This document shows, piece by piece, positions 1-64,000 of a stretch of 64,000 bases of DNA; position 1 is the first letter of the stretch, and each line of letters opens with the position of its first letter. A program made the translations under genes and the position numbers. The DNA comes from Eledone cirrhosa. Lineage: Eukaryota. Under the pieces are notes generated by a model. It worked only from the letters and a program-made list of their open reading frames with translations. It did not search any database and was not told the DNA's origin. The stretch is taken from positions 42,966,001 to 43,030,000 of the forward strand of contig OZ024740.1 of assembly GCA_964016885.1 (NCBI GenBank). Reading direction: 5' to 3'.

Positions 1-324
1 AAGTTTTTGAATTCCTTCAGTTGGTCGAGTGTGTGGGACTAAAGAATGAGACAATCATCCAAGTAGCGTTTCCAATTCTCTGATAAATATTTGTAGAAGT
101 TCAATCCGTATTTTGATTTGGACTGTTCATATATCTGGACTTCTAAGTATGCCATGACTAAGTTTTAAGTAAAAAGAAATTCAAACACTCATATATGAAA
201 AAACAACCTGTGACCCCCCCCCCCCCCCCCCCCCCTTGTCTGAAGAACTTTTATAACGCGAATTGGCGCGAAATTTATTATAATTATTGACCAACCAATC
301 AAATTACTTCTCGAAAAACCTGGC

Positions 325-518
325 ATTTCGAGCCACTTTTTCCATATAAAACAAGTAACATTCAGAGACCAACCAGATGTGAGAAAAACCACAGACCCTC
401 CATCTCAACTCTACTTTTGAAAAGCAGAAGAACTGCGAAACCGGTAAAGGAACCAAATAAATATATACATTTTTTTAAAAATAAGACTCTAGTTGCATTT
501 TCAATTTCATCTTTTTTT

Positions 519-520
<2 letters not shown>
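325..520. repeat. Dispersed unclassified repeat (other copies at ~6790-7030 + and ~8615-8790 -)
   Basis: The block ...accacagaccctccatctcaactctacttttgaaaagcagaagaactgcgaaaccggtaa... recurs directly at ~6850-6930 and as reverse complement at ~8725-8790. Confidence 0.75.
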
Positions 521-581
<61 letters not shown>

Positions 582-883
582 TGAAGAATAACACGGTCAA
601 CAGTACAAACAAGGAGATTTATTTACAGTCTAACAATTTTTTCCATGATAGAGTTGTCTAGAAATTGCTAAACACTGAAGACAGCATAACTCAATTTAAA
701 ATACATGCAACCTACATAATTTCATCAGAAACTGATAAGAAATACCAAATACATGCGTAACGGTAAACTTATAAATTCAAATTACTACATCAATAATAGT
801 ATTAATGAAAAAGAAATAAAGGGGGACAGATGGAAAGGAGAGGGAAAAAATATTTATATATATACATGTATACATATATATGT

Positions 884-1160
884 GGAGGCACGCGGCCTAG
901 TGGTAAGAGTGTTGGACTTACGATCATAATGTCATGAGTTCGATTCCTGGGTGTCGTGTTGTGTTCTTGAGCAAAACACTTCATTTCACGTTGCTCCAGT
1001 ATACTTTCAGGACATGAGTACCAGCATTAGCTGGAGGTTTAACCCTACGATGGACTGGCGTCCTGTTCAGGGGGGAGTCTTGTACTCTCAGTCGCTTCAC
1101 GCCATGAAACCGGGATAAGCACTTGCCAAATGAGCCTTCTGGCTTAAGACAGACTTTAGA
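884..1160 (+). mobile_element. tRNA-derived SINE (family 1)
   Basis: tRNA-like head with A box (GGCCTAGTGG) and B box (GAGTTCGATTCC), followed by the body cttgagcaaaacacttcatttcacgttgctccagt. Degenerate relatives lie at ~25420-25560 (+) and ~28000-28325 (-). Confidence 0.75.
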
Positions 1161-1199
1161 CCTTTTTTTATACATATACACACACACATATATATATAT

Positions 1200-1251
<52 letters not shown>

Positions 1252-1273
1252 ACATATATATATATACATCTAT

Positions 1274-1338
<65 letters not shown>

Positions 1339-1406
1339 CAAGGTTTAGCAAATAATGAAAAAGTTTCAAAATAAATTTAAAAAAATTAACTTTACTTACT
1401 ATAGTT

Positions 1407-1490
1407 ACCTTTACCGAATCGGTTTCGAATCTCAAAAATAAACGGAGACCATACGGCCTTCGTTGCAAAGAAAGATGCTCGTCAGAAGGT
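1407..1490 (-). ncRNA. Hammerhead ribozyme, inverted copy of family A
   Basis: Minus strand reads ACCTT-CTGACGA-GCATCT...AGATTC-GAAACCGATTCGGTA-AAGGT, with one stem II mismatch. Confidence 0.75.
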
Positions 1491-1889
1491 TCTTTTCATT
1501 CGAAGAATATAAAAAAATTTATTTTGAAACTTTTTCATTATTTGCTAAACCTTGATTATATATGTTCTGGCTCGTTAATTTATTAATCTGCCATTGAACC
1601 ACATTGACATATGGTTGGACAATACATGTGTCCCTTAGCGCCTTTTGCGTGTAGGAACACATATCCTATTATTACTATCCTCCTCTAAGTTGAGAAAAAA
1701 AATTTGGTCATTCCGACTACTGCTAGCGATAGTGGTGGCCGATTGACCTACCCCCCTCTGCCTCTATCTTTACTTTCGGCCCTTGAAAAAATTGATTCCA
1801 CTTCATTTACTCTCATCTCGGGAACAGTTTTGGATAGCGCTAGTTCGTAATTTAAATTCAAGAATTTTATATTCTTCGAATGAAAAGAT

Positions 1890-1970
1890 CCTTCTGACGA
1901 GAATCTTTCTTTGCAACGAAGGCCGTATGGTCTCCGTTTATTTTTGAGATTCGAAACCGATCGGTAAAGG
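1890..1970 (+). ncRNA. Type I hammerhead ribozyme (family A)
   Basis: CCTT-CTGACGA-GAATCTT...GAGATTC-GAA-ACCGATCGGT-A|AAGG: canonical core, palindromic loop-less stem III, GUA cleavage triplet after 1966. Confidence 0.85.
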
Positions 1971-2151
1971 TAACTATAGTAAGTAAAGATAATTTTTTAA
2001 AATTTATTTTGAAACTTTTTCATTATTTGTTAAACCTTGATTATATATGTTCTGGCTCGTTAATTTATTAACCTGCCATTGAACCACATTGGCATATGGT
2101 TGGACAATACATGTGTCCCTTAGCGCCTTGTGCGTGTAGGAACACATATCC

Positions 2152-2194
<43 letters not shown>

Positions 2195-2197
<3 letters not shown>

Positions 2198-2300
2198 ATA
2201 ATAATAAATTTGAAGACTAAAATCCAAAGAGGGCTCGATAAGGATAAATATATATATCAAATATATAAGAACCGTAGAGCAAATATTTTAATAAATATTT
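2195..2300 (-). mobile_element. Terminal fragment of the Penelope pLTR family also seen at 22550-22815 and 52385-52615
   Basis: Reverse complement of ~22720-22815; lies between (TA)n tracts. Confidence 0.7.
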
Positions 2301-2314
2301 TAATAAACATTTTA

Positions 2315-2360
<46 letters not shown>

Positions 2361-2417
2361 ACATATATATACATATACATATATACATATATATATATAT
2401 ACATATATAAACACACA

Positions 2418-2494
<77 letters not shown>

Positions 2495-3034
2495 ATGTCC
2501 TTAATATGATGATACAGGAAACATATCGGTCTAATGTCCGAAAATGTATATTTTTTTGTCGAAATTTAGCTCAAAATAGAATTGTGAAATGCGGAAAATA
2601 TTAAATCTAATAAGAGTAACATTTTTTTTTTTGTCTAAATTTAGAATTTTGAAGTACGTTCTGTACATTTTCTATAGTACTGTTCTGAGGTGTAATTATG
2701 AAAAAAATGTTTTATTTTTTAATATAACTATTACACATAAATACCTCAAATTCATGTCTTGCAAAATGTATGTAGATGTTTCTATATCCGGTTCGCAGCT
2801 GAGTTACGCTTTGTGTAATGAGAATATTATTGTTAGTCGTAATGTTCGCATAAAGGAAATTTAATATGAGAGCTAACTTTGCTAGTTTTAGGTATCTCAT
2901 TTTTTACTAATATTTCTGATTATTTAACATACCTGTTCACTAACGAAATTCATTAAAATGTAAAATGTAGTAAAGCGTCCTGCGCCTACACCTCTTATGA
3001 CGATATATATCTATATATCTATCTATATGTATAC

Positions 3035-3230
3035 CTTTATAAGAGGTTGTAGGAAGCTCGGGTGCAGAAAATAACTGCAAATACAGTCAGCTGCTATGAA
3101 AATAACTTATAAAATGGCAACATTTTCTTTGTTTCTATGGGTTTTACTACATTCTTATAAGCTATTTTCACAGCAACTGACTGTAATTGCAGTTATTTTC
3201 AACACCTCAGCATCTTACATCATTTTATAA
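3035..3230. repeat. Old foldback / MITE-like inverted repeat
   Basis: gaaaataactgcaaatacagtcagctgctatgaaaataacttataa is mirrored by ttataagctattttcacagcaactgactgtaattgcagttattttc. Confidence 0.65.
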
Positions 3231-3287
3231 GTTTATGAAATATATATAGTTCGAAACTCCGAAACTTCACACAAGACGTGTGTTTAA

Positions 3288-3351
<64 letters not shown>

Positions 3352-3369
3352 CGTGTGTGTGTATCTGTG

Positions 3370-3404
<35 letters not shown>

Positions 3405-3675
3405 CTGAAAAGTAAACAGAAATAACAAAGCAGACGACGCAGTACATTAAAGAAATATATTCGTTTAACGCTTGACATAGCAGGAAATGTCTGTGTGGTC
3501 TGTGTTTGTACGTACGAGCGTGCGTTTTTCTGTGTGTCTGTGTGTGCGTGTTTCTATTTATATATCGGCACAGCATATAATATTCTTTAAAAATGAAATT
3601 TGCATCTATTTCAAATTAGTGGCTTATATTTACGAGTATATAAGTATTTCACATTCTAAGTATGCTTGCAAAAGA

Positions 3676-4025
3676 ATGCAGTATCGGTAGAAGATCAGAC
3701 ACCATGCATTCCAGCATAGTTACATCCCTTTACGGTCTGAGTTCAAATCCCGTCGAGGTCAACTTTGCCTTTCATCCTTACGGGGTCGATAAAATAAAGT
3801 ACCAGTAATGTACTAGGTGATTGCTGGCCTTGTGCCAAAAGTAGAAACAATTATAAATAAGATGTACACAGTGTTTTACGTTCTGAATTTAAAACCCCGA
3901 AGGGGTAACTTTGCCTTTAATTCTTACGGGATCAATAAAATAAAGTAGCAGTAATGCACTGGCACTGATTTAATCGAATTTCCCCTTCCCTCCCAATTGG
4001 TGATCTTGTGGGAAAAGTAGAAACA
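3676..4025 (+). mobile_element. Two tRNA-derived SINE copies (family 2)
   Basis: gcagtatcggtag...gagttcaaatcccgtcgaggtcaactttgcctttcatccttacggggtcgataaaataaagtaccag...ttgtgccaaaagtagaaacaatt; more than 12 copies occur in the window. Confidence 0.85.
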
Positions 4026-4145
4026 TCTTTTATTAAATTACCTCTCTCTATTGATCTGATCTCTACACTCAATGCAATGACTGGTGCTTATATAGACACA
4101 CGCACATACGCATACATACACACAATACACGAACAAGCACACAAA

Positions 4146-4247
<102 letters not shown>

Positions 4248-4292
4248 TGTATATACCTGTCGCTAACTTTGTAAAAGTTGTTCTATAATATG

Positions 4293-4364
<72 letters not shown>

Positions 4365-6424
4365 ATCCAAATAACTGGCTGCTATGTTATCCATATCCGA
4401 TTACCTATAACAATTATATCTCTTATCCTGCCATGTCAGATATCCACCCCAATTTCAATACCACATCTCATGAAATCAATAGAGTTGACCATGCAGCTGG
4501 CGATACAATTTCAAGTGTCTGACTCTATTACAAGACTGCATGGACAAAATTATTTCAAGCGTAATGTTAGAATCAGAATTATATAGACTACGTAACTACG
4601 AACGAAATCAAATCGACTATTTCATGTTTCTTTACCGTAAATTTTAAATCATGCTATTGTCTGCTTATCTTCCATATAGGCTTTACATTTCAATATAATA
4701 AATGATGTTGCGAAATTAATTAGAAAAATCGGAGAATAACGTAAATCACTTTTAAACTTTTCCGGGATTCACTAATGCAAAGGAGTTTAAATACTAGCTT
4801 AATGCATGGCACTCAGATTTTTTGGTGGGTGAGAAGGTATTTAGCATTTATATAGCAGGGATATTTTTATAATTGTGTTGGCCCTTTATTCAGAGAGATG
4901 AAAGTAAGAAGCTACTATAAACATATAATTGAAAGTTTAATATGACATTGAAATATATTCTTCACGTTATATCACGACTTAATTATTTGTTCTTTATTCA
5001 GAGTAACTCATAACAAGCAATGGAATAAATTAAAGTTTATTGTATCCTTTGTTGAAATGCTCGTTACCGACAAAGAAGGCAATTATTGGTTTCACTGTGC
5101 GACTCATTACATAATTTGAAGAGAAAACAATAAAAACGCAATTTATTCTTAATGACTTTCATTGATAGAGACTGCACATTTGCATTTATCACACACAATC
5201 CATTAACATGATAATGGCAAGCTAGTGCAAGTGCTGCCAGTGTTTTCCATGTGTAAAGTAGATTTAACTTCAACTCTTGTCATGTTTGTAGATTCCTATT
5301 GAAAGTTTCTAACATAATCAGAGTTAGACGAATTTTCTCAACGAAAATATATCTAAAGGATTTAATGCATACCCATGGAAACGACAGAAAAGCTGCATAA
5401 ATAAATATAATAGAACGGAACTTATGTTAATAAAAGTCAACAGCAAATAATAATCTTTAATAAAATTGGATGAGTCATCTTCTGTTACATAATAAATAAA
5501 GTATTTTAAATGGATTATTTCCATTTGGATATTTTCAAATAAAAAGGAGGAAATATGATACATTTTGAGATGAAAAATATATAAAACCTTTTTTTGAAAG
5601 TAGGTTTCTGTAGGTTGTATAAAAATATGTCATGAAAAAACTCATAAAACAAAACACAGCCTCTATCGTGTCTGACCAGAATCTTATTCATAAAACGGCA
5701 GAACGGTAACACTCCCCAATACGAAATAACTTACAAACACAACACCGATTATTACTGCGAGGTAATGTGAAAATGTCAATGTAATCATGAAGTTTGTAAG
5801 ATTCATGACTCAAATTACTACGTTGGACAAACAACTAAGACACTCGCTTATCGGTCGGACAGCTATTTATAACAAGGGGAAAACACAACACATTGCAATA
5901 CAGTGCGTACAACAAATTTAGAAAAATACTAGATGATAATAACTCAAATGTATAAAAAAAGACTCCCATGTAGTGAGGAGCGTAATTATAGAAGTTAATA
6001 ATTTTTGAAAAATGCAAACCAAAAGCCAACTTACAAACGCAGCATACGTAAAAGTTTAAAAGAAATCCACCGGAACTTAAGAATAGAATAATATTTTAAA
6101 ATCTGGCATTGAAGATTTTACAAGTATTGCTACTATGCACACACACAGACATGAAAAAAAAAAAATACTACCATCAGTCATATTCTAAAGAAAGAGCTAT
6201 GAAGGTCTCGAAATGTCAAGAGACTCGTGGATTTCAGAACGCTATAGCATCAAATCAAACATAAAATAATAAGAAGGAAATATGAAAAATACTTGATAAA
6301 AAGAATGAAATGCAAATACGGTCGCGTTTTGAACAGGTTTAAAGGGAAAGCTATTACCTTTTTACGCACACACACACACATACACACACACACACAGAGA
6401 CAGACACACAGACACAGACACACA

Positions 6425-6468
<44 letters not shown>

Positions 6469-7034
6469 TATATATATGTACGTGCATACACGGAAAAAAA
6501 TGAAATCCTTGTGACGAATGAACAAAATCTTCCGTATCATCCACGATTCGGACAATGCAATTTCCTGAATAATTGTGGCAATGTTTAATATTGAGTCCAG
6601 GCGACAGGACGGCTTATATCAAGCCACCAGCAAGATGCATAAGAGAACACACAAGAACATAGAGACATGGAAAAATAAATGATTTTCTTTCGACTAAAAC
6701 AACAAAGCGCGTATGTAAACAAAAAATAATAGACCTACAAATGTTATCAGGATATGGGGCAATATATATATATATATACATATATATAGCATTTCGAGCC
6801 ACATTTTTACATATAAAACAGAAGTAACATTCGAACACCAACCAGATGCGAGAAAAACCCCAAAACCTCCATCTCAATTCTACTTTTGAAAAGCACAAGA
6901 ATTGCGAAACCGGTAATGGAACCAAATAAATATTTTAAAAAAGACTCCAGTTGCATTTTCGATTTCATCTTTTTTTCCTTATACTTTCCACTCGTGTAGG
7001 ACATCTTGTTTTTTTCATTTTGTAAAAAAATCTA

Positions 7035-7099
<65 letters not shown>

Positions 7100-7101
<2 letters not shown>

Positions 7102-7330
7102 ATAAACAACATAAGACAACTATTCCATTTACCAAGGGTTTCACGAAGACAGACAAGTTTACATTTTCATTCTGATGAGCGATTTCAGACGTCTCTGTTG
7201 GGCTCGTCTGTCTTCGTGAAACCTTTGGTAAATGGAATAATTGTCTTATATTGTTTGTTACATAATTAAATAGCTCTGTAGCATACATAGAGCACTCTCC
7301 TTTCATTTATCCTTCCTACGGAAATACTTC
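7100..7330 (+). mobile_element. Non-autonomous Penelope-type pLTR remnant B with inverted 5' segment
   Basis: 7100-7155 is the reverse complement of ~7206-7260; flanked by microsatellites; contains an HHR. Confidence 0.75.
7165..7237 (+). ncRNA. Type I hammerhead ribozyme (family B)
   Basis: TTTCATT-CTGATGA-GCGA...TCGT-GAA-ACC TTT GGT-A|AATGGAA; all three stems form; GUA triplet. Confidence 0.8.
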
Positions 7331-7349
7331 ATATATATACATATATATA

Positions 7350-7988
7350 CTAGCTAAAGTAACCGTCCTCTGAGCGATTCAAGTAGCTTTCGATGTAGCT
7401 CATTAAACTAAACAAAGTAAATTTGAATACATAGAAGAAAAACGTACTTTATGTAAACATGAAAACTATAGGCACTATTCCAGCGAAATAATTAATATGT
7501 GAGCTCGGTCTCATCCGTTATCCCATGTAACAACAGAAATCCAGTCTAGGTATAAATTTTGTTGACAACAATAAAACCTTTTGTTTCAAGTACAAAGAGT
7601 AAAGTAAAATCCGAATGAGCCGAATTGTAATAATCAAAATTCCAAAATAAAATGTTTGACAACATCAAAAATGAGATCCTATTGTATTGACGAAAGATAA
7701 CTCTTGTCTTACTTAATCACGAAATATTGACGAAAGATAACTCTTGTCTTACTTAATCACGAACATTGACTCAAATAACCGAAACTTTTTTAATGTCTCC
7801 AAAGGTCCCAATATCGATTATTGAAAGCCTTTTTAGATCATGTACAGGTTTTGTGCAAGGAGAAGCTTTATAAAAAATGTCAAAGAAATCGCATGAATGG
7901 TTTACACTATATGAGCCCTCATTAAAAATTGTCCACACATATACACACACACACACAGAAAACTTTGTCTTTATATATTATCTCTAGA
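7350..7988 (-). mobile_element. Non-autonomous Helitron (candidate)
   Basis: Minus strand ends ...CTAG|T with a degenerate subterminal hairpin and begins TCTAG..ATATATAAAG followed by (TG)n. Internal 40-bp duplication at ~7686-7770. Confidence 0.5.
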
Positions 7989-8029
7989 CCTAGCTATTGA
8001 CCAGTTAATTTTATTGATCATTTTTTGTC

Positions 8030-8590
8030 GATTCTATTGACTGATGAATAGCTCGTTTATTTTAACATGTCTATTGAGCACTCTGATTCGATATGTGATA
8101 TTTTGTATTCCTACATGATTTCCACATTACCGAAAATTTTTTCGCTAATATAGAGGTTATCTCCCTTGCTGGGCACCATGTGCGTGTCTGGCTAAAGGTC
8201 ACTTCTTTATTATCGGACGGAACCCGTTGATAAAGCTCTTCCGGTCCACTCCTTCTCTAGAAGTCTTATATATTTTTATTTGGGCTGATAGTGAACGGAT
8301 TAAGGAATTGCAGAAACCCAATAAGCTAGATTTAACACCCTTCTAGCGGGTCCGGGTAAGTTTTTTATATTCATTTAAATTATTGATTTATTGATATTTT
8401 ATTTGAGTGACCCGAATCTTCCTGGTCGTTCTTTTTCGGCTGCACGGGTGATTTTAGGCATAATCTTTATGTGTTGGTAATTTAACGATAGTTATAGCTC
8501 TGATTTATCCAAATTATTGAGCCCTCTGCCACTCATATCGGATATTGTTTATCGTTAATTCGTGAGCTGATTTTCCGATACTCGATTATT
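8030..8590 (-). pseudogene. Highly degenerate Penelope-like RT fragment (tentative)
   Basis: Minus-strand translation contains KIYK...FRPII, resembling PLE RT motifs 1-2; many stops. Confidence 0.3.
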
Positions 8591-9239
8591 CTATTATATA
8601 CAGATATATATAAGAAAATGAGTTTTTTTTTTATGAAAAAAAAAACGATATGTCCTACACGAGTGAAAGTATAAGGAAAAAAGATGAAATAAATATTCTT
8701 TTTAAGAATATTTATTTGCTTGCTTTACCGGTTTCACAGTTCTTATGCTTTTCAAAAGAAGAATTGAGATGGAGGGTCTGTGGTTTCTCTGTGCGTGTGT
8801 ATATGTGTGTTTGCCTGTGTCTATATATAGGTGTATATAAGTCATATATGATTATGTATGTACGTATCATTCTCAGCTGTGTGATCAGCGGCAATCCCCG
8901 ACACTCAGTGTAGCAACTGAGAGTTATTTCTGCAATATAATACATATATAAGATCTCATATTTACTATTGATTACTTTTCGGCGTGTGTTTGCGTGTGAG
9001 ATTTGTGTACAAATTCAGGCAAGCGCGTCTGTAATTGAATGTATTCGTAATTTCCTTATAATATATAACCAGCAATTTCTCTGTCTGTCTGTCCGACGCG
9101 TAGAGAGAGAGTGAGAGTGAAAGAAAGAGACAGACTACAAGAGGGGGATAGCGGGAGGAAGAGAGAGAGAAGCTGGAAGAGGGGAAGGAAAGCTATGTCT
9201 TGCTGTCTGCATTACGATACATATATATATACACACACA

Positions 9240-9536
9240 CACTGAGCGCGTCATAATGACGTAATGCAGACAGCCAGACATACAGACAGATATTATAAGG
9301 GCGCAACGTTATATCTATGTATCTATCTAAAAAGAAAGACTAAGAATTATATAGAGAGAACGCTAAATCGCCTAATGCAGTCCCTAGGGCAGTGAAAATT
9401 TGAAATAATATTTGCTGAAAACACTCACAGGACCATAAGTATTACATATCTAAAGTTTGAAAACAATCGGTTGGATGGTTCTCAAGTTTTAGTGAGCTGA
9501 CAGACAGACAGACATTCTCTGTTTTAGATATATAGA
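9240..9536 (-). mobile_element. Non-autonomous Helitron, 5' part
   Basis: Minus strand starts TCTATATATCTAAAA..(TGTC)n; diverged inverted homologue of 9574-9865. Confidence 0.65.
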
Positions 9537-9573
9537 CTAGCAGAAAACCGCCCACGGTGTGGTTTTCTGCTAG

Positions 9574-11279
<1,706 letters not shown>

Positions 11280-11289
11280 AACAAGTAAG

Positions 11290-11383
11290 ACCCCGACGGC
11301 TGAGCTCAAGCCGTTTCGACGGCTAATTCTGTACTGAATGAAAATTTATTCTGGTATTTAAATAGCCGAACTTATCAAGGGGT
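11290..11383 (-). ncRNA. Hammerhead ribozyme family C, inverted copy
   Basis: Reverse complement of 13281-13374, including the TTGATAA core. Confidence 0.8.
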
Positions 11384-13280
11384 AATTCCATATATGGTCA
11401 AAGAGATAATCACCAGGATTAGTCACATCACAAGTTAATAGTAAATCTGTGATGGCAAGTTGGTGGGGGAAGGGGTAGCTAAACCTGCCGGTAGGAGAAA
11501 AAGGGAGAGGGGATGGAGTAGACCCATTCATGCGTTGGTAGTGCCAGCTACAGCTGGGTGTGAGGTCAAAGAGGATACTGGGGAGGGGGACGGGGAGGAG
11601 GTCGAAACTGTAAGTAGAACAATGAAAGGTAAAACTATAAAACGTACTGGGAGAGAAAAAAAAAAAAAAAGCAAAATCTGGTTACTTAGACTTAAGTCCC
11701 TCGCTATTGCTAGGCTAAAGAAATACATAAATAAATAAATAAACAAATAAGTGAATAAGAGAATAGATAAATATATATAAAAAAAAAAAAATATATATAT
11801 ATAATGTAGAATAAAAAAATAAATAATAATAATAAAAATAAACTAGGTGGGGCGGAAATAAAGGGACCCTTATACGCGGTAAAAGTGCGTGTATCGTACG
11901 GTGACGGGTCAACAAAGGGGGGGGGGGCCGAATACTAAAGAGACTACCACGAAAATAATAAAGGTTTCTACCCCAAACACAGGGCCAGCAACCACCCAGT
12001 GCAAGAAAGTAAACTAGTACGAGAATATAATTCAGGGTCCTGCAAAAAAATACTAGTGCTAACTCTAAGGGTACCGCCACGAAACAAAAGTCTTATACGA
12101 GCTACATGAAATATCGTACGAAGTAAAAGTAAAGAACGGAAAATTAATACAGGAACACCCCCCCCCTCCCCCCAAAAAAGAGAAAAAGAAAAAAGAGATA
12201 CTGGATAAACGCTTCCTCTATATTTCCTCCTTCCCCCATCCCTCCCTAGTCCTTCTACTCCAGTTCCCTTTCTTTGTCGTCGTCTTTTTCTCGCCCACCC
12301 GAGGTAGCCCATCGGTCCCTTATAGCTTCAGCACCCCCACCCCCTCCCCTATTCTATGATAGATTTGGCTGACTCCGCTTTTTATAGCAGAGGTGTTAGA
12401 CTTCGGATACTCGCCCCCTTCTCCGACCGCTGTCCCTTTTTTCCGTGCCTTCTATATTTCTTAGTGGCATCTTTGCTTTAATATTCGTTTATCCAGTATC
12501 TCTTTTTTCTTTTTCCCTTTTTTTTTGGGGGGGGGGGGGGTGTTCCTGTATTAATTTTCCGTTCTTTACTTTTACTTCGTACGATCTTTCATGTAGCTCG
12601 TATAAGACTTTTGTTTCGTGGCGGTATCCTTAGAGTTAGCACTAGTATTTTTTTGCGGGACCCTGAATTATATTCTCGTACTAGTTTACTTTCTTGCACT
12701 GGGTGGTTGCTGGCCCTGTGTTTGGGGTAGAAACCTTTATTATTTTCGTGGTAGTCTCTTTAGTATTCGGGACCCCTCTTTGTTGACCCGTCACCGTACG
12801 ATACACGCACTTTTACCTCGTATAAGGGTCCCTTTATTTCCGTCCCACCTAGTTTATTTTTATTATTATTATTTATTTTTTTATTCTACATTATATATAT
12901 ATATATTTTTTTTTTAAATTTATTTATCTATTCTTTTATTCACTTATTTGTTTATTTATTTATTTATGTATTTCTTTAGCCTAGCAATAGCGAGAGACTT
13001 AAGTCTTAGTAACCAGATTTGGCTTATTTTTTTTTTTCTCTCTCAGTACCTTTTATAGTTTTACCTTTCATTGTTCTACTTACCGTATCGACCTCCTCCC
13101 CAGTATCCTCTTTGACCTCACACTACCAACGCATGAATGGGTCTACTCCATCCCCTCTCCCTTTTTCTGCTACCGGCAGGTTTAGCTACCCCTTCCCCCA
13201 CCAACTTGCCATCACAGATTTACTACTAACTTGTGATGTGACCAATCCTGGTGATTATCTCTTTGATCATATATGGAATT

Positions 13281-13374
13281 ACCCCTTGATAAGTTCGGCT
13301 ATTTAAATACCAGAATAAATTTTCATTCAGTACAGAATTAGCCGTCGAAACGGCTTGAGCTCAGCCGTCGGGGT
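13281..13374 (+). ncRNA. Type I hammerhead ribozyme with U3-A8 core (family C)
   Basis: ACCCC-TTGATAA-G(TT)CGGCTA...TAGCCG(T)C-GAA-ACGGCT tgagctc AGCCGT-C|GGGGT, with a distal GGAA/TTCC extension of stem I. Confidence 0.8.
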
Positions 13375-14026
13375 CTTACTTGTTCCTATTACCCACTCTA
13401 CTACACTAAGTATTGAGTACTTTGGTGTGTTATGGTCCACCTGGTTCCTTACCACATTTCCTTCGTTACATATGTATATATCTATATACACACATAGTTA
13501 TGTGTTTATATATATGTGCATATATAAATATATATAGATATATTTATAAAGCAAGGGTATGAGGTCGGTATAAATATATGTATACTTATGTATATACAAA
13601 TATATGAATACATATGCGCGGAGTATACATATACATGTATTTGTAAGTGTATATGTGTGGAGGGGTGACTGTGTGTATGTGTGTGGAGGGGTGACCGTGA
13701 TTGTTTGGCCTCGACGGTCTCCAGATGTAACTATTATTGATCTTGATGGTGTATCATGGCGCTACATCTGAAAACAAAACCTTCTATTAGTATTATTTAA
13801 GATATCTTGCTATAAATATAACCAAAATATAATAAAGCTCAGTGCATTGATTATTATAATTAATATATGTTATATCTTTCTAAATGCAATACATTTGCCC
13901 TCGAGATTTTATGTCTGTCTCTCATTTCACACACGCACACACAGAGTCACACATACAGTCACACATACAGTCACACACACATGCACACACACAGACACCC
14001 ACCCACACACTCATACTTATATATAT

Positions 14027-14117
<91 letters not shown>

Positions 14118-14118
14118 T

Positions 14119-14172
<54 letters not shown>

Positions 14173-14346
14173 GTCCGATGAAAAGCAGTCCCAAGTAGTC
14201 CATTATAGAAGTGCATGGCTACCACATAGGCATGTCTCGAAACCTACCGTAGCTATTAACTGCGTTGAGCAGATAATAATAATAATATAGTTAGTTTTTG
14301 AATTTGTTTTCAAGATTTCTTATCTGAAAACGTGTGTTAAAACAGA

Positions 14347-14719
14347 TATTGTTATACTTTGGGAGGGTTATGCTGCCAATAAAAACACACGCACGCTTCA
14401 ACAACCGTATGGTTGTCGATATATTGTCAAAGTTCTTTCGTCACATATTCTATGACCTCCTCAGTGACTGGTTTCTTATCTTATCGCTCTCCTTTGTTCT
14501 GTCAAACACACAAAAACAAGATGGTGTCGGACAGAACGCAGAAGGGACACAAAATGAGAAACCAGTCACTGAAGAGGTGATAGAATATGGTCAAAGGGTT
14601 TTAACAATATATAAACAACTATCCGATTATTGAACCAAACAACTGGAAATTTACCATAAATTGAACTGAAAACAACAGGAGCGTGTGTTTTTATTACCAG
14701 GTGGGCCCTCACAAAGTGT

Positions 14720-14727
<8 letters not shown>
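14347..14727. repeat. Old diverged foldback element
   Basis: catattctatgacctcctcagtgactggtttct is mirrored by agaaaccagtcactgaagaggtgatagaatatg; the outer arms also pair (aataaaaacacacgc / gcgtgtgtttttatt). Confidence 0.7.
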
Positions 14728-14813
<86 letters not shown>

Positions 14814-14876
14814 TTTATCCCGGGTTCAGTCGGAGGTAACCACAGTAGGTAAGGTACTCAATACATAGCAGAGTAT

Positions 14877-15235
<359 letters not shown>

Positions 15236-15355
15236 TTGAGATGAAATGAAAACGAAATTTCATTTCTCACTCTTAGTACGGCACTTACTTAAATGTAAGT
15301 ATATGTGTATACGTACATACATATATGTATACAGACGTACAGTAGCATGCATATA

Positions 15356-15607
<252 letters not shown>

Positions 15608-15758
15608 CAGTTACACATACATATATGCACGTATCAGTTTAGCGGACGCTTATTATAACGCCCCTTTGTTCGTTTGTAAACAAACTGAACAGCCCGAATT
15701 TTATGCCGTACGGTGTTAAGGCAACCACGTCACCTTTTTGTTCAACACTGACACAGGA

Positions 15759-15801
15759 ACGATGCACTAGTTTCAAGCTTGTTAGCTATCATCATGACGG
15801 T
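15759..15801 (-). ncRNA. Hammerhead family E, probably inactive copy
   Basis: Core reads ATGATGA and the triplet reads GTG. Confidence 0.6.
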
Positions 15802-16037
15802 ATACCCTTCTGCCAGATAGTTGAACGTTCGAAAGTATATAATTTCCTTATGAAAATTAACGGCTGAGCAGCCTAATTTGCATATCGAGTGAGTTAAGTC
15901 GGTCAGGCATACCTAAAACGATAAGTTGAGATAAAATGAAAACGAAATTTCATTTCTCACTCTTAGTACGGCACTTACTTAAATGTAAGTATATGTGTAT
16001 ACGTACATACATATATGTATACAGACGTACAGTAGCA

Positions 16038-16099
<62 letters not shown>

Positions 16100-16249
16100 C
16101 AGGTACACATACATATATGCACGTATCAGTTTAGCGGACGCATATTATAACGCCCCTTTGTTCGTTTGTAAACAAACTGAACAGCGCGAATTTTATGCCG
16201 TACGGTGTTGAGGCAACCACGTCATTTTTTGTTCAACACTGACACAGGA

Positions 16250-16292
16250 ACGATGTACTAGTTTCAAGCTTGTTAGCTATCATCAGGACCGT
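16250..16292 (-). ncRNA. Hammerhead family E (core intact, first stem I pair mismatched)
   Basis: ACGGTC-CTGATGA...GAAACTAGTA-CATCGT. Confidence 0.7.
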
Positions 16293-16528
16293 ATACCCTT
16301 CTGCCAGATAGTTGAACGTTCGAAAGTATATACTTTCCTTATGAAAATTAACGGCTGAGCAGCCTAATTGGCATATCGAGTGAGTTAAGTCGGTCAGGCA
16401 TACCGAAAACGATAAGTTGAGATAAAATGAAAACGAAATTTCATTTCTCACTCTTAGTACGGCACTTACTTAAATGTAAGTATATGTGTATACGTACATA
16501 CATATATGTATACAGACGTACAGTAGCA

Positions 16529-16576
<48 letters not shown>

Positions 16577-16727
16577 CAGGTACACATACATATATGCACG
16601 TATCAGTTTAGCGGACGCTTATTATAACGCCGCTTTGTTCGTTTGTAAATAAACTGAACAGCCCAAATTTTATGCCGTACGGTGTTAAGGCAACCACGTC
16701 ACCTTTTTGTTCAACACTGACACAGGA

Positions 16728-16770
16728 ACGATGTACTAGTTTCAAGCTTGTTAGCTATCATCAGCACCGT
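16728..16770 (-). ncRNA. Minimal type I hammerhead ribozyme (family E, intact copy)
   Basis: ACGGTG-CTGATGA-T AGCT aaca AGCT T-GAA-ACTAGT-A|CATCGT; 6-bp stem I and palindromic stem III. Confidence 0.85.
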
Positions 16771-17006
16771 ATACCCTTCTGCCAGATAGTTGAACGTTCG
16801 AAAGTATATACTTTCCTTATGAAAATTAACGGCTGAGCAGCCTAATTTGCATATCGAGTGAGTTAAGTCGGTCAGGCATACCGAAAACGATAAGTTGAGA
16901 TAAAATGAAAACGAAATTTCATTTCTCACTCTTAGTACGGCACTTACTTAAATGTAAGTATATGTGTATACGTACATACATATATGTATACAGACGTACA
17001 GTAGCA

Positions 17007-17055
<49 letters not shown>

Positions 17056-17350
17056 GTACACATACATATATGCACGTATCAGTTTAGCGGACGCTAATTA
17101 TAACGCCGCTTTGCTCGTTTGTAAACAAACTGAACAGCCCGAATTTTATTTAGTACGGTGTTAAGGCAACCACGTCACCTTTTTGTTCATCACTGACACA
17201 GGAACGATGTACTCATTTTATCTCAACTTATCGTTTTCGGTATGCCTGACCGACTTAACTCACTCGATATGCAAATTAGGTTGCTCAGCTGTTAATTTTC
17301 ATAAGGAAAGTATATACTTTCGAACGTTCAACTATCTGGCAGAAGGGTAT

Positions 17351-17393
17351 ACGCTGCTGATGATAGCTAACAAGCTTGAAACTAGTACATCGT
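17351..17393 (+). ncRNA. Hammerhead family E in the inverted unit
   Basis: ACGCTG-CTGATGA-TAGCTAACAAGCTT-GAAACTAGTA-CATCGT. Confidence 0.8.
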
Positions 17394-17546
17394 TCCTGTG
17401 TCAGTGTTGAACAAAAAGGTGACGTGGTTGCCTTAAGACCGTACGGCATAAAATTCGGGCTGTTCAGTTTGTTTACAAACGAATAAAGCGGCGTTATAAT
17501 AAGCGTCCGCTAAACTGATACGTGCATATATATATATGTGTACCTG

Positions 17547-17591
<45 letters not shown>

Positions 17592-17640
17592 GCTACTGTA
17601 CGTCTGTATACATATATGTATGTACGTATATACACATACT

Positions 17641-17731
<91 letters not shown>

Positions 17732-18097
17732 CACGTTTCTTTTAACTGGAGTTGCGACCGATAGATTGTATTTGCAATGGAAATACTGTTTGCTCGATCC
17801 GATTTGACGAAGTCGATCGATTTTCTTTATGTAATTGTGTGTGTGTATTAAAGTTTAGTAAGTTTCAGTGAGTAAAATCACTAAGTGAAGCAATATATAT
17901 TAAATTTAAGTGAAAAACAACTTCTGCAAACGAAACGACGGAACGGAGATCTATATATGATCGAGTTTATATTAAATATTTTTTTTGTCTATCTGGTTTG
18001 TAATCCCATAGATAGCGGTTTCTCTCATTTAAATATAATATAATATAATATAATATAATATAATTTAATATAATATAATATAATATATATATATATA

Positions 18098-18225
18098 TAA
18101 TTGAATATAAAAGGGAGATAAACACAGATATAAATATACATGTGTTCAAATCGAAATTGGTCCCTTACGATTTGAACACATGTATGTTTGTATCTGTGTT
18201 TATCTCTCTTTTGTATTCAATTATA
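18098..18225. repeat. Foldback hairpin (~55-bp arms) just upstream of a Penelope fragment
   Basis: aattgaatataaaagggagataaacacagata...catgtgttcaaatcg / cgatttgaacacatg...tatctgtgtttatctctcttttgtattcaatt. Confidence 0.7.
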
Positions 18226-18324
18226 TTACATGTCTCAGAAAAGCCTCTTTCTTTGAGCTATTTAATTGTAGGTGACTATCTTTAGTTTCTAACTCAATAT
18301 ATACCTTTGATATATATATATATC

Positions 18325-19173
18325 AATGGTATAAAAGCGTTAGCTAGAGCAGGATATAGTGATAAAATTATGTACATCGATAATAATAGGCAAACTAACC
18401 AATATAACAACAATTTTAATTACGGTAACAACTTTAACAACTATAATAGAAAACATTACAATAATTCCAAAAGCCAGAAAAGAAATAGAACTAGAAATAT
18501 AATATGGTTTGCCCCCCCTTTCTCACTAAATATTAAAACCCACATTGCTAAACTATTTTTTAATGCTCTTGACAAACGCTTCCCTAGAACACATAAATAT
18601 CACTCAATTTTTAATAGACATACTATAAAATTAACTTACTCGTCCACCAAAAACTTAGCACAAAATATTAACAGAATAAATAATAGGAATCTAAAACCTA
18701 GCCAAAATACCGATAATACCCTAAACAATATTCAATTAAACAACTGTAACTGTAGAAATAAATCTAAATGTCCGTTAAATAACAATTGCTTAGTTAAAAA
18801 TATAATATACAATTGTAATGTTAAAACTGACTTAAATTCTTTTAACTATGTTGGTTCCACCTCGACAGAATTTAAACTTCGCTATAATAATCATAAGAAT
18901 TCTTTCACAGATCCAGGCAAAAAATCTTCAAATTCACTATCAGGCTTACTCTGGCAACTTAAACATGATAAGGTTGGATATTCGTTGTTTTGGAATATAG
19001 TCTCAAGTGGGATTCCTTTTAATTCCTCATCTGAGACATGTGACCTCTGCGTGGAGGAGATATTCTTTATATTAAAATCTAAAAATTCCCTTAATCTAAG
19101 GAGCAATTTATTCAGTTGCTGCAGACATAGATTGAACTCAACGTTTAAATATAAATATAAATTTAAAATGTAG
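18325..19173 (+). mobile_element. 5'-truncated Penelope-like element: RT-thumb end plus uninterrupted GIY-YIG endonuclease (Naiad-like)
   Basis: ALARAGY...IIWFAPPFS...CNCRNKSKCPLNNNC..IIY...YVGST..FKLRYNNH...CDLC.EE...CCRH. Confidence 0.85.
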
Positions 19174-20724
19174 TATATTTAGTTAAGATATTTATTTAAT
19201 TAATTATGAAACATGACGATAAATCTTTCGATTCCTTCAACTTTTTCTTTTTTAAACCTTCTTCATAAATATATACTAATGATGTAATTAAACTACCCTT
19301 AAATGTTGATGCTCCCAATCTATTGAATAAATTTTACGCTAGATAAACTTCTATACTAAATATAAGAGCATCTGTAGAACAACAGGGTCTCCTAAATCTT
19401 TTAAATGATTTCTGCTAAATAAGTCTTGTTGAATAATTTTGGTTTTTTGTTTGCTTTTGATTCTGATTGCTTCTAATGAACTTGGCAATATATTGTCAGA
19501 TAAATTGGAAGGGTTGATTTCTGTGGTTGATATGGGGGGCATACTGTGTTTTTTAAGGCCCTAGACACTCTAGGGAATGATGAAAGTATTCTTAGCGTTT
19601 TGATATATTGATATCTGTTGTCTATTCTATACATGAACGATAATCATGTATGTGAGGGCAGGAATATTAATATTAATATATATTTTATATTTTTATGTAT
19701 GTGTATGTATGTATATATATATATATAGTAAAATCTTTTATAACGAAAAGGAAAATATTTTCATGTGAAATGAGAAATTACAGAGCTGATCACGTATGCT
19801 CACGTGTATATCTATAGTGTCAACTAGAACTTGAGATGACCTTCTCTTTTTCTCTATCTTTCTTTTTCCGGAAAGTACATATATACTTATGTATTTTGAA
19901 GTTTTATCTCAGGTTTTTGATATATCGACCTAAGAATTTTTAAACTAAACATATGGTCATTATTTTTCACACATTATATATCTATGTCTCATTCATGAAT
20001 ATTGATATTTACAGTATAATACCCAATTCATATAAATTGATAATTCAAATTGATAGGACAACGTAAAGTTGTAAATCTGTCATCCTTCTCTCTAGATATA
20101 GCTTTCTTCTCCTCCCTCTATACATGATGTAATCTATGTATCGCTGTTTTCTCTTTAGTTATTTTTTATTTTTCTCCGTCTCTTTAACACTATAACTAAA
20201 TAAATAAATAAATAAATAAATAATTACAGTACTCCCTCCCCCCTAAATCTCTCATTTTGCATGTTGAATTATTATTATTCATCTGTTACCTCAGCTGCCT
20301 CTCATTTTTCACCTCCTCACTATTTCTCTCTCACATATCTCTCTCTATCTCTCTCTGTTTTTCTTTACATACATTTATTCCTTCTCTCCGTCTTTCTTTC
20401 TAACTGTACTTAACACTAAATATTTACAAACATTTCACTATCAAACCAACTTTTTTAAATGGAAGTTGATCAATATTTTGTGGTACGTCAAATTTATTTA
20501 TAAAACTGCTTATATATTGTATTTTATCTGAAAAAGGCATGCCATATTTTTAATATGGTATCCCTGAAATATGTATAATGAAATAAATATGGTTTTATAA
20601 ATATAGTTTCCATTTGTTTAATATCGTATATCTACTCCAAAACTTGTTGAGTGCTTTATATCAGTTATAAAATATTTACTCGTTGTAACCCAACAATTTT
20701 AAATAAAACTTTTGCATATATATA

Positions 20725-22815
20725 TTTATTAAAATAACAGATTAAAGTTTAAGCAAAGAATCGCTGCTTTCACTCTTAACGGGATCTTCTGAAACTAACA
20801 AAGTCAATCTGTAAACGCAGAACTGGATATTTCAAAAAACGTTGCAACCGGAGGAAGACAGGAAGACGATACTTTGGTTAGTGGAAACGTTCGCTGGCAG
20901 AGAACGGGAAAAAACGAATAATACGTCATTAATAGGAGCGGTGAAAAACAATTACGCGCAAAGACAGAACCACGTTTATGGTATAAAAGAGGTCGTAGAC
21001 TAATGTTCTCTTAGGTGGTGCATAGAGACGTTCTCTGGCAATGAACGAAAAAACGAAGATAATAAGTCATATGTGGAGCGTGGATAACAATAGCACGCAA
21101 AGACAAAACCACGTAAATGGTATAGCAGAAGTCGTAGACTAAAATTCTAACTAGGAGACCAAATGAATCTCCGCTACAGAGTTAAGAACAAAGTAAATAA
21201 ATACAATACAGAAGTAATAGAAACAAATAAATACATACACGCAAACAGATACGTACATACACAAGCATACGCAAAACCTTACCATAGGTATACAAAACCA
21301 CGCACATATAAATATGTGTGTGTGTGTATGCTTGTGTACAAATAAATAAATAATTATATAAGCGTATATAAGTAAATAAATACGTATATAACAAGCGCAC
21401 ACACATACCTACAAATAAATACACGGATGTTCGGAGACGTAAGTCAACTAAAACAAGAAGTACACATATACACACACCCACCATACGTACGAACCTGCAT
21501 ACTCACGCAGACGCACAACTCCCGTATACACATAGCCAAACCCTAAATACCAGAATATGTAAAAATTATACGCCATAACAGTCAAATATACGTACGAGAG
21601 GGTATACATACCTTCACAAAACATACGGGTAATATATACTTACCTATGCAAATAAGTAAAGGAATAAACAAAACATATACTTAGCTCTCACATCAAGACG
21701 TAAAATATCCACGTATAGATCGTGCTATCCGTTAGGGTATAACGTGGGGCTGTAATACAGGAAAGTTTTGTGCAATTTATGTTTACAAGCCGAAATTGCC
21801 TCAGATTTTTTGTTTAAGATGTGGTCTGTGGCGTAGAATATTTCCAGGGCCTCAGCGGCGCAGAGGTCACATGGTCTTTTATTTCCGTTATACGATCTAG
21901 CCCTAGCTAGGATCTCCAAGTGTAATTTATAATGGGTGTGGTTGTCTTTTAGACTCCAGATATAAGCTAAAAGTGACGTCATATTCCTTCTTAGAAGGTA
22001 ACGAAAAGAATGGGTATGCACGTAAAGACGCTGCTTGAAACTATTGGCGGTTAACCCTGTGTAGGCCCTACGGGACGTGGGTGTTACAACCTTACATTTG
22101 TAGACAATGTTACTAGAGAGGCATTTCCCGGATAGGGGGCAATCAACCCGATTCCTACAATTACAGTCAGTACTAACTACAGGGCTGCACGTGTTCCTAC
22201 GGCTAGGTAGTTTAGCTAAATTTGAAGCTGTGATGTTATGTGCAAGGTTAGGAGTCGTAGAGTAAGAAATGTTAATAGTATTTCTATTAAAAATTTTACT
22301 ATATTTATGTGTAGGGGGAAAATGCTTCGTAATAAGGGAAAGAAAGATCTTAGCTAGTGGTGTGGCCACCTCCATATTATATGGTGGGTTAAACCAACAA
22401 ATGCGACGGGATCTATTTCTTATAGGTCTATTTTCGTACTCTGTATATGCTACCTTATCGACAAATCCACTTCGAGCAAGAGCTTCATTGTAATAAGTGG
22501 AATGGTCGTTGAAAATGCGCTCTTTGGTGGAAAGACGGGAAAGCCTCAACTGCCAGCGAACGTTTCCACGAACCAAAGTATCGTCTTCCTGTCTTCCTCC
22601 GGTTGCAACGTTTTTTTAAATATCCAGTTCTGCGTTTACAGATTGACTTTGTTAGCTTCAGAAGATCCCGTTAAGGGTGAAAGCAGCGATTCTTTGCTTA
22701 AACTTTAATCTGGTATTTTAATAAATATTTGCTCTACAGTTCTTATATATTTGATATATATTTTCCTTATCGAGCCCTCTTTGGATTTTAGTCTTCAATT
22801 TTATTATTATTACTA
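20725..22815 (-). mobile_element. 5'-truncated Penelope-like element with GIY-YIG ORF (21725-22550), 3' pLTR and inverted 5' pLTR
   Basis: ORF has WFNPPY, CNCRNRVDCPLSGKC, IVY...YTGLT...KQRLYVH and CDLC. 20725-20900 is inverted at 22550-22728. A ~140-bp duplication lies at 20885-21150. Confidence 0.88.
20746..20796 (-). ncRNA. Hammerhead-fold motif with CAGAAGA core (family L; other copies at 22654-22704 + and 52407-52457 -)
   Basis: Consensus of the three copies: AGTTT-CAGAAGA-T CCC gttaa GGG T-GAA-AGCA...TGCT-T|AAACT, with a distal CAGATT/AATCTG helix. Same sense as the PLE ORF. Confidence 0.6.
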
Positions 22816-22844
22816 TATATATATATATATATATATGCCTTAAC

Positions 22845-24345
22845 ATACGCAACAAAATATACAGATCTTTCAAGTAATGAAATTAATAGTATCCTTACTG
22901 CTAGAAAGTCTATTGTTAATTTCAATGGTGCAGTATGGAATAGAGCAGATTTACCCAGAAATTCTTACATCACCATGGGATCTACGGACTCGGCTCAGGT
23001 TACCGACCTCGTTGGAATGTTTATACTTAACCTAATTCACAGAAGATTACCTGAGCTTGGTGGCGGTTTAAATAGAGATGATGCTTTGTTTGTATTAATT
23101 AACCATAATAATACCGCCCTTAACAAGTAAAGAAAAAAATTAATTACTGATTTTTTAAAATAATTACGATCTTAAACTCGAAATCGAAATAATAATAGAA
23201 TAGTCAACTTTGTAGACATAACGTTAAACCTTAATTCTGGCCTTTACTACCATAAATTAAATGAAAACTTTAATTATGTTAGCTTATATTCAAACCACAC
23301 TAGAAACATTAAAAGGGTCATAGTTAATAGTGTTCAACAAAGAATCTCCAGACTAACAAAGAAATTTTCGATAGCAAGGCTAAATACTATAACATGCTTT
23401 AAATAGAGCAGGTTACTCTGATAAAATTGAGTACATAGACCAAAGTTTCCCCCCCCCCCCCCCCCGTATAGAAATTGTTGATGCCCAAAACCTAAGATAT
23501 GGAGTCAGACCAAATCCGATTTCGAATCAATATAACTCCTATAAAAGCAATAGGTTTTGTAAAAGAGTTCTATTACGTTCTGTTTTATGGTATAATCAAC
23601 CATTATCATTAGGAATCAAGAAGAACTTAATTTGTCTTTTCTTTAATGCTCTTGATAAATGTTTTCAAAAAAAACCCGCATAAATGTAGTAGAATCTTTA
23701 CCCGATACACACTCACACTTTCCTACGCGACTACTAAAAATATTGCCCAAAATATAGCGACAATTAACAATAGAAATCTCGGAACTAGTTATAGGGAGTT
23801 AAATCATAATGATAATCTTGGAATCACTAATGGAATAAACAACATCTCAATTAGCAACGATTACACCAGCAACATAGACGATGAAAACCTAAGAGACTTA
23901 TAGACACACAGAGGCATCATTGAACAGTAAGTAATTGTAATTGTAAAGAAAGTAATTTTTACCCGTTAAACATATCTGTCTTGATCGTAATTTAGTTTAT
24001 AAATGCTCAGTTAAAACAAAAGATAAGTCCTATAACTATATTGGTGCCACCTCTTCAAATCTTACAGAAAGAGGGTACAACCATCGCCACTCGTTTAAAA
24101 GAGAAGATACGGCCCTCTCTAAATTGATTTGGTCACTTAAAAGTAATAATATCGAATATTCTTGGCACAAACTTCTTTATGATTTGCTTTATAAAAATGC
24201 TTCCCTGTGTAAAGGATGTGACCTCTGTACCACTGAAAATTCTACATATCATTTATGATAGGCAATTGATCATTAATAAACGAACTGAAATCTTTAGCTC
24301 TTGTCTTCACATGTTTTCGAAAACGTTTCATAGAGTTTTTAGTTA
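22845..24345 (+). pseudogene. Degenerate Penelope-like RT plus GIY-YIG (Naiad-like)
   Basis: Frameshifted translation shows ITMGSTDSAQVTDLVG...GGGLNRDD, VNFVDITLNL, LWYNQP, CNC, YIGAT and CDLC. Confidence 0.85.
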
Positions 24346-25120
24346 AACGTAATAATAATAATAAATAAAATTAAATAAGCAATATTTTTTTATAGAATTT
24401 CGAAGCGATTTTATTATGTTAAATTAGAAAATAAAGACGAATAGACAAAATAAGTAAATTAATTTTTTTTCAGTATAACATTTTCATCTACCTTATCTTT
24501 AGTTAGTATATAAGTAAATTAAATTTAATATAAATTGATAAACTAGGCTATAACACATACATCTTTTCTTATAATAATAGTTACACAAATAGTTAATATT
24601 TTCCACTATTCGTATAATACCTACTTAAATATAATTGTTGTAAAGATAAATTAGGCCACGGTAATTGCATCTCTTCTTTTGAACTAATTAATTCATCTCT
24701 TAGCATTATAACCATATCAGTTATATAAAAATAACCATACCAGTTGTTAAATATCTTTCCACTCCCATAATACCAATTTAAATTATAAGTAAACACGGGT
24801 ATTTTACCTTTGAATTTTGTAATCCTAATTTTTCTTCTTTATTATTTAGATACAATATGATTCTTGCATCCTGGAATATTTTTTCTTTAGTATAATATAT
24901 TTTTTTAGTATAGTATTTATTTTAAGCTATTATAAGTAATATATAAACTGTCTAACAGTCTATATTTTTTTTTTTTTGCCTAATCTAACGTTAAGTATGT
25001 TTCTCCCATTCACGTAACATCTTCTGTGTTAGTTTCTTTTAATCATATTCATGGTTGTCACCGGTCTGTCTAGATCGTTTGACCACCAGTATATCAAAAG
25101 AATTCTACACCTCCTATGCA

Positions 25121-25190
25121 TTTTGTCTGACGAGGACATGTTTTGGATTATGTTATACATAAGCCGTGCATCTTTGAAATATGTACAATA
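25121..25190 (+). ncRNA. Degenerate hammerhead in the 3' pLTR of the preceding PLE
   Basis: CTGACGA-GGA...TCTTT-GAAATATGTA-CAA; stems are imperfect. Confidence 0.5.
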
Positions 25191-26069
25191 GAAAAAATAG
25201 AGATGATCTAAAGTAACTGTCTTTTGTTTATTATATATATATATATGTTTGTGTGTGTGTGTGTGTATGTATGTGTGTGTGTGTGTATAATACTCATACA
25301 GTTGTTACAGACCAACGAAATACGTACACACACCTCTACTTTTCCCTTCACAGCTCTGTATACACACACACTCCCTTATATTAAAATACTTGAGCTCGCA
25401 GCTTCGTACTTACAAGCACACATATCTACTTAAGTTCGATTCAAGCGGCACATTATTACTTGAGCAAGACAATTTACTTCACGTTACCCCAGTCTACTCA
25501 ACTGGCAAAGCTGAGTTGTACATGTAAGTCAAAAGAATAGCCTCGTGACACATTATATTACGAACAATATATTAGTTGTACATGTGGTTGTAAAATTCCC
25601 GTCCACCCGCATGATAATTTCACAAGCCGCTGACCTAGTGTTCAAACAACTGGACCCCTCGACGTCAAATGTTAAGAATCAGTAACAGTAATATAAGCGG
25701 AAAAGGGTTGAAATATTGAAGTTAAAGGAGAATTTAAAAGATGGCGGGGGGAGAAAGAAAAATATAACATCAAGCCAGCTTTCTACTTCTAGTAGGTCTA
25801 GTAACAAGATATTACCTCCTACTAACCTTTGTCTTTAATTGTGCGTGATTCACCACCACATCATTCTGCCTGTTTTTTTGTTTTCAGTCACTACCACATC
25901 TTTTTAACTTTCTTTGTTTTTCATCTTTTTTTCTTGACTTCAACACGACCTCATCATTCTTTCTAGTTTCGTGATAAATAGATGAAGTTCAATTATGTAA
26001 GTAATATATATGTATATACATACATGCAAACATAGATACATACACACATACATACATGCATACAAACAG

Positions 26070-26134
<65 letters not shown>

Positions 26135-26729
26135 AATCTCTCTCTATATATATGTGTGTGTGTATGTGTGTGTGTGTGTGTGTGTGCGTGCATGTATGTG
26201 TGTGTATATATGTGTACGAGAGTGTATATGTGTACGTGTGTGTCTATGTGTGTATGTGTAACTCTATTATTAGTTATACACTAATATCGTGACATCTTTT
26301 AACATACAAATATATACATACATTCGCATCTGACTAAGAGATGTGAGTAAACAAAAGAATCTTTATTTTCCATAGATATTCAGTTTTCATTTGATTAATT
26401 TGTTAGTAGTAATAAGCCAGTTCATTGCAACACAACTATTGATTTTGATACCTTAACATACCATAATATTCATAGCGTAATGTTTCTATATATATTCTTG
26501 CATTTCAGTTGAAGATATCTTGTTGAAACAAGAAGATTCCATCATGTATGATATATTACTTGTAATATTTTCTGACTTTGTAAAATATGGAATTTGGTAT
26601 CTAGTAACAATTATTGAGCCTGTATTCAGAAGATTAAATACATTTCATATTAAATTTATTTTTAGTTAGGGAAACATTAGAGACTGACCATTACGCAACA
26701 TTAGAAACTAGAACATATCAATAGTCTAC

Positions 26730-27445
26730 AGACAACGACCCAGCCACACCTATACCAAACACAATGATATATGCACATCTATTCTGTACACACAACATAA
26801 CTTTCCCACGTATACTGTATTCACAACACTATCATATCTATACTGTACATAAAACGTAACTTTAACACGTATAGTGTACACACATTGACACAACTCCATC
26901 TATACTATAAGAACAACGAAACAGCCTCACCTTTATCTTACACAAAGAAATTTACACAGCTGTACTGTACGCACAGTGACACTTTCAAATCTATGTTTTA
27001 CACACAGCCACACTGCCAAACATAACGACACATGACACGTCCACACCTATACTGTACAGTCAACGACACTTACGCACCTAAACTGTACACACAACGACAC
27101 TTACACTCCTAAACTATACAAACAAAGGCATTTACACATCCTGGACGTACATACGACAAATACTCACCTAAACCGAACGCACAACCACACTTACACACAT
27201 AAACTCTACACACAACGACCCTACCACATCTATAGTCTACACAGTGTAGCTTCCTCACCTATAATGTTCACACAACTACACTTCCACATATATAGTGTAC
27301 ATCTAACTACACTACTCCAACTATAGTGTACGCACAATGAAATACCCACTCCTATACGTTAAACACAACGACACACACTACCACATTTACACAGTGCACA
27401 TAGCGAAACATCCACACCAATGCTGTACACATAATGAAACTTTCG
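26730..27445. repeat. Degenerate ~31-bp minisatellite, about 22 copies
   Basis: Approximate consensus ACACAACGACACTTACACACCTATACTGTAC. Confidence 0.8.
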
Positions 27446-29885
27446 ACAAGCACCTCTCTTCCACCAGTAACCCCTTCACAAAGAACGAAGATATTTGTGA
27501 ATAGTTCACACTTCTAGGCGACAACACTCAATGGTTTGACAGTATTATATTCTATAGTTAAACTCTGCTATTGATATTTTATCATTCTACTCCTAAACGC
27601 AGTACTCTATAATTATCTATGGTACCATGTGCCCAGCTGCAAGACAAGCAGCTTATGTGGTCCATCAATCTATTGGCCAATAACACTCATCTCAGCAGTC
27701 CTCGATAGTTTTTTCGTACAATCATCATTCATTCGACACCTAGGTAGCTTATTCCATCTTAGCACTACCTCCATGGAAACAAACCTCAAATATTCAAAAT
27801 AACACCCTAGCTATAAATATTTACGAAAGAAAATAGAAATGCACAATTAAAAACAGGAGTGGAAGCACTATATGGCTGCTCAACATATTGTATAATATAT
27901 TCCTAGATAGTCAATGAACGAAGGAAGGTAGGGACGCTTTTAATTAGTTTTAATTAGTGAACCTTTGATCATTGTTTTACTCAGTGGCTAAATAATGTTG
28001 TTGTTGGACCAGCCTCGTTTAAGACGACGAGAACTTCAGCTAGGGAAATCAACGGAACTGCCTGCCCGGGAAATTAACGTGTAAGCGACGAATCATTCAA
28101 CAGAAACTTGCAGAACTACGTAGTTCTTAGTGAGATTAAATGTGACAATATTTGACATGCTGGTCCTTTGAATTCCAGACGCATCTCATGCCTCCTAGTT
28201 GAATGGACTTAAACAACTGAAATATAATGTCTTGCTTAAGAATGCAACGTGCCACCTGGTTAAGAATCGAATTCCCGACCGTTAGATCGGGAGCCCAGCA
28301 CTCTAAACACTACGTCACGCGCTAATCCCAACATCAATAAGAATTACCTTTAAATTAACTACAAATTTAAGTATCACATTATTTGATAATATCTGATAGC
28401 AATGCCACATACAAAGCAAACACAAGATCACTGAGTAAGTACTCAAGAATATATTTGACCCAAGTTGCTTAAGATACAATGCTGCTCAAATATTTAGTAT
28501 GGCTTCACTGCAGCATACACAAACAAAATCCAATTCGAACGAGTCAAACATAAGATTGATCCGCAAAATACACAGGCTCACGCAAGAAAACTACTGGTTC
28601 AATATGATAAAATAGGCTACTCTTCTATGAGCATGCTACCCTAATACAAGCACCAAAATCTCTCACATCATACATTGGGTCACCCCATTTTCTCCACATT
28701 TCTATGTTGTCTCTCCTAGCTCATCCACGAAAACAATCTAGCATGTATATCACACCAGTGTTGTAGGTCTTTAGAAAGTGCAGCCCGTTCACATTTTTTT
28801 ACAGATTTGGACGTGAAATATTTCAATCTGGATACCAAATTCCTGCCTTTCACCAATCTGGGAAGGCCACAGAATCTGATGGAAACTGTTCATTTCCTTT
28901 CTCCCATGATTGATTTATAAAATCAAATTTAAAACTTCATCAAATTCTCGATAATCTTAATCGCAGGTTGAAATAGCTGAATTTCGTTTTGTATTTCTTA
29001 ACAAAGAACAAATCTCTTTAACTATTCATTTGTTTAATAGCATGAAATAAGTCTGATAATATGTATTTAGTTGACCATATGTTCAATGTTCAATGAAATT
29101 TCATCCGAACAAATGCGTAATGTTTAATTTTTTCCGTTTTATTTAGTTTCAAATTTGCTGTTGCCAGCTTTAAATATACTCTCAATGTAACACTGAATAT
29201 TTGCTTTTATTTATCGATTAGTTTAATACATTTTCTGTAACTTGCAGCAACATTTGTATTTGCTTCTTGATCTAGTCTTTTATATTGATATATGTTTTAT
29301 TGATATTTCCTATTTTCGGAATAGATGTCGATATTTTATTTAAGAATCTTATTGTTTCGAAACTTAATAACAAAGATTAGAACAAGAACCAGTAAATATA
29401 AGCAAAAATCTAATAATTATAATATTGGTTCTTTTGAATAAAAGTTTATTCATTCATTTAGTTTTATTTGAATAATTTTGAATAAATTTACACTGATCAG
29501 TGCAAAATTGAAATGTCATCAATGAGTAAATAAAAGGGACAAACAGTAGTGATATAAAGTAAAAAAAAAACATACTGTCATATGAATATAAATATATTGT
29601 AAATATTTATATTTGAAGAGTATGAGTAGATATTAAAGTATAAATTGAGGATTCTATTTGTAAATCTACATTTCTATATGATTTCTTCATGAATCTATTG
29701 GTATTGAGCTCTGAATTTATGATTAAACAAATTTATAAGCCATACGGGATTACGGAAAGTATCGTCACGACTAGCTATGACTTGTGAGTGCTGCATGTAT
29801 GAGACTCGCTCAACAATACACAGAGACATGTAATATATCATATATATATAATATAAAATCAAAAGATGGTTAAAAGAGTTCCATG

Positions 29886-29956
29886 TATTTTATTATGTGC
29901 ATTTCAAAAACAAATATCATCATGGGATGATATTTGCGTTCTTATCAGATAAAATA
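29886..29956 (-). ncRNA. Hammerhead in PLE 3' pLTR (CTGATAA core)
   Basis: TATTTTAT-CTGATAA-GAACGCAAATATCATC ccat GATGATATTTGTTTTT-GAA-ATGCACAT-A|ATAAAATA. Confidence 0.7.
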
Positions 29957-30689
29957 GGGAGACATGATATGAAGCTTAAAAAACACTGGGAGCAGTAAAG
30001 TGTTAAATCAACATATGGAAAATAAAATTAGAGGGATATATGAGATTTGAAAAAAAGGAAAGGAAGGGGGAGGGAAAAGGTAAGGAAGAGGAAGAAAAAA
30101 TATAGATAGAGGAGAAAATATAATAATAAGGAAAGGATGACGGAGGAAGAGTATAAGAAGGAAGGATGAGAGAGGAGGAGAAAATGAGTGAGAGAGAGAG
30201 ATATAACCTTTAATACTGAGAAAAAGTTCACAGAGAAAAATTTAAGAAACCGTTGTAAGATAATACATAATTTAAAAAAAAAAGAAATTAAAAGTTAATG
30301 AGGTTTATGAATGTTGATGCTTATGATTAAAGAAAAAGGAATTAAGAATACTATTTATTTAAGGTTTATATATTGAAGGGTTTAATAAGATGTGCGAAAA
30401 GGAATTTATTAAAATGTATTATTAAAATAAAATATATTAAGAAGATAAGGTGAATGAAGATAAGGTTAAATGAATTATGAACTTAGAGGAATTAATTAGG
30501 GTCCAAGTTTGTTTCTATATATTGTAATAGGAAAAAGTAAATATAGATTTAATACGAGCATGGAAGGAGAGAAGAAAGAAAAAATTCAAGGAAGAAAAAT
30601 ATTCAAGTCAAAGAAATATGTTTACAAAATTTCTCTAATGGTAATATTAGTATATATTAAAAATAAAGTGGAAAGTTCTATGGGATTTA

Positions 30690-31708
30690 TACAAGCAGAG
30701 CGAAAATAAATCAGTACGTCTGAAAATTAGAGATAATGGTAAATTTCTCCGCTAGGCAGTGATTACATGTTCTGGATAGGGAAGAATTAAGGTAAGGAGA
30801 GGCGTTGCAAACCTTTCTCCAAGAAATGTTGTAGTTAATATGTTTGTCCTTTAAGGACCATATGAGTTCTGAGAGTGCTGTGTTAGTTCTTTTAAGTTGG
30901 TATCTAAAAGAAGAATTGTGATTATAAGATTTTGCCTTAAAGGAAGTGGAAGTGGAACCAAAATAGGTAAAAGAATTAGTACCAGTTATAACTTACATTC
31001 ATGCACTAAATGTTTATCAAGACATTGGTTACTAAGAGGACATTTAGTTCTAATAGGGCAATTGCAATTACGATTAGAGTAATTACCAAAGTTATTAGCA
31101 AGTGACCCAGTATTATTTATATAAGGAATTGAATTGGAGAAGTTACTTACGATAGGTGCTAAAGTTTCCTGATTTAGATTGGTATTATTAACATTCGACA
31201 AATTTACGTTTGACGTCGTATTTAAATTTACGGAATCTAGCCTAGAGTTAACATTGACGTCGGGCTTACTATTGTTATTATTATGACGCTCAGTGTTGGA
31301 TGGATATGATTTATTACTTAATATTTTAGTATTATGTTTTGAGATAATGTTAGAGATGTTGGAATTGGTGGAATAAGAGAATTTAATTGTATGCTTATTA
31401 AAGATCTTACTATAAATATGTGAAGGAGGGAAGCATTTATCTAAGGCCCTAAAATATAGTTCAGGAATATCATTAATAATAGATAGAGAAAAAGGAGCGT
31501 TGTACCAAATCATATTTTTATATCTAGATCTTTTCTTTATGCTATTGGAATGCTTATAACTAACTATATTACTATAAGTTCCTACATGATTGGTTTCTTT
31601 ACTGTATTTAATTTTGTCAGGATAACCGGCTCTGGAAAGCGCATTGTTGTAATAATTGACTTTAGCGTCAAAGATAAGTTTATTGGCTTTAACGTCAAAG
31701 ATAAGTGT
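30690..31708 (-). pseudogene. Penelope-like GIY-YIG region (frameshifted)
   Basis: YYNNALSRAGY...IWYNAPFS...CNCPIRTKCPLSNQC...YFGST...LSELIWSLKD...CNHCLAEK. Confidence 0.85.
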
Positions 31709-31713
31709 ATCCT

Positions 31714-32492
<779 letters not shown>

Positions 32493-32542
32493 ATATGTAA
32501 AACGAAGAATCAGTGATGCATCGGAACAGAATTTATTACGTA

Positions 32543-33527
32543 CTAGCAGTAAAGCCCGGCGTTGCTCGGGGTCGCTCAGTAGCTGTGTTAAAGTTACAAT
32601 GTTAAGTTTCTTTTTTGGCTTAAAAACTGTAGTGTCTACTGTGCAGACTTGCATGTGGTGTTTTTGATTAATATTCCCTCAACCAACAATATGCCTTATG
32701 AAGTTAAGAAAACATAACGATAACCCGAATGTTATAACAAAAGAGGATGCTGGGGATAAAAACTGCACTGGTTATTTATTAACAAAGATCGAAAATGTAA
32801 ACACTGCAACGCAGAGAAAAACATTAGCGTAACCAAATTATCAGTTATGTCTGTCTGCACGCCTATATCACCTCTCTGCACGACTGTCTGTCTGCACGCC
32901 TATATCACCTCTCTGCACGACTGTCTGTCTGCACGCCTATATCACCTCTCTGCACGACTGTCTGTCTGCACGCCTATATCACCTCTCTGCACGACTATCT
33001 GTCTGCACGCGTATATCACCTCTCTGCACGACTGTCTGTCTGCACGACTGTCTGTCTGCACGCCTAACGACGAAATATTTGCTTGTTTTACGTAGTCTTT
33101 AAATAGACTTGTTTTCAAGTAAAAATATTGTTTTAAAATGCTTTTAAATGGAAATGAAGCAAAACGGAAGCTTAGTGTTCGAACTGATGAATTTTGCAGG
33201 TCAATATTTTGCTGGCTCGACTACTGTTCGTGTATTGTGTTAATATCATTTTAAACGATGAGAAAGCCAGCGTAATTTTTTACGTAAGACGCTCAATGTA
33301 AACAGAACAAAGGGAAATAACTGATAACCTACGCTCAAAAATCGATACATTATATTCGATTTCGTCACATAGGGTGGGTCAATTTGAAGTATTTTTTTTC
33401 CGATGTCTTCGCTAGGGCTCAATGTACAAGTATAGCAATTTTGGTGCAATTCCGTCAGAGATTCTAAGAGGAGATGTGTGCCAAAAATCGATAGACAGAC
33501 AGACAACCACAGTTTTATATATATAGA
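32543..33527 (-). mobile_element. Complete non-autonomous Helitron
   Basis: 5' TCTATATATATAAAA; 3' hairpin CCCGAGCAACGCCGGG then CTAG; inserted between A and T with no TSD, as shown by the uninterrupted mirror arm. Confidence 0.88.
32848..33065. repeat. 37-bp tandem repeat inside the Helitron (~5.5 copies)
   Basis: Unit TGTCTGTCTGCACGCCTATATCACCTCTCTGCACGAC. Confidence 0.9.
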
Positions 33528-33905
33528 TTACAATTGTTTCTCCGGCGAACAGCTCGAGGTGCGATCTGTTTGTGGATCCAACTTGACTCTGGATTCGCAA
33601 GTTACTAAGGTTGAACTCCTCAGAAGATTTGCTTCGAAATCACTAGACGTATCTGAGGAACTTCCGAATCCAGAGTCAGGTTCGATCCACAAACAAATCG
33701 CACCTCGAGCTGTTCGCCGGAGAAACAATTATAATACGTAATTAATTGTGTTCCGATGCATCACTGATTCTTCGTTTTCCATAATATTATACTCTGCTCC
33801 GAAGGAGGATAGAATCCTCAACTGGTATACCGCCTATGGATGCATCCAAGCACCCCTACTACTAATATCTATCTATCTCTCTCTCTCTCTATATATATAT
33901 ATCTT

Positions 33906-33939
<34 letters not shown>

Positions 33940-34258
33940 GTCTTCGCCCCCATTACTTGGAGAGTCCTGAAAGTAGAGCCCTTAGACATGCCTTCCATAT
34001 AGTCGTATCGGATGCAGCGCCTATGGATGTCATCCAACTATCTTACTCATGGTTTACCTCTGGGTCTCCTGCCGCTTGGTCTTAGCCGTAACATCCATTC
34101 GCCGATACTTCACCTAGACATTATAACCACAGAAGTAGCCGCTCTACCTGGTACAACTCAATGATCTCAGAGATACGAACACTATCGAGTAACGTCACTC
34201 TAAAACCTTTCGGAGGAACCCCATTTCCGCAGTCTATGTTTACGATCGCATTTTTTCA
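33940..34258 (-). mobile_element. 3' fragment of an RTE-type LINE
   Basis: Minus-strand PSGRRPRGKP*VR*LDDI resembles the RTE ORF C-terminus. Confidence 0.6.
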
Positions 34259-34296
34259 TTCACACACACATATATATATATATATACATACACACT

Positions 34297-34338
<42 letters not shown>

Positions 34339-34348
34339 CATACACACT

Positions 34349-34456
<108 letters not shown>

Positions 34457-34479
34457 AGTGTGTGTGTGCGTGTGTGTGC

Positions 34480-34511
<32 letters not shown>

Positions 34512-37239
34512 AAGCACATTTAGAATTCAGTCTTTCGCTCTAACATAGCGGATACGTAAATGCATTCGTGAGTTTATATCGAATAATAATAATATTCAAT
34601 TCGTTTGCAAGCAAACAGCCTCATTGAGTTATGTTTTTAAGATGACTATCGCCATCTTTTTGTTCTAGTGTGTTGTACGACAAAATAGAGATAATACAAT
34701 CTTGACAAGGGGTATATATATATGAACACACACATACATACATATTTACACATACATATATACCCGCATATATGTACAAACATATATGTACAAACATACA
34801 CGCATATGCACATTTGTCTTCACAGATGGGCATGCAACAAATCCTCAAGCATCCATTAATTCACTAATAGGGCTAATTATCGGAAATATGTGTTCTTGAA
34901 AAATGTATTTTTCTAAAATGTCCATATAGACAATTACATGTATATTAAAAGACAGTTATATGAACACTTAAATACATTCAACGAAAAAGTAAGCCCATGT
35001 ATGGTAATGTTTAGCAAATCATCTGTACACGTAAGTTCGTATTCCGATTTACGATAATGTCCAATATATCTTATAGAGTACCCCTTCCTATCTTATTAAG
35101 TAAAGTTCGATATGCTAGAGAGCCATACCGGTTAGAAAGAAAGGTACTCATTTTGGTGGGTGGTACTATGAGGAAGTAAGAGATTATGTATGAGACTACT
35201 TGCTATCTAAAAATATATCGGAACTGTATTTCCTGGGTTACAGTATCTGTATATATAACTATCTCTTATATAAATATCTAGGGTTTAGAATTTACTGGAG
35301 GTGTTACATTTAAGGATACTACAGCGTCTTTCCTAATATATCAAGCTGTAATATAAATTCGTGTTTAAAGTGTTACTAATAAAGTTTAGTAATTTCTAAG
35401 TAAGAAATAAGGTGAAAGATTTAGTTTTAGCATTTGTATTTGGGTTTAATAATTCTGATCTTCCTACTTATCCGAAAAACTTAATAGATGTGACTGAAAT
35501 ATTATAAAACATGTAATTTTCTTTATCTTTACAGGAAGGCTTTGTGGTGAAGAAACTCGTCTGGCAACTAAGTGTTTTTAGTTTGGATTCAACTACGTTT
35601 CATTTTAAATGAAGTTTAGTAAATTGATATTGTGTTGAAGCCCAGCCGATGGACCATTTCTGTAGGTAGATGGTCGATTTAATGTGATCGAACCGAGAAA
35701 CACGTGTTGAAGTGAAGCTCTTAAACAACGGCTATGTTTTTATTATCATGTACATAAACAAATATTTTGAAGAAATAAAACAAACTATTTTTTGAATATA
35801 AAAAACAACCATCTATATTGAATGTTATTTTACGCAAAGATCTTAGTCTCTTGATATTATATTTTAATATCATTTTATATCTTTATATCTAGATTATAAA
35901 TATAAATCAACTTTGAATTACAGTTCCTCCCTTCAAATGATCCATCAATCCTTCTTCTTAATTTGATAGAATTGCTGGAAAATAACATAACATTGATATC
36001 GTTCGTAATTTCGAAATATATTGATTTCCAGTTTTCAGAACAGCGAATTTTTTTGCATTAACAAAGATATACGAGCCTAATATAAGTAGGCAGACTTATT
36101 AATCAAATTACATCAGTGGGATATCTGGATGGAAATGTGATTAAAAGATAGACATTACTCTAGGTATATTTAGATATGTGTGTAACTAGGGTAGGAAAAT
36201 ACCGATTGAGAAATAATTAATGTTTAAAATAAGATATTCTAATATCGTAAAGTATAAAGTAAAACACAAGTAAAAACATAAATGCTACTAGCAGTAAATG
36301 GTTTGCTTTAAATGATTGCTTTGGCACCAGTTACTGATATATGGACTGAACAATATAGATCTCTGTACAACACAAGTGAGCTTAACATTTTATATAAAGA
36401 TCTGCTAATTGTAATGCCATGAAGTGTAGGAGCTAATGAATGCTAAATATTGCTTAATGAATGCTAAATATTGCTTACATGAAAATATTTGCTCGGAAGT
36501 TTTATTAAGTTGAGAATTTATCTACAAACTGGATATTATGAATAGTTTGTGATCAAAATATACATTTTTGTTAAGAACATTATCTTGGGTGGATGCTGTG
36601 AAAAGCCAGCTGAAAACTGGAAATAATCCATTTTTTCCCGTTCAAAATCCATACGATTTACCGAAAAGATTATGCTAATATCTATTTGTTGGATCAATTG
36701 TGCAGACCAGCTTAACCTTAATAGGTCTGATACTGAAATGGTTGCATTTGATGAGGAATATTGATTTTAATGAGTTCCGATATTGCTGCTAAGCGAATAT
36801 ATGGTAGTAAGAAGATACAGGTGATGTAAAACGTTACTTTTACCTAGAATACGGGAACGAAACAAGTTCGAATTAATGAAGTATATTATCAATCAAATGA
36901 TAAGTGACTGACGATTAAATATGCATAATAAATGAGAAGAAATGTGTGGTCCCAATATTCAACATAATTCATAAACCGATATTCCATCCGGCTAACAAGA
37001 GTAGTTAAATGATCACTTTCTTTTAATTAGGGACGAATGCCCGAAACAATATAACTTAAGTGGCGTTTTTGTGTGTGATTGTATGAAATATTAGTAACAT
37101 ATATAAGTACATACTGGTTCGATTGATAAAAGTATATTTTCATTAAACTACTCACTTGATTATATACATGCAAAGTTCCAAATTATATCGTGTTTTCCCA
37201 CAGTGGCACATATTTTGACATATTAAGACAATATATTTC

Positions 37240-37680
37240 ATAGTTAAATAATGCATCACCACTGGAACCAACTGGACTCAACCGTGGCGATGGTAATCGC
37301 CCCGAGAGAATAAGCCTCTTTCCATTTATGAAAGGTAAATCTATAATCTGAATGCGACGTGTTATGACACATCCTCTGCTACAAGGCATGTCGCTTCGGC
37401 CGCAAATCAGGGCATCGCCGTCTGCAATACAGAGGAGAGGAAGATAAACAAATAGAAGGTTTCTGGTACCACTTCTTTATCATACCGGTTTCCGTCGCGA
37501 CCTCTGGTGTCCTCGGTCCCCGCTCGAAATGGAAATGACTGTAGCTTGCCTGAGGAAGGAGCTTGCCTAAGAAGGGGAGGCTGTTGCAGAGGGTGTCGCT
37601 GGCAATGCCAACTTCATTTTTTCTGCGAGGAACGGCCGAATTATCATTCAGACTGCAAATAATGCGTTGGTAATTAGAAA
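37240..37680 (+). pseudogene. CRE-like non-LTR retrotransposon, restriction-like endonuclease remnant
   Basis: LEPTGLNRGDGNRPE..SLFPF.KGKSII*..TCYDT, IPVSVATSGVLGP and LLQRVSLA match the RLE domain pattern; the element may extend upstream. Confidence 0.6.
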
Positions 37681-37711
37681 ACCTTTGTTGAAACACGTAT
37701 AAATATTCATG

Positions 37712-38030
<319 letters not shown>

Positions 38031-38378
38031 ATATATATATGTGTGTTATTCATGAAAATTATGGGCATATAACATCATATATATTAGCAATGGGCTCCGA
38101 ACCTCAGAAATGAGTATGGGATAAGATCAGACCAGGCTAGTGTGTGTGTATACATAGAAATACACACACGCATATATACTCATACGTACGTATGGAAATA
38201 TCTAAGCATGTAGAGTTGAATGCAATTGCAGAGATAAATATCATAAAATACTTGGTTCTTAAATGGGAATACATCTTTCGAATATATAAACGTATTACTA
38301 TGTTTTAATTCTTTCCATACGTCCAACAAATAAGTGAATTCTGGGTACAAAACAAAATTCCAGCATTAATATTTAGAT

Positions 38379-38955
38379 TGGATTGGCAGTATCGGTAGAG
38401 GGCCGGATGCCATGCTTTAACGCCTTGCCATTCTGAGTTCAAATCCCGCCGAGGTTAACTTTGCCTTTCATCCTTACGGGGTCGATAAAATAAAGTACCA
38501 GTAATACACTGGTAATTGCTGCCCTTGTGCCAAAAGTAGGAACAATTAATATTTAGATAAAACAGCAGTATGAAGTTAAATATTGAATTGCAGTAATGTC
38601 TTTCTTGTTACGGCCCTTTACGTTTTGAGTTCAAATCCCGCCGAGGTTAGCTTTGCCTTTCATCCTTACGGGTTCGTTAAAAAAAACACCAGTTATGCAC
38701 TAGGGATTTACTCAACTTTCTCCTTCCCTTCAAATTGCTTGCCTTGTGCCTATAGTAAAAATCATTGGTGGACTGGCACTATCGATGAAGGGTCGGACGC
38801 CATGCTTTGCAGCACAGTTGCGTCCCTTTACTGACTGAGTTCAAATCCCGCCGAGGTTAACTTTGCCTTTCATCCTTACGGGGTCGATAAAATAAAGTAC
38901 CAGTAATACACTGGGATAATTGCTGTCCTTGTGCCAAAAAGTAGAAACAATTATT
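38379..38955 (+). mobile_element. Cluster of three family-2 SINEs
   Basis: Conserved SINE body; the first copy is flanked by the TSD attaatatttagat. Confidence 0.85.
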
Positions 38956-39416
38956 TATGCCGGAATGTAATATGCTCAACGTCAGAAATAATTTTAATAT
39001 TTATCGCTGGACAGTCTTTGCTTGTGCATTGTACGAGTATACTGTTTTAGCAAGAAGATTGCTTTATATTGTTTGGTGGTATCTTATGTGGAACATTCAA
39101 CTTTTAGATGAATGAGTGAGATTCATCAAACATACTTACGTTTACTACAAAAGAAAACATTTTCTTATTTACACCTATTTAGATTATGTGTATTTTCATT
39201 CGATATGTATATTGCTCTAAATGGATTCAAACGTGGCACCCTAATTTTAAACCCTAAGTAGTGACGTTTTAATGCAGGGCATGAGTACATTTCAATGCTA
39301 TCTTTGCAATGATATTTATAAAAAAAACTTATCAGACCTCAATAAGCGTGGACCTAATACCTTTCGTAACTTTTACTCCTGTGTTATAATTTTTTACTTT
39401 CCCATATACATACATA

Positions 39417-40153
<737 letters not shown>

Positions 40154-40749
40154 ACATTTGGGGAGAGTCATATTTTTATAATATTGCCAGAAATAATAAC
40201 AGAACGCACTCACTTTTTGGTTTGGATTGGTTTTTGCTTCTGTATCTTTTATATCTCCATAGTTAATTTATCTGCCAATCAATGTTTCTCATTGATTGAC
40301 CAACGATTAAAGATATAGATATAAATATATATATATCGTCTATCAAAGTTCTCTCATAACAGACCTGTGACATTACCAGTGGTACTATTATGTTTCCTCC
40401 TGTTGTATTGTAATGTCTACGCCCTTTTTATTTTATTTATTTATTTATTCTTGTCTCTGTCTCTGCGCATGCGTTTGCGTGCGTGTTTTCTCTTTGGTGT
40501 GTGTGTTCGTGCCTGAGTTTATGTGTGTTTGTAAACTATCTCTGTTCACTAGTGTGTGTTTATGTGTGTTTGTTGTTATTGTACTTGTGTATATTTATTT
40601 ATTTATTTATATTTACCATAGGTCAGTATTGTGTGTTTGGGTATGGTTGTTGTTGTTATTCCATTCGTTTTTTATGTTCTACTTTTGTTTTCTTAGCTCT
40701 ATTTCAGTTGTTTCTCTGGTTTGTCTACCTGTTGAGTCATTTCTATGTT

Positions 40750-41176
40750 TAGATATTATTCTAATTTCTATGTTGTCTATATTACTATCATGTCTTTTCG
40801 TGGTTTTAGTTCACCCCAGTGTTGGTCTATTCTCTCTCCTATGCTCAAAGCTGTCTCTCATATGTATGTCTTTGTCATATTTCTGCAAGTACCATTTGTA
40901 CATCTTATGCTATAGACTACATTTCTAGTTTTACAATTTATTTGAGGATTTATTCTACATATAACACATTTCTTATTAGTACAGTGGGTTTTCTTAAAGG
41001 GGCAAGTTTTGCTGATCAGGGATTTTATAATCGTGCCCGGTTTTTCTAACACTTTAATCTTTAGATGCGTCTTTCTTAGCGTCTCTCTAAATTGGTTAGC
41101 TAATTTCCCTCCAGGGGCTGCATCCACGAACATGACACTCTGGTTGTCATACCATGAAGTGGCTTTCCCTATTCCC

Positions 41177-41180
<4 letters not shown>
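40750..41180 (-). pseudogene. Penelope-like (Neptune-type) linker Zn-finger/GIY-YIG fragment
   Basis: VMFVDAAPGGKLA...LKIKVLEKPG..IKSLI...C..C..C...CKTRNVVYSIRC...C...YI*ET. Confidence 0.75.
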
Positions 41181-41250
<70 letters not shown>

Positions 41251-41258
<8 letters not shown>

Positions 41259-42120
41259 GACGTAAAATAAGAAAATTATAAAAATTAACTTACTTACTAA
41301 AATTTCACTCCAACTAATTAACTTCTGAAAGGGAATAAACATGGTTTCCGAATGGAGCAACATGGAGAATGCCTTTCGTCATCAGGAAGTCAATTCTCAG
41401 CTAAGTTTCCAGGCGATGCGTGGACACAGGGAACTTATACAAAAATAATTCAGTGGATGGAAAAAAGCAAACGAGGACTAAATTCCAAGACATTGAAAAA
41501 ATCACTGCCTACTTGGTCGGTGGTAAATTCAAAAGAATCAATCACGTGACGTCGAAGTTAATCAGTGAGGAGTGGGGTGTTAAGAAGACAGTAGCCGAAC
41601 TATTACTATGAACTATAGTAGCAGTTTTGGCAAATTTTTGCTCAACAAAATAATTTGGAGTTAATTATAAAGAATTTGTATATCTACCAACATATATATA
41701 CAGATGCATACCTATGCTAGCAAATATATAGGTTTTTTCTTAGTAACTTTGTGGTTCAAAGCAAGGGGATGCAGAAAATTATATGAAAGACGTAAAATAA
41801 GAAAATTATAAAAATTAACTTACTTACTAACATTTCCCTCCAATTAATTAGTTTCTGAAAGGGAATAAACATGGTTTCCGAATGGAACAACATGGAGAAT
41901 GCCTTTCGTCATCAGGAAGTCAATTCTCAGCTAAGTTTCCAGGCGATGCGTGGACACAGGGAACTTATACAAAAATAATTCAGTGGATGGAAAAAAGCAA
42001 GCGAGGACTAAATTCCAAGACATTGAAAAAATCACTGCCTACTTGGTCGGTGGCAAATTCAAAAGATTCAATCACGTAACATCGAGGTTAATCAGTGAGG
42101 AGTGGGTATGTTAAGAATAC
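41251..42120 (-). mobile_element. Partial tandem unit J (530-bp period) with hammerhead-like core
   Basis: 41251-41590 is repeated at 41781-42120. Minus strand reads CTGATGA-CGAA...TTCG-GAAAC; stems I and III are not cleanly resolved. Confidence 0.65.
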
Positions 42121-42511
42121 ATATATATATATATATATTTCTATCTATCTCTGGGATGGACACACGCGTGAAACTTCCTGAGTAACTTCTGCTTAAATTT
42201 CTATAGAAATTCTTGACTGTAAACCTTCATTTTTGTACCCTTTTGTAGAGGGACTGCCAGGTCAAATTTTGATCTGGTCAGTCTCTCAAAATAGTCTACG
42301 CCTTTAGGCGAAATAGTTAACAAAAGGTTTTTTTTTGAAAAGCTAACATTTTTTAAAAATCGCTGAAGCTTCTTCACCAATATTCGAAGGAGGAAAGGGG
42401 AAGATATGCTTACAGCTTCCCCCTGCCACTGTCACAGTAGCAGAGGTTAAAGACAAAGGTCAGCCAGAGGAAGGATTTTTTCCACCTGCTGTCCGACAAC
42501 TTGACGTTGCC

Positions 42512-43970
42512 ATGGCAACAAACCAAACAACAAGCAGCACCAGCAACAACAACAACAACAATGCTACGGATGAAAACAACACCAACAACAATAACAATAA
42601 CAACAAGACCAATAACTGTGATAACAACAACAATGATAACAACACCACCAATTACAACATCAACACGAACAAGGAAAAGGTCTCCTTCGCCCAGACGGCA
42701 AGGAAAACCCTCGACTATCTGCCAGTAGATATAACCAAAGCGAAGGAGCTACTGGCAGATGCCAAAAAATATATAGTGTACGGGGAAAATGGATCATTTT
42801 GGATCCCCCCCCCCCCGGAACAAAAATGCCAGAGACTCCTAACAATGTCATGTTTAGGACAGTCTCAAACAAAAGCAAAAAACCAGCTCAACCATCACAG
42901 AGTGACATAGAGCTGGTTTTAAAAGATGTCATGAAAGACATCATATTCATTCAGAAGGATAGCCTCTACGGGAGTCAATCCATTCTCATGAAGGACAGGG
43001 ACACAGCAGTGAAACTGTCCATAAAACCAATTACATCCACCGCATACACCTACCCTACGTACATGGGTAGAAGGACACAAAAAATAAAAATTCACACCAT
43101 CCTGCCGATTATGGACATATGGTGGGTTTTGACAAGTTTCCTGAACCTAGACGATGACACACTAATATCCATGGGAAAGGCATCGGGTGACGCGTTCAGT
43201 GGAACGAGCCTGGAACTTGTAGTTCAAATGAGGCCCGAAAGGATCGCCCAGATCCCTGAACGCGTCATACTGGATGATCAAACTTTTATCAACATTACCG
43301 TTGAGGGTAGGCGGCCCTCGTGTTACCTCTGTGGAGCCAAAGGTCACCTGAGTGCTGTCTGTCCTCAACTTAAAAAGAAAACCCCAATCCTGCCTACACC
43401 ACCAACAACTGCACAACCAACACAATCACCACAACCACCACTACAAAATCAACAACCACAGCTCAAACCAAAACAAAACAATGTCCAACCCATCGCCCCC
43501 ACTAAAAAAAAAAAATTTCCAAAACACCCGCACCGCAAACACGACCCGAAAATCTACCCCTCCCCTCCAACGCGGAAGATGACCCTCGTCCGTCGTCAGA
43601 CGAGGAGGAGCACTTCCACATAATAAAAAAAAAAGAAAACACAGCTCAGACACACAAATGAAAACAACCCCTCCCCAAAACATAACACTGACACCAACAC
43701 AAAAGAGCACACAACAGCAAACAAAAAACACCACACAAAAACAAAAACATGCATACACATACATAAACACAAGAAATAAAAAACTGTTAAACATTGTGTA
43801 CAACAACAATTTAATAAAAACCCAAGGGCCTAACTTCACCCAGGCAGGGGATTTCCCCCACCTCAAAATGATTAAGGCCCCAGAGGACACATATAAAACA
43901 CTAAAAAACAACTTTAAAGAGGACGTGGGACCTCCTGCGTCGGGCCCATTAACCGCGTCCACCTAAACAA
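42512..43970 (+). pseudogene. LINE ORF1 (gag-like, CCHC knuckle), frameshifted
   Basis: CYLCGAKGHLSAVC; frame breaks at poly-C ~42805 and poly-A ~43505. Confidence 0.8.
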
Positions 43971-44154
43971 CTACCCCACCCCCTCCCCAAACACCCACAC
44001 AACTCCAAACACCCCAACCAGACAACACACTGATGCCCCTACACTTCCACAAACCACCACCCCACCCAACAACCCATCCCCCACCCTCATGGAAATTGCG
44101 CAGCCCGATACCCGGGACGCAGAGAGGTAAGTGCCTTTTCTCTTCACCACCAAC

Positions 44155-47100
44155 ATGGCTATGCTAAGAGTAGGCTGTCTAAATGCGCGTGGCCTGGGCT
44201 CAACTTGGAAGCAAGCACTGCTTCTAAATGACCTCAGGTCACAACGTATAGATGTGATGGTTATTTGCGAGGCCCGGATCAGCAACGTGCGACAGCTGGC
44301 CCCCACCTTTGATGACTTTGAGATGCACGCATCTCTCTGTCAGCTCGGAAGTGGGGGTGGGGTTGTCGTTCAGCTGCAAAAACATCTGGGTCTCGCAACA
44401 CAGGCGGTACATTTGGACCCGGAGGGTCGACTAGTGGTTCTGGACCTTGGCAGTGGTGAAGGCGGAGCCTTTAGGTTGGTAGCCGTCTACGGTCCTTTCG
44501 GGTCAATGCGGCCGGACTTCTTCCATCGTCTGGAGACTTTTCTAGGGACGTCCTGCTCCTTGCTATTAGTGGGGGACTGGAATGGTATCCTAGATGCACG
44601 TTGGGACTACGTAGGGGCCTGTCCCGATAGAGAGGGATGTAATAGCCTCAAAGGGTTAATCGGTCGATTTGACCTGGCCGATAGATATCGACTAGATTTT
44701 CCGACTGCGCCAATCTGGACTTGGGCAAACCGCAGCGGATCATCTAGGTCGTACCTAGATAGGTTCTTAGTTAGAAATAAGGATAAGGGCTTTTTAAGTT
44801 GTCCAAAAATGCGCATGGTTGGCTATTCAGACGACAAATTAGGGACCTGCATGATAAACCTTGACAGAACGCATAGACAGGGACCCGGTTACTGGAAGGT
44901 CAACTTATCCTTACCGGCAAGTAAGGCTTACAGGGACCGTATTAGCACTTTAGTTAAGGAGCGGTTGACGGGCGCCATCGTCAACAGCAGGTGGTGGGGA
45001 TCTCTCAAAAGAGAGATTAGAGTAGTCTCTATAGAATTTAGTAAGGAGTTAGCCTCAAACAGAAATAGGAAGGAAAGGTAGTTGGTAGATAGTGTAGAAG
45101 AGGCAATTAGAAGCGGTGACGTGGCCAGAGTGCTAGCGTCGGGAACGGCCCTGGCCCAGTTCTTCGACGCGAAACACGAAGGCTGCATCGTCCGAAGCAA
45201 AATACGTGCTCTGGGAAACGAGGGGACCAAAGCTGTTAGCTGGGCCCGCGTTGACAGAAGCCAAAAGAGGGAGTAGATCCACTATCCGGTCTTTGCGAGA
45301 CCAGGATGGACGTGTGATACTTGAGCTTAAGCAGATGTGCGAGGCTTTTCAAAAGCACTTTGCCAGATTGTTCGGAAGGGGTGGGGAGCCGGTTGGGGAA
45401 GTGGACTTCAGTCCATACCTCGACGGCCTGCCGCGTCTCTCGGACAGGGAGGCGAAGTCCTGCGAGGAGCCAATTTCAGCCGCTGAGATAGAGGACGTGC
45501 TGAGCCAATGCGGCAAACGCATTCCCCGGGTCTCGATGGTCTTCAATACGAACTATATCTATCTATGCCGGACTTGTTCCTCGATGTCCTCGAGGCGGTC
45601 TACTGCAACTGGCAACAGAACGGGAGAATTCCCTGTGCTGTGACCAAGGGCGTAGTCACGCTAGTGAGGAAGGACGAGAACAAGGGGGACGATATAAATA
45701 ATTTCAGGCCCATAACTCTGTTAAATACAGAGTTACAGATGTTGGCTAAGGTGCTAGCAAAGAGGTTGGCGCTTGTCGTGGGCAACCTGGTGGGAGATGC
45801 GCAGACATGTGCTATCCCGTTCAGGTCCATCCACGATAACCTCCACCTCATGCGATACATCATAGAGAGGGTTGGGAACGAACCCGGCTTAGGTGGGGCC
45901 CTGATCAACTTGGATCAATCTAAGGCGTTCGATAAGGTCGACATGGTTACCTGGATGGGGTGCTAGCGGCGGCAGGCTTCGGACCCGTTTTCAGGGGCTG
46001 GATCAATGCCATGCACAGCAGCCGCATCTGCTCTAGGATCAAGGTGAACGGCTACCTCTCCAAGCCGTTCGAAATCGCGCGGTATATACGACAAGGGTGC
46101 CCTATCTCTTCCCTTCTGTATGTAATGACTCTAGAGCCACTGCTGCGGAAGTTTGAGTTGTTGCAGGGCATCCCGTTGGAACCGGGATTGCGGAAAACAG
46201 TGTCCGCCTACGTCGATGACGTAACAGTAATGGTGTCGACGGCCTCGGAAATCGGGGCGATCGGCACCTTACTGGAGGAGTACGAAAGGTTTACAGGGCT
46301 AAGCTGAACCGGGACAAGTCGATCGGTCTGCAACTCGGCACGTGGAGGGGCAGATCGATGCCCTCCGATGGCGTCATCGGGCGCTGGACGGAGGGCCCGG
46401 TGAAGTTACTCGGGGTCTGGTTCGGACCAGACCTCCAGGTGGAGAAGAAATGGGGTGAGGTAACGAACAGGGTGTTTGCACTGACCCAGAAGTGGGCCGA
46501 GTGTAAACTGTCCCTGAAAGGTCGGGCGGAGGTGGCGAACACTTATATAGCGTCTGTCATCTACTACCGCCTGACCGTTGTGCCTTGCCCAAGGGAAACG
46601 CTCGCCAAAATGGAGCGCGCACTTTTCCAATTCCTTTGGAAGAAGCGGGCTCCTATGGTGAGGAGATCCATCTGTTGTCAACACCCTTCGAAAAGAGGGC
46701 TGGGAATGCCGTGGCTAATGATACGTAAACACGCATTAAGGCTACGGTACCTCCAGGTATTCCTCACCGGTCAACCGGTGTGGGCCCCGTTTGTGAGGCG
46801 AGCCTTTCCCAGACTCGTCTCACTCACCGAGCTGCAATCCTGGGTCAAACAAAGACCGAGAAAACTGGGCGCCTGGCACACCGAGTGTGCCCAGGCGCTC
46901 ACGGCTCTCTGGCAGGCGGACCCGGCTGTCAGTGGAGAATCCACCTCGTCATTCTATAGAGGGCTGGTGGTTAGCAGGTGCGACGACGCCCTCGGAGAAG
47001 CCCTAGGCATGGAGGAAGACGAACAGACCAACCTGTTCGGTAGGACATTCAGCCCGGGATCCATGGATAACTTCCAGAAGTCCCTGACCTGGCAGTGCTA

Positions 47101-47590
47101 CCGAGGGGCTCTGCCCGTTCGAGAAAGGCTCTACAGACACGGGCGCCCGGGTAGGGACCCCTCGAAAAAGATCTGTCCCAGATCCGTCTGCGACGAGGAA
47201 ACCGTTGCACACGCATTGGTACACTGCTCGGGCATTGCCGATCTGTGGGGCTATGTCGAACAACTGCTGCCAAGGGTGGGACCGATCCGGTTGACCACCG
47301 AGTCTATTGTAATGATCAAGCCGCCTCCCCTCTTCAAAAACGAAGGAGAGGTGGTGTTTCTGTGCGTAATAGCCATGGCGAAAGAGGTTGTATGGTGGAC
47401 GCGTCTGAAAGGACTGAGGTCTGACACCTTTCTCTCTGGCCAACACCTGGTCCGTTTCTTCCGATATCATTTCGGAAGAAGGATCAGGATGGAGAGAGAG
47501 GTGCTGCACCCAAGCCGTTTTTATGAAAGATGGGTGAAAGTGGCGAGAATGGCCCGTGTGAATGGGCCTTCACTCTACATCAGACTATAA
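44155..47590 (+). pseudogene. LINE ORF2: APE endonuclease, reverse transcriptase and C-terminal Zn finger
   Basis: LNARGL, GDWN, SYLDRF, SDD(H), PGLDG, FRPITLLN, LDQSKAFD, RQGCPIS, YVDD, CPR..C...ETVAHALVHC; stop at 45079-45081 and several frameshifts. Confidence 0.92.
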
Positions 47591-48767
47591 GTGAGGAAGA
47601 TGAAAGATCAAGGGAGCACCCCCTCTCTGTGCTCCTGAGGGGAAGGGTTGAACACTTCCATCCGGGGGGGGACCCCCCCCCCCAAGGCGCCGCCGCCCTA
47701 TTGAAGATTTTGTTATTAAATTTATTTTATATTTTATTTTATTTTTATATCTTGTTATTGCTCCTCCTTATTGGGGACGCCTTTTTATGTAAACTACCCC
47801 ATTGTACTTGTCCCACTTTTTGATGCCCTGGCGGCAAATAAAAAGAAACTTATATATTTATATATATATACACATATATAATTTTAAATTCTTTTCATAC
47901 GTCTGACAAATAAGTGATTTCGGGCTGAGGTAGAGTAACGACATTTTTAAAATATACAAATATGCGTATACACACAAACTCACACACGCATATACACAAT
48001 ATGTATATATGAAAAATGTTGTTATTCTACCTTATACTCTCCATCATTATTTTTAGTTCGACAGCGTTTGTTTCTTACTGCCATGTAATCATATATCTAC
48101 CTCTAGTTTACTACTATATTGATATGCAATCATAGCGTGTACATCCGATCCGTTGAAAGACATTTATCACCGCCGTATCCATGACAAACATGCATATGCA
48201 GTGAAGTCAGAAATTATTGATAAATAATAGAAGCTTCTTCTATTATATAAGATCATATTCTCTTCATCTACACAGAAAAGAAATATTAGAACAACAAGAT
48301 ATTTCCCTAATGTAAGAGAAAATGCATTTTATAACAAGTGCACAAAATCCTGACGACTCGATTTCCGTAGTAAATCAAATACATGATTTCTCTCTCACAC
48401 GAGGCCAAAGCTAAACACACTGCGTTTATTTCAAAACAGGTGAATGGCGAAGTTAAAGTAGGCAGGATTTGAACACAAAACAAAAATAATAAATAAACAC
48501 GTCAGTAAAAACCGCAGAGAACTTGTGAGGGAAGAATCATGTGTCTACGTGGCTCAGAAGTAAACGTATAATTTGAAAAGTAAGATGACTGGTCAGGAAA
48601 CATCAGAGCCGGTTTAGTAGTTCAGTGAATCGATTCTTTTCAGTTATCAAAAATACCAAATGTAGTATAATAATTTGTTTCAATAGAGATTTGACATTAT
48701 CGATATAATCATATTGGATGATGGATTAAAGTGTTTCTTCCTTCAGACCTAGAAAATAATAGTAATA

Positions 48768-49075
48768 ATAATTGTTTCTCCTTTTGGCACAAGGCCAGCA
48801 ATTAATCCAGTGCATTACTGGTACTTTATTCTATCGAACCCGTAAAGACGAAAGGCTAAGTTAACTTCGGCGGAATTTGAACTGAGAATGGCAAAGGGCC
48901 GTATCTCTATGCGTCAAATCATGGCGTCCGACCCTCTACCGATACTGCCAATCCACAGACCTAGAAAATAATAGTAATGATAATTGTTTCTACTTTTGGC
49001 ACAAGGCCAGCAATTAACCAGTACATTACTGGTATTTTATTTTATCGATCCCGTAAGGATGAAAGGCATAGTTTC
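48768..49075 (-). mobile_element. Two family-2 SINEs
   Basis: Reverse-complement SINE bodies; a 23-bp duplication cagacctagaaaataatagtaat at 48744 and 48956. Confidence 0.85.
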
Positions 49076-49519
49076 ATTTATTGGCCACATGACGTACATA
49101 TAGGGGACAATACAATAGACGGGGACAGTAGGTGTTTACAATAAACATCGAGTAAAAACAAGTTGTTGCTGGTGGTGGTTCTGTATATACTGTTGTTGTT
49201 AGTGTTAGGTTTCACCGCTGCTGGCGGTGTCATTGCGGCTGTTGTTGTCACTGCTGATACTGCTGTTGATGCTACTGATTCTGTAGTCCACCGGGGCTGT
49301 GGGGAGGCCACCAATAGGATTGACCGACTGTCATTTTATCACTTAACTGTTGTTTGTCGTTAGATAACTAGGTATCTGTAGATGAACGTCGACTCACATA
49401 TACTACTACCATTTCTCCTACTGCTCGAAATAGTAGCTAAAGCCCCCTTATATCACAAGCTACAGTCTCAAAAAGTAAAGTCACTTTGGTCATATGTTTG
49501 AACCGTCTGCTCTTTTTTC

Positions 49520-49770
49520 TAGTGGCGGTGGTGGTGGTGGTGGGGGAGCTAATAGAGACTGTACTGGTTTTTATGGTAATGGGTGGGTGTGGTGTTGGTG
49601 GTGGTGGTGGTTGGGGAGCTAATAGAGACTGTACTGGTTTTGATGCTAGTGGGTGGGTGTGGTAGTTGGTGGTGGTGGTGGCGGGGTAGCTGAAGAGACT
49701 GTACTGGTTTTGATGGTAGTGGGTGGGTGTGGTGTTGGTGGTGGTGGTGGTGGGGGAGCTAATAGAGACT
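49520..49770. repeat. 70-bp G-rich tandem repeat (~3.5 copies, with a further piece at 50008-50055)
   Basis: gagctaatagagactgtactggttttgatg..gggtgggtgtggtgttggtggtggtgg with period 70. Confidence 0.85.
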
Positions 49771-50549
49771 TTAGCAGTACTAGTTATAGATGTTATCGAG
49801 ATACGAGTGACATAATAATTATTTCAACAGCAGAAATTAGAGATGAAATATACGTTTATTTGTTGATGTAGCACAAACAATGGTGTTGTACAGAGGCTGG
49901 TTTCTGGCGTGTGATCAGTCGGCTTTCCAGTGGCTGTCTGTCTGTTCTTTCTGGCGTTCTCAACCGGCGTTGTTCTATCAAGGAGCGTGAGGCGTCTTAC
50001 TACAAGTCTGTACTGGTTTTGATGCTAGTGGGTGGGTGTGGTGTTGGTGGTGGTGGTATAATTTATCTTCAACTCTCCGTCTGAAACATTCAAAAGACGC
50101 ACATTTTTCTCATGCGAAGTTGTTGTGCTCTGGTACGTGGAAGGGGGGGGGGGTTTACCTTCATATTTCTTTTTGAAAATGTTCATAAGTTTGGAGGCGT
50201 TTTTCATAGAAGAAAATACAATATTTGATCCAGAGACCCAAATATTATGGTGGTCACTTTCCTTGATGGTCAATTCTGGTACCCACCCCATAAACAGTTT
50301 GTGACAAAAGAAATTGGCTAAAAGCCACAGTAAACAAGTGGAAAACGACAAACTTACACAAGCAGACAAGAATTCGTCCGTATAAACTAATAATAAGAAT
50401 AATGGTTTCTGATGTAGGAAACACTAAGGACCCTTCGATACGTCCTGAATATCTGAGGCTGCAAGTAGCAGCTTGATGTTCATTAAGGCAAATCTTCCGG
50501 TTAAATATCATCAATATATAGAGATATAAAATTAGAAATAACAATAATA

Positions 50550-50738
50550 ATATTTGTTTCTACTTTTGGCACAAGGCCAGCAATTACCCAGTGCATTACT
50601 GGTACTTTAATTTATCGACCCCGTAAGGATGAAAGGCAAAGTTACCCTTGGCGGGATTTGAACTCAGACCATAAAGGGCCGCAACTCTATGTTGCAAAGC
50701 ATGGTGTCTGACGCTCTACCGATACTGCCAATCCGCCG
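50550..50738 (-). mobile_element. Family-2 SINE
   Basis: Full-length reverse-complement copy. Confidence 0.85.
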
Positions 50739-50755
50739 GTAGTGTAAATATAAAG

Positions 50756-50827
50756 TTCCCATACCGGGAATCTAACCCGAGCGGCCTGGGCGAAAGCCAG
50801 GAATCCTAACCACTAGACCACATGGGA
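50756..50827 (-). tRNA. tRNA-Glu(UUC), probably a pseudogene or variant
   Basis: 72-nt cloverleaf TCCCATGTGGTCTAGTGGTTAGGATTCCTGGCTTTCGCCCAGGCCGCTCGGGTTAGATTCCCGGTATGGGAA; the T-loop reads TTA instead of TTC; no T4 terminator immediately downstream. Confidence 0.85.
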
Positions 50828-50837
50828 ATGTAATAAT

Positions 50838-51041
50838 GGTTTCTTATATAGGCACAATGGGGAGGGGAAAGTCGATTAAATCGACACCAGTGCGTGACTG
50901 GTACTTTATTTTATCGACCCTGTAAGGATGAAAGGTAAAGTTAACCTCGGCGGGATTTGAACTCAGATCGTAAAGGCCCGTAACTCCATGATACAAAATA
51001 TGGCGTCCGACGCTCTACCGATACTGCCAATCCACCACCCT
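50838..51041 (-). mobile_element. Family-2 SINE with 18-bp TSD
   Basis: acatgggaatgtaataat at 50820-50837 and 51042-51059. Confidence 0.88.
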
Positions 51042-51458
51042 ACATGGGAATGTAATAATAATAGTGTCGATGATGACAAATAAAACAAAAAGAATAAACA
51101 AATGGATAAAAACACATAAATAAATAAAAGCGGAAGCATAAAGAAATAAAAATATTTCCAAATAAGCTTCATTCAATATAAATATGAGTTACTGCTTCCG
51201 AACGTTGATAATTTAGAATCATGTTTTATGGATTTCAGTTTGATGTTTGACTTGAGTGTGACATTTAACGTTCGAAATGAATATATTCTGGAGAATATAA
51301 AAATAAAATCACACATTTTGGCCCTTGAATACTTTTCATGCTGTGACAAATGATAGCCAAAATGCAATTTGCCAATGGAAATAACTTACGAAATTTGAAC
51401 AATGCAGTGACGCATGTTTAAGTACACATTAGACACACACACACGCACACATACACAC

Positions 51459-51499
<41 letters not shown>

Positions 51500-51535
51500 C
51501 ACACGCACACACACACACGCACACACACACACACT

Positions 51536-51605
<70 letters not shown>

Positions 51606-51609
51606 CTAG

Positions 51610-51643
<34 letters not shown>

Positions 51644-51646
51644 TAT

Positions 51647-52313
51647 AAGGAAATTTCGCTCTACATGGCTGAATACAATAAATGTAATCTGAGTTCTTCG
51701 AATATTAATAAGAACATTCGATTCGTTTGCAATTATGCAAACAAGCCTCAATTTTATAGCCATGTCAGTAGAATGAACCCTTCACTCTTGCTCTTGAGTT
51801 GGCATGCGAACAGAACTGCAGACACTAATATTTCTGTGTATCACCCTTCATCAGTACAGCTCACTGTTCACCTGCCAAACTGTCAGAGCTAGTGAAAATA
51901 TATGCTATTTTCAAAAATACACAGTGATTGATCGGCCAGACTTGCACATTAGCAGACTGGCTGATCAGTCAGATCTGCATATTAGCAGATCCACTAATCA
52001 GCCATATTTGCATATCAGCAGACTGGCCAATCAGTTTCCTGTATACGAGCGATAAATGACCGGCTTTACCAAATTCAAATAAAAAAGAAAATTTCGCTCT
52101 ACATGGCTGAATACAATAAATGTAATGTGAGTTTTTTTAATATTAATAATAACATTCGATTCGGTTGCAATTATGCAAAGAAGACTCAATTTTATAGCCA
52201 TCTCAGTAGAATGAACACTTCTGACATGGCTATAAAATTGAGGCATGTTTGCATAATTGCAAACGAATCAAATGTTATTATTAATATTCGAAAAACTCAG
52301 ATTACATTTATTA
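51647..52313 (-). mobile_element. Non-autonomous retrozyme-like unit K (438-bp period, inverted segment)
   Basis: 51651-51783 is repeated at 52089-52221; 52221-52313 is inverted; flanked by (TA)n; internal ~33-bp repeats at 51925-52035. Confidence 0.8.
51808..51869 (-). ncRNA. Type I hammerhead ribozyme (family K)
   Basis: GAACAG tg AGCTGTA-CTGATGA-agg GTG ata CAC a-GAA-ATATTAGTGT-C|TGCAGTT CTGTTC; stem II is weak. Confidence 0.7.
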
Positions 52314-52377
<64 letters not shown>

Positions 52378-52384
52378 TATATAT

Positions 52385-52610
52385 ATTTATTAAAATAACA
52401 GATTAAAGTTTAAGCAAAGAATCGGTGCTTTCACCTTTAAGGGGATCTTCTGAAACTAAAAAATCTATCCTTGAACGCAGAAGTAAATATTTCGAAAAAC
52501 ATGTTTACTTCTGCGTTCACAGATTGATTTTTTTTAGTTTCCTATATATTTGATATATATTTATCCTTTTCGAACCCTCTTTGGATTTTAGTCTTCAAAT
52601 TTATTATTAT

Positions 52611-52615
<5 letters not shown>
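52385..52615. mobile_element. Foldback remnant of the family-L pLTR
   Basis: Matches 20725-20840, then inverts to match parts of 22620-22815. Confidence 0.8.
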
Positions 52616-52671
<56 letters not shown>

Positions 52672-52868
52672 TATATATATATATTATGACAGTAAACCAC
52701 TATAATATATTAGATAAAATGCATGAATGTAATGATTTCAATATAGAAATGTTATTTATACAAATTTATACATACATTTATGATATACAGGTAGAGGACA
52801 CGATTTGGATTGATGCAAAAATGTCGATAAAAATGGCCAATAAAAATTCTAATGTAGATTAAGAGAAA

Positions 52869-52975
52869 ATATAGGTTTTCATAACTCTGAGTAGATTTAC
52901 TTTTACTATAGGTTGTAGATTTACTTTTACTATAGGTTTTCATAACTCTGAGTCGATTTACTTTTACTATAGGTC
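52869..52975. repeat. Short ~37-bp tandem repeat
   Basis: ataggttttcataactctgagtagatttacttttact twice, plus a partial copy. Confidence 0.8.
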
Positions 52976-53689
52976 TTCTGGTGCTGCTGAGTAAAATCTA
53001 TAATAATGTATTTGCAGCCGTAGTTGATTGATAGAATTCGTAGGGTGTCCGTATAAAATATGAATGACTTCAAATCCTGCCAAGGTCAACAGAGACATTT
53101 ATCCGTTTGGGGTCGATAAAATAAAATAACAGCAAAAAAAACAAAAATGTTTGATTTAATACACTTTGCCATAACCTCAATCTGCTGGCATTGTGCCTAA
53201 CTTAGAAATCAATATATTTACAGTCAATATATTACTGTTGTAACATTGGAAATCTGATTTAGTTCAAATGATGACAATCTATTGCTACTTTTCTTGATTC
53301 TAGAGGTGACACAACATTTGAAACAATATTTACTTTCACTCTCTACATTTCCTCTACATTGTTATTGTATTTCCTCTCCAAATATTGTTAACATATATAC
53401 TTGTTTTATGTGTATGATACCACATTATGGATAGATACATACTTAGTGGAAGCCAACTTGTGTACGAGTATGGCCACTTCTTAGAACAAAAAAAAAAAAG
53501 ACATTGGCCAAAACGTGCTATTGATGTTGCTGTCATTGATGTCGGTTTAGAAGGCTCATCAAATCGGGAAGGGAATTACGTATCATACGACACAGTATGC
53601 AGGAACGTTTCCCGCCTACTTCTGTTTGATTGCCGTGGCATGTTTGTGGTGCCGTGTTAGCCCATCTGACAAGTGAAACTTTGGTACAG

Positions 53690-54715
53690 ATGCCACATGC
53701 AAAATCATGGTGTAAGGGGTTCTCAAAGGCGTTGATATCTGCTATGGCTTAGTAGCCCCGCATTTGACATGCATACACGTCCGCATCACTCACATTTAAG
53801 AGTCTATTTCGAACCTCGTTTTGGGAGCGGACTAATATCCCCATATATTTGGCTGCTTGCTTCCTCTTCAGCGAAGCCTCTCTGCTTCTTTTCAAACTCC
53901 TTAACACTGGAAGCAATCAGATTTCGCTAACATGTTCTGATTCTTGCTAGATTCTTCCATGATACGGTGCTATGTTGACTTTCTACAGGGTACTTTTCAG
54001 CCAGTCTTTAGTGCGCTTGTATAGCTTGCATTTGCTTTGCAACAATTCTCCGTACAATACATTTGTGAAGTTTGGTGTCCATTAGGCCAATGTATGTGAT
54101 CTCCATGAGATCTTGACGGAGAAGCACAAGATCTTGAGGAAGAAGCACATGTTGGTGGAAACATTCGAAGCACTGGATATGTCCACAGTATGCCCATATT
54201 CTTGATACACTTCAATTTTGTGCACACACTGATATCTGAGAGTAACCACAGGTGGTTCTTCATCTTACCAAAAGCATCAGAAGCTTTAGACAGCCGGTAA
54301 CCTGCCCCTTCATCAAAGGTGCTGTTTCTGAACAGAATACTAAACAAGTAGATAAACTTATCCAAAACTGTCAATATTTTCCCTTTCACAGATATGGATG
54401 GTGGAGTAAATTACTTTCTGGGTGCATGCTTGTACATTTTTTTCAGACTGATTGAGAGCCCAAACTCATCACACGCTGCCGAGAAGCAATATATCAGCAG
54501 TTTAAGGTCTTCTTCCGTTAACAAACTCATAGTCGTCAGTATAAAGATCACGTCTCAGTGTAAAATATGTCGTTGATGCAGCAGGGAATCTTAGGATGTT
54601 AAAGAGCATTCCTGCTGTTCGATAACATAAATATATTCCAGCATCGGTGTTGGTGAATATCTTTATCACAACGATGCAGGGAAATATTGAACAAAAGTAA
54701 GCGATAACATTTTTT
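53690..54715 (-). pseudogene. RTE (BovB-like) LINE, 3' RT fragment
   Basis: GIYLCYRTAGMLFNILR...DLYTDD, YRLSKASDAFGK, and C-terminal C..CGRVC.S.AGL.SH. Confidence 0.8.
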
Positions 54716-54859
54716 GTGAAACGTAACAAATCTGCCACCAAAACATTTAATTCTTTAACTTTAGCTTATGCAGATGCCACTCAATCAAGAACAAAGATGT
54801 CATGGAACGACTTCGAAATCGGGTCCAGCGAATCCGAAAAGGCATTGCAGGAGATTGGG

Positions 54860-55212
54860 TACTGTATCACGATAATACGCCTGCTCACATTTCACTATAA
54901 ATTAGAGAATTTCTGTGGAAGAAAATATTCTCACTTGTCCACATCCTCCCAAAGCCTATATCTAGCCCCGTGTGATTTCTACTTTTTCCCTAAGTTGAAA
55001 TCGAAGTTGAAGTGTCATCATTGTTGGACTGTCGAAAACACACAAAAAATTGTAACCGGCGAGCCCTCACAGAAAATTACTATCGGTACTGCTACAAACA
55101 ATGGACAAACATTGGAAACCACTGTGACTTCCCAAGGCTCATAGTTTGAAGGAAATACCTAATATACTTTTAAATAAAACATTAGTACCCTTACTTTTGG
55201 TATAAACCTATA
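54860..55212 (+). mobile_element. Mariner transposase 3' fragment with right TIR remnant
   Basis: HDNTPAH...HPP...YLAPCDFYFFPKLK; ends ttacttttggtataaacctata. Confidence 0.75.
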
Positions 55213-56096
55213 AAATACATTAGTACATGAATACATACATATATGAACACATAGATGCATACCTAAATTTATACACGCTTATAAAAATGGCACAATCAAC
55301 ACCAGACAGACATTCGTAAAAACGATCGTCCAATTTGTGATTTTGAAGGTTTGTCTCTACAAATATGTCGATATACTCCAGCCTATATTAAATAGAAGTT
55401 TAGTTTTTCTTCAATTATAACTAACAGAAACACATTTTACTCACTAACTAAGGTTTGTTCAGGCTATATTGCAAAGCACTTTATTTCTTGCGGGATTTCG
55501 CTTTTCGAATTATAGATTGCACAATTAACAACACCAATACTAGCACTACAAGCATCAACAATACTACATGCGAGATTTTTAAATGACGTGTGTATTAGCC
55601 TCACTTCATTTGGTGTTTGTATTTAAATGAATATCTACTCAGGTGTTAGGAAAACGATACTTTTCACGACAGTATGCAGAGTAACGGCACATTGTCAGTA
55701 ATATGGTGGCTAAACAGCAGCATTGGGATAAAGCCTGCCTAAACCTAAACTAAAAGAGATTTGATAAGATGCCATACTATTTGATTTCTGAAAACATTTA
55801 AAAGTAGTCAAAACTATCTCCTAATGCCATCATCGCCATCGCTTAATTCTAATACATCTCGGTATGAAACAACCTTCAGAAATATCTATGGAATAAATAC
55901 TACATAAAATGCTCCCATATTAAAAGGTATTAATGATATCACTGGGGAGTATATGGAAACATGCTATAACATTTATTGGACAATTAAAAGCTGTTTATAT
56001 ACGGCTAACACTGCTTTGAAAGTGACATAGGAGTTATCGACAGTGCAAGCAGTAATGAAATAACTAAGTGCAAACAAGCTGGATAAATGAAATAAT

Positions 56097-56280
56097 TGTT
56101 TCTACTTTAGGCACAAGGCCAGCAATTATCCAGTGCATTACTGGTACTTTATTTTACCGACCCCGTAAGGATGAAAGGCAAAGTGAACCTCGGCGGGATT
56201 TGAACTCAGATCGTAAAGGGACGTAACTATGCTGGAAAGCATGGCGTCCGACTCTCTACTGATACTGCCAATCCACCGCC
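56097..56280 (-). mobile_element. Family-2 SINE with 18-bp TSD
   Basis: ctggataaatgaaataat at 56079-56096 and 56281-56298. Confidence 0.9.
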
Positions 56281-57249
56281 CTGGATAAATGAAATAATAT
56301 GAAACAGTAAGAAGCTGAGTTGCTGAATCGGACTTTTAGCAACCAATATAGGGCGTAAATTGAATAATAAGATCGCAGTATACCAACACCATCTTATGAA
56401 AAAAATTAACGAAATTAATTTACACATCAAACTTTTGAGAGGAATCTGATAACTTATATACACAAACTTTAGAGGCTGAGTAAAAAAACTTCGTTATCTG
56501 AAAATATTACAATAAACCCAGCATTAACTCCAGGTTTGCTATTACAAGCTGTATACACACGATGGAATTGAAAATCAATGTCTTCATACATAACTTCCCA
56601 GCGAGCTCTTAAAAACGTTTATTTGAAGATCCTAAATCATATCAGCCTAACATTTAGAACGAAATGAACGATTTTAATCAGATGGATCATAGTTTGATGC
56701 AATCAAGTGAGAATATTGTAACAACATTGACAATATATATTTAGTATAATCAACATTCAAGCTTCCACCCCATCTGTAGGAAAGCTACATAACTGGAGGG
56801 CACCAAGAAGAAACGTAATACTTAAATACCGCTTCAAGACGTTAGTGTTCTACAAAAAGTAACTAATATATATATTTTCTAGAAATGTAAAGCCTGAATG
56901 ACATACTAAATTGGCTTGCGATGTCTTGTATAAATGTTGCAGCTAAGCTAAAAATAAAGATATTGACATGACAGAAAGCTATACAGCAGTTGTCTACTTA
57001 AATGTTGTGTACGCATTTTACATTGCGTGACCAACAATATAGTGAACTGTTGAATAGGCACTTGGAAAGGAAAAGGTGTGGGGATGTGCAGAACTGTTTG
57101 TGATAAATAACGCTGTACTGTCTGAAATGATATTACACTGCAGAACACCAGTAATAGTAAGGTTTGATAAAAAAACAACAACATTTGACTACATTCCCGT
57201 ACAAGAATTACAGCAGTTGGTGCAGTAATGCTCCAGCTTTGGCAATTGG

Positions 57250-59660
57250 TCATGACGTTGGACTCCGATGATGATGTTTTACCACATTTTTCTATCCATG
57301 GTCAAGGGCGAGGTGTTATGATCTCAGTTCCTCAACGAATTGTTTCGACTATATCTTCTTCTGTTCGCTGCGCTGGAATCTCCAGTGCATCGGTCGATAT
57401 CGTGACAAATCTTGGTGTGGTAGTCTTTCGCTGCTCATCCTACAGAAGTGGCCAAACCACTGTAGCCCGCATTGCCTGATTTAGTCTTCAATGATAGCTG
57501 CTGCTGGTATTGTTCTCTGATGTTGTTGTTTGAGATTCGGTCACGTAGAGAAACTCCAAGTCTCTGAAGAAGACATTGCATTTGGAATAACTCGAGCTTG
57601 TTAACGTCTAGTTTGATGATGGTCCAAATCACAGCGCTGTAAAGGAGGACAGGTAGGATTAGCGTCCTTAGGGAGACATGAGGCTTCTTCCAGACACACC
57701 ATCGAAGTGATAAAAACGCAGAAGTCGCAGACCCGATTAGGCAATTGATCTGACGCCAATTCTATCTATGCAACCAGTGAGCCGAAATATTTGAACTCCC
57801 GGGCCTGCTCAATCTGAATGAAATCAAGAAGCACATTGGCCGTAATGCATCTGCTGTTAGAACCTTTGTCTTGTCCGCATTGATCCTGTGACCATAAGGC
57901 AGAGCAAAGCGGACAATGTTGTGCAAGATATCTGTTTCTTCATCATTTTCGGTGAAAATGGTGCAGTCATCAGCAAACATCAAATCGGTCACGGAACAGT
58001 TGGCGTCAAACTCTCAAACGCTTCGGCCTTCGAAATCTTGCCGCGTGATGCTGTTATTGATAACATTGAACAGTCAAGGCGAGACCGCATCTCCTTGTCG
58101 TACTTTTTTTCTGATGGCGAATTCCTCGGCGAGGTCATTTTGATCTGGACCAGGGCTGTTGAACCAACATAGACCGAGTGTAGACGATAAACTCTCTGAT
58201 GCCCACAGCGAGTTATATCTTCCAGCAGCTGACGAAGGGAAAAGATTTGGTCCCAACATCCTTGTCCACGTCGGAAACCAGCTTTTTATTCTGTTGGTCT
58301 ACTCGCGACGCCTTTAGAGCCACAATTTAATTATCTTCATAAAGATCATCCTATCGAATGATAGTAGGATAATGCACCGGTATGCTGTCTAATCACCATA
58401 TAATTTGGATGAGCACAAGTGAGCACAACGAGTCGTTCAAGCAGCACTGTTCCTCCAGCCTTCAATCTTTTGTTGAGACTTGATCCAAGCCAGAGGCCTT
58501 CCTAATTTTTAGCGAGTGCGTGACTTTTTCACTTCCTCTAACGTAGAATTAGTATCGGACATTGGAGTGGCGGAAGGATCGAGAGATGGTGGAACTGCCA
58601 GCGTTCCTTGTGGTCGGTTGTGGTTATAGAGTTCGTCCTAGAAATGTCTCCAACGCTGACGGCGCCTTGCCTGCAACCGCACACAGATGCATCGAAATAT
58701 GCAATATAGTGTGCGCGACTCGTACATAGACACGGCCTCCACGAGATCGGTTGCCACTGTATTCCAATATTTTTCGGTCTTTTTAATTTAATTGTCGGTA
58801 TTAGTCGAAGTCGACCAGATTTACTTTCTTGTGTTTGTCTACTAAGTTGAGGCACTCGACTGAAATCGAGGGTTGCGTCCTATGTTGAGCAAGCAGTCAC
58901 TATGACATGGCACATAGAAGGATGGTCTCCGAGAGTTTATGTTCTTCATCATAAACGTTGTCAGACACTGCCAGTGAGGCGAAACGGTTGGTCAAGGTGA
59001 TCTGAAAGTCTCACCACCAGGCGGCTTAGCAGATTCCAACCCAATCTGGTTTCTTTAGACAATTTTCTCTTTGCTCGTTGAAATTCAGGCGAATCCGGGC
59101 ACGCCCGAGGCAGTGGTCAGAGCATTAGTCGGTTCCTTTTATGGCGCGAAAATTCTGTAGTGATGATCGGAACCGAGCTTATAGTCTAAAATCACTGAGT
59201 TCTTTCCAGACGGATTTTGGAAGTGGGTATTCCTGATGACCAGGTTGTTGGTTGAGGCGAATGATAGAAGGCAGAGCACATTTTCATAGATCTCTTTGTG
59301 CCCAAAATTGCTCAACCAGATCTGTCTGAGTCAACATGGACATTGAGGTTGGCAGCGAGGATGGTCATTTCCATTTGTGGAATCGAATCCAGCACATGTT
59401 GTAGTTGATAGTAGAACTCATCCCCGTTGGTGTCGGCATGTAGATAGAGATGATCGAAACATTGATGGAGAGGACTGCCAGGCGGTCGGACACTGATTGA
59501 AATGTGATGACACTGTATGAAGCCCTTTGATCAACCTTCAAGCCGACTCCAACTTTCTCCCTCTCATCACTAGAATAGTAGAGTGCGCTCTAGGTAGAGC
59601 AACTACTTTTTCGAATTGTGAGATCACAGCCCTGATACTATGGACATGCGGTTAGATTGT
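57250..59660 (-). pseudogene. Degenerate RTE-clade LINE (APE-RT)
   Basis: KVRQGDAVSP, DLMFADDC, INADKTKV and FQMQCL..LGVSLRDRISN; APE-like remnants near 59100-59600. Confidence 0.8.
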
Positions 59661-59689
59661 TGCAGGAACGAATCTTTGGGCAAAACTAA

Positions 59690-59830
59690 TCAGCAGAAGA
59701 CCCAGGGCTAGCCCCGATGAAGATGGTTGGATAACATCCATGAATTCAGCTAGTCTCGACTGGGGATCCAGCCGGATCAATTGGAGACAGTCGCTTCTGA
59801 CAGGATCCGCTGGAATGTTTGTTTCAGGAT
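59690..59830 (+). mobile_element. 3' tip of another RTE-type LINE (tentative)
   Basis: agaagacccagggctagccccgatgaagatggttggataacatc resembles RRPRGRP..RWLDNI. Confidence 0.45.
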
Positions 59831-61916
59831 TCTGCACTCAGTATCCTCCCAAGAATAATTGGACAAAGAAGAAAGAAAAGAAGACGCGTATATTTCTCAC
59901 TCGCAGTTGTTTAATTTACTGTATTTGACAAACGTGTCTAGTGCAATCCTGCCATCGACAATCTTACAAAACCTGATCAGAAATCATCACACTGTTCCCA
60001 AAATATTCCACCATTACTGGTCTTTGCGTTATTGAAACGGAATATGTTAAATCTCATGTCAATATCTGCCTTTGGGTTTCTTGTATTTTAGAGTCCGTTT
60101 GTGTGAGAAGGAAGTAGAAAATACGATAGACTATTGTCAACTACTACTTCAATCCATGGGAGTAGACCAGCAAGAGAATCAAGTTCTTAAATAGGTATCT
60201 TGATATTCTGTGTATATTTGAACGCAAGTAAAACAGGGGGTAAAGAAGGTGTAGGATTTGTCAGCTGTTAGATCAGACTTGAGATATAAACTATGGAGCC
60301 GTTCCTTCTCTTGTGGGGAGATTTCACTGTTTGTTTTTATATCTGTACCCTGTACCTTTGAATGTATTGTGGTCCTACTAAATATATCACCAGTATCTCG
60401 CATATTCCTCATATCAAGACTCTGATTTGACTGCTTGTAAACAAAATAGACCTCGGGATAAGAGGTAATGTTATACTGGGTGGATATCTTGTTAGTAAAA
60501 GATATTACCATATAAAATCCTATAGATACACTATTATATTACTTTCCTATCAATTTCTTACATCGATTACAATTTTCTTTCATTCTATCTCAGAAAATAA
60601 AGAAAATACAAGAAATATACTTAGTGAAACATCCTCACATACCTATATTCTTCCAGTGGTCTGCATAAGCTTCTAAAATTTCATTGCATCCTAGCCTCTG
60701 AAATACAACTGTGTACTATATGTCATTACTATCTCTATGTGATACAACTACCACTTCTCAAATACATCATAGAGTGACATTGTACTAAACATATTCAATC
60801 ATTCTAATACAGAATTAATTCTCTTTTAAATTCAGCTCAGGTCATACCTTTCGTTCAGCTAATTGAACAACTCATCTGAAAACATTGGCCAACTAAATCC
60901 GCCCAATTTGAATTAACGTGCAATAAACTTCACAAACACAATATCAATTAGTTGTGAGCGTTGACCTGAGTCGACACTACGAGTAATACCACAGCCACGG
61001 CCACGACAGCCCATTACGGTAACCCCCATCGCCATCAACATCACCACCCATTACCACTAATACCACCGCAACTCCCACTTCAACCATCACCACTACCAGA
61101 ACCAACATCCCGACCACTACCATCAACCCCAGAACTAGCATCACAACCATTACCAGCAGCACCACCATCACCACTACTGCAACAACAAAAGCAACAACAT
61201 TACTTAGAAATCACATATTCTTAGAAAACCCAGTCTCCTTCGCTCCTAAGTAGAATTAAATATATTTCTCAATATATTTCATTTGTCTGTCCTTTGATTG
61301 TTATTTGGAAGGATTGTATCTTCACAATAAAACCTGTACACCTCTTCAATATGTATATCACTCGGAATCAACGAGCGCTCTTTACTTTAATGGAAGTCAC
61401 GTTTGTTTAAGAAAAAAAACTTTGTTACTCAGAAAATGAAATGCGTGATGGCCATGAAAGCAGAGCTAATGTGAAGATTAGCTACAGCCAATAGTATTCT
61501 ATAGATAGAGACGAGCCAGAACAAAGGACATGAAATATGCATTAATCAGTAGATACAGAATAACGTCTAGGCTACGTTATAATACAATCTCAACAAAATG
61601 AAAACAATAATAAAATCCATTGTAACATAAACTATCTAAATATAGATTGAACATACCATATCTGAATAGCAGCATCGTATATGGATACATTTATTATAAT
61701 CATTTTGATTATTCTGGACTATATTCTATGGTAAATATCTTTCTCCCTTTCTCCTCCTTCCTTATCCTAATTCTTCGCCCTTTCTTTCCTTTCCTTGCTT
61801 TTCTTCATTGTTATTATTGTCAAAAATGTTATCATCAACTCTCCACCAACACTGTTGTCATCGTTGTAGATGTCTCTTTTTTCTTCATTATTCTTATTAT
61901 GAGTTTAAATCATGTG

Positions 61917-62130
61917 TTGGGCAGTATTGGTAGAGGGTCGGACGCCTTGCTTTGAGGCATAGAGTTACGGCCCTTGTCATTCTGAGATCAAATCCCGTCG
62001 ATGTTAACTTTGCCTTTCAACCTTACGGAGTCGATAAAATAAAGTACCATTAACGCACTGGGGTCCATTTAATTGACATTTTCCCTTCCCTTTAAATTGG
62101 TGCCCCGGTGGAAAATGTAGAAACAATTAA
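61917..62130 (+). mobile_element. Family-2 SINE
   Basis: Conserved head and body. Confidence 0.85.
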
Positions 62131-63509
62131 TACAATGTAATGTTGCTGAACTGGCAGAATTGATGCTGAAGCTTGTCGTGCTACTGTTGTTGTTTAGCGT
62201 GTAAGACGTTTCATTTAAGATACCGTGTATCTGAAACTATAATCTAAACTATAATAAAGTAAGGAATGCGGGACTGCGTACGGTTTATAATTTGTTATCC
62301 CATTAGTAAAATAAGTTGGATTATTTTGAATAAATAATGAATGAATATTACATAATTTATCTAATAAATTTCGTAGCTGTTGATTAAATATATTTTATTG
62401 TTTATTTAAAGATTCACTTCTTTAAAATGTTCAAATGGTAATTCTTCTGGTTAGCGATCGCTTACATACATTCATATATTTCCGTCACTAATTTTCTCCT
62501 AATGCAGTTTATATATAATATCGTCTTTTTTAAATGTAACATGGATTACGTTACTGATTACATAAGTCAGTGTAACGCAGTCTTCGTTCAACTTCTGTGT
62601 ATATTGTCAATTACGATGTTATTTGACGTATCATATCTACATGCATATATACTTGCGTTTAATATCAATATGCACACTACACATGCTAGCAGAAAACCAC
62701 CCTGTGGGTGGTTTTCTGCTAATAAAATCTAAATCTAAAAATGTAGGTTTTGATTTGAGGATGGTTCCAAGCAGGTTGAACGTCCTCTTTACAGTTTCGC
62801 CTTTGGCTGCTTAGCTCGATGTTTGGGACTCAACACTACTAATTGAGAATATTTGAATTGGAGCAAGACCGATAGATACCATTTCCAGCTTATTTGGGTT
62901 TGAAATCGCCCAGGACGTTTCGATATTTATACTGTAAATTTGAAGTTTTTTGTAGATAACCTTTTACTAAAACACGAACAAAACAACCTCTTTCAGGTTC
63001 ACCATGTCGGTGTTTTTCCCGGCCTCGTTTTTATTAAGCGCCTGAGTGTACAAGACTTTCTCTGGACAGGATACCAGTCCATTGTAGGATTAAGTCCCAA
63101 GTTGTGTATTGGAGTGATGTGAAATGAAATGTTTTGCTGAAGATCACAATGATTATAAGTCTAATACACGAATCACTAGACCATTTAAATATTGTATATG
63201 TCGTTATAATTAATATAAGGGCATCGTTCTTGGTCAAACGGCATATCAAGTTATTTAATATTAAATAAATAACCTTACATTTCAGAAAATAAAAAAGAAA
63301 ACACTTCTAACGGACGGTTGAATGACGAAAGTATTCAGTTTAATGATTTTATAATGTTGAAAAATTATACATTAAAATTATAATATTATTTTGGAGTTTC
63401 AAGCAAATAGAAAATTATCATATAATAAATTAAATGTTGATTTTCGTTTGTTATAAACCTGAATTTACCTGCTTCTGTTGCAGAAATAGACACTCTTGTA
63501 TTAATCATG

Positions 63510-64000
63510 ATTTCTGCTTAAGGCACGTGTCCAGTAATTTGTGGAGAAGGGTGAGTTGATTAAATCAAGACAAAGTATTTGATGTTACTATATTTTGTCG
63601 AATGCTGACCTTGGCGAGATTTGAACTCAACTCTAGCAGTATTAATGATTCCTAATCTAGGTACAAGGCCAACATTTGGTTGGGCGAAATGAAAGTCGAT
63701 AAACCGATTCCAGTACTTCACTGGTACTGTGTTTTATTGACTTTGGAAAGATGAAAGGCAAAGCTAACCTTGGCGAGATTTCGACTCAACTCTAGTATTA
63801 ATAATTGGTTCTGATTTAGCCACAAGGCCAGCAAATTTGCGGGAGGAAAGTCGATTAAATCGACCCCAGTGCATAACCGGTGCTTTATTTTATCGGCGCT
63901 GTAAGGATGAAATCAAAGCTAACCTCGGCGGGATTTGAGCTCAGAACATAAAGGGCCGTAACTCTGTGTCACGAAGCAGGGTGTCCGGCGCTCTACCGTT
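63510..64000 (-). mobile_element. Cluster of three family-2 SINE copies
   Basis: Repeated ...aaagctaacct(c/t)ggcg(g/a)gattt.. bodies. Confidence 0.8.

Follow-up and report, generated by a model that had tools for sequence, protein, structure and literature searches.

The hammerhead motif at positions 13281-13374 of the window, by which we mean the whole 64,000-nucleotide stretch of Eledone cirrhosa DNA analysed here, is, as judged from its sequence context, the ribozyme motif of the terminal repeat (pLTR) of a 3.6-kb Hydra-type Penelope-like retrotransposon. In this family, A at core position 8 is fixed and position 3 alternates alone, without covariation between the two. The young subfamily of the window copy is nested among copies with a C3·A8 mismatch, which suggests that the lineage likely lost the 3-8 pair and then regained it while transposing. 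What is new in these results is the likely continued spread of the family during this broken-pair stage, which would make self-cutting at least partly dispensable.

The hammerhead motif and its parent element

The motif has the layout of a type I hammerhead, its core being surrounded by three helices of which stem I is open. Stem I is ACCCC/GGGGU, and its 5' strand adjoins the heptamer UUGAUAA; the pair G10.1-C11.1 closes stem II, which carries a long AU-rich loop II, and GAAA follows C11.1; stem III comprises 5 bp with a palindromic loop, and the cut site reads UC. With U3 at 13286, A8 at 13291, G12 at 13347, and U16.1 and C17 at 13368-13369, the motif contains the required U4, G5, A6 and A9, G12, A13 and A14, A15.1-U16.1, H17 and G10.1-C11.1. 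The hammerhead three-way junction is the minimum-energy fold of this segment (−24.9 kcal/mol, z=−2.3, equalled by 1 of 200 shuffles) and dominates the predicted ensemble of the 94-mer, with pairing probabilities of 0.7-0.99 for all three stems; the value for stem I falls to ~0.5 once 100 nt of extra downstream sequence are added. Sequence and fold thus confirm the hammerhead described in the earlier note. The expectation that a standard search would miss it was likewise borne out, in that Rfam at the gathering threshold reported no hammerhead in the 64-kb window, this motif included. We rejected two other structural assignments. Stems II and III share sequence, but the probability of the alternative hairpin in the window copy is just 0.01, so that a two-state switch is not indicated; the minimal dimer-type hammerhead of Penelope-like elements, defined by an absent or 1-2 bp helix III plus an extra nucleotide after A9, does not fit a motif with a 5-bp stem III and no such nucleotide. 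The copies of the family found in the window are as follows.

11275..12211, minus strand: inverted arm of the same insertion, 5'-truncated, adjoining (TA)n (self-comparison, copy alignment)
11290..11383, minus strand: hammerhead motif in the inverted arm, identical to 13281-13374 (reverse complement the same letter for letter)
12210..13388, plus strand: direct copy of the element 3' end (3' UTR/pLTR), 5'-truncated, ending 19 nt past C17 (92% identity to the full-length natural copy L152)
13281..13374, plus strand: type I hammerhead motif with U3-A8 core; cleavage is predicted 3' of C17, at 13369 (sequence, fold prediction)
13286..13292, plus strand: core heptamer U3 U4 G5 A6 U7 A8 A9 (sequence, variation across genomic copies)
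13389..13468, plus strand: 80-nt 'tail' extension at one end only, followed by TA-rich target (copy-end clusters)
31709..32114, plus strand: reverse transcriptase (RT)-coding fragment from an older subfamily of this element (94% identity to the full-length copy L144)
32112..32378, plus strand: older pLTR fragment with a decayed hammerhead, UUGAGAA at 32274-32280 (5' strand of stem I missing, A in place of G12 at 32337)
37783..38040, no single strand: two 3' halves of this motif forming a short inverted pair that lacks the 5' core (self-BLAST)

The window insertion consists of the truncated direct copy (12210-13468) and the inverted truncated arm (11275-12211), lies in (TA)n and has a tail on one end; its arms diverge at 2.8% of 899 aligned sites. 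Because both arms belong to one insertion, their two motifs represent a single event. The earlier note had adduced the inverted arm and the diverged copy at 32274 as evidence of covariation. The identity of the former and the UUGAGAA heptamer of the latter are as described, but the two are not independent support: one is the same insertion and the other, with its stem I 5' strand replaced and A in place of G12, is by its sequence a dead copy.

In full-length natural copies (L152, L153 and L144), one open reading frame, broken in all three, is flanked on both sides by hammerheads ~3.6 kb apart; the core is U3-A8 at both ends of L152 and C3·A8 at both ends of L144. A single RT plus endonuclease frame between two hammerhead-bearing pLTRs, together with the inverted 5'-truncated copy and one-sided tail of the window insertion, marks the element as Penelope-like. 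The features of the Hydra clade are also present, namely the change of DKG to DKT, a CxCx5C linker, a divergent RT4, a C-terminal endonuclease and insertion into (TA)n. RT and endonuclease were assigned from motifs picked by eye, which we take to be YRDD and GIY-YIG-like, and the Hydra placement was made by features in the published description; searches of Pfam and PDB with this frame yielded no significant match. A protein search recovered 993 homologues, the closest relative outside the genome (P0009) being 58% identical. The Naiad clade was considered and rejected, given the C-terminal endonuclease and the presence of a hammerhead. Among 257 copies examined, 91 stop 17 or 19 nt past C17 and 89 stop 97-99 nt past it. 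We also observed that the 3' UTR lengthens from ~650 to ~1,250 nt along the subfamily ladder (tree rows L045-L160).

The window contains remnants of further elements. At least three other families are represented by canonical C3-G8 hammerheads, at 1407-1490 (minus), 1894 (plus), 7165-7237 (plus) and 14464 (minus). Endonuclease remnants of further Hydra-type families occupy 18286-19173 (plus) and 30986-31711 (minus), and a relative of the latter carries a canonical CUGAUGA hammerhead. A frameshifted LINE-type element spans 42347-47590 (plus), with frames that, from their motifs, we presume to be ORF1-like, AP-endonuclease-like and RT-like. A tRNA match at 50756-50827 (minus) lies beside dispersed repeats, with related repeats at 3678-3854, 38776-38954, 48768-48948 and 56092-56268, and possibly represents a tRNA-derived SINE family.

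Core positions 3 and 8 within and between families

We searched the 3.0-Gb genome with one 23-nt pattern around the core, on which the exact counts for this family rest. The U3-A8 core of the window copy, Watson-Crick-compatible at these positions, has 2,000 exact matches (0 in the backwards control), and the mismatched C3·A8, which is not so compatible, has 383 in the same context. A letter other than A at position 8 occurs in just 34 matches genome-wide, among them 4 C3-G8, 7 U3·G8, 1 A3-G8, 14 with C8 and 8 with U8. With the heptamer left free there were 1,309 matches, and in a hand count of the first 100 of them A8 was present in 99, G8 in none, U3 in 71 and C3 in 29. From these counts and this sample it follows that A8 is fixed and that position 3 changes by itself. 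The proposal of the earlier note that positions 3 and 8 covary family-wide, such that each subfamily would have a paired, fully active core, is favoured by U3-A8 being the majority state and by the covariation seen between families; within the family it is refuted by the excess of C3·A8 over C3-G8 and by the lack of G8 in the unbiased matches, and we give it almost no chance of being correct.

As had been argued, the U3-A8 core is not a product of decay; no other core is as common in the family. Between 10 subfamilies (193 of 216 copies classified), 51 of 106 flank and loop columns differ; differences are significantly fewer in the rest of the core (0 of 13 columns, Fisher p=0.0004) and in the stems (2 of 30 columns, p=1e-5), while position 7 shows all four letters. 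Because the copies were chosen by patterns fixing parts of stems II and III and GAAA, the conservation of the stems and GAAA is inflated; the free-heptamer sample shows conservation of the 5' core without that bias.

The C3·A8 copies form a subfamily rather than a scatter of individual mutants, since 89 of the first 100 matches read CUGAGAA and a full-length copy has this core at both ends. The prevalence of G7 in these copies, compared with 4 of 100 listed U3-A8 matches, could indicate a register shift, whereby G7 of CUGAGAA would replace G8 and pair with C3, leaving a core without N7 and with one additional A ahead of stem II; Penelope hammerheads do often carry a supplementary nucleotide following A9, according to the available text of PMC4209133. 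However, G7 is already present in U3 subfamilies before and after, so that the link can be plain inheritance, and no precedent for a core lacking N7 was found in the accessible literature. We regard such a rescue of the C3 subfamily as highly improbable.

In a sister Hydra-type family, the corresponding site holds a hammerhead-shaped motif whose letter at the invariant position 4 is A, and this family is the most abundant that we counted (17,754 exact matches); only 165 matches have another letter than A at this position. The CUGA turn is broken in this motif, and its lowest-energy fold pairs GAAA away. Within the window, the sister family is represented by the following.

20745-20796, minus strand: sister-family motif C3 A4 G5 A6 A7 G8 A9 (exact pattern)
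22654-22705, plus strand: the same motif (exact pattern)
~52405-52460, minus strand: the same motif (exact pattern)
21725-22615, minus strand: sister-family endonuclease remnant

The UUGAUAA heptamer also occurs elsewhere. A second hammerhead with this core at 39931-39975 (plus) has short canonical stems, a palindromic stem III and 210 exact matches; its family looks unrelated to that of the window element, and the stems of its relatives are changed but paired. A 591-bp tandem non-coding repeat (L231-L260; for example, 1501-2091 of L246), located in (TA)n with inverted arms, uses UUGAUAA with 5,943 matches, shows no clear DNA similarity to the window family except in simple repeats, and resembles a non-autonomous retrozyme. 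In metagenome contigs, related elements provided 78 loci, 39 of them with a clear hammerhead, 38 of which are C3-G8 and one G3-C8; a U10.1·U11.1 mismatch is present in 15 of the 39. The G3-C8 element (L272) has the core GUGAUCA in both terminal repeats, at 285 and 2788 (plus). Three metagenome matches (two U..A, one CA..G) that scored low, lay within the reading frame or lacked UGA were excluded, the reversed control producing one such match. Between families, then, the sequences indicate that 3/8 covariation does hold and that U3-A8 is derived. The earlier interpretation is partly supported.

History of position 3

We reconstructed a tree of 58 natural copies from the endonuclease and 3' UTR, excluding the core and dropping 4 duplicate rows. 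In this tree, the young U3 subfamily of the window is a clade with 100/100 support within the C3·A8 copies, reached via three starred branches, and the older U3 subfamilies sit beyond a 100/100 branch. Monophyly of the C3 copies is rejected (p-AU 0.0003, or 0.021 without three rows), and position 3 changes at least two times with A8 constant. The order of states by age is likely U, C, U, so that the changes would run from U to C and back. Distant families and protein outgroups gave no clear root, and a local tree of 219 columns was poorly resolved. Arm-to-arm divergence in pattern-picked pairs is 0.056 for old U3 (n=14), 0.046 for C3 (n=12) and 0.030 for young copies (n=6), with p ~0.08 each; the full set of pairs, in which close matches are over-represented, gives 0.056, 0.040 and 0.018.

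A different history would be that C3·A8 was a dead-end side branch, or that the young subfamily acquired U3 from an older copy by recombination, in which case the surviving lineage was never broken. Three columns unite all C3 copies against young plus old, against five that favour nesting; monophyly is not rejected on endonuclease DNA alone (p-AU 0.18), and the young branch is long. The grouping of late C3 copies with the young ones is nevertheless supported at 100/100. Two markers that flank the core, one 7 nt upstream and the other where loop II ends, agree with the late C3 copies, being present in 33 of 60 C3 copies, 50 of 53 young copies and 1 of 15 older U3-G7 copies; such proximity leaves a very short tract for any conversion. 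Either way, C3 masters still yielded hundreds of copies. Taking these observations together, we consider an unbroken surviving lineage improbable, and favour loss and regain of the pair.

Under loss and regain, the change from U to C at position 3 would have passed through successive master copies and been undone in the line leading to the subfamily of the window copy, in which a clean predicted fold would also have been regained: a hairpin that buries G12-A14, predicted to be inactive, has a median probability of 0.58 in C3 copies and 0.01 in young copies.

Cleavage and comparison with published systems

The reading that we favour, and consider reasonably probable, is that the window motif is a published type of U3-A8 hammerhead in a Hydra-type Penelope terminal repeat, that it likely cuts slowly after C17, and that the lineage likely tolerates weak cutting. 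Under the model of PMC4209133, as far as its available text sets it out, the 5' hammerhead would free the element RNA from read-through transcripts. Inserted copies extend to 17-19 or 97-99 nt past C17 and hence span the cut site, from which it would follow that the 3' hammerhead is uncut or religated at the onset of reverse transcription. A 3' hammerhead that must be uncut or religated may, in turn, place selection on a correct but not a fast ribozyme. The element would thus possess a slow but real ribozyme with its core under selection, and be able to survive a damaged core. A scan covering all double mutants of another hammerhead (PMC9901934, available text) found low activity after single changes at 3 or 8; the G-C swap alone rescued the 3-8 pair, and the U-A double mutant ranked with the variants of low activity. 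By that scan, C3·A8 is predicted to be weak and the activity of U3-A8 to depend on context.

Alternatively, the motif might no longer cut in vivo and be kept as a folded signal, bound by an element protein, that sets the two reverse-transcription starts. Propagation of C3·A8 masters, the A4 sister family with its misplaced GAAA and the fixed distances of copy ends from the motif are all compatible with this proposal, and, as the accessible part of PMC11167929 reports, mutants of a lizard Penelope hammerhead that can no longer cleave remain capable of insertion in vitro. Yet the nucleotides of the chemistry (G5, A6, A9, G12-A14, U16.1 and C17) are frozen while N7 is free, position 3 went back to a pairing letter, and the wider group retains a paired 3-8 in three forms, all of which argue for cleavage and make a pure binding signal unlikely in our view. 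A tentative further suggestion, which we consider less likely than not, is that catalysis is optional, Hydra-type elements having reached hundreds (C3·A8) and more than 17,000 copies (A4) with non-cutting cores, and one lineage having re-evolved a working core. If so, one master lineage would have given up hammerhead activity and later recovered it.

The interest of the family rests on the mismatch subfamily and the A4 sister family, not on U3-A8, which is already a published variant, in Penelope hammerheads included (2011, 2014), so that the novelty implied in the earlier note does not hold. Together with the A4 sister and the C3-G8 families, the dated natural series U3-A8, C3·A8, U3-A8 is useful for asking whether Penelope hammerheads need to cut, and bears on the natural exchange of one core pair for another by way of a mismatch. 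In the literature accessible to our search, we found no amplified natural C3·A8 or A4 core, although Lunse et al. 2016 or the supplements of Perreault and Craig might list some.

Natural U3-A8 variants are described, and stated from earlier work to be active in vitro, in the available text of Perreault et al. 2011 (PMC3088659); the compensatory pair is the same, and the mismatched C3·A8 core does not appear in that text. Cervera and De la Pena 2014 (PMC4209133, available text) report U3-A8 hammerheads in Cercyon Penelope-like elements of Schistosoma mansoni, with ~1,300 genomic hits and the heptamers UUGAUAA and UUGAAAA in their Fig. S3. The window motif shares with these the type I topology, location in the pLTR, replacement of C3-G8 by U3-A8 and the heptamer UUGAUAA. 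The Cercyon hammerheads, however, are minimal and dimer-type, without helix III and with an extra nucleotide after A9, whereas the window motif combines a long stem-loop II with a stem III of 5 bp, capped by a palindromic loop, and has no nucleotide added at that point.

With the Hydra clade of C-terminal EN+ elements, as presented in the accessible text of Craig et al. 2021 (10.1101/2021.04.23.441226), the window element shares DKT, the divergent RT4, the CxCx5C linker and the C-terminal endonuclease, as well as the hammerhead, (TA)n targets, the inverted truncated copy and the one-sided tail. It is ~3.6 kb long and present in thousands of copies, compared with 'generally <3 kb' for that clade. 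The same text describes no hammerhead core variants and terms the function of the hammerhead in these elements 'still unclear'. Finally, the Poseidon element PAc of Anolis (Frangieh et al. 2024, PMC11167929, available text) resembles the window element in having a hammerhead in the pLTR and a tail between two reverse-transcription starts, but belongs to a different clade, has the canonical C3-G8 and carries a tail of 30-40 bp, as opposed to 80 bp in the window element.
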